Assembly: GCA_048882325.1 (NCBI GenBank)
Contig: JBHLRS010000002.1
Location: 96,001-160,000 of the forward strand
Length of the DNA: 64,000 nt
Origin: Candidatus Thorarchaeota archaeon
Lineage (GTDB): Archaea; Asgardarchaeota; Thorarchaeia; Thorarchaeales; Thorarchaeaceae
Direction: 5' to 3'
Shown: positions 1 to 64,000 of the stretch, in pieces
How positions within the stretch are numbered: position 1 is the first letter of the stretch
How the letters are laid out: each line of letters starts with the position of its first letter
Notes under the pieces: model-generated
What the model was told of the DNA's origin: nothing
What the model saw: only the letters and a program-made list of their open reading frames with translations
Databases searched by the model: none
Made by a program: the position numbers and the translations under genes

Positions 1-150
1 ATCGGTCTGAAATGCCACGATAGCAATGATGAATGTCACAAACCAGACGATGACTCCAGTGATGTCAGCGGCCTTCTTCATGAAGACCAGAAGGACAAGA
101 GCCAAGACTATTGGTAGAATAATCAATATGAAACCTACAACTGCTTCCAA
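1..150 (-). CDS. N-terminal part of a membrane protein, probably L-lactate permease family (runs off the window edge)
   Basis: Manual translation from TTG at 150: MEAVVGFILIILPIVLALVLLVFMKKAADITGVIVWFVTFIIAIVAFQTD. Two TM helices with the LPI..L....K.A start typical of LctP. Confidence 0.55.
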   Translation of the reverse strand, partial: MEAVVGFILIILPIVLALVLLVFMKKAADITGVIVWFVTFIIAIVAFQTD

Positions 151-153
151 TTT

Positions 154-1149
154 TTACGACTTCCTTTCAAGATATCCATTTTCAAGATACCAATCAATAG
201 CTCTCTGAAGACCTTCAGTCATAGTGACATGAGGTGCCCATCCAAGCAGGCGCTTTGCCTTCTCATTTGAGTATTCACGATTTGCATACATATTATCCAC
301 AGATTTCATGTGCCAGAAGAAAGTCATTTTCTTTCTGTTCTTGAAAGGACTCAAAAGAGCCATTCCTATCTTTGCGACAACCTTAGGAACACGAAGACGT
401 GGAGGTTTAACATCAAGATATTCAGTCACGACATCCACATACTGTTCCCAACTCATGGATTCATCTGGACAGAGAATAATCGTGTTGTTGAGAGCTGCCA
501 TTGGAGTTAACGCAGCAACAAAACCTGAGATAACATCATCAATGTGTATGAACATGAAACGTGCACTCAGGTCGCGTGGTAAGGCGAAGACCTTTCCATG
601 ATACAGTTCATGAGCAACCTCATACATAATGTAAAGGTCCCCTTCGCCCATTACACCTGTCGGTCTTAGAATGATGTGGGCCAACCCGGTTTCATCTGTG
701 ATCTCACGAATCGCTTTCTCTGCTAGTATCTTACTCTCACCGTAACTAAAGTCAGGTTTCAGTTCTGTGTCCTCGGTGCCAGGAGGGAATCTAATAGATC
801 CCATTGTTTCCGCTGTAGAGCAGTAGATGAATCTCTCAACTTCAGTCCCAAGACAAGCGGTCATCAGGTTTCTTGTTCCTTCCACATTGACCTTGAACAT
901 GAGATCCTCATCCGAGGGATAGAAGTCGAAATATGCAGCAAAGTGATAAACAACTTTGACTCCTTGTACTGCCGCTTCTAGACTTCGCATATCAAACAGG
1001 TCCGCAACCCTAATCTCAACTTCCGCGGGAAGTCCCTCAGTGTTACTTGTTTGTCTTACAAGTGCAACAACGTCATGGCCATCTGCCAGAAGCTTTGAAA
1101 CTACACGTCCACCTATATAACCCGATGCTCCTGTGACAAGAATCTTCAC
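154..1149 (-). CDS. NAD-dependent epimerase/dehydratase (extended SDR)
   Basis: VTGASGYIG Rossmann motif, VNVEGT, YGESK catalytic YxxxK, IHIDDV. Confidence 0.9.
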   Translation of the reverse strand: MKILVTGASGYIGGRVVSKLLADGHDVVALVRQTSNTEGLPAEVEIRVADLFDMRSLEAAVQGVKVVYHFAAYFDFYPSDEDLMFKVNVEGTRNLMTACLGTEVERFIYCSTAETMGSIRFPPGTEDTELKPDFSYGESKILAEKAIREITDETGLAHIILRPTGVMGEGDLYIMYEVAHELYHGKVFALPRDLSARFMFIHIDDVISGFVAALTPMAALNNTIILCPDESMSWEQYVDVVTEYLDVKPPRLRVPKVVAKIGMALLSPFKNRKKMTFFWHMKSVDNMYANREYSNEKAKRLLGWAPHVTMTEGLQRAIDWYLENGYLERKS

Positions 1150-1267
1150 GGGCGCTTACCTCTAACTAGCCCTCAAACATCTCTCATTTATCTGTATCCT
1201 ATCTTCTCTACCAAAAGTAATATTCGTTCACGTGAAGAAGTAGTAAGAGTGGACTGGTGTAGGGACA

Positions 1268-2434
1268 TTGGAGCCAGAAAGTCACAGTGACATGGAACGG
1301 ACTGAGTTAGGTCCAGCAGAAGACACTCCAACTGGCTGGTTTCAATTGGGTTGTGCTCTTGCAAAACAAGGGAATCAAGTTGAAGCTGAGAGAGCTTTGA
1401 AGATTGCAGTTGACTTGCAAGAGAAATATCCAATTGCATGGACAGTTCTGAGTGCTGTTCTACTTTCACAAGCCCGAGAAACAGACGCTGAGAAAGCAGG
1501 CAAGATGGCATTGGAACAAGCTGAAGACCTAAAGATCACCTGGCCTAAACTACGAAGCATCATTCTCAATCATGCGATTCTGAAAGGCAAGGATTGGAAA
1601 AGTCCTAGGAGGATCCTATGCAATTCTTCTGATTCAACTGAATGGGCCAGCATCCTCTCTCAGTTAAGTGAAACGAACGATGAGCTGTCTAGTGAAATCG
1701 ATATCAAACCAGAAGAAGTTGATGATTCTCTGACTGCTGTAAAACCGATTGAAGAAATTGATAGTGAAGAAATGAGGGCGTGGGGATCTGATGCATTAAA
1801 GCAAACGGAAGATGAGAATGCACAAATTTGGTTTGGTACTGCGCGAATCCATATGGTTGCGGGTAGGTTTGACCAAGCTGAAAAAGCGTTCATGAGAGGA
1901 CTGAAAATAGATCCTGATAATGGTGAAGCATTACTTAGAGTTGGAACACTTCTCATGAAGAGAGGACTCTATAATAAGGCAGAGGGTTTGCTTGTACGAG
2001 CGGTTGATCTTTTGCAACAGAGCGCAGATGCTAGATTTCAATTAGCACTCTGTCTTCAGGCTCAAGAAAGATGGGATGAATCGAAAGACTTGTTGAAGAT
2101 TGCTAGTCAGAAAAATCCAAAAGATGAAGAAATTTGGGTCAAACTTGGTGAGGCGGATTTCTTCTGCAGCCGATATGAAGATGCCAGTAGGAGTTTCCTC
2201 AGAGCCCTTAGGATAATTCCCAGTCATCAAGAAGCGTTATTCTACCTCGGTCGGTGCATGGAGTATCGTGGGAATAATAGTCATGCTCTTCGTGTGTATA
2301 GAAAGCTGCTCTATCTTGAACCAGAGGATTCAGAGATGCTTGAGGAAATGTCAAAATCATTCCATCGTCTTGGTGAGCAGAATTCAGCAAACCGCGCAAA
2401 AGCTCTAGCAGCTAAACGACGTAGGTCTACATAA
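1268..2434 (+). CDS. TPR-repeat protein
   Basis: Multiple TPR units (W..LG......G...EAE.A...A..L.P), two N-terminal and about six C-terminal, separated by an acidic linker. Confidence 0.85.
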   Translation: MEPESHSDMERTELGPAEDTPTGWFQLGCALAKQGNQVEAERALKIAVDLQEKYPIAWTVLSAVLLSQARETDAEKAGKMALEQAEDLKITWPKLRSIILNHAILKGKDWKSPRRILCNSSDSTEWASILSQLSETNDELSSEIDIKPEEVDDSLTAVKPIEEIDSEEMRAWGSDALKQTEDENAQIWFGTARIHMVAGRFDQAEKAFMRGLKIDPDNGEALLRVGTLLMKRGLYNKAEGLLVRAVDLLQQSADARFQLALCLQAQERWDESKDLLKIASQKNPKDEEIWVKLGEADFFCSRYEDASRSFLRALRIIPSHQEALFYLGRCMEYRGNNSHALRVYRKLLYLEPEDSEMLEEMSKSFHRLGEQNSANRAKALAAKRRRST

Positions 2435-3158
2435 TGAACTCGTCCAATGCAGGTAGAACCATACCAGCTTTTCCTGTGATGTGGAGGTCTACAACTCCAG
2501 TCAACATGGTCCGTTCAACATTGACTTCAATTACCTTACCACCTCGTTGCTTCACAATTAATGGGAAAGAGGCAGCAGGTTGCACATATCCAGAGGTGCC
2601 GATGACAATAATGACATCAGCCCGATCAAGTTCTGTGTAGACTCGCTGCATGATGTGGGAGTCAAGAGGCTCACCAAACCAAACAACATCAGGACGTAGG
2701 TTATTTCCACATTGTGGACAATGAGGAATACCTTTTGCTGGCTGATGCAAACGCTCACGATGATCACAAGAAACACACTTCAATGCCCAAATGTCACCAT
2801 GCACCTCGTAGACGTTCATTGATCCAGCTCTTATGTGAAGTCCATCTACATTCTGTGTAATCACTGATTCGAGAACGCCTCTTGTCTCCCATATCGCTAA
2901 GGTTTCATGGGCAGGATTTGGTTGGCAGTTTCCAATTAGTCCTTGTCGCCATGTGTACCACTCCCAAACGAGAGCAGGATTTCTGGCAAAAGCAATAGGT
3001 GTTGCAAGTTCCATTGCATTATAGTTTCGCCACAATCCATCTTCTCCGCGGAAGGTAGGGATATTTGATTCCCTAGAGATTCCAGCTCCAGTGAGTGCTA
3101 CAAAGTATTTTGCATCCATGATTACTTGTGCGACCTCTTTGAGAAGAGTTTCCTTCAT
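2427..3158 (-). CDS. cobB: Sir2-family NAD-dependent protein deacylase
   Basis: GAGISRESNIPTFRG, TQNVDGLH, HG, CxxC..CxxC zinc ribbon, RPDVVWFGE, GTS motifs. Confidence 0.95.
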   Translation of the reverse strand: MKETLLKEVAQVIMDAKYFVALTGAGISRESNIPTFRGEDGLWRNYNAMELATPIAFARNPALVWEWYTWRQGLIGNCQPNPAHETLAIWETRGVLESVITQNVDGLHIRAGSMNVYEVHGDIWALKCVSCDHRERLHQPAKGIPHCPQCGNNLRPDVVWFGEPLDSHIMQRVYTELDRADVIIVIGTSGYVQPAASFPLIVKQRGGKVIEVNVERTMLTGVVDLHITGKAGMVLPALDEFIM

Positions 3159-3300
3159 TTTGTAACCTACACTTCACAGACATTTCTCTTTCTTAAGCCT
3201 GACTCATGCCTGCTGAGAAAACTAGCGTGCTACGCCAGCATGCTTATTAGGTGAGACTACAAATGAATATTCACTATTGTGAACACATCGGGGATTTACT

Positions 3301-3801
3301 ATGTCTGCTGGTGAGGCTAAGAAGGTAAAACAGGTCAAGAGAAGAACATGGATGATGCCTCAAGAAGTTGAGGTCTGGTACGTCCTTCCTGCGATCAGAA
3401 GAGAACTTGCAAAGGTTATGAAAACCAAGACTGTCCAGCGCAAAAATGAGGACGGTGAGTTGGTGGATCATAAAATCACTCAGAAGGAGATTGCTCGTAT
3501 GCTTGGTGTGACCGAACCAGCAATCACCCAATACCTGTTGAAAAAGAAGGGACGGAGGTCCAGAGGTGATCAGGTGGTCATCCCAGCTATAATTCTGAGA
3601 GAAATTGACAAGTCAGCAGACACTATGATTGAGGAATATGAAAAAGCCAGAAGTTCAGACAATGAAGACATCTTTGAAGAGATGACTCGAGAGATTAACC
3701 GCATCATTAGATTCATGAGAGATGAAGGAATAATGTGTGATATTCACAGAGAGTTCTGCGCTCATACGCAAGATCCCTGTGATGCGTGTGCCAATAAATA
3801 G
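3301..3801 (+). CDS. Archaeal HTH transcriptional regulator (COG2522-like) with Cys-rich C-terminus
   Basis: PQE...WYVLPAIRRELA, TQKEIARMLGVTEPAITQYL HTH, terminal CDIH...CDAC. Confidence 0.85.
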   Translation: MSAGEAKKVKQVKRRTWMMPQEVEVWYVLPAIRRELAKVMKTKTVQRKNEDGELVDHKITQKEIARMLGVTEPAITQYLLKKKGRRSRGDQVVIPAIILREIDKSADTMIEEYEKARSSDNEDIFEEMTREINRIIRFMRDEGIMCDIHREFCAHTQDPCDACANK

Positions 3802-3867
3802 AGTCTGAACTTTCAGCAGAAGGTTTTATCCGCAAATGCGCACTTCTGATACTCTATAGAAGAGTGT

Positions 3868-4605
3868 TTGCCATTGACAGGAGAAATCAAAGTCAGTATC
3901 AAAGATGCACTCGCCACTGTCACGATTTCAAGACCAGATAAGTTGAATTCAGTGACAAAAGAGATGCTCACCGATTTTCATGATCAGGTTTCGCAGCTCA
4001 TCAACAATCCAAGCATCAGGGTAATTGTCTTCAACGGTGAAGGAAACCGTGCATTCAGTGCAGGGTTTGACCTTGAGATGGTCATGGGTTTGGAGGGTAA
4101 AGAGGCCACTGAGTTCTTCAAACTGCTTGAGCGCACAATGCGAGTCATCCGAGAGAATCGAAATTGCCTGACAATAGCTTCGGTGAATGGATATGCCATT
4201 GGGTTTGGTGCGATGGCAGTCCTTGCTTGTGACTTCAGGATTTTTTCTGACACTGCAGTCTTCAAACTACCGGAAGTTGAGTTGGGTGTTTTTCCAGGTG
4301 CTGGAGCTTCATCAAACCTGCTGCATCTGGTTGGACCATCACGAGCAAAAGATATCGTACTGACAAGTCGGAATGTTTCCGCAAAGGAAGCACATGAGAT
4401 AGGACTTGCAGACATGTTAGTGAGTCCAGATGAATTGGAGAAGTGTACAAATGAGTATGTTGAAGCCCTCTTGAACAAAGACCCTACAATCTTGATTAGA
4501 TCAAAGACAATGATAGATGGCATGACTGGAAAGGATGTTTCAGAAGCCAGTGAGGTGGAAACTGCATATCTCGATGAATGGCTTCGGGAGAGAGAAGAAT
4601 CCTAA
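3868..4605 (+). CDS. Enoyl-CoA hydratase/isomerase family protein
   Basis: RPDKLNS, AFSAGFDL, IASVNGYAIGFG, LPEVELGVFPGAG. Confidence 0.9.
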   Translation: MPLTGEIKVSIKDALATVTISRPDKLNSVTKEMLTDFHDQVSQLINNPSIRVIVFNGEGNRAFSAGFDLEMVMGLEGKEATEFFKLLERTMRVIRENRNCLTIASVNGYAIGFGAMAVLACDFRIFSDTAVFKLPEVELGVFPGAGASSNLLHLVGPSRAKDIVLTSRNVSAKEAHEIGLADMLVSPDELEKCTNEYVEALLNKDPTILIRSKTMIDGMTGKDVSEASEVETAYLDEWLREREES

Positions 4606-4730
4606 AAAATATCCAAAGGGCAATGCGACATAGATTTGTTTCATAGATAATCTACTTGGATAATCGTTGAATGTTTATTCGTCAGCCTTAATTAGGAAAA
4701 GTATCACAAAAAGGACCTCTGTTCAATGAG

Positions 4731-5714
4731 ATGATTTCAATGGCAAAAACAGCTGTTATCGCAATTGGTGGAAACTCGCTGATAAAAGACAAATCACACA
4801 AGACAGTACCTGATCAATATGCAGCCACCGCAGAAACGTGTAAACATATTGCAGACATGATCCAACAAGGTTGGAACGTCGTGATTACGTCAGGAAATGG
4901 ACCTCAGGTCGGTTTTATTTTGAGAAGGTCTGAATTGGCGGAACACGAACTTCACCCCGTGCCACTTGACTATTGTGGCGCAGATACTCAAGGTGCTATT
5001 GGGTATATGATTCAAAGAGCACTCTACAACGAGTTTCACAAGAGGGGTATGAATAGACATGTGGCATCACTTGTGACTCAGGTACGAGTTTCGAAAGACG
5101 ATCCTGCTTTCCAGAATCCTGCAAAACCAATAGGGTCTTTTATGGAAGAGAAAGAAGCCAAGCAAAGAATGGAAAAAGAAGGCTGGCAAATAAAGGAAGA
5201 TTCTGGCAGAGGATGGAGACGAGTTGTGCCATCACCGATACCTAAGGAGATAGTTGAACTCCCAGGAATTAAAGCTCTACTGAATGATGACATTGTGGTA
5301 TACGCAGTCGGAGGTGGAGGCATCCCGGTTGTAGCAAATGAGGCAGGTGAGCTTGAAGGCATCGCTGCAGTTATCGACAAGGACAGAGCATCCAGTCTAC
5401 TAGCAACAGATTTGGATGCAGATATCCTACTGATTTCGACTGCTGTAGAACAGGTCTATCTCAATTTTGGCAAGGAGAATCAAGAAGCTATTGATAAGAT
5501 GGACCATATTGAAGCTCAGAGGTACATTGAAGCGGGTCATTTCACCCCAGGAAGTATGTTGCCAAAGATTGAGGCATGTATTCAGTTCATTAAGAACGGA
5601 GGTGAAATGGCGATTATCACCGATCCACCCAATATCACACGAGCATTGAACGGAGAGACTGGAACTCGAATAGTTGCAGGATTTGCAGTTCCACCACCTC
5701 CAGAGAGAAGATGA
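4731..5714 (+). CDS. arcC: Carbamate kinase
   Basis: AIGGNS, GNGPQVG, PAKPIG, GRGWRRVVPSP, GGGGIPV, AVIDKD, GSMLPKI. Start may be ATG 4740. Confidence 0.95.
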   Translation: MISMAKTAVIAIGGNSLIKDKSHKTVPDQYAATAETCKHIADMIQQGWNVVITSGNGPQVGFILRRSELAEHELHPVPLDYCGADTQGAIGYMIQRALYNEFHKRGMNRHVASLVTQVRVSKDDPAFQNPAKPIGSFMEEKEAKQRMEKEGWQIKEDSGRGWRRVVPSPIPKEIVELPGIKALLNDDIVVYAVGGGGIPVVANEAGELEGIAAVIDKDRASSLLATDLDADILLISTAVEQVYLNFGKENQEAIDKMDHIEAQRYIEAGHFTPGSMLPKIEACIQFIKNGGEMAIITDPPNITRALNGETGTRIVAGFAVPPPPERR

Positions 5715-5720
5715 TGAAAA

Positions 5721-6101
5721 ATGAAACTTGAAGGAGTATCAACAGATAACGCACCAAAGGCTATAGGACCGTATTCACAAGGGATCAAAGCGAATGGATT
5801 CGTCTTTTGCTCAGGACAGATTCCATTTAATCCAAACACAGGAGAGCTTGTGACTGGGTCGATCACTGACCAAACAAAGCAATCACTCTCCAATGTGAAA
5901 GGAGTCATAGAAGCAGCTGGATCTTCAATGGAGAAAATTGTGAAGTGTACTGTTTTTCTCAAGAATATGGATGATTTCGCTGAGATGAATGCAGAGTATG
6001 CCAAATGGTTTAGTGACCCACCACCTGCGCGAGCTGCAGTTGAGGTTGCTCGATTACCGAGAGATGTTGGTATTGAGATAGAAGCAATCGCACTTCTCTA
6101 A
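5721..6101 (+). CDS. ridA: RidA/YjgF reactive intermediate deaminase
   Basis: [35 protein letters not shown]. Confidence 0.95.
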
Positions 6102-6310
6102 CATATCCTATAGGGGATTATAACAAGAGCAATGCAACATGGTAGTATCAGCTCTAGCTGATGCCATTCACAGGGGAGTTTATGGATAAACGCCGCTGCG
6201 TCACCACACTTGGTCATTTAGTACATAATGAAAAGTAAATATGCGGTCAGAGCAAGCTTTTTACCTATACATTTTAGCGCAGGTTCTAGAATTACTTGGA
6301 GTACTGACTG

Positions 6311-6940
6311 TTGGATCCAACGAGTCTTGACAGTAGAGAGGTAGAATCCCTTGTGGACCAAGCCTCTTCACTCATTGAAAGACATCAATATGATGAAGCC
6401 ATGAACAAGCTTCGTCGAGGTCTCGCTGTAGACCCAACTAATGTTCGCGCATTAGAAAATCTAGTTATCTGTAATTTGGAACTTGGAAAGCCGAAGATGG
6501 CAATCCATGCATTAAACAGTCTTCTCCAAATAGAACCAACATCATCAGTACGCTGGGGAGACAAAGGGTACATCCATCTTTTACTGAATGAAAACTCAGA
6601 GGGTATCGGTGCACTTAGAGAGAGTCTCAAACTAGAGCCACGTGATGTCCGTAGGTGGGAACTTTTAGCAACAGCACTCATTACTGAAGAGAGATGGGAG
6701 GAGGCTGTGGATGCTTTGGAAAAGTCTCTGAGTCTAGACCCTGCATCTGCCACAACTTGGTATAATCTTGCAGTCTGTTATCTCTACTTTGAAGACTTCG
6801 CGTCAGCCTTGCAGGCTGCTGAATACGCTGTATCACTGGATCCATCTCTTGAAGAGTTTGCTGCAAGTTGGATGGATCTAATCGATGATGATTACCTGAT
6901 AGAAGACTATCCCTCAATTGATGGAATTGCAGGTTCATAG
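6311..6940 (+). CDS. TPR-repeat protein with acidic tail
   Basis: About five TPR units ending in xDP/xEP turns. Confidence 0.85.
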   Translation: MDPTSLDSREVESLVDQASSLIERHQYDEAMNKLRRGLAVDPTNVRALENLVICNLELGKPKMAIHALNSLLQIEPTSSVRWGDKGYIHLLLNENSEGIGALRESLKLEPRDVRRWELLATALITEERWEEAVDALEKSLSLDPASATTWYNLAVCYLYFEDFASALQAAEYAVSLDPSLEEFAASWMDLIDDDYLIEDYPSIDGIAGS

Positions 6941-6942
6941 AA

Positions 6943-8823
6943 CTACTTAATCTTGTCAATTACTGCTTGGATTTCTTTAGATGATTTATTCATCCTAAAT
7001 GACTTCGCTGTTTCGAGAGCTTGTTCGAGAGCAGAGATGATTCGGCTCTTCTCTAGCTCCAATTCAGTTTCATCTTCGATGGTCTTCAGCGCTTCAATCT
7101 TCTTTGGCATCACGCTAAGTAGTCCATCGATTGCAGCCTGAGCCTCCTCTTTTGATGAAAACGATGCATCATGTTCTGCATCATAAGATGTCACTATTCT
7201 ATCTATCTGACTATACAGGCGGCGATACTCACCTAAGGCTCCTGATAGGATCTTCTGGACTTCACCTTCAGGTTCAGCTGCTTCCAAAGCGATTGATAAC
7301 TTCTCCATGGCTCCTTCAAGAAACTGCTTTCTTTCAGGGAGCTTTGTTCGGCGGCGCTCCATCCAACGCCATTCATTGGAAATCTGGCGTGTCAATGCAA
7401 GAGCTTGGTTGATGGTTTCTCTGAATTTGTCAAATTTTGACATAGCTTCATTGAGATCATATTCAAGAGTATCGACAACATGTGTGAGTTGGTAACTAAG
7501 CATGTCACTAGCCTGAGCCTCAGCGAGAACTTTGCTTTCCTTGATTATACGCCCTGCAGAGCTCCATAGACGTTCGACATCTTCAGAATTGCGGTCAGTT
7601 CTCTTCCGCACATCGAGCTCTTCAGATAACTGACGGATCTCATGTCCAATTGCTTGAAGCTCAGCAATCTTTGCCTTGAGCAGAGCTTTGCCCAGTCGAG
7701 TATTGAGCTCATCTGTCAATAGTTGTCTTTCTTCAGGAACCTCAAGTAGTGCATGGGTGTTATCGATTAGAAGCTGCAGAGCATTCTCATACGCGAGTAC
7801 AGCCTCATGGAAGAGTCCTTCCTGATAATGAACATCTGCCTTCTTCTCCAATTCAAGTGCTCCTTCCAATACATCATATGGTGATGTCTTGAGAAGGCTG
7901 TCGGTCAAAACAGGAGGTGTGTCTGTGCAGATATCAAGAGGTTGACCAGACGTAGTCAAGCGAATTATAGTGATTCCATCTTGGGTCGCGACATAGAGAA
8001 GGTCATGGTCTGCTTTGACCCATTCGATTTTCTGTCCATTAAGAGGTATTACACCAACCTCTTCACCCCGTTTCAAATCCCAGATAGTGAGTAAACCGGG
8101 AGACAAAGCAGCCACAAGATAATAGCTACTTGCCCATATTGAGGACACTGGGTTAGAGCTATCTGACTCCAAAGTACGGACCAAGCCCCATTCCACCCGG
8201 TCATAGACTGCAATCTCCCCTGTTGAATTACCTACCAGAACAAACTCAGCGTTTCCAGAGATTATTCCACCTCTTCCTTTCTTGTCCAATCTAGCTAGCT
8301 CCGAAGGTGCAGTATCACGGTCTTTCAACCATACTCGTGGTTCCTCTTTCTTTGCGCTTGTACAAATTATTTTGTCATCCGACCAAAGACTAGTAAGATC
8401 TGATTTATGGAGCTGCCAACTTGAGGTTTCATGAGTGTCTTTTTGAATGGACACAAGTCTACCTTCTCTCGCTCCAACGTAGAAGTAATCACTATGCAGA
8501 GTTGATGTCAGGGCCTGATAACTCAGTTCAAACCACCCAGTCATACCCCAGGTTTCTTTTTTCCAAACATAGATTCTACGCTCACAAGTAGCAAATACCT
8601 GTGTATCATCAACATCAACAATTAGAGGGGGAGTATCAGTTTCGCCTAGTTCTGCAATCAGTTGCCAATCAGTCTTTGACCATACTCGGACTCTTTGATC
8701 GCGACATGCAGCATAGAGAAAGTTCTCATCATATGTGATATCAACTGCAGGAGCCTCTATGATAGTTATAACTTCGTGACTAAGAGGCATGGCATCATTA
8801 GTGCCTAAAGCGCCTTTATCCAT
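6943..8823 (-). CDS. WD40-like beta-propeller + MIT/TPR-like three-helix domain + long helical C-terminus
   Basis: aa ~15-290 hold about 7 blades (VRVW, IYVW, PRVW, IAVYD, LTIWDL). aa ~316-390 read ALELEKKADVHYQEGLFHEAVLAYENALQLL...EERQLL. The rest is amphipathic helices. Start may be ATG 8790. Confidence 0.8.
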   Translation of the reverse strand: MDKGALGTNDAMPLSHEVITIIEAPAVDITYDENFLYAACRDQRVRVWSKTDWQLIAELGETDTPPLIVDVDDTQVFATCERRIYVWKKETWGMTGWFELSYQALTSTLHSDYFYVGAREGRLVSIQKDTHETSSWQLHKSDLTSLWSDDKIICTSAKKEEPRVWLKDRDTAPSELARLDKKGRGGIISGNAEFVLVGNSTGEIAVYDRVEWGLVRTLESDSSNPVSSIWASSYYLVAALSPGLLTIWDLKRGEEVGVIPLNGQKIEWVKADHDLLYVATQDGITIIRLTTSGQPLDICTDTPPVLTDSLLKTSPYDVLEGALELEKKADVHYQEGLFHEAVLAYENALQLLIDNTHALLEVPEERQLLTDELNTRLGKALLKAKIAELQAIGHEIRQLSEELDVRKRTDRNSEDVERLWSSAGRIIKESKVLAEAQASDMLSYQLTHVVDTLEYDLNEAMSKFDKFRETINQALALTRQISNEWRWMERRRTKLPERKQFLEGAMEKLSIALEAAEPEGEVQKILSGALGEYRRLYSQIDRIVTSYDAEHDASFSSKEEAQAAIDGLLSVMPKKIEALKTIEDETELELEKSRIISALEQALETAKSFRMNKSSKEIQAVIDKIK

Positions 8824-9034
8824 AATTTCTCCCCATGAGATTCAGCAGGTTGTATTCAAGGTTTTTGGAGTCCTTAAGGGTGTTTCTTTCACGGTCAGAA
8901 ACGTCTGAAATAGCCGGAAAATGCATTTTAGAAACAAGCAATACATAGTAAAATCGTTGAAAAGGGAGGACCCACACAGAAAGAACTTAAGACATCCACC
9001 ACGAAAATAGCCATACTAGACGGAGGCAGGCATC

Positions 9035-11725
9035 TTGGACACCAGCGGATGGAGACGAGAATTAGACAAACTCGCTGAACTAAAAGGAATCCTAGTTTCA
9101 GTAAATCCTGCGATGGAGGAACAGGCGGACCGTCAGGTGCGTCAGCTATATGACATCTTTGCAAACTTGACTAAGATGGATAATGACCTAGCCACAGCAG
9201 GATTTATGAAAAAGAGAAAAGTTCAAGCTCAGGTCGAAAAGACAGCCAATGATCTTGAAACCGACTTCATGAGAGTGACTCGAGATTTTGCAGAGTATTT
9301 CCGAAAGGAACACAAAGATACTCTAGCAATAGCTCCTAAGATACAAGCTCTCAAACCCAAAGAAGTTCAAGGAATATCCACACTGAATTTTCCGGGTATT
9401 GGAGCAGGAGATCTCAAGGACTTTGAGAAGCTGCACGAATTTGCAAAGGCTTTCTCACAGCTATATCTTGTCATTCATGAAGATGTTGCCAGAGATGTTA
9501 AATCAACCTTAGATGAGAACAAGGCTACCGTTGACACCTACGAGCGTCATATTACGATTGACAAGAGTGAGGTTTCAACTACTGTGTCAAACGATGATGT
9601 CGCGGGGTTGTCGCTTCGAGATCTAATCATTCTGAACGACAAACTTCAGAGTGACAGAGAATTTCTTGATGGAAGGAAAGATGAAGTAACCCAACTACTT
9701 AGTTCATCACTGGTTGGCTCAGTCGAGTCCCTGCAGGCATCTGTAGAGACCACAGCTAGATTGGGTCTTGAATTACCAATGGAACTTTCACAGGAACTTA
9801 GACTGATTGCCAGGGATGCCTCCAAGGCAAACACGCTGACTGCACTTGTTGCCCTTGAGAATCAGCTACACACTGCACAGATCAAGGTAGCAAATGCACT
9901 CCGTGACAAGATTGTTAACATTAAACATGAGGTAACTACAAAGATTGTCGAAGGTGGTATCCCAACTACAGCTGATGTCATCCCAACACCACCAAATGTA
10001 AGTGTTGAAGGAGACCAAATTGCACCGCTCTTGTCTAGCTATCAGCGTATGGTTGAGTGGCAAGGACAAGTGAGGATTGCTCTCAGAGAGCGATTATTCG
10101 AACTCCTGGATGATGTTGAGAAAGCGACAGAAGCTGCAGACGATGCAGGTATTACAGACGTTGTTGCAGTCCGTCAATTCATCGCAGAATCCAAGAAAGC
10201 TCTGAAGACAGAAGATATTGATGGCATGGTGAGAGTCTACCTCCAAGCCAAAGCGATGGATGATGAGTACCGCAAGAATATCACCGAGAGTATTCGGAAC
10301 TACCTCTCTAGATTCAACGAACTTGCAACATCAGCAGATAGAGTTCTGGACCATGCTCAACTGAGTAAAAAAGCTCCGAAGGTCGAAGAGCTTGAAGGTG
10401 GTATTGTCTACCTGCTTGGATCACTACAGAGTCTTCGCGGAGCAGTTGAGAGTGGAGTCGCAACATTTCGTGAGGCTTGTCAACAAGAGATTGACGCAAT
10501 AGTGCATGATCTACAAACTGTCAAGCCAGCATATGCGGAGATATTCATGCCTATAATCGTCGAGCTAGATGAGGGTTCAAACAGAATCCAGGCCATGGAT
10601 GATTTCTCAGAGATTAAGTCTGAAATGCGATCTATCAAGGATGGGATTCTCGTAAAGGCACAAGATGCGCTTGAAAACCTACGATACCGACTTGGTGTAA
10701 AGATCAGACTAGCAGCTGCGAAGCTGATGGGTGCAGGAGTGGAGATTCCGCCAGAAGCACAGGAAGCTATCAGTGAGCTGAACAGCGTAGGTGTAGCAGC
10801 AGACAATGTGTTCAGCTTACCCGCTATCGCACGAAAGATGGTCGAAATCTATGAGAAGAAGATCCAAGACAAAATCATTGAGAAACTGGGTGTCGAGGTT
10901 GATTCACTTATGACTAGTCTTGAGCGGGCTAGTAGTATTGGTGTCAAGCTCGGAAAAGAGCTGAAGATGCTTAGTGGTCTCAAGAACAAACCTCCAGTAG
11001 AGCTTGAAGAGGCAGCTGATGCGTTCGATAAACTTCAGAATCTGACAACATCTCCCAATGTTCACAAGAAAATCAGAGAGCGAGTGGATGAAGCTTACGT
11101 GCAGATCAAAGGAGCACTTTCATTGTTTGAAGAACAGGGTATGTCTGAGTTCGTCGAGCGTCTGAAGGTCCTCATTGATCAAGTACCAGCTAAACTTGAA
11201 ACTGATTCTCCACATGTGAATGAAGCACTTGATGTGTGTCTCACACTAGCAAACATTCAGGAAGAGATGTTGCAGATGATCAAGAGCATGGCTAGTAAGA
11301 GTGGAGAAACTCATGAAGTTGAGCTCAAGAAGAAAAGCCAATACTACTCAACAATCGAGAGAGTAATTGAGAAGCATCCAAAGGATTTCAGCAAGATCGT
11401 GTATGATGTAGCAATGATGAAGGAACTAGAAGAGGGTCTCACTGAAGCTTCCGATTTGGATGTGGCTATTGCTAATTTCCACAAACTTGGAGATATGAGG
11501 AAAGAATGGCTTGACAAAGCAGTTTCAATGGATGATTGGCACAAGTCACTTCGAATGTTCATGACTGGCTTTAGCCCAGCTGACAAGCCAGATGTACGTG
11601 ACAAGTTCATTGATGATGCAATAAGGAAAATAAGAGAGACCTATAGTCGAGAGGACATCAGATCGTACCTCAGCTGGGCTATCAAAGAAAGCGCTCAGGC
11701 TTTGGTCGATTCAAGAACGAAATAG
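9035..11725 (+). CDS. 896-aa all-alpha rod-like protein with ~65-aa helical repeats, unknown function
   Basis: Long ORF with a GGAGG SD before TTG, E/K/L/A-rich heptad character, no TM segment or P-loop seen. Confidence 0.85.
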   Translation: MDTSGWRRELDKLAELKGILVSVNPAMEEQADRQVRQLYDIFANLTKMDNDLATAGFMKKRKVQAQVEKTANDLETDFMRVTRDFAEYFRKEHKDTLAIAPKIQALKPKEVQGISTLNFPGIGAGDLKDFEKLHEFAKAFSQLYLVIHEDVARDVKSTLDENKATVDTYERHITIDKSEVSTTVSNDDVAGLSLRDLIILNDKLQSDREFLDGRKDEVTQLLSSSLVGSVESLQASVETTARLGLELPMELSQELRLIARDASKANTLTALVALENQLHTAQIKVANALRDKIVNIKHEVTTKIVEGGIPTTADVIPTPPNVSVEGDQIAPLLSSYQRMVEWQGQVRIALRERLFELLDDVEKATEAADDAGITDVVAVRQFIAESKKALKTEDIDGMVRVYLQAKAMDDEYRKNITESIRNYLSRFNELATSADRVLDHAQLSKKAPKVEELEGGIVYLLGSLQSLRGAVESGVATFREACQQEIDAIVHDLQTVKPAYAEIFMPIIVELDEGSNRIQAMDDFSEIKSEMRSIKDGILVKAQDALENLRYRLGVKIRLAAAKLMGAGVEIPPEAQEAISELNSVGVAADNVFSLPAIARKMVEIYEKKIQDKIIEKLGVEVDSLMTSLERASSIGVKLGKELKMLSGLKNKPPVELEEAADAFDKLQNLTTSPNVHKKIRERVDEAYVQIKGALSLFEEQGMSEFVERLKVLIDQVPAKLETDSPHVNEALDVCLTLANIQEEMLQMIKSMASKSGETHEVELKKKSQYYSTIERVIEKHPKDFSKIVYDVAMMKELEEGLTEASDLDVAIANFHKLGDMRKEWLDKAVSMDDWHKSLRMFMTGFSPADKPDVRDKFIDDAIRKIRETYSREDIRSYLSWAIKESAQALVDSRTK

Positions 11726-11737
11726 GAGTAACATACA

Positions 11738-13132
11738 ATGTTCGGAAGCAGTCCCCCCAAAGCTCCCATTGAGGATGATACAACAAAAGCAGCAGAAGTC
11801 TTCGCCATCGGAATTGGTGAGTGTGGTTCAAACATAGTCGGTTCTTACCTTCAGACTAGTAGAGATAAGAAACTGCCATCAAGAGTCAGAGGTTACTTGC
11901 TCATTAACACGGATCGAGCAGACCTTACCAAGGTGCGACAGAAATATGGCATTCCAAAAGAACACACTCTCCTCTATGGTGCAAGCGAGATTGGTGTCGG
12001 TGGTCGTTTCATGGATGGGTATAATGCCATCATGGAGTCCAAGGACATCATCTTCGATCAGCTCGGAAACCTAGGATTCGAGGGTGTTTCAGGATTTTGT
12101 ATCTTCACTAGCCTAGGTGGAGGTACTGGTTGTGGAGGAACACCTGCACTCATTGAGCTCTTGAAACAGAGATTCCAAGAAGAAGAAGGTCGTAGGATCT
12201 TCGTTTATGTTGTCGGAATCTTACCATTCGAAGGGCAATCCAGCGAGGCCCTGAACTCAATCTGGGCTGTTTCAAAACTACTCAGAGCTCAGCTCCAAGA
12301 ACGAGGAGCAGACCTTACTATTCTTCTCTCAAACAGGACAATGCTCAAGAGAATACTTCAATGGCGGAGAGGGGATACTGTAGACTATCTCCAGAGGGAG
12401 CTTGAGGTCGACATAGCTGACATAGACTCAATTGAAACAATGGTTCCATCAACACTTGAGGAAAGTTCAGCAGCAGATACTAGGACCGAACAAGCTTTCG
12501 TTGAACTGGTCAATCCGCTGGCACTGGATGTTGTGGAAGCAATGCTCTCACCCGGTGTATGGGAAAAATCAAAGGATGTCTTTCCAACAACTGACCTCGC
12601 AGACTACGCTAGAAAACTGGATCCCGTAGTAGTTCCAGCCCTCTATACGGATATTGGCTTGATTCCTGATGCAGGAAGTATGCCTAAACAGCTAAGGACA
12701 ATGATTGACTACGCTGTGAAGGAGTGCTCCTATGCTGATGTTGGTGAAGAGCCTAATGCTGAGAGTGTTTATTATGTGCTCTCTGGGCCAAGACATGTAG
12801 CTAAAGCAGAATACGGTATGCACGTCAAGGAATCATTAGACAAGTTCATTGCGCCAGGTGCAGCGATTACACCATGCTATGTGCAATATCATGATCAAGA
12901 TGACTCGAATACAAACCTACTCCTTCTACTCGGTTTACCAAAGATTCCAGAACTTGTGCAAATCATTAACGAAGCTACTCAGCTTGTTAACTTGCACAGT
13001 GGTGCCTCGCCTTTGAAGCAGGGATGGTTCATGAGATCGAAGGGTACTACCCGGAAGGAACTGGTCGATGCAATCAACGACTTTCGAGAGTTGTTCAGCT
13101 ATTACATGACGCCTGGTGACACAATGGAATAG
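11738..13132 (+). CDS. Divergent tubulin/FtsZ-superfamily GTPase (CetZ/tubulin-like, not canonical FtsZ)
   Basis: T1 GIGECGSNI, T2 INTD, T3 GVGG, T4 GFCIFTSLGGGTGCGG, T5 ILPFEG, T6 LLSN, T7 TTDLADY. AGGAG SD upstream. Confidence 0.92.
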   Translation: MFGSSPPKAPIEDDTTKAAEVFAIGIGECGSNIVGSYLQTSRDKKLPSRVRGYLLINTDRADLTKVRQKYGIPKEHTLLYGASEIGVGGRFMDGYNAIMESKDIIFDQLGNLGFEGVSGFCIFTSLGGGTGCGGTPALIELLKQRFQEEEGRRIFVYVVGILPFEGQSSEALNSIWAVSKLLRAQLQERGADLTILLSNRTMLKRILQWRRGDTVDYLQRELEVDIADIDSIETMVPSTLEESSAADTRTEQAFVELVNPLALDVVEAMLSPGVWEKSKDVFPTTDLADYARKLDPVVVPALYTDIGLIPDAGSMPKQLRTMIDYAVKECSYADVGEEPNAESVYYVLSGPRHVAKAEYGMHVKESLDKFIAPGAAITPCYVQYHDQDDSNTNLLLLLGLPKIPELVQIINEATQLVNLHSGASPLKQGWFMRSKGTTRKELVDAINDFRELFSYYMTPGDTME

Positions 13133-13148
13133 AATCGGTGGTGACAGA

Positions 13149-14216
13149 TTGTCGGACTCCTCATCATTTCACTACGAAGACCTCATTGATAGACTTCTTC
13201 TTATAGTCACACTGAATTCAACTTTAATCCATTTCCTCCTGAGCTCACAGGTGGAGGAATCAATTGATCCAGACAGAGTGGATTCGCTCACTCAAGGTCT
13301 ACTTAGAACGCGAAAATGGATGGAAGAAGCCACCACGATGAAGGGCATTCCGCCTTCCACTCAGAATATCATGAGTCTCATTGTGAAGCGTCTTTCGCAG
13401 GTTGAGAGTCTTCTACCCAAACTATCAAACAAAGCAAAACAAATCGAATCCAGATCAGCAGCGCAGGAGATTCTTTCCTTGCTTGATGGGAAAGAAGCCC
13501 CATCAGGAACTCCAGCCCCCTCAGGAACAGCTGCACAGACCACTGAAACGGATCTAGTTCCTCTAGTTGGTGGCGAACAACCCAAATCCGTGGAACCTTA
13601 TCGAAAAGTCGATGTTGAAGATGACCAGTTTGGTCTGATTGGTCAAAGTCAGCGATTGATCCAACAATACTCAAAGAGATGTCATATCCTACTTCCGACC
13701 TTTTGGCTGGAGTCTTTACGAGAAATCCATCGCTATAGATCGGAATCACCCTACCTCGGAGATGTGATTGAACTTCCAGCACGTATCTTGGTCAAGATTG
13801 CCAAAGGATTACTGACAGAGGCCCCTGGCGCTCGTCTCCTTCAGGACCTCATGAAGTCTCGCCAACAAGAGAACTACTTGAATGGGTCAGAGATGGAGAG
13901 AATCGAACGGGCAGTTGCAAAGTATTTCCAGGGTGTCGAGTCCGTACTTAAGGAACAGGAGGTAAATGTCCAGGACAAGATTCTAGAGGCACAAACAGCC
14001 TTTGATGGGTTCGGTTGGGGTGGCCCAGAGTTGGAGAAACGCATCATCAAGAGGTTGAATCAGCAGGTGGAGGAAGCTATTCAGAATGCTGAATCCGGCA
14101 CCGACCCGGCACGTCAGGTAATTCATGCTGAGATAGCCAAGTTGCTGTGCAAGCTGCAACATGCTCTCCTGGCTGAACCAAGACCTAGAGAAATTCTCGC
14201 ACAAATGAAACCTTGA
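13149..14216 (+). CDS. Hypothetical alpha-helical protein, third gene of the tubulin-like operon
   Basis: The ORF track starts at 13116. TTG 13149 follows a GGTGGTGA SD 16 nt after the GTPase stop. Two helical regions are joined by a P/S/G/T linker (APSGTPAPSGT). Confidence 0.75.
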   Translation: MSDSSSFHYEDLIDRLLLIVTLNSTLIHFLLSSQVEESIDPDRVDSLTQGLLRTRKWMEEATTMKGIPPSTQNIMSLIVKRLSQVESLLPKLSNKAKQIESRSAAQEILSLLDGKEAPSGTPAPSGTAAQTTETDLVPLVGGEQPKSVEPYRKVDVEDDQFGLIGQSQRLIQQYSKRCHILLPTFWLESLREIHRYRSESPYLGDVIELPARILVKIAKGLLTEAPGARLLQDLMKSRQQENYLNGSEMERIERAVAKYFQGVESVLKEQEVNVQDKILEAQTAFDGFGWGGPELEKRIIKRLNQQVEEAIQNAESGTDPARQVIHAEIAKLLCKLQHALLAEPRPREILAQMKP

Positions 14217-14305
14217 ATCTGTCGAGGTGTGTATAGAAGCATTCGCATGCATAGCCCATATAAGGGATGTTTACAACCCACATCAAAGACACACGAGGGT
14301 GACAG

Positions 14306-15712
14306 ATGACCGGTCTCAAGACTATGTTAAATCCCAAGGTGACTGCTGTGGTTGGTGTGTCCACAACCAATCCCTTCAGTCCTGGAAATGTGATCTTCAG
14401 AAAACTGGCCTTTGAGAATGGACTCCCCACACATCCTGTCAACCCAAAGGGAGGTACAGTTGAAGGAGTCCATGTCTATAGATCAATCACTGAAGCTCCT
14501 GATGATATCGAACTTGCTGTGATTTCAGTTCCAGCTAGATATGTCCCCGGAGTATTAACAGAATGTGGAGAGAAGAAGATTCGGTCGGTCATTGTTGTAT
14601 CAGGTGGGTTTAGTGAGGTTGGAGAATCAGGAGCTAGTCTTCAGACTGAGATTGTCGAGATAGCTAATAGATACAAGATATCGATGGTAGGTCCAAACTG
14701 CATTGGTGTGTTTGTTCCTGATGTTCTTGATACTTTCTTTCTACCCTCAGAACGTGTAGCTCGTCCTAGAAAGGGAAGTGTTGCAATAATTTCGCAAAGT
14801 GGAGGTTGGTTGATTGAGAGGCTGGAAGAATTCGCAGCAAGAGATGTAGGTATAGCCGCTGCGATATCAATAGGGAACTCTGCTCAGACTAAGGTCACAG
14901 ACTTCATCAATCTATTTGGTAAGGATGACTGTGTTCATGTGATTTTGGCCTATATTGAGGGATTTGGCAATGGTGAAGGGAGAACATTTGTCGAAGCATG
15001 CGAAAAAATTGTTCCGAAGAAGCCAGTTATTGTTTTGAAAGGAGGCGAGTCCGAAGCTGGTCATCGTGCAACTCAGAGTCATACTTCGTCTCTTGCTGGA
15101 GATAATGCTATCACAAATGCCGCATTCAATCAATTTGGTGTGATCCACGCTGTGGATGAAGATGAGGTAATGGCATTTTCTAAAGTTTTCTCGTTCAAGC
15201 CGAAACATATGTCAGGCCCAAGAATAGGGACCTTAACTGTAAGTGGTGGACATGGAGTGATAGCTAGTGATGAAGCATCACATTATGGCCTCAAAATGCC
15301 TCCATTCAGCAAGGAGCAACAAGAGCTAATGCGAGAGGTCATGACTCCAGCCTATCAAGGAATTGCATCGTTCCGCAATCCCTGTGACCTGACAGGTAGT
15401 GCATCGGATATAGATTATGAACAGGTCCTCGACAAAATGCTAGAATTCGAGACTATTGATGCTGCACTTCTTCTGTTGCTACCTTATGCACCAGGAATCT
15501 CTCTTCAAATCGGAGCGAGAGTTGCCAATGTTGCAAAACGTCACACGAAGACTGTCGTTTCCTATGTACCAGACCTCGACAAGTATGAAGTAATAATTCG
15601 AGGATTCGAGCTGAATGGTATTCCAGTAGGTGACACTATAGAAGAGGCTGTTCAAATGCTCAATGGAATCAGAATTCGGTCCAAGTATCTACAGCGCATA
15701 GGAAAGATCTAG
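14306..15712 (+). CDS. acdA: ADP-forming acyl-CoA synthetase alpha subunit
   Basis: CoA-binding domain (PVNPK, SGGFSE, GPNCIG), SQSGG, phospho-His SHTSSLAG, NPCDLTG. Confidence 0.85.
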   Translation: MTGLKTMLNPKVTAVVGVSTTNPFSPGNVIFRKLAFENGLPTHPVNPKGGTVEGVHVYRSITEAPDDIELAVISVPARYVPGVLTECGEKKIRSVIVVSGGFSEVGESGASLQTEIVEIANRYKISMVGPNCIGVFVPDVLDTFFLPSERVARPRKGSVAIISQSGGWLIERLEEFAARDVGIAAAISIGNSAQTKVTDFINLFGKDDCVHVILAYIEGFGNGEGRTFVEACEKIVPKKPVIVLKGGESEAGHRATQSHTSSLAGDNAITNAAFNQFGVIHAVDEDEVMAFSKVFSFKPKHMSGPRIGTLTVSGGHGVIASDEASHYGLKMPPFSKEQQELMREVMTPAYQGIASFRNPCDLTGSASDIDYEQVLDKMLEFETIDAALLLLLPYAPGISLQIGARVANVAKRHTKTVVSYVPDLDKYEVIIRGFELNGIPVGDTIEEAVQMLNGIRIRSKYLQRIGKI

Positions 15713-15713
15713 A

Positions 15714-16844
15714 CTAGATGCCACTTGCAACTTTTTGATAGTCAATCCCAAGAGACATCAAGGATTGTACAAGCTTGCCACTCAGTATGAGTTGCTTTGA
15801 TGAAAGTTCCTCCACCTTTTGAGACCCTGTGAGATACATGGCAACACGAAGACCTTCGAGGAATCGTTCAAGTTCAACCACAACGTCTAGTGAAGATCCA
15901 TAAACCGCCTGTCTGAGAAGAGGATGAGCAATTCCAGCTGCTGTTGCTCCTAGAGCAAGTGCCTTGGCAATGTCGAGGCCATTTCTTATTCCCCCTGTAG
16001 CAATGACATCAAGTTCTGTGGAATCTAGAACCATTATAACGCTCAGCGCTGTAGGTATTCCCCAGTCCCAGAACTCAAGTCCTAGTTGGGCTTTAAGATC
16101 GTCGTCTTCCTTTTGAGCGCGGAAATATTCTACTCCAGCCCAACTAGTACCCCCAACACCACCGACATCAATCCCTACGATACCAACCTCTTCGAGCCTC
16201 TTAGCAACATCACCCGAGATCCCTGCACCTGTTTCTTTGATTATGACTGGGATGTCAACCGAGTCCACAATAGCAGCAATGCTTTCTAACGCCCCCTCAG
16301 AGTTGCAATCACCCTCTGGCTGAATTGCCTCTTGAAGAGGGTTGAGATGCACAGCTAAAATGTCAGCATCAATCATAGAAACTGCATCAGGTGCAGATGT
16401 GACATGAGTCGCACCTATGTTCGCAATGACAGGAACAGAGGGAGCTGATTCTCTCACAATCGTGAAGGTGTCTGCAAGGGACGGATCTTCAACAGCAGCT
16501 CGTTGGCTCCCGACGCCTATAGGTAAGCCCAGCTCCTCAGCTGCATTTGCTAATCGTTGATTAACGCTCTTGGTCTTTGGGTGCCCTCCAGTCATCGCTG
16601 CAATGACTAGTGGTGCGCTCGCTCGCAGTCCAAAGAAATTGATGTTTAGATCAATTCTGTCTTTATCAATCTCGGGCAATGCATTGTGAATGAAATCTAT
16701 GTCCTCAAACATTGTTGACCGCTGACACTGAACCTCTTCATCAAGGCAGATCTCGATATGTTCGATTTTTCTACGTTTTGTCATGGATGCTTCAGATACA
16801 TCATCATCAACATCGGAATCATCTAACGGCCTTCCTTCAACCAT
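15714..16844 (-). CDS. fni: Type 2 isopentenyl-diphosphate delta-isomerase
   Basis: RKIEHI, HNALPE, AMTGG, GVGSQR, HLNPLQEAIQPEGD, KETGAG, GGTSW, WDWGIPT, GGIRNG. Confidence 0.95.
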   Translation of the reverse strand: MVEGRPLDDSDVDDDVSEASMTKRRKIEHIEICLDEEVQCQRSTMFEDIDFIHNALPEIDKDRIDLNINFFGLRASAPLVIAAMTGGHPKTKSVNQRLANAAEELGLPIGVGSQRAAVEDPSLADTFTIVRESAPSVPVIANIGATHVTSAPDAVSMIDADILAVHLNPLQEAIQPEGDCNSEGALESIAAIVDSVDIPVIIKETGAGISGDVAKRLEEVGIVGIDVGGVGGTSWAGVEYFRAQKEDDDLKAQLGLEFWDWGIPTALSVIMVLDSTELDVIATGGIRNGLDIAKALALGATAAGIAHPLLRQAVYGSSLDVVVELERFLEGLRVAMYLTGSQKVEELSSKQLILSGKLVQSLMSLGIDYQKVASGI

Positions 16845-16991
16845 CGCAGTATCACCGATTGTGAACTAGATTGAATGAAAGTACAGATAGGAGTTGTGGT
16901 CGGGGTTCAAAAGCATCAATGATTCAATTTGTTGCGTGATGCGAAGACTTTATTCACGGACTAGACTCAAACGCAGGTTAGTGTGGTGCCC

Positions 16992-17540
16992 ATGGCTGAC
17001 GAGGAAAAGATCCGAGTTGAAACTCCTGATGAGGATGAAGTTGCTGAAGAGAGAAAAGGTCTCCTCAGGCCACTACCCTCTGCTGAAGAACCTAAATACT
17101 CCAAGGGAAAGGAACGTCCCCAACCCATTGTCAGGGTCCTTGGCATTTCAATGAGAGAAAAAAGAAAAGACCTATTGATGCTTATTTTGATTCCAGCTAT
17201 GGTAGCTCTCATTGACACGACCATCTATTCCTTTGTAGTCACGGCATCAGTAGAAAGCTCCGCTCTGTTTCTATTCTTCCTACCTGCGATTATCGCTATT
17301 CCAATAGGACTAACATCCTCAGAAGCTGGAAGCGCACTAATTGGAGGTTTTTTGGGAGCAATTTTCTTCCTGATATTTATCATCACATTCCTAGCATCAC
17401 CAGCGATAATTGTCCCTCATTTAGGACTTGGTAATTTCATAGTAAGTGGATTTGCAATCTCACTTGCTTACTTCATACTTATGACCCTTGCAACGGTGCT
17501 TGGTTCAGTGATCGGTATAATCATTCGCGAATTCTTCTGA
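16992..17540 (+). CDS. Hypothetical 4-TM membrane protein
   Basis: Charged N-terminus followed by four hydrophobic segments. Confidence 0.75.
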   Translation: MADEEKIRVETPDEDEVAEERKGLLRPLPSAEEPKYSKGKERPQPIVRVLGISMREKRKDLLMLILIPAMVALIDTTIYSFVVTASVESSALFLFFLPAIIAIPIGLTSSEAGSALIGGFLGAIFFLIFIITFLASPAIIVPHLGLGNFIVSGFAISLAYFILMTLATVLGSVIGIIIREFF

Positions 17541-17644
17541 GTTCAAAATGAAAACAATACCTCCCAAACCTCGATAAAGCACACCCAGTGGCCATCTCCT
17601 CTGAGCGTAGATTATATTAGTGGCATTCTTTTTGGTACGTTCGC

Positions 17645-18253
17645 ATGAAGCGGATAGGCGTCCTCATTAGTGGACGTGGCTCTAATCTTCAGGCATTGAT
17701 TGACGCTCAGGCTCGGGGAGAACTGGGTGGCGAAATAGTCATAGTTTTGAGTAACAAAAGTAACGCACTTGGTCTTGAAAGAGCTCGAAAAGCAGGGATT
17801 CCCACAGAAGTGGTAACTAAAAACCTTCATCCGGACCGAGAGAAATTTGACAGATATGTGATGCAAGTTCTTGATGAATACAAAGTGGAACTTGTGGTAC
17901 TCGCAGGATTCATGCGCATCCTGAGCGATATTTTTGTGAAATCATACACTAACAAGATAATCAATGTTCATCCCTCACTACTCCCATCATTCAAAGGTGT
18001 GAAGGCACAATGGCAAGCAATCGAACATGGTGTCAAGATTGCTGGATGTTCCACACACTTTGTGACTAGTGAAATGGATGATGGACCAGTTATTCTTCAG
18101 AAATCAGTACCTGTTTTTGAGGATGACACAGGGGATTCACTTGCTAGTAGGATACTACCCCTTGAGCATTCAATTTTGGTGAGTTCGGTCCGCCTGTTTT
18201 GCGAGGAACGGCTTCGTGTCGATGGGAGGAGAGTAAGAATCATAGAGAGTTGA
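17645..18253 (+). CDS. purN: Phosphoribosylglycinamide formyltransferase (folate-dependent)
   Basis: ISGRGSNLQA, LAGFMRIL, NVHPSLLP, MDDGPVI. Confidence 0.95.
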   Translation: MKRIGVLISGRGSNLQALIDAQARGELGGEIVIVLSNKSNALGLERARKAGIPTEVVTKNLHPDREKFDRYVMQVLDEYKVELVVLAGFMRILSDIFVKSYTNKIINVHPSLLPSFKGVKAQWQAIEHGVKIAGCSTHFVTSEMDDGPVILQKSVPVFEDDTGDSLASRILPLEHSILVSSVRLFCEERLRVDGRRVRIIES

Positions 18254-18258
18254 TGAGA

Positions 18259-19659
18259 ATGTGTGGAGTGTTGGGAATTCTAGGAGAATTTTCTTTGAGT
18301 GGTGCGAGAGACCTACTACTCTTGTTAACACATAGAGGGCAGGACGCCTCAGGACTGCTATGGATGGAGGGTGATGATGTTAACGTGGCGAGGGCAATGG
18401 GTAGTCCAGCGAGAATTAAGCTCCCCGCTGAAATGAGTCATTTCATTCTTGGTAGCACTAGGTATCCAACTGTGGGTCGTCGAGTAGCTTCAGAAGATGA
18501 TTTGCAGACTTTTGTTGGACCGTTTCATCACGGGTCTGTGTCACTTACGCATAATGGGAATATAACGAATCTCAGCACACTATCGTCAAGAGAGTATGAT
18601 TGTGACTCTGAGTTTCTTACAGAGAGGTTGTCATGCAACATTGAGGCATGTGACGGGAATCTAGCAAAAGCATTCAAGGTCTTGGAAACAGAGGTCGATG
18701 GAGCATTTAGTGTGGTTGGAATCTTTGACAACAGACTGTTTGCTTATCGGGACAGCAGAGGATTCAAACCTCTAGTTTTTGGTCGAAATGGCGACACCAC
18801 GATTGTTGCATCAGAAAGCACAGTTCTTGATATGGCGGAAGTAACGCTTGAACGTGACGTATATCCAGGAGAGCTATTAATTTTCGACAAAGGTGGTGTC
18901 ATGGAGTCACATTCGATTTTTCAGAACGAACTACATTCTCATTGTTTCTTCGAGTACGTTTATTTTGCGCATCCTGCAGCCATGTTGGAGAATCAGCTTG
19001 TATACGACGTGAGATTCAGATTGGGCAGAGCTCTTGCGCAGACTTTTCTTCGCCTAGGCCTTGAACCCCCAGATTATGTTGCCCCAGTTCCGGACACAAG
19101 CAGACCAGCTGCGCAAGCTATGTCAGAGGTTCTGCAGGTCCCCATGAGAGAGATTATTCTGAAGAACCGATATCTTGGCCGAACATTCATCATGAGGTCG
19201 CAGGAAGAAAGAGACTCCGTTGCACATAACAAATACATCTACCTGGATGATAAAATCAATGGAAAGAACATTCTAGTTGTGGATGACTCCATAGTGAGAG
19301 GGACCACTGCAAGAAAGATAGTACGAGACCTCAAGAAACGTGGGGCAGTCAAAGTATACTTCGCTGTCACCTGTCCACCACAAACCCACCCCTGCTATTA
19401 TGGAATTGATATCTCAACAGATCGAGAATTAATAGCTTCGACATCTAGTATTGAGGAAATTGCAGATTTTGTGCAAGCAGATGCCTTAGTCTATCAGGAA
19501 ACCATAACACTCGAAAACGCAATTGGGCTCAAGGACCTATGTGTGGCATGTCTGGATGGGAAATATCCTACTGAGTATGCACAAAGGATTCGTGAGAAGG
19601 TTCAAGAGATTGGAACTACAACTACAGGGCGTGATTATGAGAGGGATTTGTCAGAATGA
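18259..19659 (+). CDS. purF: Amidophosphoribosyltransferase
   Basis: N-terminal MCG (ATG 18259), HRGQDA, HNGNI, CFFEYVYFA, VVDDSIVRGTT, PCYYGID, LCVAC Fe-S ligands. Confidence 0.95.
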   Translation: MCGVLGILGEFSLSGARDLLLLLTHRGQDASGLLWMEGDDVNVARAMGSPARIKLPAEMSHFILGSTRYPTVGRRVASEDDLQTFVGPFHHGSVSLTHNGNITNLSTLSSREYDCDSEFLTERLSCNIEACDGNLAKAFKVLETEVDGAFSVVGIFDNRLFAYRDSRGFKPLVFGRNGDTTIVASESTVLDMAEVTLERDVYPGELLIFDKGGVMESHSIFQNELHSHCFFEYVYFAHPAAMLENQLVYDVRFRLGRALAQTFLRLGLEPPDYVAPVPDTSRPAAQAMSEVLQVPMREIILKNRYLGRTFIMRSQEERDSVAHNKYIYLDDKINGKNILVVDDSIVRGTTARKIVRDLKKRGAVKVYFAVTCPPQTHPCYYGIDISTDRELIASTSSIEEIADFVQADALVYQETITLENAIGLKDLCVACLDGKYPTEYAQRIREKVQEIGTTTTGRDYERDLSE

Positions 19660-20609
19660 AGATTGGAACAATCGCGAGTCATAGTGCCCTGAACATCATC
19701 TCAGGTGCAAGGGTAGAGGGGTTTGAAACAGAACTATACTGTCCCTCAAATCGCGTGGCATTCTATAGTTCATTTGGTCTTGAGAAGTCAATTGTTGAAA
19801 TCGAGTCGTTTGAACAGATTCTGGAACTGGATCTCTCAGATGTAATCTTGGTTCCTCATGGGTCATTTGTTGCTTACATCGGAGCTGACAAGATTCTGAA
19901 AGCAGACGTGAGGATGTTTGGAAACAAAGAGCTTCTAAGATGGGAGGAAGACCGGAAACTAAAATCCAAACTGATGAGAGAAGCTGGTTTCAATCTACCT
20001 GTGGAATACGCTTCTTTAGAAGACATCGATAGTCCGGTCATCGCTAAGACGCACGGAGCTGCGGGGGGTAATGGTTATTTTATAGCGAAGACCGCTGCTG
20101 AAGCTCAGAGGAAAGCAAATTCCTCCATCGAATACACATTCCAAGAGTACATTGTTGGAACCAAAGTCTTTGTTACTTACTTCAACTCTTTGGCAAAAAG
20201 GAGAACAGAAGTCTTTGGAGCTGACATAAGATACGAAACAGATGCTGACGCCAATCTTCGGTTCGATGACACGCCAAGTTTCATTGTGATAGGAAATATT
20301 CCAGTTGTGCTGCGCGAGTCGATGCTAGGCAAATACTTTGACATGGGAGTGGCTTTTGTGAACGCTTTCAAGCGCCTTTCGAATCAGGATTTGAGCGGAC
20401 CATTTTGTATCGAAACAATCATTGACAAGGAGCAAAAGATCCATAGCTTTGAATTCAGTGGGAGAATAGTTGCTGGAACCAATATCTGGATACCGTCATC
20501 CCCATATTCGTATCTTCAGTTTGGTGAAGCTGTGTGGATGGGTCGGAGAATAGCTATCGAGATACGAGAACTCATGGACCAAGGAAGATTGGACGAAGCA
20601 CTGCGGTGA
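19656..20609 (+). CDS. purP: PurP-family ATP-grasp ligase (formate-dependent AICAR formylation), paralogue 1
   Basis: IGTIASHSAL, PHGSFVAY, FGNK, GGNGYF, RYET, GNIPVVLRES, GPFCIE, FEFSGRIVAGTN, MGRRIA. Confidence 0.9.
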   Translation: MKIGTIASHSALNIISGARVEGFETELYCPSNRVAFYSSFGLEKSIVEIESFEQILELDLSDVILVPHGSFVAYIGADKILKADVRMFGNKELLRWEEDRKLKSKLMREAGFNLPVEYASLEDIDSPVIAKTHGAAGGNGYFIAKTAAEAQRKANSSIEYTFQEYIVGTKVFVTYFNSLAKRRTEVFGADIRYETDADANLRFDDTPSFIVIGNIPVVLRESMLGKYFDMGVAFVNAFKRLSNQDLSGPFCIETIIDKEQKIHSFEFSGRIVAGTNIWIPSSPYSYLQFGEAVWMGRRIAIEIRELMDQGRLDEALR

Positions 20610-20612
20610 AAA

Positions 20613-21698
20613 ATGATGAATGGTGAAAAATTACCAACAATCGGGATGATCGGTTCTCATAGTGCTGAAGAGATTGGTGTTGCAGCACGGTCTCATGGTT
20701 TTCATACAGTCATTGTATGTCAGAAGGGACGCGAAAAATTGTATTCCCATTATAACCAACATCTCTACGATGACATCATTGTTCTGGACCATTTCAAGGA
20801 CATTCTTCGAGAGGACATCCAGAATAGACTACTAGAATTAAACACACTATGGATTCCCAACAGATCATTCTCGGTCTATATCGGATATGATGAAATTGAG
20901 AATGAGTTCAGAATTCCTCTCTATGGAAACAGGATGATACTGCGTGTGGAAGAGAGAGGGTTTCCAAAGGACCAATATTGGTTACTCAAAGAGTCAGGTA
21001 TTAGAGTCCCCCAATCATTCACCCCAGATTCGATTGACAGACTGGCTATTATCAAGGTCCAGCAAAAAGACAAGCCATTAGAAAGAGCATTCTTCTTTGC
21101 CAATTCACCTTCTGATTATGAAAAGGAGAGCACCTCATTGATCGAAGATGGTGTAATTTCGGAAGAAGACTTGAAGAAGGCAATCATCGAGGAGTTTGTG
21201 CTTGCTCCTCGATTTAATGCAAATTTCCAGGCCTATGGTATGAACCATCTTTTTGGTAATCTTGATCTTGTAGGCTTCGATGACCGAATTCAGACCACAC
21301 TGTCAGGATTACTTAACCTTCCGGCAAAGGAACAGATGAAACTCGAAGTTAAGGTGGTGAATGAAGAAGTGGGTCACAAAGGAATAACAATGCGTGAGAG
21401 CAAGAAATCACTTGTCTACGAGGCAGCAGAGCATTTGCTCGAAGGTGTGCAGAAACACTTCCCACCCAAGATGATAGGTCTCTTTTCGCTACAGGGAGCG
21501 ATAACGGACGAATCCGAGTTCATTGTCTTTGATCTTAGCCCGCGCGTTCCTGGTGCACCATGCGTTGGTCCCACAAGTCCAGAGATGAGACGATTATCTC
21601 TCAAGTTCAAGTCTGATATACGATCACCTCTCGATCTCTGCATGATAGATATCAAAGCCGCAGCAAAAAGTGGGAATATCAAAGAGGTGTCGACATGA
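20613..21698 (+). CDS. PurP-like (DUF1297) ATP-grasp protein, paralogue 2
   Basis: IGSHSA, QKGRE, PNRSF, ERAFFFA, EEVGH, MRES, FSLQG, FDLSPRVPG. Confidence 0.85.
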   Translation: MMNGEKLPTIGMIGSHSAEEIGVAARSHGFHTVIVCQKGREKLYSHYNQHLYDDIIVLDHFKDILREDIQNRLLELNTLWIPNRSFSVYIGYDEIENEFRIPLYGNRMILRVEERGFPKDQYWLLKESGIRVPQSFTPDSIDRLAIIKVQQKDKPLERAFFFANSPSDYEKESTSLIEDGVISEEDLKKAIIEEFVLAPRFNANFQAYGMNHLFGNLDLVGFDDRIQTTLSGLLNLPAKEQMKLEVKVVNEEVGHKGITMRESKKSLVYEAAEHLLEGVQKHFPPKMIGLFSLQGAITDESEFIVFDLSPRVPGAPCVGPTSPEMRRLSLKFKSDIRSPLDLCMIDIKAAAKSGNIKEVST

Positions 21699-21747
21699 TT
21701 AAAACCAGCTCAAATTGCGACAAATTCAATCCAACGGAGATGACAGC

Positions 21748-22713
21748 ATGAAGCTGATTCATGAAGGAAAAGTCAAGAAAGTCTTCCAAGACCCTGGTTC
21801 CACAGATAGAGTGGTCATTGAATTCACAGACACTGTCACAGCAGGTGATGGCGAGAAGAAGGAGGAAATTGAGGGCAAGGGAGAGCTTGCGTGTAGAATG
21901 ACCGAGTATCTACTTGGATATCTTGAGGGAAAAGGTATCGATACACACTTTGTAAAGCCCCTTGATGGTCCGCAGATGTTAGCAAGGAAGGTTGACATCT
22001 ATCCCATGGAAGTGGTTTGCAGAAACATTGCTGCAGGTTCTTTTTGTCGACGATATGGAGTCGAAAAAGGAACAGTTCTAGAAAAACCTCTTGTTGAGTT
22101 TTTCGTTAAAGATGATAACCTACATGATCCATTGATCACACCGGAAGCTATCATCAGTCTCGGACTGGTATCAGATAAGAATCTACAATTCATGCGTTCA
22201 GTCACCCTCTCGTCAAACTACTATCTTGTAGAGCTATTGAAACAGCAGGGTCTCACTTTGGTGGACTTTAAACTCGAATTTGGTTGCACAGAAGCTGGAC
22301 ACATCGTCATTGCGGATGAGCTCTCAGGTGACACAATGAGAGTTTGGGATGAGAAGTCAAAATCCCTGGACAAAGATGTGTTTCGCGAAGATAAAGGAGA
22401 TCTCATTGAGGTCTATTCAAAACTCGTTGACTCACTGTTGAGTGCTAAGCCAGAGGATGTAAGTAACCGAAACGAAATGATTCAGGTAGTGGTCCAACCA
22501 AAGAGTGGAATAAAAAACCCACCAGGAGAAGTAACCAAAAAAGCATTGATTCGGTTGGGATTTGGTGAAGCAGAGGAAGTTCGAGTAGGAAAGATCTTCA
22601 ACATTTTGCTTCAAAAACCTGTGACTTCTGAAATTCTTAACCAACTCAGTATCATGAACATCAAACTACTATCAAATCCTATATCAGAGAAACATGAGGT
22701 GAGTCTCGACTAG
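21748..22713 (+). CDS. purC: SAICAR synthetase fused to a C-terminal PurS domain (PurC-PurS)
   Basis: EGKVK, EVVCRNIAAGS, KDDNLHDP, LVDFKLEFG, ADE, DKDVFR. From 22477 a PurS pattern follows: PKSGIKNPPG, LGF, VRVGK, KLLSNP. Confidence 0.92.
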   Translation: MKLIHEGKVKKVFQDPGSTDRVVIEFTDTVTAGDGEKKEEIEGKGELACRMTEYLLGYLEGKGIDTHFVKPLDGPQMLARKVDIYPMEVVCRNIAAGSFCRRYGVEKGTVLEKPLVEFFVKDDNLHDPLITPEAIISLGLVSDKNLQFMRSVTLSSNYYLVELLKQQGLTLVDFKLEFGCTEAGHIVIADELSGDTMRVWDEKSKSLDKDVFREDKGDLIEVYSKLVDSLLSAKPEDVSNRNEMIQVVVQPKSGIKNPPGEVTKKALIRLGFGEAEEVRVGKIFNILLQKPVTSEILNQLSIMNIKLLSNPISEKHEVSLD

Positions 22714-23405
22714 TGTCAATCGCAGTGATTCGTTTTCCGGGGACCAACAATGAAAATGATGTATTAAGGGCACTCGAACAGATTCCAAGAGCTAAACCGT
22801 ACCTCGTGCCCAGTAGAAAAGGTCTTGCGGGTCTGAAAGATGCAGATGCGGTGGTTATTCCGGGTGGTTTCTCTTATGGAGACTACTTGAGGGCGGGAGC
22901 TATAGCTTCAGTTGAGGTCATTGTTGAAGGTATCCGAGATCTAGCGGATGATGGAAAACCAGTTCTTGGAATTTGCAATGGATTTCAGATTCTTGCTGAA
23001 ACGGGATTATTACCTGGAGCTTTGTTACCAAATCAGTCAGCTCGATTCATTTGCAAGTGGGTCTATCTAAAAGTAAGTGAAGAAGTTTCATTATTCACAG
23101 AGAACATGGAGAATGCAGTTATTAGATTACCAATAGCCCATGCAGAGGGTAATTACTTCTGTCCTGATGACTACTTGGTTGCATTGAAGGAGGAAGGACG
23201 AATACCATTTAGGTATTGCGACGCACAAGGCGAGGTCGCAGAAAATTGCAATCCAAATGGGTCAATCGAGAATATTGCAGGAGTAACAAATCAACGAGGT
23301 AATGTGCTTGGAATGATGCCACATCCAGAGAGAGCTGCAAGACCTATCTTGGGCTCTTCAGATGGGTTGCATATTTTTGAGAATTTTGTGAGGGCAGCAA
23401 AATGA
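22713..23405 (+). CDS. purQ: FGAM synthase glutaminase subunit
   Basis: FPGTN, PGGFSYGDYLR, GICNGFQ, PIAHAEG, NPNGS, MMPHPER. Confidence 0.95.
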   Translation: MSIAVIRFPGTNNENDVLRALEQIPRAKPYLVPSRKGLAGLKDADAVVIPGGFSYGDYLRAGAIASVEVIVEGIRDLADDGKPVLGICNGFQILAETGLLPGALLPNQSARFICKWVYLKVSEEVSLFTENMENAVIRLPIAHAEGNYFCPDDYLVALKEEGRIPFRYCDAQGEVAENCNPNGSIENIAGVTNQRGNVLGMMPHPERAARPILGSSDGLHIFENFVRAAK

Positions 23406-25570
23406 TCACAAAGGAGGAACTCCAACATGCGACGAAGGTTCTTGGACGTGAACCTACCAAGACCGAGCTCGGAATGTTGGATGTCTTGTGGTCAGAGCAT
23501 TGTAGCTATAAGAGTAGCAAAAGGTGGTTCTATCTTTTCAAGACAAAAGCTGATAATGTCGCTCTTGGAATTGGAGAGGGTGCGGGACTTGTTGACATAG
23601 GTAGGGGATACTATGTGGGAGTAGCAATGGAGTCCCACAATCATCCAAGCCAGATTGATCCTTACAATGGTGCCGCAACTGGAGTTGGTGGAATTATTCG
23701 AGATGTCATATCACAGGGGTGCAAGGCTGTAGGTCTGATGAATTGCCTTAGATTCGGCCACCCTAACAAACCCCATAACGCGTATCTGCTCGAGAATGTC
23801 GTTCGAGGAATCTCTGATTATGGAAACAGTGTCGGAATACCAGTAGTGGGTGGTGAGATTGAGTTCGATGAGTCATACGATGACAACTGCCTGGTCAACG
23901 TAGCTTGCATAGGATATGTCAAACCTGAAAAGGTTGTGCGCAGCAGTGCTAGAACTCCAGGGCATTATCTTGTCATGTTTGGCTCGACTACCGGTCGCGA
24001 TGGTATTGCAGGTGTGAGTTTTGCGTCTGAAACATTTTCAGATGAAGAAGCAGAGAAACGAAGTGCGGTTCAGATTGGAGATCCACTAGCTAAGAAAGTA
24101 GTCATTGACACACTGACTGAGCTAATTGATGAGGAACTGATTGACGGTCTCCAAGATTTCGGAGGTGGGGGGATGACTTCAGCTGCAGGAGAACTAGCGC
24201 ATGCAGGCGGAACTGGAGTAGAGATTGACTTGGAGAAAGTCCCTCTTAGAGAAGACGACATGGACCCATCCGAGATTGTCATATCTGAGTCACAAGAAAG
24301 AATGCTTGCAATCATCGCTCCTGAGAATCTTGATCGTGTCATTACCCTTCTGGAGAAGAATGACACGCCCTACGCAGTGATTGGGAAAGTCACTGATGAT
24401 GGCTATTATACTGCTAAATATGAGGGAGAAGTTCTTGCGAAACTACCAATCAGTCTTCTCGTAGATGGATATCCTAATCCAGAGAGAGTCGAAGGTAAAA
24501 TACCAGCTCAAACTGATTCTTTGACATGGTTCAAGGAACCAGAGGATTATCCAGAAACCATATTGACATTGCTTCAATCAAACAACATCTGCGACCGCTC
24601 TTGGGTCTACAGCCAGTATGACCAACATGTCCAGACAAATACTGTCATCGACTTGGGACAGAATGCTGGAGTCCTAGAGTTTCCTAATGGTAGACTTCTA
24701 GCCTTCACAAGTGACTGCAACTCATTCTGGTGTAAGCTAGATCCACAAACTGGAACCGCTAACTCTGCGGCAGAAGCACTGCGAAACATTGTCGCAATGG
24801 GAGCTCGACCTCTCTTCATCGCGGACTGTTTGAATTTTGGGAATCCAGAAAGACCAGAATCCTACGCTGAATTCGTTGAATCAGTTAGAGGATTGGGACG
24901 ATTTTCTCACGACTTCGATATACCTATTGTGGGAGGGAATGTATCTCTCTACAACGAGTCGATGGTAGATGGGAAAAATAGAAGGATTAATCCGACCCCT
25001 CAGGTTATGATAGCTGGAATTTTCAATCAAGGATTTACACCAATTAAAAGAAATCTTGTGACTCCATGGGCTAATATATTTCTAGTTGGAGAAACATTTC
25101 CAGACCTTAATGGAAGCGAGTATCAGAGGATGGTATCGGGATCTGTAAAAGGTGAACCGCCAAAATACAGGCCCATCTGGGAGAAACGTTCAATGAATGT
25201 GATACTCGATGCGCATGAGAGAGGTCTCATCCGTTCATGTAACAATGTGGGTCGGGGAGGTATTGCTATAGCCCTCATGAAAATGGTAATGAAAAGCGAG
25301 TATGGATTTACACTCGATATGGACTACATTCCAGGAACGGTGAATAGTCTGGCCCAGGGTCTTTTCTCTGAAACCGCCTCTCGATATCTGGCAGAAGTCA
25401 CTGAGAGTAATCAGCCTGAGTTCTTAAAATTAGTAGAAAAACATGAAACAACAGTTTGTGAACTTGGACTCACAACACAGGAACCCATTGCAGACTTTGG
25501 AAGATTCATGATTCCAATAGACAAAACAAAGTCCGCTTTCAAGAACGGATTTAGCAGGTTTCTGGAGTGA
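23402..25570 (+). CDS. purL: FGAM synthase subunit II (small PurL)
   Basis: WSEHCSYKS, ESHNHPS, GAATGVGG, SESQERM, CLNFGNP, GGNVSLYNE. Confidence 0.95.
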   Translation: MITKEELQHATKVLGREPTKTELGMLDVLWSEHCSYKSSKRWFYLFKTKADNVALGIGEGAGLVDIGRGYYVGVAMESHNHPSQIDPYNGAATGVGGIIRDVISQGCKAVGLMNCLRFGHPNKPHNAYLLENVVRGISDYGNSVGIPVVGGEIEFDESYDDNCLVNVACIGYVKPEKVVRSSARTPGHYLVMFGSTTGRDGIAGVSFASETFSDEEAEKRSAVQIGDPLAKKVVIDTLTELIDEELIDGLQDFGGGGMTSAAGELAHAGGTGVEIDLEKVPLREDDMDPSEIVISESQERMLAIIAPENLDRVITLLEKNDTPYAVIGKVTDDGYYTAKYEGEVLAKLPISLLVDGYPNPERVEGKIPAQTDSLTWFKEPEDYPETILTLLQSNNICDRSWVYSQYDQHVQTNTVIDLGQNAGVLEFPNGRLLAFTSDCNSFWCKLDPQTGTANSAAEALRNIVAMGARPLFIADCLNFGNPERPESYAEFVESVRGLGRFSHDFDIPIVGGNVSLYNESMVDGKNRRINPTPQVMIAGIFNQGFTPIKRNLVTPWANIFLVGETFPDLNGSEYQRMVSGSVKGEPPKYRPIWEKRSMNVILDAHERGLIRSCNNVGRGGIAIALMKMVMKSEYGFTLDMDYIPGTVNSLAQGLFSETASRYLAEVTESNQPEFLKLVEKHETTVCELGLTTQEPIADFGRFMIPIDKTKSAFKNGFSRFLE

Positions 25571-25576
25571 TGCCAA

Positions 25577-27013
25577 TTGTCGAGAGTTCTCATCATTGCC
25601 GGTAGTGCAAACGACAAGCCAATTGTTGAGAAGGCGACAGTAGTCCTAGATGAACTGGGTATTATCTATCGGGTCGAATATGCATCAGCTCATAGAGAGC
25701 CAGATAAGGTAAGACAGATTGTCACTTCCTGTAGTGAGGATGTTATCATTGCCATTGCTGGGTTAGCCGCTGCACTTCCAGGAGTAGTCGCATCACATAC
25801 GCACAAACCTGTAATCGGAGTCCCAGTGAAGGTTGCTCTGGATGGACTTGATGCGCTCCTCTCAATGATGCAGATGCCAAAAGGAGTTCCAGTAGCTACT
25901 GTTGGGATAGACAATGGACAAAATGCAGCCCATCTTGCTGCGAGAATTCTAAATGTTTCTGGGACAAGACCACAAGAGGTGCCTCACTCATATGCAGAAG
26001 CAGGTGTGGATGAGGTGAAGATTGCAGATGTACTCAAGATTCTTGGTAAGTATGTGAAAGAGTCATTTGAGCATGGAGAAGTAATGCATGAATATGGTCA
26101 CTATGCAAACACCGTGAAGATAAAGGATGACCTCTGTCTTGCGCTATCAACAGATGGTGTGGGAAGTAAGATTCTAGTTGCTGAGCTTGCCAATAAATAC
26201 GACACCATTGGTATTGATTGTGTCGCTATGAACGTGAATGACCTGATTTGTGTTGGCGCGACACCTGTCGGATTTGTCGACTATCTAGCGATGGAAAAGC
26301 CACTGGCTGCAAATATCGTAGCGGAGATTGGAGCAGGACTGCTTGAAGGTTGCAGAGAATCAACGATACCTATTCTTGGAGGAGAAACCGCGATACTTCC
26401 AGATATGATTCGGGGAGTAAAGAGTAATGGACTGGATCTTGCAGGGACTGCTGTTGGACTTAGCCATCCTTCAGAGTTGATTGATGGAAGTTCTATCAAA
26501 GGGGGTGATGCAATTCTTGGTGTTTCTTCCAGTGGTCTGCACTCAAATGGATTTACACTAACACGAAAAGTGCTTCTATCAAAATACAAGATAACTGACA
26601 AGCTGCCTTGGGAAACTCCAATTGCTGAAGAACTCCTCGAGCCCACTCGCATATATGTCCCCCATTTTAAAGCACTCAAAAAAGAAGGAATTGATATCCG
26701 AGGTCTTGCGCATATCACAGGCTCGGGCTTTAGAAAGCTGATGCGCCTTGGACATCATCGGTACAAGATCGAAAAGTTCCCGGACATTCCATTGATATTC
26801 CAACTTATCCGTGAGGTAGGGAGGATTGAGATGTCTGAGATGTTCACTACATTCAACATGGGTATAGGATTGATAGTGATAGTACCAGAGAGAGAAAGTG
26901 TGAGAGCTCTTAATGTCCTGAACCAGATACATGAAAGCTATAGTTTGGGAGTCATCGAAGAGTCAAAACACGGCGTGGTTGAGATATCACAATATGGGGT
27001 GACAATCGAGTGA
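25577..27013 (+). CDS. purM: PurE (AIR carboxylase family)-PurM (AIR synthetase) fusion
   Basis: aa 1-125 are PurE: [32 protein letters not shown]. From ~25988 PurM: [46 protein letters not shown]. Confidence 0.93.
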
Positions 27014-28263
27014 CACGTGTGCTGTTAATAGGTAATGGAGCGAGAGAACATGCTATCGCCACAGCATTGGTTCATTCAGGTGTTGAAATAATAGCACACA
27101 TGGACAGAATGAATCCAGGTATTGCAAAGTTAGCCAACAAAGTGTCAATAAACTCCATTCTTGACTTTAGGAAGCTACCGGACCTTAGTGGGATAGACTA
27201 TGCCTTTATTGGACCTGAAGCTCCGTTGGCTAGTGGTGTTTCCGATTTTCTTAATGGACAAGGAGTTCCTTGCGTGGCACCAAGCAAGACCGCTGCAATG
27301 ATTGAAACAAGCAAATCATTCGCAAGAAGAATACTGCAGGACACCACTCCAGACGCAAATCCAAGGCATTCGATTGTTAGGAGCCTTGATGATCTTAGAA
27401 GGTTTGAGGACGTCATAGGTGTTGAGAATATTGTTGTCAAGCCTGACGGATTGACTGGTGGTAAAGGGGTCAAGATCTTCGGAGAACACCTCCATTCACG
27501 CACAGAATTGGAAAAGTATGCTGTAAGAGAGTTGAGTGCAAAAGGTGTTGTAGTGTTAGAGGAAAAGTTGGAGGGCATCGAGTTCACAGTACAGGCATTT
27601 GTTGACGGTGCAAAATTAGTGACAATGCCATTAGTCAGAGACTACAAGAGAGCATATGATGGTGACAAAGGTCCAAATACTGGCTCAATGGGATCATACT
27701 CGACAGAAAATCATGGACTTTCTTTTGTTGATGAGGAAGATCTTTCAAAAGCAAAACTGATCATGCAAGCGACAATTGACAGGATTAAGAAGGTGACCCG
27801 AACAGAGTACAAGGGTATTCTCTATGGTCAGTTCATGAAGACAGAGACTCGAATCAAGGTCATAGAGTACAATGCTAGATTTGGAGACCCTGAAGCATTG
27901 AATGTATTATCAATCTTGAACTCATCAATGGATGTGATTTGCCAACAAATCATAGATGGTAGATTAACAAATGCATTCTTTGAAAAAGCTGCCACTGTCT
28001 GTGTCTATGTTGTACCAGAAGGATATCCTGAACCGGAGGTGATCAAAGACAGCCCAATTGACACGAGTGTTGCATCTACTGCTGATATTTACTATGCTTC
28101 TGTATATGAAAAGGATGGGCAAATCCTGACAACTGGAAGTAGGGCTGTTGGTGTGCTTGCCAAAGGAAACTCAGTTGCTCAAGCAAAAGAGATTGCATAT
28201 GCTAATGCCTCAAGAATCAAGGGAAAGGTGAGATATAGATCGGATATTGCACAGGATGCTTAG
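27010..28263 (+). CDS. purD: Phosphoribosylamine-glycine ligase
   Basis: [58 protein letters not shown]. Confidence 0.95.
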
Positions 28264-28278
28264 ATAGAGGCGATTGTC

Positions 28279-29841
28279 ATGATTTCAAATGAACGGGTCC
28301 TAGTCATTGATTATGGAGGGCAATATACACATCTTATCTCGCGGCGTTGCAGGGAACTTGGCGTGTATGCTGAGATAATCCATCAAGAGTCAAAATTCGA
28401 TGAGGACAGTTTCATAGGAGTGAAGGGGGTAATTCTTTCCGGAGGACCTCGGACTGTAACACCATCGGACCTTGACACGACATTCAAAGAGAATTTCGTT
28501 CAATTTCAAATGCTGAATATCAAAATATTAGGTATCTGCTTTGGTCATCAACTTCTTGCAGTCCATATGGGAGCCAAACTCGCAGCAGGTGGTAATCCAG
28601 AATATGGGTCGACTGATATTGAAACTGTTGGAAAAGAAATTCTCCTCCGAGGGCTTGATAAGAAGCAATCCGTTTGGATGAGCCACAGTGACGAAGTTGT
28701 TGAACTACCTGATGGAATGATTGTTCTAGCAAAGAGTGGTGACAACCGAATAGCTGCCTATTGTGATGATGCTCACAAGGTCTTTGGAGTTCAGTTTCAT
28801 CCAGAGGTGACTCACACCTCAAATGGTATGACTGTACTCAATAGCTTTCTCAGGGAGATTTGCAGGTACCAAGAATTTTGGAAACCAGAAGATCAAATAG
28901 CGGATATACTCGACTATGTGAAGCGAACTGTCGGAGATGCTCGAGTCCTAATGGGAACGAGTGGTGGTGTTGATTCCACTGTTGCAGCTTATCTAATAAG
29001 AGAAGCTATCGGTAGCCATCTATTCTGTGTCTTCGTCGATAATGGTCTTTTGAGAAATGGAGAGAGAGAGGAGGTTGAATCAGCATTCTGTGAAATGGGC
29101 TTCGACAATTTTGTGACTCTTGATGCTGGTGATGAGTTTGTCGCTGCACTGGAGGGCGTTGAGGATCCTGAAGAGAAAAGAACGATAATTGCAGACAAGT
29201 TCATCGAGGTCTTTGAACGAAAAGCTAAGGAACTCGAGGAGGATTCTGGTCCCTTCGAATTCTTGGGCCAGGGAACAATATATCCCGACAGAGTTGAAAG
29301 TGCTGCAACAGGAAAAGACACTGCTGTCATCAAAAGTCACCATAATGTCCGTTTGCCAGATTGGATGAAGCTGAAACTAGTGGAACCTTTGCGTAATCTC
29401 TACAAAGATGAGGTTAGACAGGTGGGTCTTAAAATCGGAATCCCAAAACGTATGATTGAACGCCAACCATTTCCGGGACCATCTCTAGCTATAAGAATTG
29501 GTGGACTAGTAACTCACGAACAGCTTACCCTTCTTCGACAGGCTGATTCTATCCTGCAAGGAACACTCGTAGCTGACCCGATGTATCCATCAATCTGGCA
29601 ATCATTTTGTGTTCTTCTCCCAATCAGATCAGTCGGTGTTATGGGAGATGAACGCACGTACGACCAAGCTATCGCAATCAGGATTGTTGAAAGCAGAGAC
29701 GCTATGACTGCCTCAGTAAGTACACTACCTTGGCCAGTTCTCCTCAAAGTCGCATCTAGGATTGCCAACGAGGTCGAGGGAATCAATCGAGTAGTCTATG
29801 ATCTAACCTCTAAACCTCCTGGTACAATAGAGTGGTACTAG
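28279..29841 (+). CDS. guaA: GMP synthase (fused GATase + ATP-PPase)
   Basis: ILSGGP, GICFGHQ, QFHPEV, SGGVDS, QGTIYPD, IKSHHN, PFPGP, SKPPGTIEW. Confidence 0.96.
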   Translation: MISNERVLVIDYGGQYTHLISRRCRELGVYAEIIHQESKFDEDSFIGVKGVILSGGPRTVTPSDLDTTFKENFVQFQMLNIKILGICFGHQLLAVHMGAKLAAGGNPEYGSTDIETVGKEILLRGLDKKQSVWMSHSDEVVELPDGMIVLAKSGDNRIAAYCDDAHKVFGVQFHPEVTHTSNGMTVLNSFLREICRYQEFWKPEDQIADILDYVKRTVGDARVLMGTSGGVDSTVAAYLIREAIGSHLFCVFVDNGLLRNGEREEVESAFCEMGFDNFVTLDAGDEFVAALEGVEDPEEKRTIIADKFIEVFERKAKELEEDSGPFEFLGQGTIYPDRVESAATGKDTAVIKSHHNVRLPDWMKLKLVEPLRNLYKDEVRQVGLKIGIPKRMIERQPFPGPSLAIRIGGLVTHEQLTLLRQADSILQGTLVADPMYPSIWQSFCVLLPIRSVGVMGDERTYDQAIAIRIVESRDAMTASVSTLPWPVLLKVASRIANEVEGINRVVYDLTSKPPGTIEWY

Positions 29842-29903
29842 TTTTAATTCTAAACCACAGACTTAGAAGGGAGGGTGTTGACCTATTTCAGAGGAATGCA
29901 ATT

Positions 29904-31049
29904 ATGAGAGGCAAGCTAGTCTATCCATATTCTAATGCATTACTGGAGTATGAATTCAAAAAAGATCATCCATTAAAACCGGATAGACTTAAGCTGACCT
30001 ACATACTCTCTGAACTACTTGGATTGATTGACAGAGTAGACCTACAGGAACCAACACTTGCGACGAGAGCAGATTTGGAGCTCTTTCATTCTCCAGAGTA
30101 TATCGACGCTGTAGAGGATAGTGGAACTAACAACAACATTCACCCTCAGTATGGTTTAGGGACAGCAGACAATCCCGTTTTTCCGCTGATACATGAAACT
30201 GGAGCGAGGTATGTTGGAGCAACATTGGATGCAATGAGAGCGATGATAGATGGAGCGTCCAATGCGTTCTGCATTTCAGGAGGACTTCATCATGCCCATA
30301 AGAGCCAAGCATCTGGCTTCTGCATCTACAACGATGTGGTGATAGCAATCAATATGCTTCATAAAAAGAAGAAAGCTAAGGTTTTGTACTTCGATTTTGA
30401 TGCGCATCATGGTGATGGAGTCCAGACTGCGTTCTATGGTTCTAAAGATGTTATGACAATTTCTGTGCATCAAACAGGCAAAACTCTCTTTCCAGGTTCT
30501 GGTTTCATCTATGAAACCGGAGGTGCAGAGGGGGCGGGATATTCGGTAAATATACCACTTCTCCCTGGAGCAGGAACACCAGAATTAATCCGAGTGTTTA
30601 ATGACGTTGTTGTTCCACTCTTCGAATCATTCAACCCCGATCTTCTTGTTACACAACTAGGTGTTGATGGACACTATCTAGACCCACTAGCCAACCTGGC
30701 GTTCACATCCCACGGATATGAAACTGTTGTTCGGGATTTAAGAGATATGGCAGCAAAATCCTGCGACATGGGCTGGTTAGCAGTGGGTGGAGGAGGTTAT
30801 CACCCTGTCAATGTTGCACGTCTGTGGACTCTCTTTCTGGCAGTGATGCTTGATGAGGATGTGCCACGAAAAATACCTGATGAGTTCAAGCATGTGTGTC
30901 ATCAAATGGGCTATCGTGACATCCCTGAACTGATGAGAGATGAAGATGAGGTTGTCCAAATGTACTTGGAAAGAGAATATGTTACATTGGACTTGGAACG
31001 AGTACTTCGAAAAGTGAACGAGCTAGTCTTCCCATATCATGGTCTCTAG
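29904..31049 (+). CDS. Zn-dependent histone deacetylase/AcuC family protein
   Basis: HPLKPDR, GGLHHA, SGFCIYND, DFDAHHGDG, QLGVD, DPL, GGGGY. Start moved to ATG 29904. Confidence 0.92.
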   Translation: MRGKLVYPYSNALLEYEFKKDHPLKPDRLKLTYILSELLGLIDRVDLQEPTLATRADLELFHSPEYIDAVEDSGTNNNIHPQYGLGTADNPVFPLIHETGARYVGATLDAMRAMIDGASNAFCISGGLHHAHKSQASGFCIYNDVVIAINMLHKKKKAKVLYFDFDAHHGDGVQTAFYGSKDVMTISVHQTGKTLFPGSGFIYETGGAEGAGYSVNIPLLPGAGTPELIRVFNDVVVPLFESFNPDLLVTQLGVDGHYLDPLANLAFTSHGYETVVRDLRDMAAKSCDMGWLAVGGGGYHPVNVARLWTLFLAVMLDEDVPRKIPDEFKHVCHQMGYRDIPELMRDEDEVVQMYLEREYVTLDLERVLRKVNELVFPYHGL

Positions 31050-31669
31050 ACACCATCAGTTGACGTGAGAGCAACATCAATCCACTTTCGTATCATCTTA
31101 ACAACCAAATCTGATGCAGTAGCCATTATCACTGAGTCGGCATCTTCACTTAGTAATGAGGATGGATCTACTCCTGATTTTGCTACTCTAAGAAGTGAAG
31201 GATAACAAAGAAATCCCAGCCCTTCAACAATGTCTAGATTGTCAGAACCACTCACCTTCAATCTGGTGCCTAATACTTCGTAAGGGACAACCTTTGGATC
31301 ACTGTCACAGATTGCAACGAGTGTTTCATTGTCTGCAACAATGGTCACGTCTGGCTCAATGCATTCATCATAAACTGAAATCTTCCCTCTATCAAAGACT
31401 ACAGAGTATTCGTCATTGGTATCTGAGGTCCTAAGACAAATCGTAAGGTCCTTGAATGAGTCAGTCACTGAACTTATGTGTTCTTCGAACTCATCCTCTG
31501 ACATTTTATGGAGTTCTTGTGCCTTCTCAACACTCACATTTAAGGCTGCTCGACATCCATCAACCACTGGTCCTAGGTATTCCATAAGCATGAACTGATC
31601 AGTGTTGATGTTTTGAGAGATATGACGTAGACTTCTCCCAAGACTCTTTGGTTGCTCATCATCACTCAT
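31046..31669 (-). CDS. SCP2 (sterol carrier protein 2)-like domain protein
   Basis: Central YSVVFDRGKISV...EPDVTIVADNETLVAI...LKVSGS resembles the SCP2 pattern. Confidence 0.55.
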   Translation of the reverse strand: MSDDEQPKSLGRSLRHISQNINTDQFMLMEYLGPVVDGCRAALNVSVEKAQELHKMSEDEFEEHISSVTDSFKDLTICLRTSDTNDEYSVVFDRGKISVYDECIEPDVTIVADNETLVAICDSDPKVVPYEVLGTRLKVSGSDNLDIVEGLGFLCYPSLLRVAKSGVDPSSLLSEDADSVIMATASDLVVKMIRKWIDVALTSTDGV

Positions 31670-31782
31670 TTAATCAGCTCAAACGGAAGTAGCCATCGTA
31701 GTATTTAGAGGTGCTGATTAAGTGGGTATTCGTAACACATTGATAGAAAAGTGATTTAGTGAACCAAAACACGGGTTGTCTG

Positions 31783-32538
31783 ATGACCACGGATATACAC
31801 ACTCATCTAGGAATGGGTCATAATGAACTTGCAGAGGTCACCATCGACAACTTCACAGAGCATGTGGACATACTCATTTCAAGAATGGACACATTTGGTA
31901 TAGATAGGGCAGTCTTGACACCTCATGAGCCATTCATAAGTACAGATCTCTACCTTGAAGCTACAAACATCTATCCAGACCGATTATTCTCAGCATGTTC
32001 TATTGTTCCAAGACCAATGGATCTTGCTAAGAAGAAGCTTCATGAATATATTGACAAAGGATGTAAAGCTCTAGTTCTCGATGAAAACACCTATCATCCC
32101 AGAGACCCTGCTGCAGAATCTTTGCTCTATGAGGCGGTTAGAAAAGAATTACCAGTTTACATAAACAATGACATCATGACTAGTGAAACCATAACGTTCT
32201 TGGATCGAACCTCAATCCTTCATGCTGATGGGAAGTTTGTGATTCTGAATATGGGCGGATTGTTTGGATTCCCTCAGATCATTCCGTTGATGTCAAGACC
32301 AAATATCTGGCTTGAGTTGTCTACGACATTCTTCAAACTGGTTGAGTCTCCTCTACGAGTGTTCCTTGACGCTGTGGTCCAAGACTTCGGAGTACGCAAA
32401 CTTGTCTTTGGATCTGGTTACCACAGCCAGTACCCCGATCTGATGGCTGCCTTGAACATGATTGATTTGAATATTGAAACAAGTAGACTCATCATGAAGG
32501 AGAATGCATGGCTTATACTTGGTTTGGCATTCTTTTGA
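31783..32538 (+). CDS. Amidohydrolase_2-family TIM-barrel protein with degenerate metal site
   Basis: DIHTH, MD.FGIDRAVL, LPVYI, NIWLELS, KLVFGSGY. Confidence 0.75.
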   Translation: MTTDIHTHLGMGHNELAEVTIDNFTEHVDILISRMDTFGIDRAVLTPHEPFISTDLYLEATNIYPDRLFSACSIVPRPMDLAKKKLHEYIDKGCKALVLDENTYHPRDPAAESLLYEAVRKELPVYINNDIMTSETITFLDRTSILHADGKFVILNMGGLFGFPQIIPLMSRPNIWLELSTTFFKLVESPLRVFLDAVVQDFGVRKLVFGSGYHSQYPDLMAALNMIDLNIETSRLIMKENAWLILGLAFF

Positions 32539-32540
32539 TT

Positions 32541-32885
32541 CTAACCAGACAGCACCGTCTGATGCAATAGAAGCTCAATGTCTTCTGACCGAGGAAGTCC
32601 GATCAACTGTGAATTTCCAATCAATATCAATGGCAGTGCGATGACATTCAAAGCTTCAACTATCTCTGGTTGTTCATCCACAGATGTTTCAACCACTTCA
32701 ATGGGAACGTCAAACTTGTGAAATTTCCCAGCAGCCTCTCGAGCCGCTTCAAGAGCCTCGAAGCAAAACGCGCAAGAGGAGCTAGTAAAGACATTGATCT
32801 TTAGTGACTCTGAATTGTCGAAGAATGTATCCAACATATTCAACCTAGCTAATTCATTTCCACGCATCATATGCTCGTACTCCAA
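32541..32885 (-). CDS. Thioredoxin/glutaredoxin-like protein
   Basis: VFTSSSCAFC CxxC motif, cis-Pro NVIALP, IGLP. Confidence 0.8.
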   Translation of the reverse strand: MEYEHMMRGNELARLNMLDTFFDNSESLKINVFTSSSCAFCFEALEAAREAAGKFHKFDVPIEVVETSVDEQPEIVEALNVIALPLILIGNSQLIGLPRSEDIELLLHQTVLSG

Positions 32886-32915
32886 AGATGTATGTACTGT
32901 AGTTGTTCACTCGTC

Positions 32916-33161
32916 CTACTCTGCGAAGACGGGTGGTTTCAAACGAACATGTTCTGACACAGAGTCAACAGCTCTTAGTGGGATAGCCTCCCAGGATCCA
33001 TTTTGCTCTGGTTGATTTCCACGTTCAACAATGACAAGAGGCCCATTGGATTCATCAAACCACACCTTCTTGACTTTGCCAAGGGGGAATCCTCTGAAGT
33101 CAGTGACGATCTTTCCTTTCAGTAACCATTTCATCTCTTCGCTTTCCATTGTGCTCAACAA
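32916..33161 (-). CDS. Small PRC-barrel domain protein
   Basis: LKGKIVTDFRGFPLGKVKKVWFD...IP...V..V.E.V.LK is the PRC-barrel pattern. Start probably ATG 33149 or 33134. Confidence 0.75.
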   Translation of the reverse strand: MLSTMESEEMKWLLKGKIVTDFRGFPLGKVKKVWFDESNGPLVIVERGNQPEQNGSWEAIPLRAVDSVSEHVRLKPPVFAE

Positions 33162-33256
33162 GATGATTGCTACTTAGATATAGAAGAGCGTGTGTACTAC
33201 GTGGACTATTCGAGCGTAACACTGACTTGGGTTGAAAAATCAAGCCTCATTCGCTT

Positions 33257-33850
33257 TTATTTTTCAGAATATTCATCCTGATTCTCTTCTTCATCATAGC
33301 CCCACTCTACTATAGTGTCACTATCAGTAGGCAGGAATGTACCGGGAACAATATAACCAGCAATACCCATAATCAGACCGAGGATGTTCATCGAGCCTCC
33401 AATAGTAATCCAAAGTCGAGAATCACTAATTTGCTTGAGCCCTAGGTCAATCAGATTGACGCCATCGAGTTGGTCTATTCTGACAGTATAGTTACCATAT
33501 GGTATATCGATTAAAGTACTGCCCTCATAGAAGATTGCATCGGGCGTCTCAATCAGATTATCTTCATCTAACGTTAAATTAACAATGATCGTATCTAGAG
33601 ATGCATTCTCAAATAGAACCAATCCTATGTTCACTACCGATGAGTTTCCGGGTCTCAACGAAACAGAAACCTCAAGCTGTTCATGGTATCCATCTTTGGC
33701 CCAAATGTCAAAAGTCCGTTGTTCATTTTCAGTGACCGAGAAGTTGATGTAGTGATATGGTGATGTGTATACAATAGCCCCACCAATGAGAATGATTATC
33801 GCACCACCGAAGTAGAGAAATGCTTTCTTACTAAACCAAACACTGCCCAT
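33257..33850 (-). CDS. Membrane protein with two TM helices flanking a beta-rich, sequon-rich ectodomain
   Basis: TM1 AFLYFGGAIIILIGGAIVY, beta-rich domain with five N-x-S/T sites, TM2, acidic tail. Start moved to ATG 33850. Confidence 0.7.
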   Translation of the reverse strand: MGSVWFSKKAFLYFGGAIIILIGGAIVYTSPYHYINFSVTENEQRTFDIWAKDGYHEQLEVSVSLRPGNSSVVNIGLVLFENASLDTIIVNLTLDEDNLIETPDAIFYEGSTLIDIPYGNYTVRIDQLDGVNLIDLGLKQISDSRLWITIGGSMNILGLIMGIAGYIVPGTFLPTDSDTIVEWGYDEEENQDEYSEK

Positions 33851-33930
33851 CGATTTCAACCGAATAAATGTCGTTGGTCTGAGAATATAGATGTAACGAC
33901 CTATGTAATCACGTGATGAGGAATTCAAAA

Positions 33931-35604
33931 ATGACCGATTTCATATGTCTTGCAGAGGTCCTTGATGACATTAGTAAGACAAAGAAACGGAACGAAAAAG
34001 TCACATTAGCGGCTGAGTTTCTACGTAAGGTCAACTTTGAGGAGATTAGTGTTGCCGCTCTCTTTTTGAGTGGAAAAGTTTTTGCTGAGAGTGATCCAAG
34101 GACACTCAATATCTCTTGGAGGGGATTGCTAAACACACTCAAGAAGGTTGCTGACATTGGCGACGAAGCAATTTCATCAGTGTATGAAGGAGACATTGGT
34201 GAAGCAGTCGCTAAGATTCTCGAAGATATGAAGAGCTCTCGTCAATCCACATTATTCTCTGAAACCTTGTCTATACTCTCCGTCAGCCAAACCTTGGACA
34301 AAATCGCTGCTGCACAAGGCATAGGATCAATGAAGGAGAAACTATCACTGCTCACAGGGCTCTTTATGGATGCATCCCCGAGAGAAGCTAGATATCTCAC
34401 TGCCATTGTTCTTGAGGACATGAGGACTGGTCTATCAGAAGGTTTGCTCGCTGATACAATCGCAATAGGGTTCGACATAGAACCATCTCTAGTACGACGA
34501 GCTTGGAGTTTCAACGGTGACCTCGGAGTAGTGGCTAGACTTGCAGCCGAAGGAGGAGCAAAAGCACTTCAATCCGTCACAATTCAATTAATGCGAGGCG
34601 TTAAACCGATGCTCGCCGGTCCTATACAGGACATCAAATCACTATTTGAGAATCATCCAGAGGTGTTCTCGTTTGAGTTCAAACTTGACGGTGCGCGAGT
34701 TCAGATTCACAAGAAGGAAAGTGAGATTCGTCTATTCTCCAGAAGATTAAGTGATGTGACGGATAGTCTCCCTGATATTGTTGACCTAATCAAAAAGAGT
34801 GTCAAAGCTGATGATGCCATTCTTGATGGTGAGGTTCTTGCTGTGGATGACACAGGAAAACCGTTTCCATTTCAGACGGTGATGAGAAGGTTTGGACGAA
34901 CCCGGGATATCGAAGATGCTTTCAAAGACACACAACTAGTACTCATTGTCTTTGATTTGCTATTCCTAGATGGTACACAGCTGGTCGACGAAACTTACAT
35001 GAACCGCAGGAAAAGGTTGGAAGAAATAGTTACATCTAATCTGCTTGTTGATAGAGTTGTAACAAATGATGTTTCCAGGGCAGAGGACTTCTTTGAAAAG
35101 AGCCAACAATTAGGCCATGAAGGTCTGGTAGCGAAAAGTCTTGAATCCCCATACACTCCAGGATCTAGAGGTAAACATTGGTTTAAGATTAAACATACAC
35201 TGGAAACTCTGGATCTGGTCATCGTCGCTGCTGAATGGGGGCATGGAAGACGAAAAGATTGGTTATCCGACTATCATCTTGCTGTACTCGATGAAGAGTC
35301 GGGAGAGTTCTTGGTTGTTGGGAAAACATACAAAGGATTCACTGATGATGAATTTAAGGAGATTACAAAGACTCTGCTAGAATTAGAGGTGTCTTCGCAT
35401 CGGCATGTAGTTCAGGTAAGACCAGAAATTGTCGTAGAAGTGATAGCTTCAGAGGTTCAAGAGAGTCCAACTTATGAATCTGGATTGGCGTTACGGTTCG
35501 CACGGATAAACAGAATTCGTGAGGACAAAGGGCCAATGGATGCTATGACATTGCAGGAGCTAAAGGCAGTCTATGATAAGCAGTTCCGCTACAAAGCACG
35601 CTGA
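33931..35604 (+). CDS. lig: ATP-dependent DNA ligase
   Basis: KPMLA, EFKLDGARVQIH (motif I), ILDGEV, VFDLL, EGLVAK, WFKIK, LDLV, LRFARI..IREDK. Confidence 0.96.
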   Translation: MTDFICLAEVLDDISKTKKRNEKVTLAAEFLRKVNFEEISVAALFLSGKVFAESDPRTLNISWRGLLNTLKKVADIGDEAISSVYEGDIGEAVAKILEDMKSSRQSTLFSETLSILSVSQTLDKIAAAQGIGSMKEKLSLLTGLFMDASPREARYLTAIVLEDMRTGLSEGLLADTIAIGFDIEPSLVRRAWSFNGDLGVVARLAAEGGAKALQSVTIQLMRGVKPMLAGPIQDIKSLFENHPEVFSFEFKLDGARVQIHKKESEIRLFSRRLSDVTDSLPDIVDLIKKSVKADDAILDGEVLAVDDTGKPFPFQTVMRRFGRTRDIEDAFKDTQLVLIVFDLLFLDGTQLVDETYMNRRKRLEEIVTSNLLVDRVVTNDVSRAEDFFEKSQQLGHEGLVAKSLESPYTPGSRGKHWFKIKHTLETLDLVIVAAEWGHGRRKDWLSDYHLAVLDEESGEFLVVGKTYKGFTDDEFKEITKTLLELEVSSHRHVVQVRPEIVVEVIASEVQESPTYESGLALRFARINRIREDKGPMDAMTLQELKAVYDKQFRYKAR

Positions 35605-35681
35605 AACCAGTTTATATACGAACTATAGGTAACAAGACAGTGGAGCTGTTCGACAAATATCGGATAGCAGGGGGCATTTGA

Positions 35682-36770
35682 TTGAGGGCGAAGGGCAAAT
35701 CCCAGAGACTGTCACATCTAATTCCGAAGTTCCATTTCTGCTCAGTTCCATTGTTTCGAGAAGAACCTCTGATTAATTGGACTTACACGGACGCTGTTCT
35801 GTTCACTGCTTATGATGTATACCGGTCTCACGATTTCTGGTTAGATAAGGTCGTAAGCTCAGGTGCAACTCTTAAAGAAGCGTTAGTAGACCTCGGTTTT
35901 CCGAAGGCCAACTCACTTGTGGTTGACACAGGTGTTTTTGAAATGGAAGCAAAGAAAGCAGGTATATCTAGAGATCTTGGAATCGACATAGACATTGAAT
36001 TGACAAATGCTCAGATCTTCGAAGCATACGAGCTATCAGGTGCTGATTTCTATGTCGCACCAGATGAGATCATCCTTCCATTGGATAGTCCTGAGGTTAC
36101 AAACAGGAAAATTAAGATCATAAAGTCAAATCTATTGGAGCTACTGGAGATGATACCAGCCCCACAGATCATCTCAGTAGTTCAAGGCCACCAACAAGAG
36201 GTTGTTAATGACCTTCTGGACTTCTATCGGGAAAATGGGATAAGATATTTCGCTATTGGGGGAGTGATTCCTTTATATCATTTTGATAAGCAATTGCTAG
36301 AGAAGCATTTGGACTATGTGAGGATGTCAACGAGAAATGAGTGGCTCCACATTTTTGGATTACCTAGCATATCATTGCTATCGTATTATCTACAAAGAGT
36401 GAGAGTTGATAGTGTTGACACATCAACCATTACCTATCTTACTGCGCGTCGGAAGTATCTCGTTGGTCTAAAATCCGAACCTATTCGATTGGCAGATTTC
36501 GAGGAATGCTCTTGCCCAGGATGTCATGTTCTGTCTAGAGAAACGTCATCTAGGAGTAAAGCTTTCTTCGCAAATCTGTATATTCACAACATATTGACTG
36601 CTACAAGAGAGAGCATGAGGAAGTATAATCCCATACCAACCATGCCAAAGCAGAAAAAAACAGTGAAACGTTCAGCAGGAAACTGGGAAACTCCTATTGA
36701 TAATGGGAACTCAGATTGGAAGACAGCTGAAGAGGCTATTCAAGACCGGGAGCGAAGACAGTCCGTGTAA
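35682..36770 (+). CDS. tRNA-guanine transglycosylase (TGT/ArcTGT/DpdA) superfamily catalytic domain, no PUA domain
   Basis: VDTGVF, PD, VVQG, AIGGVIPL, LHIFG, VDSVDT, CSCPGC...HN zinc site. Confidence 0.8.
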   Translation: MRAKGKSQRLSHLIPKFHFCSVPLFREEPLINWTYTDAVLFTAYDVYRSHDFWLDKVVSSGATLKEALVDLGFPKANSLVVDTGVFEMEAKKAGISRDLGIDIDIELTNAQIFEAYELSGADFYVAPDEIILPLDSPEVTNRKIKIIKSNLLELLEMIPAPQIISVVQGHQQEVVNDLLDFYRENGIRYFAIGGVIPLYHFDKQLLEKHLDYVRMSTRNEWLHIFGLPSISLLSYYLQRVRVDSVDTSTITYLTARRKYLVGLKSEPIRLADFEECSCPGCHVLSRETSSRSKAFFANLYIHNILTATRESMRKYNPIPTMPKQKKTVKRSAGNWETPIDNGNSDWKTAEEAIQDRERRQSV

Positions 36771-36843
36771 GAATATACATTGACCACAGCTTTTATAGGT
36801 ACAACCTGTCGGGAATGGAATATACGCATAGGAGTACTCTGCT

Positions 36844-37233
36844 ATGTGGCTAGAGATAACGTTAATCCCATTCATCATATTATTGATAGTATTCTTCATC
36901 TTCTGGATTGTCCATGAAGGTTCTAGGTGGCAGAAGCATCCACAATTTGGTGTCTTTGCTAGGTTCATCCAAAAGTCCCCAAAGAGAGAATTTCTTACAT
37001 TCCTTGTAATGTTTATCCTAATGGTCCCATCGCTACTTCTTGTGATGACAGGGATGTGGTTGGACGCTCTTGGTACTGATCTTGGACCTCAGAGAGTTGA
37101 TGTTGTAAACATTATGCTGATTATGTTCCTTGTGTTGGCATTCTCCTTTGTACCGATGTGGGGCTCCCTTGGTACATGGCGTAATGCTAGACGAGCCGAA
37201 GCTGAAATGAAGGTACGACCTACTGGAATGTAG
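36844..37233 (+). CDS. Hypothetical 3-TM membrane protein
   Basis: AGGAG SD and three hydrophobic segments. Confidence 0.7.
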   Translation: MWLEITLIPFIILLIVFFIFWIVHEGSRWQKHPQFGVFARFIQKSPKREFLTFLVMFILMVPSLLLVMTGMWLDALGTDLGPQRVDVVNIMLIMFLVLAFSFVPMWGSLGTWRNARRAEAEMKVRPTGM

Positions 37234-37316
37234 GATTTCACTGGAAGTTGGCTGATAGTCCATATATATCGGACTATCCTGCCAATTTGATTTTCCAAGT
37301 CCTGAGGTGAGGAAGA

Positions 37317-38228
37317 ATGACATTCACCCAACTGGCCGATGATATCTTCGTGGTCATTGGAGGTTCTTTCCCTAGGTGCAATACACTGGTTGTGGTTGCT
37401 GACGAGCTTGTGGTGATAGACCCAGGTTGTGCGATTGAAGACCTGCGAAGATTCATCATGTCACAGGACATGGAGATGCGAGACATTGACACCATAATCC
37501 TTAGTCATATACATCCAGACCATATCACACACGCAATGAGGATTAATAGACTCTCTAACTGTCGAATTGTAGCGAATGATATCACTGCACCTTTGTTTAA
37601 TGAAAAGGAAGAGATGAAACGGTTTCTTGGTTTTGTCAAAACAAATCCAGTGCGTAAATTATGGGAGGACCTTGTGGATCAGAAGATGTACGGAGCATTA
37701 GAAGACGGGCGTGTGGATGAAATTGTGAGAGATGGCGACAAGTACAGTCTTGGCACTACTACTCTCAGGATGCTTTACACTCCTGGTCATCTTCCTGACC
37801 ATATGTGCTTCGAGATACTTGAGCCAAACTTGGTGTTTACATCAGATATCGACCTTACTGAGTTCGGACCCTTTTATGGACATCCAAACTCATCGATACC
37901 TGACTTCAAGATGTCAATCCAAAAAATCATGCAGAACGAGTTTGATGGATTAATCAGTGGTCACCTTAAAGACCCGCTTGTTGTAAACTACAAAGAAAAG
38001 CTCACTTCATACTATCGTCAATTTGAAATTCGGGAAGACTTGGTGCTCTCAGCAATACTTGATGGAGCGAAAACAGTTCCAGAGATTATAGTTGATCCTA
38101 TCATCTACCCGTCACTCACACACCCAGTCTTTATGCAATTTGAGAGGTGGATGATAGAGCATCATGTTTCCTCATTGATTGGTTCTGGACTTGTTGAAGA
38201 GAACAAGGGGAAACTCAGAGCTATCTAG
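37317..38228 (+). CDS. Metallo-beta-lactamase fold hydrolase
   Basis: IDPG, SHIHPDH, TPGH, FTSD, SGH. Confidence 0.9.
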   Translation: MTFTQLADDIFVVIGGSFPRCNTLVVVADELVVIDPGCAIEDLRRFIMSQDMEMRDIDTIILSHIHPDHITHAMRINRLSNCRIVANDITAPLFNEKEEMKRFLGFVKTNPVRKLWEDLVDQKMYGALEDGRVDEIVRDGDKYSLGTTTLRMLYTPGHLPDHMCFEILEPNLVFTSDIDLTEFGPFYGHPNSSIPDFKMSIQKIMQNEFDGLISGHLKDPLVVNYKEKLTSYYRQFEIREDLVLSAILDGAKTVPEIIVDPIIYPSLTHPVFMQFERWMIEHHVSSLIGSGLVEENKGKLRAI

Positions 38229-38746
38229 AGTATCAATTCCATGTACTTTACATGCTTCTGAATTTGTGGAGGGGTTTCACCGCCTCGATATTTCCGAATG
38301 TCATGGAATCCCATCGATTTGTAAAGATGTCGAGCCGCTTTGAACGTTTCAGATGTTTCAAGCCGCAGTCTTGAAAATCCAAGTTCTTTTCCCTTTTCAA
38401 TTAACTTGGTCAACAGGAGCCTACCAAAGTTCTGTCCTCTATGCGTTGGACGGATAAACATGCGCTTAATTTCTCCAATCCCAGGCTCAAGCTGCATTAA
38501 TGCTCCCATACCTTCAGCTCTACCAGCGATTTCAAGAATAAAGACAATTCCTGTATGAGGTTCAATGTTGATGTACTCTTCAAGGTACTCCGTCACATAT
38601 TCTTGAACTGATCTATCACTCGACGAACCAAGGTCAATATTGTGAATTTCCTTGAGGATTTTCGATACCCAAGTTACATACTCAACATTTAGGTCAAAGA
38701 ATTGGTCTTTATGAGCTTTGTTTGAATATGGAACAAGCTTAGCCAT
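38225..38746 (-). CDS. GNAT N-acetyltransferase
   Basis: GEIKRMFIRPTHRGQNFG, RLET, ARHLYKSMGF. Start moved to ATG 38746 (GGAGG SD). Confidence 0.88.
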   Translation of the reverse strand: MAKLVPYSNKAHKDQFFDLNVEYVTWVSKILKEIHNIDLGSSSDRSVQEYVTEYLEEYINIEPHTGIVFILEIAGRAEGMGALMQLEPGIGEIKRMFIRPTHRGQNFGRLLLTKLIEKGKELGFSRLRLETSETFKAARHLYKSMGFHDIRKYRGGETPPQIQKHVKYMELIL

Positions 38747-38844
38747 GACCTCCAGCTCTATGGGGATTGTTCTATGAGTCAAAGTTAATAAGTGAAGACG
38801 ATTGGTTGCATAACAATTGTTAATGATTTTGGTGTAGGACTTAA

Positions 38845-40926
38845 ATGACCAGTAACAGATTAGCCCAGGAGAAGAGTCCATATTTATTGCAGCATGCAGA
38901 GAATCCAGTGGATTGGTATCCTTGGGGAAATGAGGCATTTGATCTAGCAAAAAGGGAGAACAAACCAGTCTTTCTATCTATAGGGTATAGCACATGTCAC
39001 TGGTGTCATGTCATGGCGCATGAATCCTTTGAGGATGATGATGTAGCACAGTTAATGAATGATGCATTTGTCAGCATCAAGGTAGATAGGGAAGAGAGAC
39101 CGGACATAGATGGTGTCTATATGGATGTTGCCCAGATGATCACTGGGCGAGGTGGATGGCCACTAACAATTATCATGACACCAGACAAGAAGCCATTCTA
39201 TGCAGCCACATATATCCCGAAAGAAAGCAGATACAATATGATTGGTATGAAGGAGCTTGTACCTCGCATAAAAGAACTCTGGGAAACTGATCAATCAAAC
39301 ATTGAGGATGTCATCGAACGGATTGAACAAGCACTCTCAGACTCCAAACGAGCTGGACAGATGGATGATCTATCTATTACCGAGGTGGACGAAGCGTATC
39401 AGCATCTATCCCAGCGGTTTGATGAAGAACGAGGTGGTTTTGGCTCAGCACCAAAGTTTCCGTCCCCTCACAATCTTATGCTGATATTGAGATATTGGAA
39501 GAGAACCGGGGATGAGAGAGCATTATTCATTGTGGAAAAGACACTACAGGCTATGAGGTCGGGAGGTATATTCGACCACATTGGTTTTGGATTTCATAGG
39601 TACTCGACAGATGCTGAATGGTTGCTCCCTCACTTTGAGAAGATGCTCTACGATCAAGCCAGTCTGATGATGGCCTACACTGAAGCATATCAGATAACAA
39701 AGAAGCGTGAGTATGCAGATACCGTTCGAGGCATCTTTGAATATGTTACTCGAGATTTGAGAAGTTCTGAGGGAGCATTCTATTCCGCAGAGGACGCAGA
39801 TTCTGAGGGAGAAGAGGGGAAGTTCTATACATGGGCCAAGAGTGAGATTGATGAGGTTTTGGGGGAGGATCTCGCGCCACATTTCATTCGGATATACAAC
39901 ATACATGAAGAGGGCAACTTTGAGGACGAGGCCACTCGCACAATGACGGGGCTCAACATTCCACACCTCAGTGATTCTGTAGATCTCGATACTGAAATGA
40001 CAAGACAAGAATTGGAACTCTTGCTGAGAGATGCAAGAGCAAAATTGTTCATACGAAGAGAAACAAGAGTGAGACCGAGTCTGGATGACAAGATTTTGAC
40101 AGACTGGAATAGTTTCATGGTTGCAGCACTTGCAAAGGCAGGAGTCGTACTTGGAGATAGCGAGTTCATAGAGGCCGCTGAGAAAGCTCTTACATTTATC
40201 CTAGAAAGAATGCTCGATGAGAAAAGAGAGCTGTATCACCGATACAAGGATGGAGAAGTAGCTATTAGTGCATTCCTCGATGATTATGCGTATCTTGTCT
40301 GGGCGCTTCTTGAATCGTACGAAGCAACTTTCAAACCAGAGTATCTGGAACTTGCGAAAGATCTTAGTCTGGATCTGATAGCGGAATTCTGGGATGAGGA
40401 GAGTGGAGGATTCTATTTCACCGGAGTCAATTCGGAGAAACTCTTGGTGCGTAAAAAAGATGCATATGATGGAGCCATGCCATCGGGTAATTCAGTGGCT
40501 GCGCTAAACCTGATTAGACTGGCGCGTTTTCTTGGAGACCCAGATTTCGAAGCGCGTGCATCAGAAACAATCAAGGCATTCTCAGGTATAATCCAAAGAG
40601 TCCCATCAGGATTCTCAATGATGTTGATTGCTCTTGATTTTGCACAAGGTGAATCCTACGAAATAGTCATAGTTGGGGATCCAATGAAAGAAGACACGCA
40701 TAAAATGCTTGACACATTACGGGACTATTACATCCCTAACAAAGTGATTCTCTTGAAGGGAACCACGCTTCAGTCAGACGAGGTGTCCAGACTAGCCCCC
40801 TTCGCAAAGTTTCATGACTCACTTGGAGGAAAGGCCACAGCTCATGTTTGCATAGATTACAACTGCAAGCTTCCTACAACTGAGATTGACCAGTTGCTCA
40901 AATTACTAGGCATCGATTCATCATGA
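38845..40926 (+). CDS. YyaL/SPATA20-family thioredoxin-domain protein (DUF255 + alpha/alpha toroid)
   Basis: [60 protein letters not shown]. Confidence 0.93.
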
Positions 40927-42411
40927 CTACTGTGATGGTTTGCGTTTCATCCAAAGAACAACACCAATAATCAAAATCGCAACAACACCACTAGCAACAA
41001 CAATGACGGGACCATACACAGTTAGAAAGTCATTTGGCCAAATCTCAGCTAATGCATCTCCAGCAGCCTTCCACGAGTCTGCGATGATAAGAAGATCTGC
41101 TGAGATAGCGTTCAAGGTGGATTCAAATGGAACGATCGCTGCATCAATATCTCTAGAGGCATTGAAGGATTCTGCTAGGTCAAGGAATGTGTTGGAAACA
41201 AATCCGGTTGCTTGTGATATATTTCCAGGGAAGATGAGAGATGAATTATCCGCCAGATTAGCGAACGCAGGTAGTGCATCCTGTCCGGCATCAATAAAAG
41301 ATGTGAGGTCAATCCCGGGCACCAAGAGTGGGAAACTCTCAAGGGCGGTTCTATATGATAGATATTGAAGTGTGGTTTGTGCTTCCAGACCCAGCCCCAG
41401 GAAATAGAGAAGTGAGGTCTTGAAGTTAGTTTCATCAGTTATGCCATCAAACTCACTCAGAAATGACTTTAGTCCTTCAGCTGTGAAGTCCTCACTCATC
41501 TGACGGAACCCAGCCTGACCGAACCTGCCCACTATTGCATTAGGACTATTGGGAGCGTAGATTGATCCGACACCAAGAAGTTTGTCACGTACCATCCTGC
41601 CTAAACGCGCATCGGTTGATTCAGAAGGCGGTGTGTCAGGTAAGAACGTGTTAGATATGTAATACCTGTTTGACCAAGCATCAATTAGCGAGGTGAATGT
41701 AATTTTGGTGTAGTTTCCCCTACCATCATCTGGGTAGCCAAAGTTCTCACCAAATGAACCTACACCTGGATCAACAATCGTAACTGAGGTTTCGGTGTCA
41801 TTATAGCCCACAATAAGTACAGCATGAGCGCCTCCGCTAACGCCTTGTTCACGCAGATAGTCATAATCAGCTGCAGGGAGAAACGCTGAATCCACACTGA
41901 TTAGAAGGGGATAACCACTATCAATTGTACGCCTCATAAGACTAAACGCTTCAGCTTGTCCGTCCAAAACTCCAACCGTGAGTCCTTCTGCCTCCCACAC
42001 TTGAACAATCTGTTCAAGATTAGGCACAGTATCTCCAAGATAGATTGTATAGTTAACACCATAGAGCTCTGCTAAGAAATGAGTTGGTTCCGCCTGAGTG
42101 TAAAGAGCGCCTGGAAACATAAGCATGGTATCATCAAAGCGGAAATAAGCGAATGAAAATCCGATTGTGGAAGCTGCAAAGACATCATACATAGTTAGGG
42201 AAACACCAGCATATTGCATCGCCATCGTTGTAGCAGCCCAAGCACAGAACCCGTTAATCTCTTGCCAGACATAGTCTTTGGCTGGGAGAAGCCCGCTTTC
42301 AGCGACAACAAACGTATAATCGGTATCGAGAATGGCAACTGGTTCTTGAGCTAGTATAGGCGTCACTAGGATAAGGGCAAGAAAGATTGCTGCAAGGGGA
42401 TATAGCTTCAC
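40927..42411 (-). CDS. Secreted, C-terminally membrane-anchored papain-fold (C39-like) cysteine peptidase
   Basis: Signal peptide from GTG 42411, WQEINGFC, HAVLIVGY, IVDPG (Q/C/H/D), C-terminal TM followed by KRK. Confidence 0.75.
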   Translation of the reverse strand: MKLYPLAAIFLALILVTPILAQEPVAILDTDYTFVVAESGLLPAKDYVWQEINGFCAWAATTMAMQYAGVSLTMYDVFAASTIGFSFAYFRFDDTMLMFPGALYTQAEPTHFLAELYGVNYTIYLGDTVPNLEQIVQVWEAEGLTVGVLDGQAEAFSLMRRTIDSGYPLLISVDSAFLPAADYDYLREQGVSGGAHAVLIVGYNDTETSVTIVDPGVGSFGENFGYPDDGRGNYTKITFTSLIDAWSNRYYISNTFLPDTPPSESTDARLGRMVRDKLLGVGSIYAPNSPNAIVGRFGQAGFRQMSEDFTAEGLKSFLSEFDGITDETNFKTSLLYFLGLGLEAQTTLQYLSYRTALESFPLLVPGIDLTSFIDAGQDALPAFANLADNSSLIFPGNISQATGFVSNTFLDLAESFNASRDIDAAIVPFESTLNAISADLLIIADSWKAAGDALAEIWPNDFLTVYGPVIVVASGVVAILIIGVVLWMKRKPSQ

Positions 42412-42530
42412 TGGTGTCCACTCAAAAGAGTTGAGTCTCTGACAAATCATAAGGATGTCGATAGGACAAACCATGTTCAAAGTAAGAAACCTTATTGCAC
42501 GTGTTGAACTCTTTTTGACGCAGTCACAAG

Positions 42531-42959
42531 GTGAGCTCTTTGAGTCTAGGAAAATCAGAAGCAATGATATTTCTCATCGGATTGACTATTTTTGCCGCAG
42601 GAATCATTGTTCTTCTTCCGAATGAACCTATTACATACACCAGTGAGGTTGAGCTCGATCCTGGTTCATACCTTTTTAGAGGGAGTTTGGATGGTGCAGG
42701 CGATTACAACATTCACTCTCTGCGGATTCTTGCAGATCCGATTAGTATGCACATTGTTCTGAAGTGTGGGAACAATGATTTTGACATCTACGCTGGTTTT
42801 GGATATACTCCTACTGAGTCCATCTACGAATTCAGAGGGTTTGCAGCAGGTGGAGAGGATTTCACAGTTGATACCATTCAGGAGGGCCTTTGGCACATGA
42901 TGGTTCACTCTTACTCAGGTTCAGGACAGTATGAATTACGGATAGATATCGAATACTGA
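42531..42959 (+). CDS. Membrane-anchored or secreted stand-alone PPC (pre-peptidase C-terminal) domain protein
   Basis: N-terminal hydrophobic helix; DFDIYAGFGYTPT..Y......E......EGLWHMMVHSYSGSGQYEL matches the PPC pattern. Confidence 0.7.
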   Translation: MSSLSLGKSEAMIFLIGLTIFAAGIIVLLPNEPITYTSEVELDPGSYLFRGSLDGAGDYNIHSLRILADPISMHIVLKCGNNDFDIYAGFGYTPTESIYEFRGFAAGGEDFTVDTIQEGLWHMMVHSYSGSGQYELRIDIEY

Positions 42960-43104
42960 CTACTCAAACCCTAACAAGCTGACTAGTTTGACAACTTGAT
43001 GAGAGTATTCGACATAAAAGAAGACTAAAAAGTCCTCCAAAGAGTTGGCCGCTGCAAGTGATGGTTTTATTGTAGCTACTCAATGACATAAACAGGAGCA
43101 AGTT

Positions 43105-44190
43105 TTGTTGAATTATCACCTAGTCCTCACCCGAAGATGCAATCTCAACTGCTTCTATTGTCATGGTGGGGAAGAGAGCGGTCCAGACACAGAGATACAA
43201 TATTCTATCGAGGACCTTGCATCATTTTTGGCGCAGGATAAAGATGTTCAACTCATGTTGTATGGTGGAGAGCCTACTCTAAGAGTACCAATGATTATCG
43301 AACTGATGGACCGATTCCCAACTGCAAGATTCATGCTTCAGACTAATGCACTCCTCCTAGATCAAATTCCTGAAGACTATATCAAAAGATTTCATTCAAT
43401 CCTAGTTTCTATTGATGGGACTGAAGAGACGACTGATGGCTATCGTTCCACAGGGGTATATCAGAAAGCCATTAGGAATGTTAGAAGGCTGAGAGAAACC
43501 GACTATGAAGGAGATGTAGTCGCCAGGATGGCAGTTTCTGAGCAGTCGGATATCTATAGAGATGTAAGACATCTACTTGAATTAAGAGACCCCCTCTTCG
43601 ACCATGTTCATTGGCAATTGAATGTTGTTTGGGATGCAGAGAACAACTGGCAAGATTTTGACAGGTGGGTTGAAGAAAACTATAATCCTGGAATTACTCG
43701 ACTCGTTGAAGAATGGGTAAGTAAAATGGAAGCAGGTGTCGTTGAGGGAATTGTCCCATTCCTCCCACTCATGCACACCTTAATCACAGGAACACCATCC
43801 GAGATGCGATGTGGTTCAGGGCTGGATACTTTTGCCATTCACGTTGATGGAAAGATAGGAATCTGCCCAATCTCACCGGATTGGGAGTTCTCAATCGTGG
43901 GAGATATTTGGGATTCAAGTCTAGTAGACTTAGAGAATTGTATGAGGGTTGATGAACCCTGTCCATCCTGCGAGGATTATGGGATTTGTGGAGGTCGTTG
44001 TTTATTCGCAAACAAACAAAGACTTTGGGGAGAAGATGGGTTTGAGAAGATATGTGACCTCTCAAGACACCTCTTTGATACTCTGCGGAAACATGTTCCC
44101 AAGGTTGTCGAGCTCATTGATGCGGGAATAGTCACATTGGACGCTTTTGATTATCCCGAATACAACAACGGATGCGAGATTGTCCCTTAG
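43105..44190 (+). CDS. Radical SAM/SPASM protein (AF_0577/TIGR04084-like)
   Basis: CNLNCFYC, YGGEP, QTN, SIDG, CGSG, CP, CPSC...CGGRC, terminal EIVP. Confidence 0.88.
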   Translation: MLNYHLVLTRRCNLNCFYCHGGEESGPDTEIQYSIEDLASFLAQDKDVQLMLYGGEPTLRVPMIIELMDRFPTARFMLQTNALLLDQIPEDYIKRFHSILVSIDGTEETTDGYRSTGVYQKAIRNVRRLRETDYEGDVVARMAVSEQSDIYRDVRHLLELRDPLFDHVHWQLNVVWDAENNWQDFDRWVEENYNPGITRLVEEWVSKMEAGVVEGIVPFLPLMHTLITGTPSEMRCGSGLDTFAIHVDGKIGICPISPDWEFSIVGDIWDSSLVDLENCMRVDEPCPSCEDYGICGGRCLFANKQRLWGEDGFEKICDLSRHLFDTLRKHVPKVVELIDAGIVTLDAFDYPEYNNGCEIVP

Positions 44191-44230
44191 GAAAGGCAAA
44201 TATCTGAATATGTAACCACTGCGGAGGAAG

Positions 44231-45019
44231 ATGATGACGTCGACTCGTGATGTACTGGATAGGCTTGCAGCTGGTGAGATAACAACAGAAGAGGCTGAAA
44301 AGGAACTCAAGTCTCTCGCCTTGACCAAAGTTGGGGATTTTGGCATGTTAGATTCAAATCGGCAAGAGAGAAGCGGAGTCCCAGAAGTGGTCTATGCTGA
44401 AAGCAAGACAGTAAAGAGTCTGGTGAAGATTGTAGATGCACTTGTGGAGAAGAATGGAGTGGTTCTTATCACTCGAATGACTCAACAGAAACTTGAAGGG
44501 TTGCAACAAGCTCATCCGAAGCTCTCATTCGAATCTAAGGGATCAGAAGAACATCTTACAGTATTTGCTTATTCCGATTCATGGAGTGAACCAAAGAAGG
44601 AAGGGAAAATTGCTATTCTCACTGCAGGAACATCTGATGTTGTTTATGCAAGAGAAACCGAAGCAATCGCCAGATTGATGGGAGTCGAAACCGTGTCATT
44701 CTATGATGTTGGTGTTGCTGGAATCCATCGTCTTATTGAACCTATACAGACAATCGTAGAGGAAGATGCGGATGCAGTTGTTGTCCTTGCCGGAATGGAG
44801 GGGGCTTTACCAACGGTTGTGGCCGCCCTTATTGATGCACCCGTCATTGGAGTTCCAATACCAACAGGGTATGGTCATGGGGGTATGGGTGAAACAGCTT
44901 TAGCATCCATGTTACAGTCATGTTCACCTGGACTTGCCGTAGTCAATATAGGAAACGGACTGGGTGCAGGTTCTGTTGCTGCTTTGATAGCTAAAAGACG
45001 GGCACAAAAGGGTAAATGA
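44231..45019 (+). CDS. larB: Nickel-pincer cofactor biosynthesis carboxylase/hydrolase LarB
   Basis: R..R.GVPEVVYAESK, TAGTSD, DVGVAGIHRL, AGMEGALP, PVIGVP..GYG, MLQSCSPG, VVNIGNG. Confidence 0.88.
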   Translation: MMTSTRDVLDRLAAGEITTEEAEKELKSLALTKVGDFGMLDSNRQERSGVPEVVYAESKTVKSLVKIVDALVEKNGVVLITRMTQQKLEGLQQAHPKLSFESKGSEEHLTVFAYSDSWSEPKKEGKIAILTAGTSDVVYARETEAIARLMGVETVSFYDVGVAGIHRLIEPIQTIVEEDADAVVVLAGMEGALPTVVAALIDAPVIGVPIPTGYGHGGMGETALASMLQSCSPGLAVVNIGNGLGAGSVAALIAKRRAQKGK

Positions 45020-45021
45020 GG

Positions 45022-45561
45022 CTACTCTTCCTCATCCATTGGTTTTTCGGTCAAGTCCTTCTGCATGATTACGATTTCTTCACCAAGCCGTTCAATTCGT
45101 CCTGTCTCGACATAACCCCCGCGTTCATAGAAGGAGAGTTGTTGCTCGACAGCACCATAGACTTCGATCTCTATTAATTGCGCATTCATATGTGTCAAGA
45201 GATTCTCTGCGTAGTCAACAAGCATCGTGCCAATTCGTCGACCTCTGAAATCGGACCTCACTGCTACTCTACTTATTACTCCAACCTGACCACGAAGACG
45301 GACACGCATTGTTCCTACCACAGTTTCCCCAACAAGAGCAACATACTGATGACCCATTTGAATGTGTCTGGAGATTTTCCCTAGACCCTCCTCAAGTGCA
45401 GCTGGTTTGCGGGAGAGTTGTTTCATGATTGGTTGATATGCTTCTTTGATTATCTCCTTAATTACATCTACCTCTGCAAGAACAGCTTTACGTATTGCTA
45501 TCTCAGCGTAGTTATAAATTAGAGATACCTCCTCTAGAACTTGCGCGTTGACGTATAGCAC
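45022..45561 (-). CDS. GNAT N-acetyltransferase
   Basis: ISRVAVRSDFRGRRIG, FYERGGY. True start uncertain. Confidence 0.85.
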   Translation of the reverse strand: MLYVNAQVLEEVSLIYNYAEIAIRKAVLAEVDVIKEIIKEAYQPIMKQLSRKPAALEEGLGKISRHIQMGHQYVALVGETVVGTMRVRLRGQVGVISRVAVRSDFRGRRIGTMLVDYAENLLTHMNAQLIEIEVYGAVEQQLSFYERGGYVETGRIERLGEEIVIMQKDLTEKPMDEEE

Positions 45562-45649
45562 GCATTGACATATATCATTTGGGGCACGGACTCTAGAGAG
45601 GTTTTATTTTGAAACATATTCAATCTAGGATTAGGGGTCAAATCTGAAG

Positions 45650-46147
45650 ATGACACATGAGGTTCGGGAGATTGCAATATCTGATAGGGAGTGGATAGAA
45701 GATGTTCTTTGTGGAAGTTGGGGTTCAACCAGAATTGTCACAAGGGGAGTTGTTCATCACGCAGACCAACTTCCAGGTTTTGTTGCATTGACTAATGGAA
45801 AAAGGTCAGGCCTTCTGACGTACAGTGTGAGTAAAAACTTACTAGAAATCATTACTCTAGAGGCAAAGAGAGAAAGAGAGGGTATTGGAAGTGCACTTGT
45901 GAACGCAGCGATTGAGAGAGCAGAGATCCTGAGATGTTCGAAGATTAGGGTGGTCACAACAAATGACAATACACCTGCTCTGCAGTTCTACAAAGCTTTA
46001 GGATTCAAGATTGTAGCAGTCCGTAAAGGAGCAGTTAATGAATCACGAAAACTGAAACCAGAAATTCCACTCATTGGTGTAAATGGTGTTCAGATAACTG
46101 ATGAGATCGAACTCGAGAGGAGAGTCCATGACAACACGTACCTTTAA
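45650..46147 (+). CDS. GNAT N-acetyltransferase
   Basis: REGIGSAL, VTTNDN..ALQFYKALGF, SRKLKPEIP..G..G..I.DEIELE. Confidence 0.9.
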   Translation: MTHEVREIAISDREWIEDVLCGSWGSTRIVTRGVVHHADQLPGFVALTNGKRSGLLTYSVSKNLLEIITLEAKREREGIGSALVNAAIERAEILRCSKIRVVTTNDNTPALQFYKALGFKIVAVRKGAVNESRKLKPEIPLIGVNGVQITDEIELERRVHDNTYL

Positions 46148-46188
46148 TACGTCTCAAGCGAATCACTCTGCATTCAGGAGGTCACCTG

Positions 46189-46338
46189 ATGGCTAAGAAG
46201 GAAAAGGAAGAGGAAGTGGCTGAATCTCAGAAATTAAGCGACCGCGACAAGAAAGAGATTCAAGAAGGACTATGTGTGAACTGTGCTTTGGTTTCTATAT
46301 TGTTCACCATTCTTCTAATGGTGACCATGGTCCTATAG
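46189..46338 (+). CDS. 49-aa tail-anchored microprotein (below the ORF-track cutoff)
   Basis: AGGAGGT SD upstream; MAKKEKEEEVAESQKLSDRDKKEIQEGLCVNCALVSILFTILLMVTMVL*. Confidence 0.6.
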   Translation: MAKKEKEEEVAESQKLSDRDKKEIQEGLCVNCALVSILFTILLMVTMVL

Positions 46339-46388
46339 CAACTTAACCTCAATCAGGCTGGTTTTTTTCGACATGAGAATAAAGAAGG

Positions 46389-46419
46389 GAAGTGAGGGTC
46401 AAAGACAGACCCTCAATTC
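46389..46419. terminator. Stem-loop between convergent genes
   Basis: GAAGTGAGGGTC-aaagaca-GACCCTCAATTC inverted repeat (1 mismatch). Confidence 0.4.
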
Positions 46420-46425
46420 AGCGTA

Positions 46426-47823
46426 CTAATTGCTTGCATCGTCCTCGTCGTCTTCACCAAAACGTTTTGGCTTACCAAGACGGCGACTGTCACCTATTGA
46501 TAACCTGTCTGAATCAGGCGCGGATAGGTCATGTCCAGGTTCACCTGCCTTGATGCCCTCAGCTCTCTCACTTGGCCAAGATTCACCAGGGTCAGGAGTA
46601 GCATCGGCAATCTCTTTGTCCACTTCGTCAGGGGCAAAAGTCGCTCCCTCTTCCCTGGCACGTGAAACAATGCGCTCAGTTCGCTCATATCGTAGATAGT
46701 AGAGTGCAGTGAAGATTGCAGCCAATGGAAAAGCTATGAGCTTCGCAACATCCCTGAAGAGATAGAAGAACCTCGGATCAGCTAGAATGCCTGCCTGGAA
46801 CCAATCCCAGATTTGAGTTGAGGGATTCGATGCAACTGCTATTATGCTGTCCACAAAGAAATAACCACTTGCTAGGAAGAAAGTTGCAACTGCTCCAAAG
46901 TCCCCAATCCGTCCTCCAGGTGATTCCGCAGCCTCTACCATTGTTCGCCCAATACCACTAAGGGCATATGCCAGAAAGAACAGGGACATCGCAATATCGA
47001 CTGGAGTCATTCCGAAGACATTGGTCCGCCTCATGACGTTGACAAGGAAATATCCAGAGTAAAGTGCAATGAACAAGGTCAGAAAAGCAATGTTCAACGC
47101 AGCACCCTTTCCAGCATTCCGAAGGAAAGCTAAAAGCATCACCAGACAAAACAGTCCCATCATTGCGTAAGCAACAATCAGGAAATTGAACTGGTTCGCG
47201 ATATTAAACGATGCATCAACGAAGATGCTGTCAATCAATGTGCCGAGGCCAAGAATGTCGTTTGGAACAAAGTAAAGCGCAAGTAGTGCTTCAGCAGCAA
47301 TTAATCCAATTCCGATTATCAAGAGTATGAAGCTACCAGTACCAATTAGAAAACCGCCTTTCTTTGGTTCGGCAATAGTAGCAATTCTCAGACTTGTTCG
47401 GGTTGACAAGTATCCTTGGAAAGCAATCCAACCAACCCAACAGAAGATAGCAAAGAACAGCATCGCCCCCTCTCCTGCTATTATTGAGAGGAACACTGCA
47501 ATCGCAAAGGACACAACCATCCAACTTAGTCCTTTCAGCTCCGTCGTGCGACCTCTACCCCGTCTTGTTATCCATAAGCGCTCAGCACCTAAACCTGTCA
47601 GTAAGGTTCCAAGTGCGAAATATATCGTACCAGCAGAACCGATGTATGCAAAGAGATTGACAAGCAAAGTTTCAATTTCAACCCAACCTTGACTTACAAC
47701 ATAGTTCATCAACCAGCCCATGAACAGTGCAAGAAAGGTAGTGGCCACAAACACAATGAAATAAGCAAGGTATCTTCGTTTCCGGAAGAAGACTCCAATA
47801 CCATCAAAGAATGGGATTCCCAA
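46426..47823 (-). CDS. Hypothetical polytopic membrane protein (~10-11 TM) with acidic disordered C-tail
   Basis: GGAGG SD before TTG, serial hydrophobic segments, ~85-aa D/E/P-rich tail. Confidence 0.8.
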   Translation of the reverse strand: MGIPFFDGIGVFFRKRRYLAYFIVFVATTFLALFMGWLMNYVVSQGWVEIETLLVNLFAYIGSAGTIYFALGTLLTGLGAERLWITRRGRGRTTELKGLSWMVVSFAIAVFLSIIAGEGAMLFFAIFCWVGWIAFQGYLSTRTSLRIATIAEPKKGGFLIGTGSFILLIIGIGLIAAEALLALYFVPNDILGLGTLIDSIFVDASFNIANQFNFLIVAYAMMGLFCLVMLLAFLRNAGKGAALNIAFLTLFIALYSGYFLVNVMRRTNVFGMTPVDIAMSLFFLAYALSGIGRTMVEAAESPGGRIGDFGAVATFFLASGYFFVDSIIAVASNPSTQIWDWFQAGILADPRFFYLFRDVAKLIAFPLAAIFTALYYLRYERTERIVSRAREEGATFAPDEVDKEIADATPDPGESWPSERAEGIKAGEPGHDLSAPDSDRLSIGDSRRLGKPKRFGEDDEDDASN

Positions 47824-47962
47824 TATGAGTAACCTCCCTAACTATGCAGGAGAGTGTGTTCGGACCGATATAAGGTTTGCAGCTATTCTCCCCTGTGATT
47901 CTCCACCTATCAAAGATAATAAGAAGAGAGGATGTAAACTGATAATGGGGCTGTGAGCCAAG

Positions 47963-50956
47963 ATGGCAATACGCGTTCTTATGGTAGACGACGATCCAGT
48001 TCATCTCGAACTCAGTGAACACTTTCTAAAACGTCAGAGTTCGGAATATGAGATCGTATCAGCTGAATCACCAGAGGCGGCAATAAAACTCCTTATCGAT
48101 GAGAAGTTCGATGTTGCGGTCTGTGACATTGATCTTGGTGAAGGACACCTGTCTGGTCTCGATATTCTTGAACAAGTAAGGGTGAGTGAGAATGATATTC
48201 CAGTCATCATTTTTACAGGAAAGAGTAGAGAGGAGATTGCGATACAAGCACTTAATCTTGGAGCTGACTATTACATTCGAAAGAGCTCATCCCAAATTGA
48301 GGGATTGTATGCTGAGCTGTCATATTACATTCTTACATCGGTAGAGAAACGCAGGACTGAGAGAGCTCTCATTGAGTCAGAGCATAGACTTCAAGACAGC
48401 GAGGCAAAGCTTGCGGAGGCTCAACGAATTGCACATCTAGGACATTGGAACTGGGATATCAAGAAGGACATCATAGTGTGGTCTGATGAAACATATCGGA
48501 TATTTGGACTAGCCCCACAAGAGTTCAAAGCCACTTATGATGCATTCCTCAATTCAGTTCATGAGGATGATCGGGAATTCGTACGGTTGTCAGTAGACCA
48601 AGCACTAAATGAAAACCAAGAGTATAATATTGATCATAGAGTTGTGCACCCTGATGGTAAAATTCGGTTTGTACATGAAGCAGCTGAAGTCACGTTTGAT
48701 GATGAAGGTACAGCAATACGTATGATGGGAACTGTGCAAGACATCACCGAGAGAGTGAAACAGGAATCTTTGCTCAGGGAGGAAAGCGACAAGGCGCAGA
48801 GATATCTAGATCTAGCAGGCACAATGATACTAGCACTTGATACTGAGTACAATGTGAAACTCATTAATCAGAGGGGTTGTCAGCTCCTGGAGTGTGAAGA
48901 GGGTGACATTATCGGGACAAACTGGATTGAGAATTATATACCTGAAGATAGCAGGAAGGTTGCTTTGGATTACCTCAATTCCTTGGTTGTCGGGGAACCG
49001 GGTGGTTCCTGTGAAATGGTTATAGAAACACCAGGAGGAACCAGGAAGAGAATCATTTGTGAAGACAGAATACTCGCTGATGATGAAGGTAATATCACGA
49101 CAATCCTCTGCTCAGCTCGAGAAATCGAAGGTGCAAAAACAGTAGAGGTCTCGATGACTGATACGATGCAGACTAGGGAAGATTGGTGGAGAGGTGTATT
49201 CGACAACGCTCCTCAAACAATTGCTATTTTCGACTCTGAGGGTTTATTAATAGACATGAATAACGCAGGTATCGAGCTTCTTGGGTTGAAGAAGAAAGAG
49301 GATGCACTTGGTCTCAACCTTTACGAGGAATCAAGACTACCAGAAAACGTCATAGAGAATGTTCGAAATGGAAATGTCGCTCACTTTGAATTCAAATGGA
49401 ACCATGAATATGTAGCTGAGAAAGGCATTCTTGATACATATAGAAGAGATGTTACTTTCATGGATGTCACTCTTTCGCAGATGCGAACCAATGATGGACG
49501 CGAGCTTGGTTTCGTTATGCATGTATCAGATATCACTGAGAGGGAAATGACTGAAACAGCTCTCAGGGCAAATGAAGAAATGTTTAGAACGATATTCGAA
49601 GAGTCACCAATCTGCATAGAACTCTTTGATTCTGATGGGAGATTAGTGAGAGCTAATCAGGCAACCTTGGACCTATTTGGGATAAATGACATCGATGACC
49701 TAATAGGATTCGACCTATTTGCAGATCCCAATACTCCAGATTATGTTAAGGACAGCCTACGCACAGGTAATATTGCCATCTCAGATGCTCGATTCGATTT
49801 CTCAAAAGTCAAGGTTCACGAGCTCTACAAGACTAGCAAGAGTGGGGTTATGCATCTTGACTGTGTATATTCTCCAATAAAATACGGAAAGGAAGAGTAT
49901 CTTCAAGGATTCATCGTTCATATTCAGAATGTGACTGATAGGGCATTAGCAGAACAAGCCCTCATGGAGAGTAGAGAGAGTTTCAAGGAACTCTATAACA
50001 ATGCACTGGTCGGATTATTCAGGGCGAGGATTTCTGATGGCATGATTCTTGAGTGTAATGAACGATTTGTGGAGAAACTTGGATTTGAGAGCAAAGCATC
50101 TGTTATTGATGGTTCAGGCTTTATTAGGGATATTCTACTTCAACCCAAGGAGTGGGAGTCACTGAAGAGCAAGCTCAGAAACGACCAAAGAGTAGTGACA
50201 GAACTTCCGGTTTCAACAAGGGATGGGACCCAAAAGTGGATGCGCTTTTCCCTCAGTCTATGGGCTGAGAAGGGCTATATTGAGGGGGTTATTGTTGAAA
50301 TCACAGAAGAGAAACAAGCACTTGAGATGCTAAAGAAACAGAAAGAGGAACTCAGTGACTTTGCACACACAATGAGTCATGACTTGAAAAACATCTTTCA
50401 TAATATGTTGGGGTTCATCGAGCTCATCGAGGAGGAACAAAGCTTTGCCCACCTCACCAAACTTCGAAGTCTTCTAAATGAAACTGGTGAGATGGTTGAC
50501 CATTCAGTAGCTTTGGCAGATGCAGGATTGATCATTGAAGAAACAATGAACGTGGATCTTGCATCTCTTGTCAGAGAGGTGGCAGAGTCGATCATTCCCG
50601 ACAATGTTGCCTACTCTCAAGACAACTTGCCGATCGTACATGCGGACCAGCGAAAGGTCGCACAAATCTTCAGGAATCTCTTTGACAATGCCATCCAACA
50701 TGGACAGCCAAATCGAATTGAAGTCACGAGTACCAAGAAGAATCAAACATTTTTGATCCGAGTGATAAATGATGGCAAAACTATACCAGACGCCCTCCGT
50801 TCGAAAATCTTTCTGCGTGGATTTACAACTAGTAAGAACGGTCAGGGTTTTGGATTAGCGATTGTACGACGCCTTGTAGAGGCTCACGGGTGGACCATTC
50901 AGCTCCTTGGAGATGGTACAACAACCTTTGAAATCCAGATACCATTACAGGATTAA
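47963..50956 (+). CDS. Cytoplasmic hybrid sensor kinase REC-(PAS/PAC)x5-HisKA-HATPase
   Basis: REC (VDDD, VCD, FTG, K), five PAS/PAC units (GTVQDITER, SDITER, QNVTDR, EITEEK), SHDLKN H-box, NLFDNAIQHG, GQGFGL. Confidence 0.92.
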   Translation: MAIRVLMVDDDPVHLELSEHFLKRQSSEYEIVSAESPEAAIKLLIDEKFDVAVCDIDLGEGHLSGLDILEQVRVSENDIPVIIFTGKSREEIAIQALNLGADYYIRKSSSQIEGLYAELSYYILTSVEKRRTERALIESEHRLQDSEAKLAEAQRIAHLGHWNWDIKKDIIVWSDETYRIFGLAPQEFKATYDAFLNSVHEDDREFVRLSVDQALNENQEYNIDHRVVHPDGKIRFVHEAAEVTFDDEGTAIRMMGTVQDITERVKQESLLREESDKAQRYLDLAGTMILALDTEYNVKLINQRGCQLLECEEGDIIGTNWIENYIPEDSRKVALDYLNSLVVGEPGGSCEMVIETPGGTRKRIICEDRILADDEGNITTILCSAREIEGAKTVEVSMTDTMQTREDWWRGVFDNAPQTIAIFDSEGLLIDMNNAGIELLGLKKKEDALGLNLYEESRLPENVIENVRNGNVAHFEFKWNHEYVAEKGILDTYRRDVTFMDVTLSQMRTNDGRELGFVMHVSDITEREMTETALRANEEMFRTIFEESPICIELFDSDGRLVRANQATLDLFGINDIDDLIGFDLFADPNTPDYVKDSLRTGNIAISDARFDFSKVKVHELYKTSKSGVMHLDCVYSPIKYGKEEYLQGFIVHIQNVTDRALAEQALMESRESFKELYNNALVGLFRARISDGMILECNERFVEKLGFESKASVIDGSGFIRDILLQPKEWESLKSKLRNDQRVVTELPVSTRDGTQKWMRFSLSLWAEKGYIEGVIVEITEEKQALEMLKKQKEELSDFAHTMSHDLKNIFHNMLGFIELIEEEQSFAHLTKLRSLLNETGEMVDHSVALADAGLIIEETMNVDLASLVREVAESIIPDNVAYSQDNLPIVHADQRKVAQIFRNLFDNAIQHGQPNRIEVTSTKKNQTFLIRVINDGKTIPDALRSKIFLRGFTTSKNGQGFGLAIVRRLVEAHGWTIQLLGDGTTTFEIQIPLQD

Positions 50957-51106
50957 TTCGAAATGCAGAAATGTACATAACGGCGTTAATTTCTTCACAG
51001 AGGGGCAAGCTTAATAGGTTAGGGATATAAACAATAGGCGTGGTCAGAGAACCGGTAGGGCCTAGTTTTCGTAACATGCCCTCATTACATAACTCCCCCC
51101 CCTCCT

Positions 51107-51145
51107 ACCACATTGAGCTCTGCCGCAAACTGGCCACACCTTTTC
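51107..51145 (+). repeat. Direct repeat copy 1
   Basis: ACCACATTGAGCTCTGCCGCAAACTGGCCACACCTTTTC; the first 22 nt are identical to 52367-52388. Confidence 0.85.
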
Positions 51146-51209
51146 ATTCATTACAATGCAAAACGTTGAAATCCAGATTGATTGATATGAAAAAGGGAGG
51201 AGCACGAAC

Positions 51210-51655
51210 ATGATGAAACCATTTGGATTCATCTACATCTTTGCGTTTGCTTGTGCGATTGTTTTTTCCTAACCCGAAGGGAACTGAGGACCAAAAATAC
51301 TCCCGCAGGTTCTCGTAAAGAGAAGTCCCTCCATGGCCTTAATTTGGTGTCTCTCGGATGGTTATTTACTTGGACATTCATGATGTTATTCTTGGAAACA
51401 TTGCTTATCACTAGTCCAGTTGATCTTTGGGAAGCTGCAAGTGAGTTCATGAATGGAGCGATAACCATCAATCCATTGTTAGCTATCTTCTCAATAGCAT
51501 TTAACTCGATATTGCTTTTCGTTGGAGGATGGTCTATGGATCCGAGAGCGAGCTATGTACCAGTAACCTCATTTTCTGGAAAATGGCCAATTGGACTAAT
51601 TAGTTTCTTTACACTTGCAGGTATAATTGGAGTGCTAAGTGGATTGTTAATCTGA
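51210..51655 (+). pseudogene. 4-TM membrane protein gene interrupted by a frameshift in a T6 run
   Basis: GGGAGGAG SD + ATG 51210 gives MMKPFGFIYIFAFACAIVFS* (TAA 51270). One extra T at 51262-51267 joins it to the 51251-51655 frame. Confidence 0.6.
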
Positions 51656-51685
51656 AAGAACAGCAGAGTCACTTACGCAATCAAA

Positions 51686-51720
51686 CTCCGCCGCAACCTG
51701 TGACCTAGCCACACCTTTTC
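51686..51720 (+). repeat. Direct repeat, degenerate middle copy
   Basis: CTCCGCCGCAACCTG[TGACCTA]GCCACACCTTTTC versus CTCTGCCGCAAACTG-GCCACACCTTTTC in copy 1. Confidence 0.7.
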
Positions 51721-51831
51721 TACGCTTCAACACTAATTTTCATTAAAGCGAGCTTATTCAAATAAATGAAAGTCTTATTAGAAAACCGACGCTCATTCTG
51801 TGGCAATCGCGTGAAGGGAGGTGAAGATGTA

Positions 51832-52293
51832 ATGAGTATGTCAAAGAGAGTAGGTGTTGCTGTAATCGGAACAATCTTCCTTGTAGCACTGGTGTCTGCA
51901 GTGCCCGTGGAAGCGAAAACACCGATTAGATGGGACTATGTAGCTGATTATATTGGATATTACTCCTATCCCGACTGGTATGGTGAGCTTGTGGGAGAGA
52001 ATGCAGAAATTGGCATTTTCATCACAGATGTAGTATTCCTATCCAATGGTCAGAAGTTAGATGCAATCTGGTGGATTGAATTCGATGATGGAGAATATCT
52101 TGAAGGAACAATGAAGGGATTTTTCGTCTACACAACACATGATAATCTCTATGATGGAGGTCAATATGTCCTGAATGGCGAGGTGACAGATACTTCCCCA
52201 GACTGGTCGGATTGGAATGGACGAAATGTACATGTCATGGGATTTGTGACGCCCTGGCCTTGGGTAACCAATGGAGTGTTCCAGATAAACTAA
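51832..52293 (+). CDS. Secreted beta-rich protein of unknown function
   Basis: GGAGGTGA SD, signal peptide (KR + hydrophobic core + VEA cleavage), alternating beta-strand pattern rich in W/Y/G. Confidence 0.8.
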   Translation: MSMSKRVGVAVIGTIFLVALVSAVPVEAKTPIRWDYVADYIGYYSYPDWYGELVGENAEIGIFITDVVFLSNGQKLDAIWWIEFDDGEYLEGTMKGFFVYTTHDNLYDGGQYVLNGEVTDTSPDWSDWNGRNVHVMGFVTPWPWVTNGVFQIN

Positions 52294-52361
52294 GGGAGGT
52301 CCAACTAATATCATAACTAAGGAGGGGTTGGTCAATAATCGATCCCTTCAGTTTTCTTTCT

Positions 52362-53633
52362 TTAAGACCACATTGAGCTCTGCCGCAATCTGGCCTCATC
52401 TTCCTCTGGTGGAGGGCCACTCGTCGTGCCAAAGAAGTAGTAGAAAATGACTATACTTACAGAATACAGAATTGTTGCTAAGGCAAATGGCATGCGTAGG
52501 AATCCTGCACCTAACAACCATCCTCCGATGTTGAGACCTACAGCCCGACTCAGAGAGTCACCCGCATTAATAATACCCATGGCTGTTGACCGCTCCATCT
52601 TGTCGAGACCCTCCATATAGAAGACATCCATTACAGGCCATGCGATATTCATAAACAGAGCTCTCCCAACAAAGCCAAAAACAGCAATTGAAAGAATGGG
52701 CGACCAAGAGAGAATCATAAGAAATGGGATAGAGAGCACCTGAAACCAGATTATCGTTCCAAGCTTTCCAAATCTGTCAACGATTGCTGGAGATGCGAAG
52801 TTACCACCTGCCATGACTAGTGTATTGATTCCGAAGATAATGCCAATTGTGGCAGAGTCTGCTGCAAATGCCAGAGTGAAAAACACATTGAAGAACTGAA
52901 CAAAGAGTCCAGCCCCCAAACCTGATACAGACCATGCAAGTGCATACTTACCAATAAAGTCCCTATGACGGATATGACCAAATCCGAATCTTCTTCGTGG
53001 TCCTTCAACTGTATCTGTAGTCATAGGAACAATGATGAGAGCTCCTATTGACATGGGGATAAGCGCTATCCAAAGTGACAATCTATACGCCATTGATAGA
53101 TCTACAGCAATTCCCAGATTGTTCCAGACTGTTGGCAGGAAACCTCCTATCACTGAGCCAAATAGACTAGCAAGCAGAAAGAATGCAAATCTAATAGTGA
53201 AGACATGAACTCGTTCCTCATCAGTTGTAACACTCACGGTGTAGGGCTGCCAACAAACCCCAGTTATTCCAAACCCGACCCCATTGAGTAATTGCGAAAA
53301 GATTAGGTATAACGGATTCAGCGTAGAGTATTGAATAAACACCGAAAGCAATACGATTGTGTATCCGACCAGGAGCATCTTCTTCCTGGAGAAACGATCA
53401 GCAAGCATTCCAATGCCAATAGCTAACAATCCAGTGAGGGATATTGATATTGAAAGAAAGAAACCGATAAAGGACTCCTCAAAACCTGCTTCAAGAAGAT
53501 ACAGATTGAAAAGTACATCATTGATTCCGTAGCCAAAAGCCCAAGCCATCCAAGTACCAATTGTCAATCGAGCGTCTCGACTGATCAGGTGTATCCTTTC
53601 CATGTAAGATAGACGTGCAGGCTCAATGGACAT
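52362..53633 (-). CDS. MFS transporter
   Basis: 12 TM helices; GMLADRFSRKK motif A and IVDRFGK repeat. Confidence 0.92.
   Translation of the reverse strand: MSIEPARLSYMERIHLISRDARLTIGTWMAWAFGYGINDVLFNLYLLEAGFEESFIGFFLSISISLTGLLAIGIGMLADRFSRKKMLLVGYTIVLLSVFIQYSTLNPLYLIFSQLLNGVGFGITGVCWQPYTVSVTTDEERVHVFTIRFAFFLLASLFGSVIGGFLPTVWNNLGIAVDLSMAYRLSLWIALIPMSIGALIIVPMTTDTVEGPRRRFGFGHIRHRDFIGKYALAWSVSGLGAGLFVQFFNVFFTLAFAADSATIGIIFGINTLVMAGGNFASPAIVDRFGKLGTIIWFQVLSIPFLMILSWSPILSIAVFGFVGRALFMNIAWPVMDVFYMEGLDKMERSTAMGIINAGDSLSRAVGLNIGGWLLGAGFLRMPFALATILYSVSIVIFYYFFGTTSGPPPEEDEARLRQSSMWS
52367..52402 (+). repeat. Direct repeat copy 3, overlapping the last codons of the MFS gene
   Basis: ACCACATTGAGCTCTGCCGCAATCTGGCCTCATCTT; 33/36 identical to copy 1, 1260 bp downstream. 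Confidence 0.85.
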
Positions 53634-53836
53634 ATCAGGGAGCTCTGAAAAGGTGCTTTTCTTATTTCGCCTGTGCGTAGTTTTGAATCCAGAGATGTGG
53701 AACCAACTTGATTCTTAGCGGGTAGGAATTTGCGGCACATGATTGTAAACATAATACTTATTACATATTACGTATTACATATATCATCTGTAAGTTTGTA
53801 TTGTGACGAACTGGCAGATAAGAAGTGTGGGAAAGG

Positions 53837-54184
53837 ATGCAAGAAACTGATCTGAACAGGAGGCTTAGCGACAGATTACCAGCAAGGATCAAGCAGGTTT
53901 CCTATCTGCAACTGATTGTTAACACCTCCGTAACGAAGTTGTTCCGGATAGTTGGAGGCATGCTTCTTGCGGTAGCACTACTAATACCATTGTTCATAAT
54001 CCCGATATCGGTGATTCTTGTTTTACCTTCAGAGGTGTATCTACTTGACTGGGTGCACACACAATATACGAAGTCTCTTGCAAAGAAATCCATATTTGAT
54101 CGATCGAGTGAATCTCACAATGATTTCGATGATGCAGAACACAAACGTACTGCACTATCAAGAAGTCAGGAATTCACGAGATAG
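53837..54184 (+). CDS. Small hypothetical membrane protein
   Basis: One long hydrophobic hairpin flanked by charged regions; fills an otherwise empty gap. Confidence 0.5.
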   Translation: MQETDLNRRLSDRLPARIKQVSYLQLIVNTSVTKLFRIVGGMLLAVALLIPLFIIPISVILVLPSEVYLLDWVHTQYTKSLAKKSIFDRSSESHNDFDDAEHKRTALSRSQEFTR

Positions 54185-54332
54185 TCATACATACTCGTGT
54201 TGGACGGGAGTATACAGCTCCCGTTCTTTTATTTCTCAATCTATGGGTTGTGCGCTTCAAAAAATAACAACAAGTGAGAGCGAGATTTGCTACAGAAGTG
54301 CTATTAAGACATATCGAGGAATGGCTTTTGTC

Positions 54333-55352
54333 ATGGGAAAGATCAATGTTCTGTTCATTTGGAAGCCTCGTGAGGAGTTAGAAAACTACCTGCGAAAAGG
54401 ACTTGCACAACTTGAGAATGTCAAGCTTCTGTTCCCGGAGGAGGAAGCAGAAGAGGTGTATTTGAGGGGTGCGCCTCATGCTAGTGTGGTGGTGGGATGG
54501 CGGCCAACACGAGAGTTTCTTGATGCAGCAGTGAACCTCCGTTTGTTCATCAATCCAGGTGTTGGCATACAACATCACCTCGAATCCTTCAGAGAGATTA
54601 CTAAGACAAGGGAGGTGGTTCTGGTGAACGGACATGGAAATACATACTTCACTGCACAGCATGCAGTCGCTTTGCTCTTTGCTTTGACAAACAAAGTTGT
54701 CCCTCATCACAACTGGATGGTAGATGGGCTGTGGAGGCGAGGTGACAGCTACGGAAAGTCAACACCCATGAAGTATCGAAACGTGGGGCTACTAGGTTAT
54801 GGAGCAGTCAATCGAAAGGTTCACAAATTCCTCTCCGGCTTTAATGTCAAGTTCCATATCTGTCGAAACACTTGGATGGGGAATAATAATGAACTCCCAA
54901 CACCCGCTGTGAAGTATCATCCTGATGAGCTTGATTCATTTCTGAAACACATTGATACACTCATAGTTGCTATACCACAGACTCCAGACACGATAGGACT
55001 GATTGGCCAAGCTGAACTGGAATTGCTTGGCACAGATGGTCTAATTGTGAATGTGGGTAGAGGCCCTGTGATTGATGAGGATGCTCTGTTCAGAGCGCTA
55101 TCAGAGAAAACCATTGCTGGGGCTGCCATTGATGTCTGGTACGAATATCGACCAGATCCCGATGAGGATGATCGGAGATATCCGTTTCATCATCCGTTCC
55201 ATCAATTAGACAATGTCGTCCTATCACCACACCGAGGGGCATCACCTATGGATGACCTAGAACGTTGGAATGAAGTGATTGAGAATATCACGCGATTTGC
55301 TAATGGGCGAACTGACTTTTTGAACATAGTCGATCTAGAAAGGGGATACTAG
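54333..55352 (+). CDS. D-isomer-specific 2-hydroxyacid dehydrogenase
   Basis: VGLLGYGAV, PQTPDTIGLIG, VNVGRG, GAAIDVW, SPH. Start trimmed to ATG 54333 (or 54321). Confidence 0.9.
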   Translation: MGKINVLFIWKPREELENYLRKGLAQLENVKLLFPEEEAEEVYLRGAPHASVVVGWRPTREFLDAAVNLRLFINPGVGIQHHLESFREITKTREVVLVNGHGNTYFTAQHAVALLFALTNKVVPHHNWMVDGLWRRGDSYGKSTPMKYRNVGLLGYGAVNRKVHKFLSGFNVKFHICRNTWMGNNNELPTPAVKYHPDELDSFLKHIDTLIVAIPQTPDTIGLIGQAELELLGTDGLIVNVGRGPVIDEDALFRALSEKTIAGAAIDVWYEYRPDPDEDDRRYPFHHPFHQLDNVVLSPHRGASPMDDLERWNEVIENITRFANGRTDFLNIVDLERGY

Positions 55353-55355
55353 TTT

Positions 55356-56219
55356 CTACACATCCTCTAACTCATCAGTCCTTAACGTCAGTTTTCGTGG
55401 ATTGGCTAACAGACTGAGTTCATACCTTTGTTGCGTTGGTTCACGGGCTCCTTTTTTCCACTGATTCATACCCTTCCTGAGCTTCTTCCGAATCCTTTCA
55501 CGGTAGTTTACCATGATTGCAAAGCATTGAAGAATCCTGCAAAACCACTCATTTTCAGCAAGAACAGGATCCTTGATTCTGACCTTATATTCCCCACCAA
55601 GATCCCCAAACTTGCTATCGATTTTGGCTACGACTTTACGTCCGTTAAGTCGAATTACTCTGAAATCGTCACCAAGTGTGACGCGAGTCCCTTCAATTCT
55701 GAAGACCTCAAATGACTTTTCAGGACCCAATAAATAGAAAGAATAGTTCTCAGTTGAGAGACCTCCACGTTTAAGTTGCCTTACCCATGTCACAAACTCA
55801 TTCTCATTGGTCAGGACAGTAAATGCGACTAGTGGTTCCCCTGAAGCGAAACTCAGTGCATATTCTTCAGCTACCATTTCTTCTAAAGTGGCTGTCCAAC
55901 CACCACTATTGGAGAACAACTTCACCACCAATCGACGGTCTAGCTCATCTTCAGCTCGCCTCCAGAGTGACTGACGAAGAATTATGAATCCAACTCTTTC
56001 TGGTTTTGAAAGCCTTTTCCCATCAACAGGTCGTTTTCTCTCTACAATCTTTCCAACAATATCAGCATCACGAGAATACTGTCGACTCTTAGCCCGCCAC
56101 ATCTCAGCTTGGCGAAAGCCCATCTCTTCGTGATGGAAGCCAGTAGAATATAGGTCCTGTGAGAAAACACGATAAACCGGACCAACTTTCCTTGGGTCTT
56201 TGTTAGGCATGGACATCAC
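55356..56219 (-). CDS. Hypothetical basic protein, possible Tubby-C/LURP-one (scramblase-like) fold
   Basis: C-terminal half FRIEG...DDFRV...VVAKIDSKF....EYKVRI followed by a hydrophobic helix. Confidence 0.55.
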   Translation of the reverse strand: MMSMPNKDPRKVGPVYRVFSQDLYSTGFHHEEMGFRQAEMWRAKSRQYSRDADIVGKIVERKRPVDGKRLSKPERVGFIILRQSLWRRAEDELDRRLVVKLFSNSGGWTATLEEMVAEEYALSFASGEPLVAFTVLTNENEFVTWVRQLKRGGLSTENYSFYLLGPEKSFEVFRIEGTRVTLGDDFRVIRLNGRKVVAKIDSKFGDLGGEYKVRIKDPVLAENEWFCRILQCFAIMVNYRERIRKKLRKGMNQWKKGAREPTQQRYELSLLANPRKLTLRTDELEDV

Positions 56220-56307
56220 ACATACTCAGATTAGCATGACACTTTGATAAGTCTTAGTTCTAGCGTTAGTCGAAAGGTTCAAACAGTTGCTAGACTGCAC
56301 GAAATTC

Positions 56308-57261
56308 ATGAAACTCGGAGAAATTTACCGAAAGATAGTCGATATGGGAATTGAGGCAGATCCTAGAGGTAGAGATAGGGTCAATCAAATCCTTGAGAAA
56401 TCGAAGAAGAATTTGGAAAAACTTGAGGGCCGAAAGAAGGAGCTAGCAGACAAGGACGTGACATGGAATCCATATACTGACTGCAGGCTCCTTTATGGAG
56501 ACGAGGACCGAGAGATTGGTAGTGTGCTTGCTGGAATTGATATTGGACCGGGAGAGATTGTTCTAGCTGACAGACTTACTGATAAAGGCGAGAAAATCGA
56601 CTTGGTCTTTGCGCATCACCCACACGGAATCGGTATGTCAAAATTAGATTATGTTATGAAGATCCAACCTGAGCAGTGGGCGGCATTGGGTGTTCCGATT
56701 GCTCAAGCAGAGTCTGCAATGACCAAACGAATGAAAGAGGTTCATCTCAACACAAAACCTTCCAATCATAACAGGACCACAGATGCAGCTAGACTGCTTG
56801 ATATGCCTTTCTTATGTGCACACACTCCTGCAGATTCGCTAGGGTATCAGTTCCTCACCAGTTACTTAAAAGAACACGATCCACAGACGCTTGGAGACCT
56901 CGTTGAAGTTCTACTAGAAGTTCCAGAGTATCAAGATGCAGAAAAAGTCGGAGCAGGTCCAGAAATCATTGTTGGTAGTTCCAGTGGAAGTGTTGGTGAG
57001 AAGTTTGTCTTTTTCACAGGAGGCACATCACCTGGACCAAATTCCATTCCAAAGCTAGCACGCGCAGGTGTGAGTACAATTGTCACAATGCACATGGGTG
57101 AGAATATCAAGAAGGCTTGTGAGGAAGAAGGTCTCTATGTTGTAATCGCAGGTCACAACAGTTCTGACTCCATTGGAGTGAACCTGATTCTTGACGAGTT
57201 AGAAAAAGAAGGTGTCAAATCTTATGCATGTTCTGGTTTCACCAGACACAAGAGAACCTAG
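56308..57261 (+). CDS. NIF3/DUF34-family metal-binding protein
   Basis: NPYTD, AGID, FAHHP, HTPAD, TGGT, AGHNSSD. Confidence 0.85.
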   Translation: MKLGEIYRKIVDMGIEADPRGRDRVNQILEKSKKNLEKLEGRKKELADKDVTWNPYTDCRLLYGDEDREIGSVLAGIDIGPGEIVLADRLTDKGEKIDLVFAHHPHGIGMSKLDYVMKIQPEQWAALGVPIAQAESAMTKRMKEVHLNTKPSNHNRTTDAARLLDMPFLCAHTPADSLGYQFLTSYLKEHDPQTLGDLVEVLLEVPEYQDAEKVGAGPEIIVGSSSGSVGEKFVFFTGGTSPGPNSIPKLARAGVSTIVTMHMGENIKKACEEEGLYVVIAGHNSSDSIGVNLILDELEKEGVKSYACSGFTRHKRT

Positions 57262-57375
57262 GTGATGAAATCAAATGCTCCAGGATAGAATCCTAGAAAC
57301 GTTTCATTTCAATTGCTTTATGGGTTGCTCACAAGATTCATATGTAGCATTTATGCGGTAGCACACCCGTTGGAT

Positions 57376-58989
57376 ATGTGGGAAGGACTGACGATTGCTT
57401 TCAACATCATCGGCGGACTAGCTCTCTTTATGTATGGTGTAACTCTTCTTCGAGAAACACTTGGAAAGATATCCGGGAAAAGTGTTGTCAGGGTTCTAGA
57501 GAGAGTCAGTAACGATCCAGTGAAAGGAATGGCGGCAGGTACAGCCGCCACATTCATGACTCAGAGTTCCAGCATAACAGTACTTACCTTGATTGGATTT
57601 GTTAATGCGGGAATGATGACATTCAGACAGTCTGTGAACGTAATGCTTGGCTCTGAGATAGGCACCACTATTACTGCTCAACTTGTTTCTTTTGATGTTG
57701 GAAACATGTTTTGGCCACTTATTGCGTTTGGTTTCTTCATTAGGATGTTCTCAAAGAAAGAAAGGATTCAATTGATTGGGACTGTAATCTTCAGTCTTGG
57801 TCTTCTTTTCCTAGCAATGGCATTCATGAAGGAAGGAGCTATACCATTAATGGAGTATGATTTCTTCAATAATCTCATCAGTGATTTCGGGGTTATTCCC
57901 ATCTATGGAATCATAATCGGAGCGTTGATTGCCGGGGTGACGCAAAGTAGCTCCGCAACTACAAGCCTAGTTATCGCAATGGGTGGAGCAGGTGTGATTG
58001 ATCTTGGGGCAGGAATCGCACTTGTTATGGGAGCCAATATTGGGACATGCTTCCTTGAGCTATTTGCAGGTATTGGAGCCACGAGTCCCGCAAAACGAAC
58101 TGCAATCGCTCAGACCATAATTAATGTAGTAGGTGTTGCAATTTTCTTACCTTTTTTGAAACCATTTGAAGATCTTGTACGATTGTCTGACAATCCCAGT
58201 AATTTACCAAGACTGATTGCAAATGCGCATACCATCTTCAATGTGATAGTTAGTTTCATTTTCATTCCTCTAGTTGGTCTTCTCGTTAGATTGTGTGAAT
58301 GGCTCATTCCTGACAAACAGGGAGAGGTGATTGGAAAGCATTTCTTTGATGATGAGATGCTTCACATACCTCAAGCCGCACTTCTCGAATCTGAGAGAGA
58401 ACTACTCAATACCGCAGAGAAGACAATTGAGATGATAGTCCTTAGTAAAAATGCACTCCTCTCTAAAGACATCGATGACGCACGAAGGGTGATCCAACTT
58501 GAAGATGAGGTTGACGAGAGTTGTAGGGATACTGAGGACTTCATAGACAAAATTCGCGAGGAGGAACTAAACAATGAGGATGCTATCTGGAGGATAAAAC
58601 TTCTCGCCATTCTAACAGACATTGAACGAGTTGGAGACCTTGCATCCAACATTGCTGAGTTCGTGGTTGATAAGCTTAAGAACGGAATTTCATTCTCTGA
58701 TGAAGCAAACATTGGTGTTGCTGAAATGTTCGATTTGGTTGAGGAAACATACTCAACAGCTATCAAAGCCCTCAGGACTAGAAACAAAGACCTCGCAAGA
58801 GTTGCTGAGAAACTTGAGGATGATGTGGATGTCCTTGAACGAAAACTCAAGGTATCCCATGTCGAACGAATGCGAAATGGTGTTTGTGATCCACAAGCGG
58901 ATGCAGTATTTGTCGAAACTCTGAGAAACCTAGAGAGAATAAGTGATCATGCAGACAACATTGCGTATGATGTGATTATGGGCACTTGA
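57376..58989 (+). CDS. Na+/phosphate cotransporter with C-terminal PhoU domains
   Basis: GGLALFMYG, two QSSS motifs, GANIGT, IANAHTIFN, DIERVGD, LERISDHADNIA. Confidence 0.93.
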   Translation: MWEGLTIAFNIIGGLALFMYGVTLLRETLGKISGKSVVRVLERVSNDPVKGMAAGTAATFMTQSSSITVLTLIGFVNAGMMTFRQSVNVMLGSEIGTTITAQLVSFDVGNMFWPLIAFGFFIRMFSKKERIQLIGTVIFSLGLLFLAMAFMKEGAIPLMEYDFFNNLISDFGVIPIYGIIIGALIAGVTQSSSATTSLVIAMGGAGVIDLGAGIALVMGANIGTCFLELFAGIGATSPAKRTAIAQTIINVVGVAIFLPFLKPFEDLVRLSDNPSNLPRLIANAHTIFNVIVSFIFIPLVGLLVRLCEWLIPDKQGEVIGKHFFDDEMLHIPQAALLESERELLNTAEKTIEMIVLSKNALLSKDIDDARRVIQLEDEVDESCRDTEDFIDKIREEELNNEDAIWRIKLLAILTDIERVGDLASNIAEFVVDKLKNGISFSDEANIGVAEMFDLVEETYSTAIKALRTRNKDLARVAEKLEDDVDVLERKLKVSHVERMRNGVCDPQADAVFVETLRNLERISDHADNIAYDVIMGT

Positions 58990-59019
58990 TCATCTTTTCT
59001 CAACTTGGATCATACTCTG

Positions 59020-60468
59020 TTATTTATCAGCATCATGAAGTTTCTTTGGCTTCTCGTGTTCATGTCCGATTATACCAGGTTGAGTCATTCGTTCTGGAGA
59101 AAGTAATACATCCAACCAGCCAGCATCCAGCAAACCCTCTTCCAAGACTATTTCGCGAACAGGCCGACCTGTATCTAAAGCCTGTTTTGCAACTCGCGAC
59201 GCAGCATTGTATCCAATCACAGGATTGAGTGCTGTAACAAGACCCACACTTCGATGAACAATATCCAGACCAGCTGGATTTGGTTTGATGCCTTTGATAC
59301 ACTTCTCAGAGAATATCGGGATTGCGTTTCGAAGTACCTTTAGGGCTTGAAAGAAGTTGTAGGCAATAACAGGCTCGAACGCATTGAGTTCGAGCTGACC
59401 AGACTGAGCTGCCATAGATATGACCAAATCATGACCCATGACCTGGAAAGCAACCTGTGTGACCATCTCAGGAATCACAGGGTTTACCTTACCGGGCATA
59501 ATTGATGAACCAGGTTGCACAGGAGGGAGAATAATCTCATGAAACCCGCCGATGGGTCCCGAGGATAGGATAATGAGATCTCCAGCTATTTTCGAGAGAT
59601 TGGTTGCAATGACTCGAAGCAGTCCAGAAGCATGGACAAACTCGTCACCATTTTGAGTTTCGTCGATAAGGTTTTCCGCGGTAGTAAGTTCTTCAATCCC
59701 AGTGACGATTTTGAGATGCTTCTCTGCAAGCTTGATGTATTCTGGGTCAGCATTTAAAGAGGTTCCAATAGCAGTTGCTCCAATATTGTGAGTCTTCAAG
59801 ATGTCAATTGCCCAACCGATTCTCTTCAAGTCCCTCTTGAGAGCTCCAGACCACGCGCTAAATTCTTGGCCAAGAGTTATTGGAACAGCATCCTGCATTT
59901 CTGTCCTTCCAAGCTTTAAGATGTCCTTGAATTCTTCAGCCTTCTCATCAAGGGCATCAACTAAACCCTGTAGATTAGACAGTAAATCTCTTAGACCGTA
60001 AATTGTAGCTATCTTGATAGCGGTTGGGTATACATCGTTGGTTGACTGTGAAAGATTGACATGGTCGTGTGCTGAAACAGGACTCTCAGTATTTCTAGGA
60101 TGACCCAGAATCTCATTAGCACGAGAGGCCAACACCTCGTTCACACACATGTTGGTCGATGTTCCTGCTCCCCCTTGCAGCATGTCCACATCAAATTGGT
60201 CTTCAAGCTCCCCTGCAATCACCTCATCACATGCTTGGATTATTGCTCCCGCAAACTCTGGACTTATGTGTCCAAGATCCTGATTCGCTAAAGCACAGGC
60301 CTTCTTCACCATAGCCATAGAGTAAACCAAGTTGGAATAGTTATAGAGCCGAACAAGCGACACTCCAAAGTTCTCCTGTGCACGAAGAGTCTGGATACCC
60401 CAGTATGCATCCTTTGGAATCTGTCTTGTTCCAAGCAGGTCACTCTCTTCTCTAAATTCCTGACTCAT
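59020..60468 (-). CDS. aspA: Aspartate ammonia-lyase
   Basis: YWGIQTLRA, QGGAGTSTNM, QSTNDVYPT, GRTEMQDAVP, GSSIMPGKVNPVIPE, GQLELN. Confidence 0.92.
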   Translation of the reverse strand: MSQEFREESDLLGTRQIPKDAYWGIQTLRAQENFGVSLVRLYNYSNLVYSMAMVKKACALANQDLGHISPEFAGAIIQACDEVIAGELEDQFDVDMLQGGAGTSTNMCVNEVLASRANEILGHPRNTESPVSAHDHVNLSQSTNDVYPTAIKIATIYGLRDLLSNLQGLVDALDEKAEEFKDILKLGRTEMQDAVPITLGQEFSAWSGALKRDLKRIGWAIDILKTHNIGATAIGTSLNADPEYIKLAEKHLKIVTGIEELTTAENLIDETQNGDEFVHASGLLRVIATNLSKIAGDLIILSSGPIGGFHEIILPPVQPGSSIMPGKVNPVIPEMVTQVAFQVMGHDLVISMAAQSGQLELNAFEPVIAYNFFQALKVLRNAIPIFSEKCIKGIKPNPAGLDIVHRSVGLVTALNPVIGYNAASRVAKQALDTGRPVREIVLEEGLLDAGWLDVLLSPERMTQPGIIGHEHEKPKKLHDADK

Positions 60469-60513
60469 GAACCTCGCCACAATGCGAAATGATGCCATAC
60501 CGTTAATAGACTA

Positions 60514-62106
60514 TTAGAAGCCGGCAGCTTGGCCATCCTTTCTGTGATCAGAACCTGCAATCCATGCATCCTCTATCCTTAAGATAGCTTGACCTCCGCC
60601 AAAGTATGTATCAGTTTCGTGGACAAGTATGTGACCAAGCTTAGCAATTTCACCTTGAATGTCGGGAGGAATGCCATTCTCCAATCCGACTTTGTTGGTT
60701 TTATGCTCGTGATTAAACCTAGGACAATCCATTGCTTCCTGTGGACCCATTCCATAATCTACAATGTTACTGACAAATTGTGCATGAGCTTGAGACTGGT
60801 GTGCTCCACCCATGATTCCAAAGACCCCCATTATCTGCTTGTCTTTGTAGAGGGCTCCCGGAATTATCGTGTGGAATGGGAGTTTGTTTGGAGCATAGCA
60901 GTTAGGATGTTCGGGATCCAAGGAAAATAAGTGACCACGATTCTGAAGTTTGATGCCAGTGCCAGGTGCTACGAGACCACTACCAATACCCATGTAAAGA
61001 CTGTTGATGAAGGACACCGCATTTCCTTCACCATCAGCAGTTGCGAGATAAATGGTATCGTGTCCCAATTCAAGACCTGGGGCATAGACCTTCATAGCCT
61101 GCTGAGGATTGATTTCTTTGGAGCGCTTCTTGGCATAAGATTTCGATAACAGCTCATCTATTGGAACATCATAAAAAGAAGGATCTGCATTGTGCTGATG
61201 CAAGTCAGCATAAGCCAGCTTCTTTGCCTCAATCATTAGATGATATCTCTCAGCGCTTAGGGGAGTGAATTTTGAGAAGTCGAAGATCTCCATTATGTTC
61301 AACAGTATCAGTGCAGCAAATCCCTGTCCGTTTGGTGGATGTTCATATACATCCACACCACGATATGACGTTGAGATAGGTTCGGTTTCCTCAGTTTTGT
61401 GCGCTTCTAGGTCGTCCAGAGTAAGGAATCCACCAAACTCCTGCACTGTATTCACAATAGATTCTGCAATACGTCCTGTATAGAAAGCAGCAGGACCCTC
61501 ACTAGCTACAAGCTCAAAAGTGTCAGCTAAATCCTCGTTCTTCATTATCTGACCGATAAGAGGGACCTTTCCATTTGGAGCGTATATCTCGCGAGCAGCG
61601 GTATTTTTGAGAACTCCGGGAATTGATTTCCAGCTCTGACCGATGAGAGGAGAAACGGGAAAACCATTCCGCGCATAATGAATTGCTGGAGCAAGAACAT
61701 CAGACATCTCAAGTGAGCCGTGTTGCTCAACAACATAAAACCAAAGATGCAAAGCACCTGGAACAGTCACGGGAGGCCCACCTCGAGCAGGTATACTCGT
61801 CCATCCTTTTTCCATTAGTTCCTCAAGTGTTACAAGAGAGCCTGAATGTCCTGAACCATTATAGCTGAGAGGTTCTGTACTACCAGAGAGATGAATGAGT
61901 GTAAAAGCGTCACCACCACACCCCGTGCTAAATGGCTCAACTACATCAAGCACTGCAGCGGTTGCTACAGCTGCATCAATTGCATTTCCACCTTTGCGGA
62001 GGATGTCTAGACCCGCTTGAGTAGCTAGCGGTTGTGATGATGCAACAACACCATCCCGAGCAATAACATCAGAACGTCCAGTTGGTCTTCTCCAATACAA
62101 CTTCAT
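60514..62106 (-). CDS. ggt: Gamma-glutamyltransferase family protein
   Basis: GGNAIDAA, GGDAF, VPG, PPNGQG, HDTIYL (Thr nucleophile), LQNRG, PFHTIIP, MGG..Q, SDHRKDG. Confidence 0.92.
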   Translation of the reverse strand: MKLYWRRPTGRSDVIARDGVVASSQPLATQAGLDILRKGGNAIDAAVATAAVLDVVEPFSTGCGGDAFTLIHLSGSTEPLSYNGSGHSGSLVTLEELMEKGWTSIPARGGPPVTVPGALHLWFYVVEQHGSLEMSDVLAPAIHYARNGFPVSPLIGQSWKSIPGVLKNTAAREIYAPNGKVPLIGQIMKNEDLADTFELVASEGPAAFYTGRIAESIVNTVQEFGGFLTLDDLEAHKTEETEPISTSYRGVDVYEHPPNGQGFAALILLNIMEIFDFSKFTPLSAERYHLMIEAKKLAYADLHQHNADPSFYDVPIDELLSKSYAKKRSKEINPQQAMKVYAPGLELGHDTIYLATADGEGNAVSFINSLYMGIGSGLVAPGTGIKLQNRGHLFSLDPEHPNCYAPNKLPFHTIIPGALYKDKQIMGVFGIMGGAHQSQAHAQFVSNIVDYGMGPQEAMDCPRFNHEHKTNKVGLENGIPPDIQGEIAKLGHILVHETDTYFGGGQAILRIEDAWIAGSDHRKDGQAAGF

Positions 62107-62121
62107 GCACTCCTTTTGCGT

Positions 62122-63501
62122 TCAGTCCTTTTCCAATGGATAGTCATATTCTTTCCATGATTTCAATCCGTCTAGACTGACAGCAATGTTATCAATGCCT
62201 CTCCGCTTCAGGATGCTTGCCGCGGTAGTGGCTCTGGATCCTCTCGGACATATAGTGGTGATTATACCTTCAAACGCAACGTCTTCTGCAGCTTCCTCAA
62301 GCCCTGTGAGTGGCGATGATACAGAGTCTTCAATGCGTTCTTTATCGAATTCATGGGGTTCTCGAACATCAATTACTTTCACCTCACGTCTTGTTTGCAG
62401 GGCTCCAAGCTCATCAAGTGAAAGCTCATCGAAAGATGCGGTGTCGTGTCCACTTGCGACCCATTGCTCGAGCCCATTTCTCAGATAACCTACTATGTTA
62501 TCATATCCAATTCTGTATAGCATAGACACTGCGATTTCAAGATCATTTCGCTCTTTATGAAGGATGATAGAGAATGTCTGTGATGGTCGCAAAACCCATC
62601 CGGCAAGTAAACCCATGTTCGGAATGCCTAGACTGATAGACCCTGGAATGTGTCTTTCAAGAAATTCTGCAGCAGGTCGTGTATCGATTGCGCGATGTTG
62701 ATCTTCTTCTATTAGCTTGCTGAAACTCTCAACATCAAGGTCAGTGGGTTTAGGAAGATCGGCAACTATCGGAGGTCCTATAGTATTTAGATACTCGCAG
62801 TGCTTGAAGTACGATGCAAGAGTTAGTCGTTGCTTTACTTTTGATTCAACGAATTCATCCTCACTCATATTCAACCAGATGTTGTTTATCCTCTCAAAAC
62901 CGATTGTGGAGAACTCCCTATCACCGATGTCACCGCCGCAGACAGAACCAGCTCCATGTCCCGGATGGATAATGACTCCATCTCCCATTGGCATGACTAT
63001 CTCATGAAGACTGTTGTAGAGCTTTCGTGACATCTCCTCATGTTTCTTTTTGTCAACTAAATCAGTCCGACCTACTTCGTTTACAAAGAGTGTATCACCT
63101 GTGAATGCTACGATAGGATCAGTTCCAACGGACATATCTGCTACAACATAACATATGCTGTCATTTGTGTGCCCTGGCGTTTGTAGACATTTGACACGCA
63201 TCTTCCCAATTGTGAAAATCTCATTGTTTGAAAGACTATCATCGCCGTAACGGAAGTTAGTTTGATTTGAATGTCCAATACGAGCTGTTGGAATCATATT
63301 CTTCAGTTCAAGAGACCCTATCACGAAATCTTCGTTTCGATGAGTTTCAAAGATGTGAGTGATAATTACTTCTTCTTTATCAGCAAGATGTTTGTAGACA
63401 GAAGCATCTCGACGAGGATCGATGACCATAGCTTCTTCGTTAGAACTTACAAAATATGAGAGCGCTGAAATCCCTTCAGACTTTATAGTTCGTATCCTCA
63501 T
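62122..63501 (-). CDS. MBL-fold hydrolase fused to two rhodanese domains
   Basis: IDPRRD, ETHRNEDF, TPGHT, FTGDTLF, GRTDL, PGHGAGSVCG, HIPGS, C-terminal CPRGSRA active loop. Start ATG 63501. Confidence 0.9.
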   Translation of the reverse strand: MRIRTIKSEGISALSYFVSSNEEAMVIDPRRDASVYKHLADKEEVIITHIFETHRNEDFVIGSLELKNMIPTARIGHSNQTNFRYGDDSLSNNEIFTIGKMRVKCLQTPGHTNDSICYVVADMSVGTDPIVAFTGDTLFVNEVGRTDLVDKKKHEEMSRKLYNSLHEIVMPMGDGVIIHPGHGAGSVCGGDIGDREFSTIGFERINNIWLNMSEDEFVESKVKQRLTLASYFKHCEYLNTIGPPIVADLPKPTDLDVESFSKLIEEDQHRAIDTRPAAEFLERHIPGSISLGIPNMGLLAGWVLRPSQTFSIILHKERNDLEIAVSMLYRIGYDNIVGYLRNGLEQWVASGHDTASFDELSLDELGALQTRREVKVIDVREPHEFDKERIEDSVSSPLTGLEEAAEDVAFEGIITTICPRGSRATTAASILKRRGIDNIAVSLDGLKSWKEYDYPLEKD

Positions 63502-63613
63502 TTTGGGGCACTCTGTATCAAAGGCAGAAAACTGGCTTTTAAGATGTGAGGTCACTCTTCATTAATTCTGATAGGCAAAGATTAAACTGATGCCAATTCA
63601 TAATTGAAGTGCT

Positions 63614-64000
63614 ATGGACGAACACTGTGACACAATGGAAAGTGAAGAGGGAATCATCGCAAAGACAACACTTGATGTCCTGAGGAAGGCTGCAAAGAAA
63701 GTGCTGCATGATTACAACGAATCCATTTATGACATGGACGGAGAACCTCGCCCAGAAGGGAGCGAGATTCGCACAGGAGACACAGTTCTGTTCAAAGAGA
63801 ACATGCCAACGTGTCCAGCTAAAATTCTAGCAGTTAGAATCATCAGAGATTATTGGTACATCAATGCAACCTCTGAAACTCCAAAGGGTGGATATCCATC
63901 TGGACGGGATGCTATGAAGGCTGCTGAATTGGATGAACAGAATCTTCGTATCTTAGAGCGATTCCTTATTGATACAGCTGGAGCTGACCATGTCAAGGAA
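63614..64000 (+). CDS. Hypothetical protein, 3'-truncated by the window edge
   Basis: Manual translation is open for 129 codons (M...MESEEGIIAKTTLDVLRKAAKKVL...); no family recognised. Confidence 0.6.
   Translation, partial: MDEHCDTMESEEGIIAKTTLDVLRKAAKKVLHDYNESIYDMDGEPRPEGSEIRTGDTVLFKENMPTCPAKILAVRIIRDYWYINATSETPKGGYPSGRDAMKAAELDEQNLRILERFLIDTAGADHVKE

Follow-up and report, generated by a model that had tools for sequence, protein, structure and literature searches.

The window, i.e., the whole stretch of 64,000 nucleotides that was analysed, carries the following features between positions 6943 and 14216:

6943-8823, minus strand: WD40 + helical gene (ORF call; 626 aa)
8824-9034, no strand: divergent intergenic region (211 bp, sequence read)
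9035-11725, plus strand: rod gene, first gene of the operon (ORF call; 896 aa, TTG start)
11738-13132, plus strand: GTPase gene, Asg.Tub family (ORF call; 464 aa)
13149-14216, plus strand: helical partner gene (TTG start, about 355 aa; 366 aa if read from GTG 13116)

The three plus-strand genes are as tightly spaced as in the original prediction. The TTG start of the rod gene is preceded, 7 nt ahead, by GGAGG (sequence read). Its TAG stop (11723-11725) is followed by a gap of 12 nt, containing GGAG, and then by the ATG of the GTPase gene at 11738. The GTPase stop codon occupies 13130-13132 and, 16 nt on, after GGTGGTGA, comes the in-frame TTG (13149) of the partner gene. The ORF call for the partner is 13116-14216 (+), i.e., from a GTG that would overlap the GTPase gene; TTG 13149 is preferred on the basis of the ortholog alignment (A1). 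Gaps of this size, combined with ribosome-binding sites, suggest that the trio may be co-translated.

The divergent intergenic region, announced at about 210 bp, measures 211 bp and presumably holds the promoters of both the operon and the WD40 gene. The alignment of upstream regions is too divergent for promoter definition. A stretch CACACAGAAAG..CTTAAGA (approximately 8973-8997) is also present in two further Thorarchaeaceae genomes. The repeat search found nothing in 8700-9100, whether tandem, direct or inverted, and a single trivial tandem repeat in 6000-15000. The locus is chromosomal and flanked by housekeeping genes, these flanks being syntenic across Thorarchaeaceae. None of the proteins has a 19-residue window with a Kyte-Doolittle mean >1.6; lacking a transmembrane segment, the products of the trio would form a soluble assembly or would reach the membrane through something else.

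Residues 20-204 of the GTPase match Pfam PF00091 (E 1.1e-19, 71.9 bits for a cut-off of 33). Three motifs were compared in 21 GTPase sequences, reaching down to 43% identity: (i) the T1 residues G25, G27, E28, G30 and N32 (GxGECGxN) are invariant; (ii) the signature G127-G133 reads GGGTGCG, i.e., with Cys at the S/T position of GGGTG[ST]G, and is also invariant; (iii) the T7-like motif PTTDxADY has invariant D286 and D289 and lacks the usual Asn. As judged from this alignment, the GTPase keeps every class of residue on which GTP binding, and hydrolysis at a predicted longitudinal contact between subunits, would depend.

The best match of the N-terminal GTPase domain, by sequence as well as by profile, is CetZ (phmmer E 1.7e-10). 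The hhalign alignment with CetZ (E 1.5e-23, 170 columns) stops at residue 205, and the profile match with tubulin is weaker (E 8.7e-10, 136 columns). In these profile comparisons residues 20-205 are the sole part that aligns, the C-terminal half giving no alignment with either CetZ or tubulin. CetZ_C (PF21011) has no match in the GTPase at E<=0.1, whereas six CetZ sequences used as control against the same library gave E values from 7.5e-09 to 1.8e-54, five of them at 1e-26 or better. Tubulin_C (PF03953) has no match in the GTPase nor anywhere in its own genome. Against the FtsZ model TIGR00065 (NCBIfam) the GTPase scores 32.1 bits, the cut-off being 295.2. Two canonical FtsZ genes are found elsewhere in the genome; the GTPase gene is thus the third one of the tubulin family. 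It is from the T7-like motif alone that we infer a putative tubulin-type activation domain.

A C-terminal half with no detectable similarity to the C-domains of tubulin, FtsZ or CetZ, together with a T7 motif devoid of its usual Asn, would fit a GTPase acting as a non-polymerising switch or as an assembly factor, the helical proteins being its effector or substrate and not partners of a filament. Such a function is quite unlikely: both acidic residues of T7 are invariant and are relevant only at a contact between subunits and, to our knowledge, the characterised members of the tubulin/FtsZ superfamily polymerise. Formation of filaments by this GTPase is regarded as probable.

Residues 228-464 are near-identical to OLS30664.1 (Thorarchaeales AB-25), a member of the Asg.Tub C-terminal alignment in PMC9871819; by this identity the GTPase belongs to the Asg.Tub family. 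That family was named by Santana-Molina, del Saz-Navarro & Devos 2023 as a "novel CetZ-like group in Asgardarchaeota" (PMC9871819), and the presence of unknown genes with coiled-coil regions beside it was already remarked there. The word undescribed, initially applied to the candidate system, thus does not hold for its GTPase. The published treatment of Asg.Tub is a phylogeny only: the trio, its co-inheritance, the joint rod-GTPase duplication and the architecture of the partners are not defined in it (PMC9871819). The literature search found the name Asg.Tub in this paper alone and found no experimental work on the family. The "CetZ-related Asgard archaeal clade" serving as outgroup in bioRxiv 10.64898/2026.02.15.705738 is probably the same family.

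In a quick maximum-likelihood (ML) tree Asg.Tub is monophyletic (SH-aLRT 97) and apart from the clade bearing CetZ_C. Its members come from Asgard archaea of both Thor and Heimdall lineages, and it is separate from canonical CetZ. The deep placement of this clade is weakly supported and branches are long. In this tree Asg.Tub is nearer to tubulins and long-branch unknowns than to CetZ (SH-aLRT 89, with a long-branch warning). Profile similarity, unlike the quick tree, favours CetZ as the kin of Asg.Tub. Published analyses are equally unstable on this deep position (PMC9871819).

The GTPase, the rod and the partner were searched for in a sample of 400 Asgard genomes. The GTPase is found in 126 of them, distributed over nine families; the rod (its C-terminal 197 aa being the query) in 125 and the partner in 123, in the same nine families, the partner as a single copy per complete genome. 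None of the three was found in any other family searched (e.g., 0/135 for f9 and 0/31 for f5). The order rod-GTPase-partner, the synteny of which was to be checked, is kept in the 19 primary-copy loci fetched (19/19), i.e., in all nine families bearing the GTPase. In the loci fetched from these families no further neighbour is common to more than two families.

Eight genomes have two copies of the GTPase, and each of them also has two copies of the rod. In these genomes the extra GTPase gene is immediately preceded by the extra rod gene, as seen in two paralogous loci that were fetched and, for the remainder, from coordinates. Since the paralog nests within the f18/f19 clade of the tree, rod and GTPase were duplicated together. 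No partner gene stands alongside at the paralogous locus; the partner may thus be dispensable, or else shared. The gene that precedes the paralogous rod there (311 aa) was considered and is not partner-like. Rod, GTPase and partner are one evolutionary unit, and very likely one functional unit too.

A distant relative (P0130, 33% identical) has a different context, with no rod. Its downstream neighbour (262 aa) was rejected as a partner, its similarity to the partner being a mere hint over 30 residues (hhalign probability 10%).

TubZRC-type systems are small operons in which accessory genes accompany the gene of a tubulin-like GTPase, and the trio has the same general appearance. A TubZ-like cassette for DNA segregation, belonging to a plasmid, a virus or an integrated element, is nevertheless very improbable here: the locus is chromosomal with the syntenic housekeeping flanks described above, no centromere-like repeats occur in or near the operon, no DNA-binding Pfam family is found in rod or partner, and the distribution of the trio follows host families.

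In 21/21 loci, paralogous loci included, the gene just upstream of the GTPase is that of the rod, the orthologs of which are 814 to 1185 aa long. The description of the rod as a helical-repeat protein is borne out by (i) an AlphaFold2 model made of helices only (pLDDT 86.8) and (ii) internal repeats of about 160 aa, self-comparison by hhalign giving offsets of about 160 and 320 aa (E 3.5e-11). The rod reaches no Pfam family at its cut-off, its model has no match in the PDB with Foldseek, and its language-model look-alikes are limited to its own cluster. Fold matches obtained in VIA wide were discarded as generic helical bundles, since Z values (up to 12) are below the level that is meaningful for helical proteins.

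A three-helix bundle makes up the N-terminal part of the partner, and a disordered linker connects it to the C-terminal domain, which is conserved, all-helical and located at about residues 160-366. The pLDDT of the AlphaFold2 model of the partner is 82 overall and >90 over residues 160-366. Residues D170, P194, P237, L241, G302, E307, R309 and K365 are invariant in alignment A1. This protein had been taken for an orphan; it has 214 homologs, all of them unnamed. It reaches no Pfam or NCBIfam cut-off, and its profile retrieves nothing significant among PDB sequences. Structural searches with its model gave no match in the PDB at E<=0.001 (Foldseek) and TM <0.35 in the ESM Atlas shape search. 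The C-terminal domain has no language-model look-alikes. In VIA wide, residues 13-123 retrieved generic three-helix bundles only (Z about 9), the C-terminal domain being barely covered, and these matches were not retained. Complex prediction for GTPase and partner (alignments A3 and A1) gave a score of 0.07, the mark to be reached being 0.32, and speaks for binding no more than against it.

The divergent gene does encode a WD40 protein: the profile of 9 orthologs matches solved propellers in 4 stretches (E 2.7e-28), and several Pfam propeller families match below threshold. The propeller is followed by a helical C-terminal region of about 310 aa. The label «MIT-like» derives from a match below threshold. 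The match with PF04212 (residues 319-375, E 0.07) amounts to 13.7 bits for a cut-off of 30, appears only on scanning residues 300-420 alone, and TPR_2 scores equally on the same residues.

The WD40 gene is present in 68 of 86 Thorarchaeaceae genomes (14/16 genera), and all cases compared by eye with both genes on one contig show it adjoining the rod gene. Such a distribution, the divergent transcription across 211 bp, the weak MIT match and a published precedent for propeller proteins linked with a CetZ-like gene (PMC10936438) are the arguments for a system of four genes, in which the WD40-helical protein would be a dedicated severing or ESCRT-like regulator of the filament, comparable to the haloarchaeal Halo_adaptin loci. 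Such a system is unlikely. The gene was not found in the genera g23 (0/4) and g28 (0/3) or in G001 and G012, although the trio persists in all of them, and four trio-bearing genomes of other families gave no match either. Moreover, carbamate kinase, RidA, TPR, acetyl-CoA synthetase and IDI2 genes are equally syntenic in Thorarchaeaceae, so the adjacency of WD40 and rod genes is uninformative within this family. There is no Vps4 or ESCRT-III gene at the locus, and the WD40 protein has no homology to the rod or to the partner.

The module consists of three genes and not of four: of the conserved system initially proposed, rod, GTPase and partner stand as one unit, while the WD40 gene is a Thorarchaeaceae-specific neighbour outside it, at most a lineage-specific accessory. 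The analogy with katanin, spastin and ESCRT depended on the WD40-MIT gene, which is not a member of the unit, and falls with it. The outcome is thus narrower than the starting proposal: a three-gene module, a GTPase family already named, and a eukaryote-like WD40/MIT link that is not upheld.

Since the three genes are passed on as a set in roughly one third of Asgard archaea, they probably form a filament system; as far as sequences allow, the operon is likely to encode a dedicated cytoplasmic filament system of these archaea. In the proposed mechanism, Asg.Tub would bind GTP and form protofilaments by head-to-tail polymerisation. As in FtsZ and CetZ, each subunit would supply its T7 aspartates to complete the GTPase site of the adjoining one. 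The rod would be built from some five to seven consecutive helical modules, each about 160 aa long and their number depending on the lineage, and would bind along or between filaments as a scaffold, a spacer or a cross-linker. The partner, i.e., a helical bundle, a flexible linker and a conserved globular domain, could act as an adaptor or a regulator, e.g., in nucleation, in capping or in coupling to another structure. The analysis revealed neither a membrane anchor nor a link to cargo.

The presence of two canonical FtsZ genes makes a role other than division likelier, and the CetZ analogy would point to the architecture of cell shape or protrusions; a role of the trio in shape or protrusions is nonetheless put forward as a tentative possibility. 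More speculative still is the idea of an Asgard-specific third cytoskeleton, in which Asg.Tub filaments, under the control of the partner and with a modular, ruler-like rod decorating or bundling them, might do the job of tubulin and its associated proteins (e.g., supporting protrusions or internal organisation) in those lineages (Thor, Hod/Heimdall-like, Baldr and others) for which the search gave no true tubulin.

The interest of the trio is that a GTPase of the tubulin superfamily is accompanied by two co-inherited partners of no known family in about one third of the Asgard genomes searched. The three proteins appear soluble and moderately sized, so that their polymerisation, the structure of the filaments and the binding of the partners should be accessible in vitro.

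The comparison with known systems can be summarized as follows. The Halo_adaptin loci place a non-canonical CetZ-like GTPase beside WD40/PQQ-propeller proteins (Makarova et al. 2024, PMC10936438), and their core is a Vps4-like ATPase plus an ESCRT-III-like protein, accompanied by «adaptin-like» proteins with IG domains (PMC10936438). Genes of these three kinds are absent from the trio locus, where the propeller gene does not share the inheritance of the GTPase.

OdinTubulin and AtubA/B belong to the same superfamily and, like Asg.Tub, occur in Asgard archaea as paralogs in addition to FtsZ. The T1 motif GxGECG of Asg.Tub resembles the GQxG of tubulin. Asg.Tub differs from Asgard and eukaryotic tubulins by the lack of Tubulin_C and by a profile match weaker than that with CetZ. 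True tubulins are rare in Asgard archaea (8/400 genomes, in families f3, f14, f26 and f31), and no Asg.Tub was found among the genomes searched in these four families; the families with Asg.Tub are thus families in which no true tubulin was found.

CetZ (solved structures 4b46, 4b45 and 3zid) shares with Asg.Tub a T7 with two acidic residues and the status of an extra paralog beside FtsZ1/FtsZ2. Asg.Tub differs from it by the lack of CetZ_C and by its position outside the CetZ clade in the quick tree. Operon partners of this kind are not known for CetZ genes.

The partners encoded with BtubA/B-BtubC and TubZ-TubR-TubY have no sequence relation to rod and partner, and neither TPR or DNA-binding Pfam modules in rod and partner nor centromere repeats were found at the trio locus. 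It is the design that is shared, i.e., a GTPase forming filaments (in the case of Asg.Tub, a predicted one) and encoded together with accessory proteins, small or helical, by which the filament is stabilised or coupled.

The four genes of the locus are arranged in the window as follows:

6943-8823, minus strand: WD40 gene (626-aa ORF)
9035-11725, plus strand: rod gene, encoding a helical protein (896-aa ORF, TTG start)
11738-13132, plus strand: GTPase gene of the Asg.Tub family (464-aa ORF, ATG start)
13116-14216, plus strand: long ORF of the partner gene, encoding a helical protein (preferred start TTG at 13149)

The four long ORFs, the tight spacing of the last three genes (12 and 16 nt) and the 211-bp divergent gap between the rod and WD40 genes are all as described in the original prediction. 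The rod stop TAG at 11725 is followed by 12 nt and by the GTPase ATG, itself preceded by GGAG. The in-frame partner TTG at 13149 lies 16 nt past the GTPase stop (13132) and is preceded by GGTGGTGA; ortholog N-termini favour this start over the overlapping GTG at 13116. GGAGG stands 7 nt ahead of the rod TTG. A stretch CACACAGAAAG..CTTAAGA at 8973-8997, ~40-60 nt ahead of where the rod gene starts, is found at the same position in G015 and G355 (both Thorarchaeaceae) and is a possible promoter or leader element. The flanks of the locus are metabolic: carbamate kinase, RidA, a TPR protein, acetyl-CoA synthetase alpha and type-2 IPP isomerase. The TPR gene (209 aa, 6311-6940, plus strand) and the WD40 gene are convergent, the former ending 3 nt short of the latter's stop; across Thorarchaeaceae the TPR gene adjoins the WD40 gene or, in genomes lacking that gene, the rod gene.

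Rod, GTPase and partner (the trio) are one evolutionary unit of three genes and probably one transcriptional unit. Comparison by tblastn and ORF calling of 27 fetched loci gives the order rod-GTPase-partner, closely spaced, in all nine Asgard families having the GTPase; the proposed conservation of rod and partner beside the GTPase is thus borne out. In one genome (G093) an extra 1202-aa ORF (L059:10855-14463, minus strand) lies between the rod and GTPase genes; it matches no Pfam family, and hhalign shows no likeness to the rod. Across families, identity drops from 74% to 43% for the GTPase and to ~20% for the rod. When the neighbouring ORFs of 21 loci were clustered, rod, GTPase and partner were the only clusters common to more than two families.

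Distribution of the trio in 400-genome scans of the phylum, one per gene (genomes with the gene/genomes scanned; f-numbers are Asgard families; f2, f6 and f8 are one genome each)
GTPase: 126/400; f1 75/85; f2, f6, f8 1/1 each; f12 15/19; f15 4/4; f18 21/22; f19 2/2; f32 5/5; none in all other families scanned (e.g., f9 0/135, f5 0/31)
Rod (query: C-terminal 197 aa): 125/400; f1 73/85; f2, f6, f8 1/1 each; f12 16/19; f15 4/4; f18 21/22; f19 2/2; f32 5/5; none in all other families scanned
Partner: 123/400; f1 73/85; f2, f6, f8 1/1 each; f12 16/19; f15 4/4; f18 20/22; f19 1/2; f32 5/5; none in all other families scanned

The small differences between the three rows are consistent with incomplete assemblies. 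True tubulins (PF03953) are found in 8 of the 400 genomes (families f3, f14, f26 and f31), and no family among these genomes has both a true tubulin and Asg.Tub (f1, f2, f6, f8, f12, f15, f18, f19 and f32).

Eight f18 genomes contain two GTPase copies, and the same eight contain two rod copies. The second rod is directly upstream of the second GTPase, which nests within the f18/f19 clade in a quick tree; rod and GTPase were therefore duplicated together. The partner remained single-copy. Two second loci of f18 were fetched (L045:6060-10831 and L043:9420-14180). Both contain an Asg.Tub paralog (~50% identity) immediately preceded by a 1140-aa rod homolog (for L045, hhalign E 2.4e-44), and the partner gene is absent from both. 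In L045 the paralog is convergent with a gene (10879-13101, minus strand) for a 740-aa protein that begins with a small GTPase domain of Gtr1/RagA type (PF04670, E 8e-30); L043 has a similar 739-aa ORF in the matching position.

The GTPase reaches Pfam PF00091 (E 1.1e-19), falls well short of the FtsZ model (32 bits vs. 295 needed) and matches none of FtsZ_C, CetZ_C and Tubulin_C. Its closest solved structures are CetZ proteins (4b46, E 1.7e-10), for the N-terminal domain only. Two canonical FtsZ genes are found elsewhere in the genome, thus the GTPase is its third tubulin-family paralog. Just three full-length clusters among 1.84 billion representative proteins score better than 1e-28, all remaining matches being confined to residues 20-200. 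The named homologs belong to Thor-, Hod-/Heimdall-, Hermod- and Baldrarchaeia, nearly all annotated "hypothetical". The T1 loop GxGECGxN, the signature GGGTGCG and the T7 aspartates D286 and D289 are invariant in 21 Asg.Tub sequences (identity down to 43%), as would be expected for a GTPase hydrolysing across a polymer contact.

This GTPase cannot be called undescribed, as originally predicted: Asg.Tub was named as a CetZ-like Asgard clade by Santana-Molina et al. 2023 (PMC9871819). OLS30664.1 (Thorarchaeales AB-25), which hardly differs from residues 228-464 of the window GTPase, is listed in their supplementary C-terminal Asg.Tub alignment (PMC9871819). In their trees the placement of Asg.Tub between CetZ and tubulins is unstable, and its neighbours are reported as unknown genes, mostly with coiled-coil regions (PMC9871819). 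The literature search found the name Asg.Tub in this paper only, no experimental work on it, and no description of the trio as a co-inherited, jointly duplicated module beyond the coiled-coil remark; name and phylogeny are all that is known so far of the family. The present comparisons agree with that study. By hhalign, the family matches CetZ_C-bearing sequences with E 1.5e-23 (residues 20-205 only) and Asgard tubulins with E 8.7e-10. In the quick ML tree, Asg.Tub is one clade (SH-aLRT 97) separate from the CetZ clade, its deeper placement being poorly supported and subject to a long-branch warning. A distant relative, P0130 (33% identity; L061:8001-10149, Logan contig SRR7811641_30), is sister to this clade. 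An SMC-ScpA cluster and dihydroorotate dehydrogenase genes lie upstream of its gene, an overlapping 262-aa gene of unknown kind follows, and there is no rod.

Neither rod nor partner reaches any Pfam or NCBIfam family at cut-off, and neither the trio proteins nor the WD40 protein contain a stretch hydrophobic enough to span a membrane. The AlphaFold2 model of the rod is all helical, with many helices of ~40 residues; it is locally confident (pLDDT 86.8), with a pTM of 0.40 as expected of an elongated protein. Compared with itself, the rod alignment matches off the diagonal at offsets of ~160, 200-270 and 320-330 aa (E 3.5e-11 to 1.6e-06, scores possibly inflated by helical composition), pointing to about five or six modules of ~160 aa each. 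Ortholog lengths are 814-1185 aa; a ~240-aa block inserted mid-protein in f18 is consistent with addition of modules. In the partner model, residues 20-123 form a three-helix bundle, 129-157 a disordered linker and the C-terminal part a helical domain (pLDDT >90), which contains most of the invariant residues.

The trio thus combines an intact GTPase motif set, polymer-dependent T7 acids included, with soluble helical partners of no known family. It would encode a filament of the tubulin superfamily and accessory proteins dedicated to it: (i) Asg.Tub would form GTP-driven protofilaments; (ii) the modular rod may be a scaffold, spacer or cross-linker; (iii) the two-domain partner may be an adaptor or regulator. 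It is unlikely that the trio is a segregation cassette, since its context is chromosomal and syntenic and no repeats were found at the locus. As the genome has two FtsZ genes, and as no characterised relative is closer than CetZ, the filament would be more likely to act in shape or protrusions than in division. The trio is a directly testable lead.

The WD40 gene had been counted as a fourth member, with an MIT-like module. Its propeller is confirmed, but the MIT match is sub-threshold (13.7 bits vs. a cut-off of 30); the remainder of the protein is helical according to the earlier reading and weak TPR and MIT matches. The gene is found in 68/86 Thorarchaeaceae genomes (14/16 genera), adjoining the rod gene in every same-contig case compared by eye. 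This adjacency says little because the whole Thorarchaeaceae neighbourhood is syntenic, metabolic genes included. The WD40 gene was not found in genera g23 (0/4) and g28 (0/3) or in genomes G001 and G012, where the GTPase is present (3/4, 3/3 and both genomes, respectively), nor in four trio-carrying genomes of other families. Profile comparison gives no relation of its product to rod or partner. It is concluded that the WD40 gene falls outside the module, as a lineage-specific neighbour that is at most accessory. At G366:C40:6274-8158 its ortholog is interrupted: one ORF matches query residues 1-291 and the ORF next to it 292-625, the adjoining trio being intact. In a published parallel, propeller proteins are paired with a CetZ-like gene in haloarchaeal "Halo_adaptin" loci (PMC10936438); however, a Vps4-like ATPase and ESCRT-III-like genes, neither present here, are central to those loci (PMC10936438).
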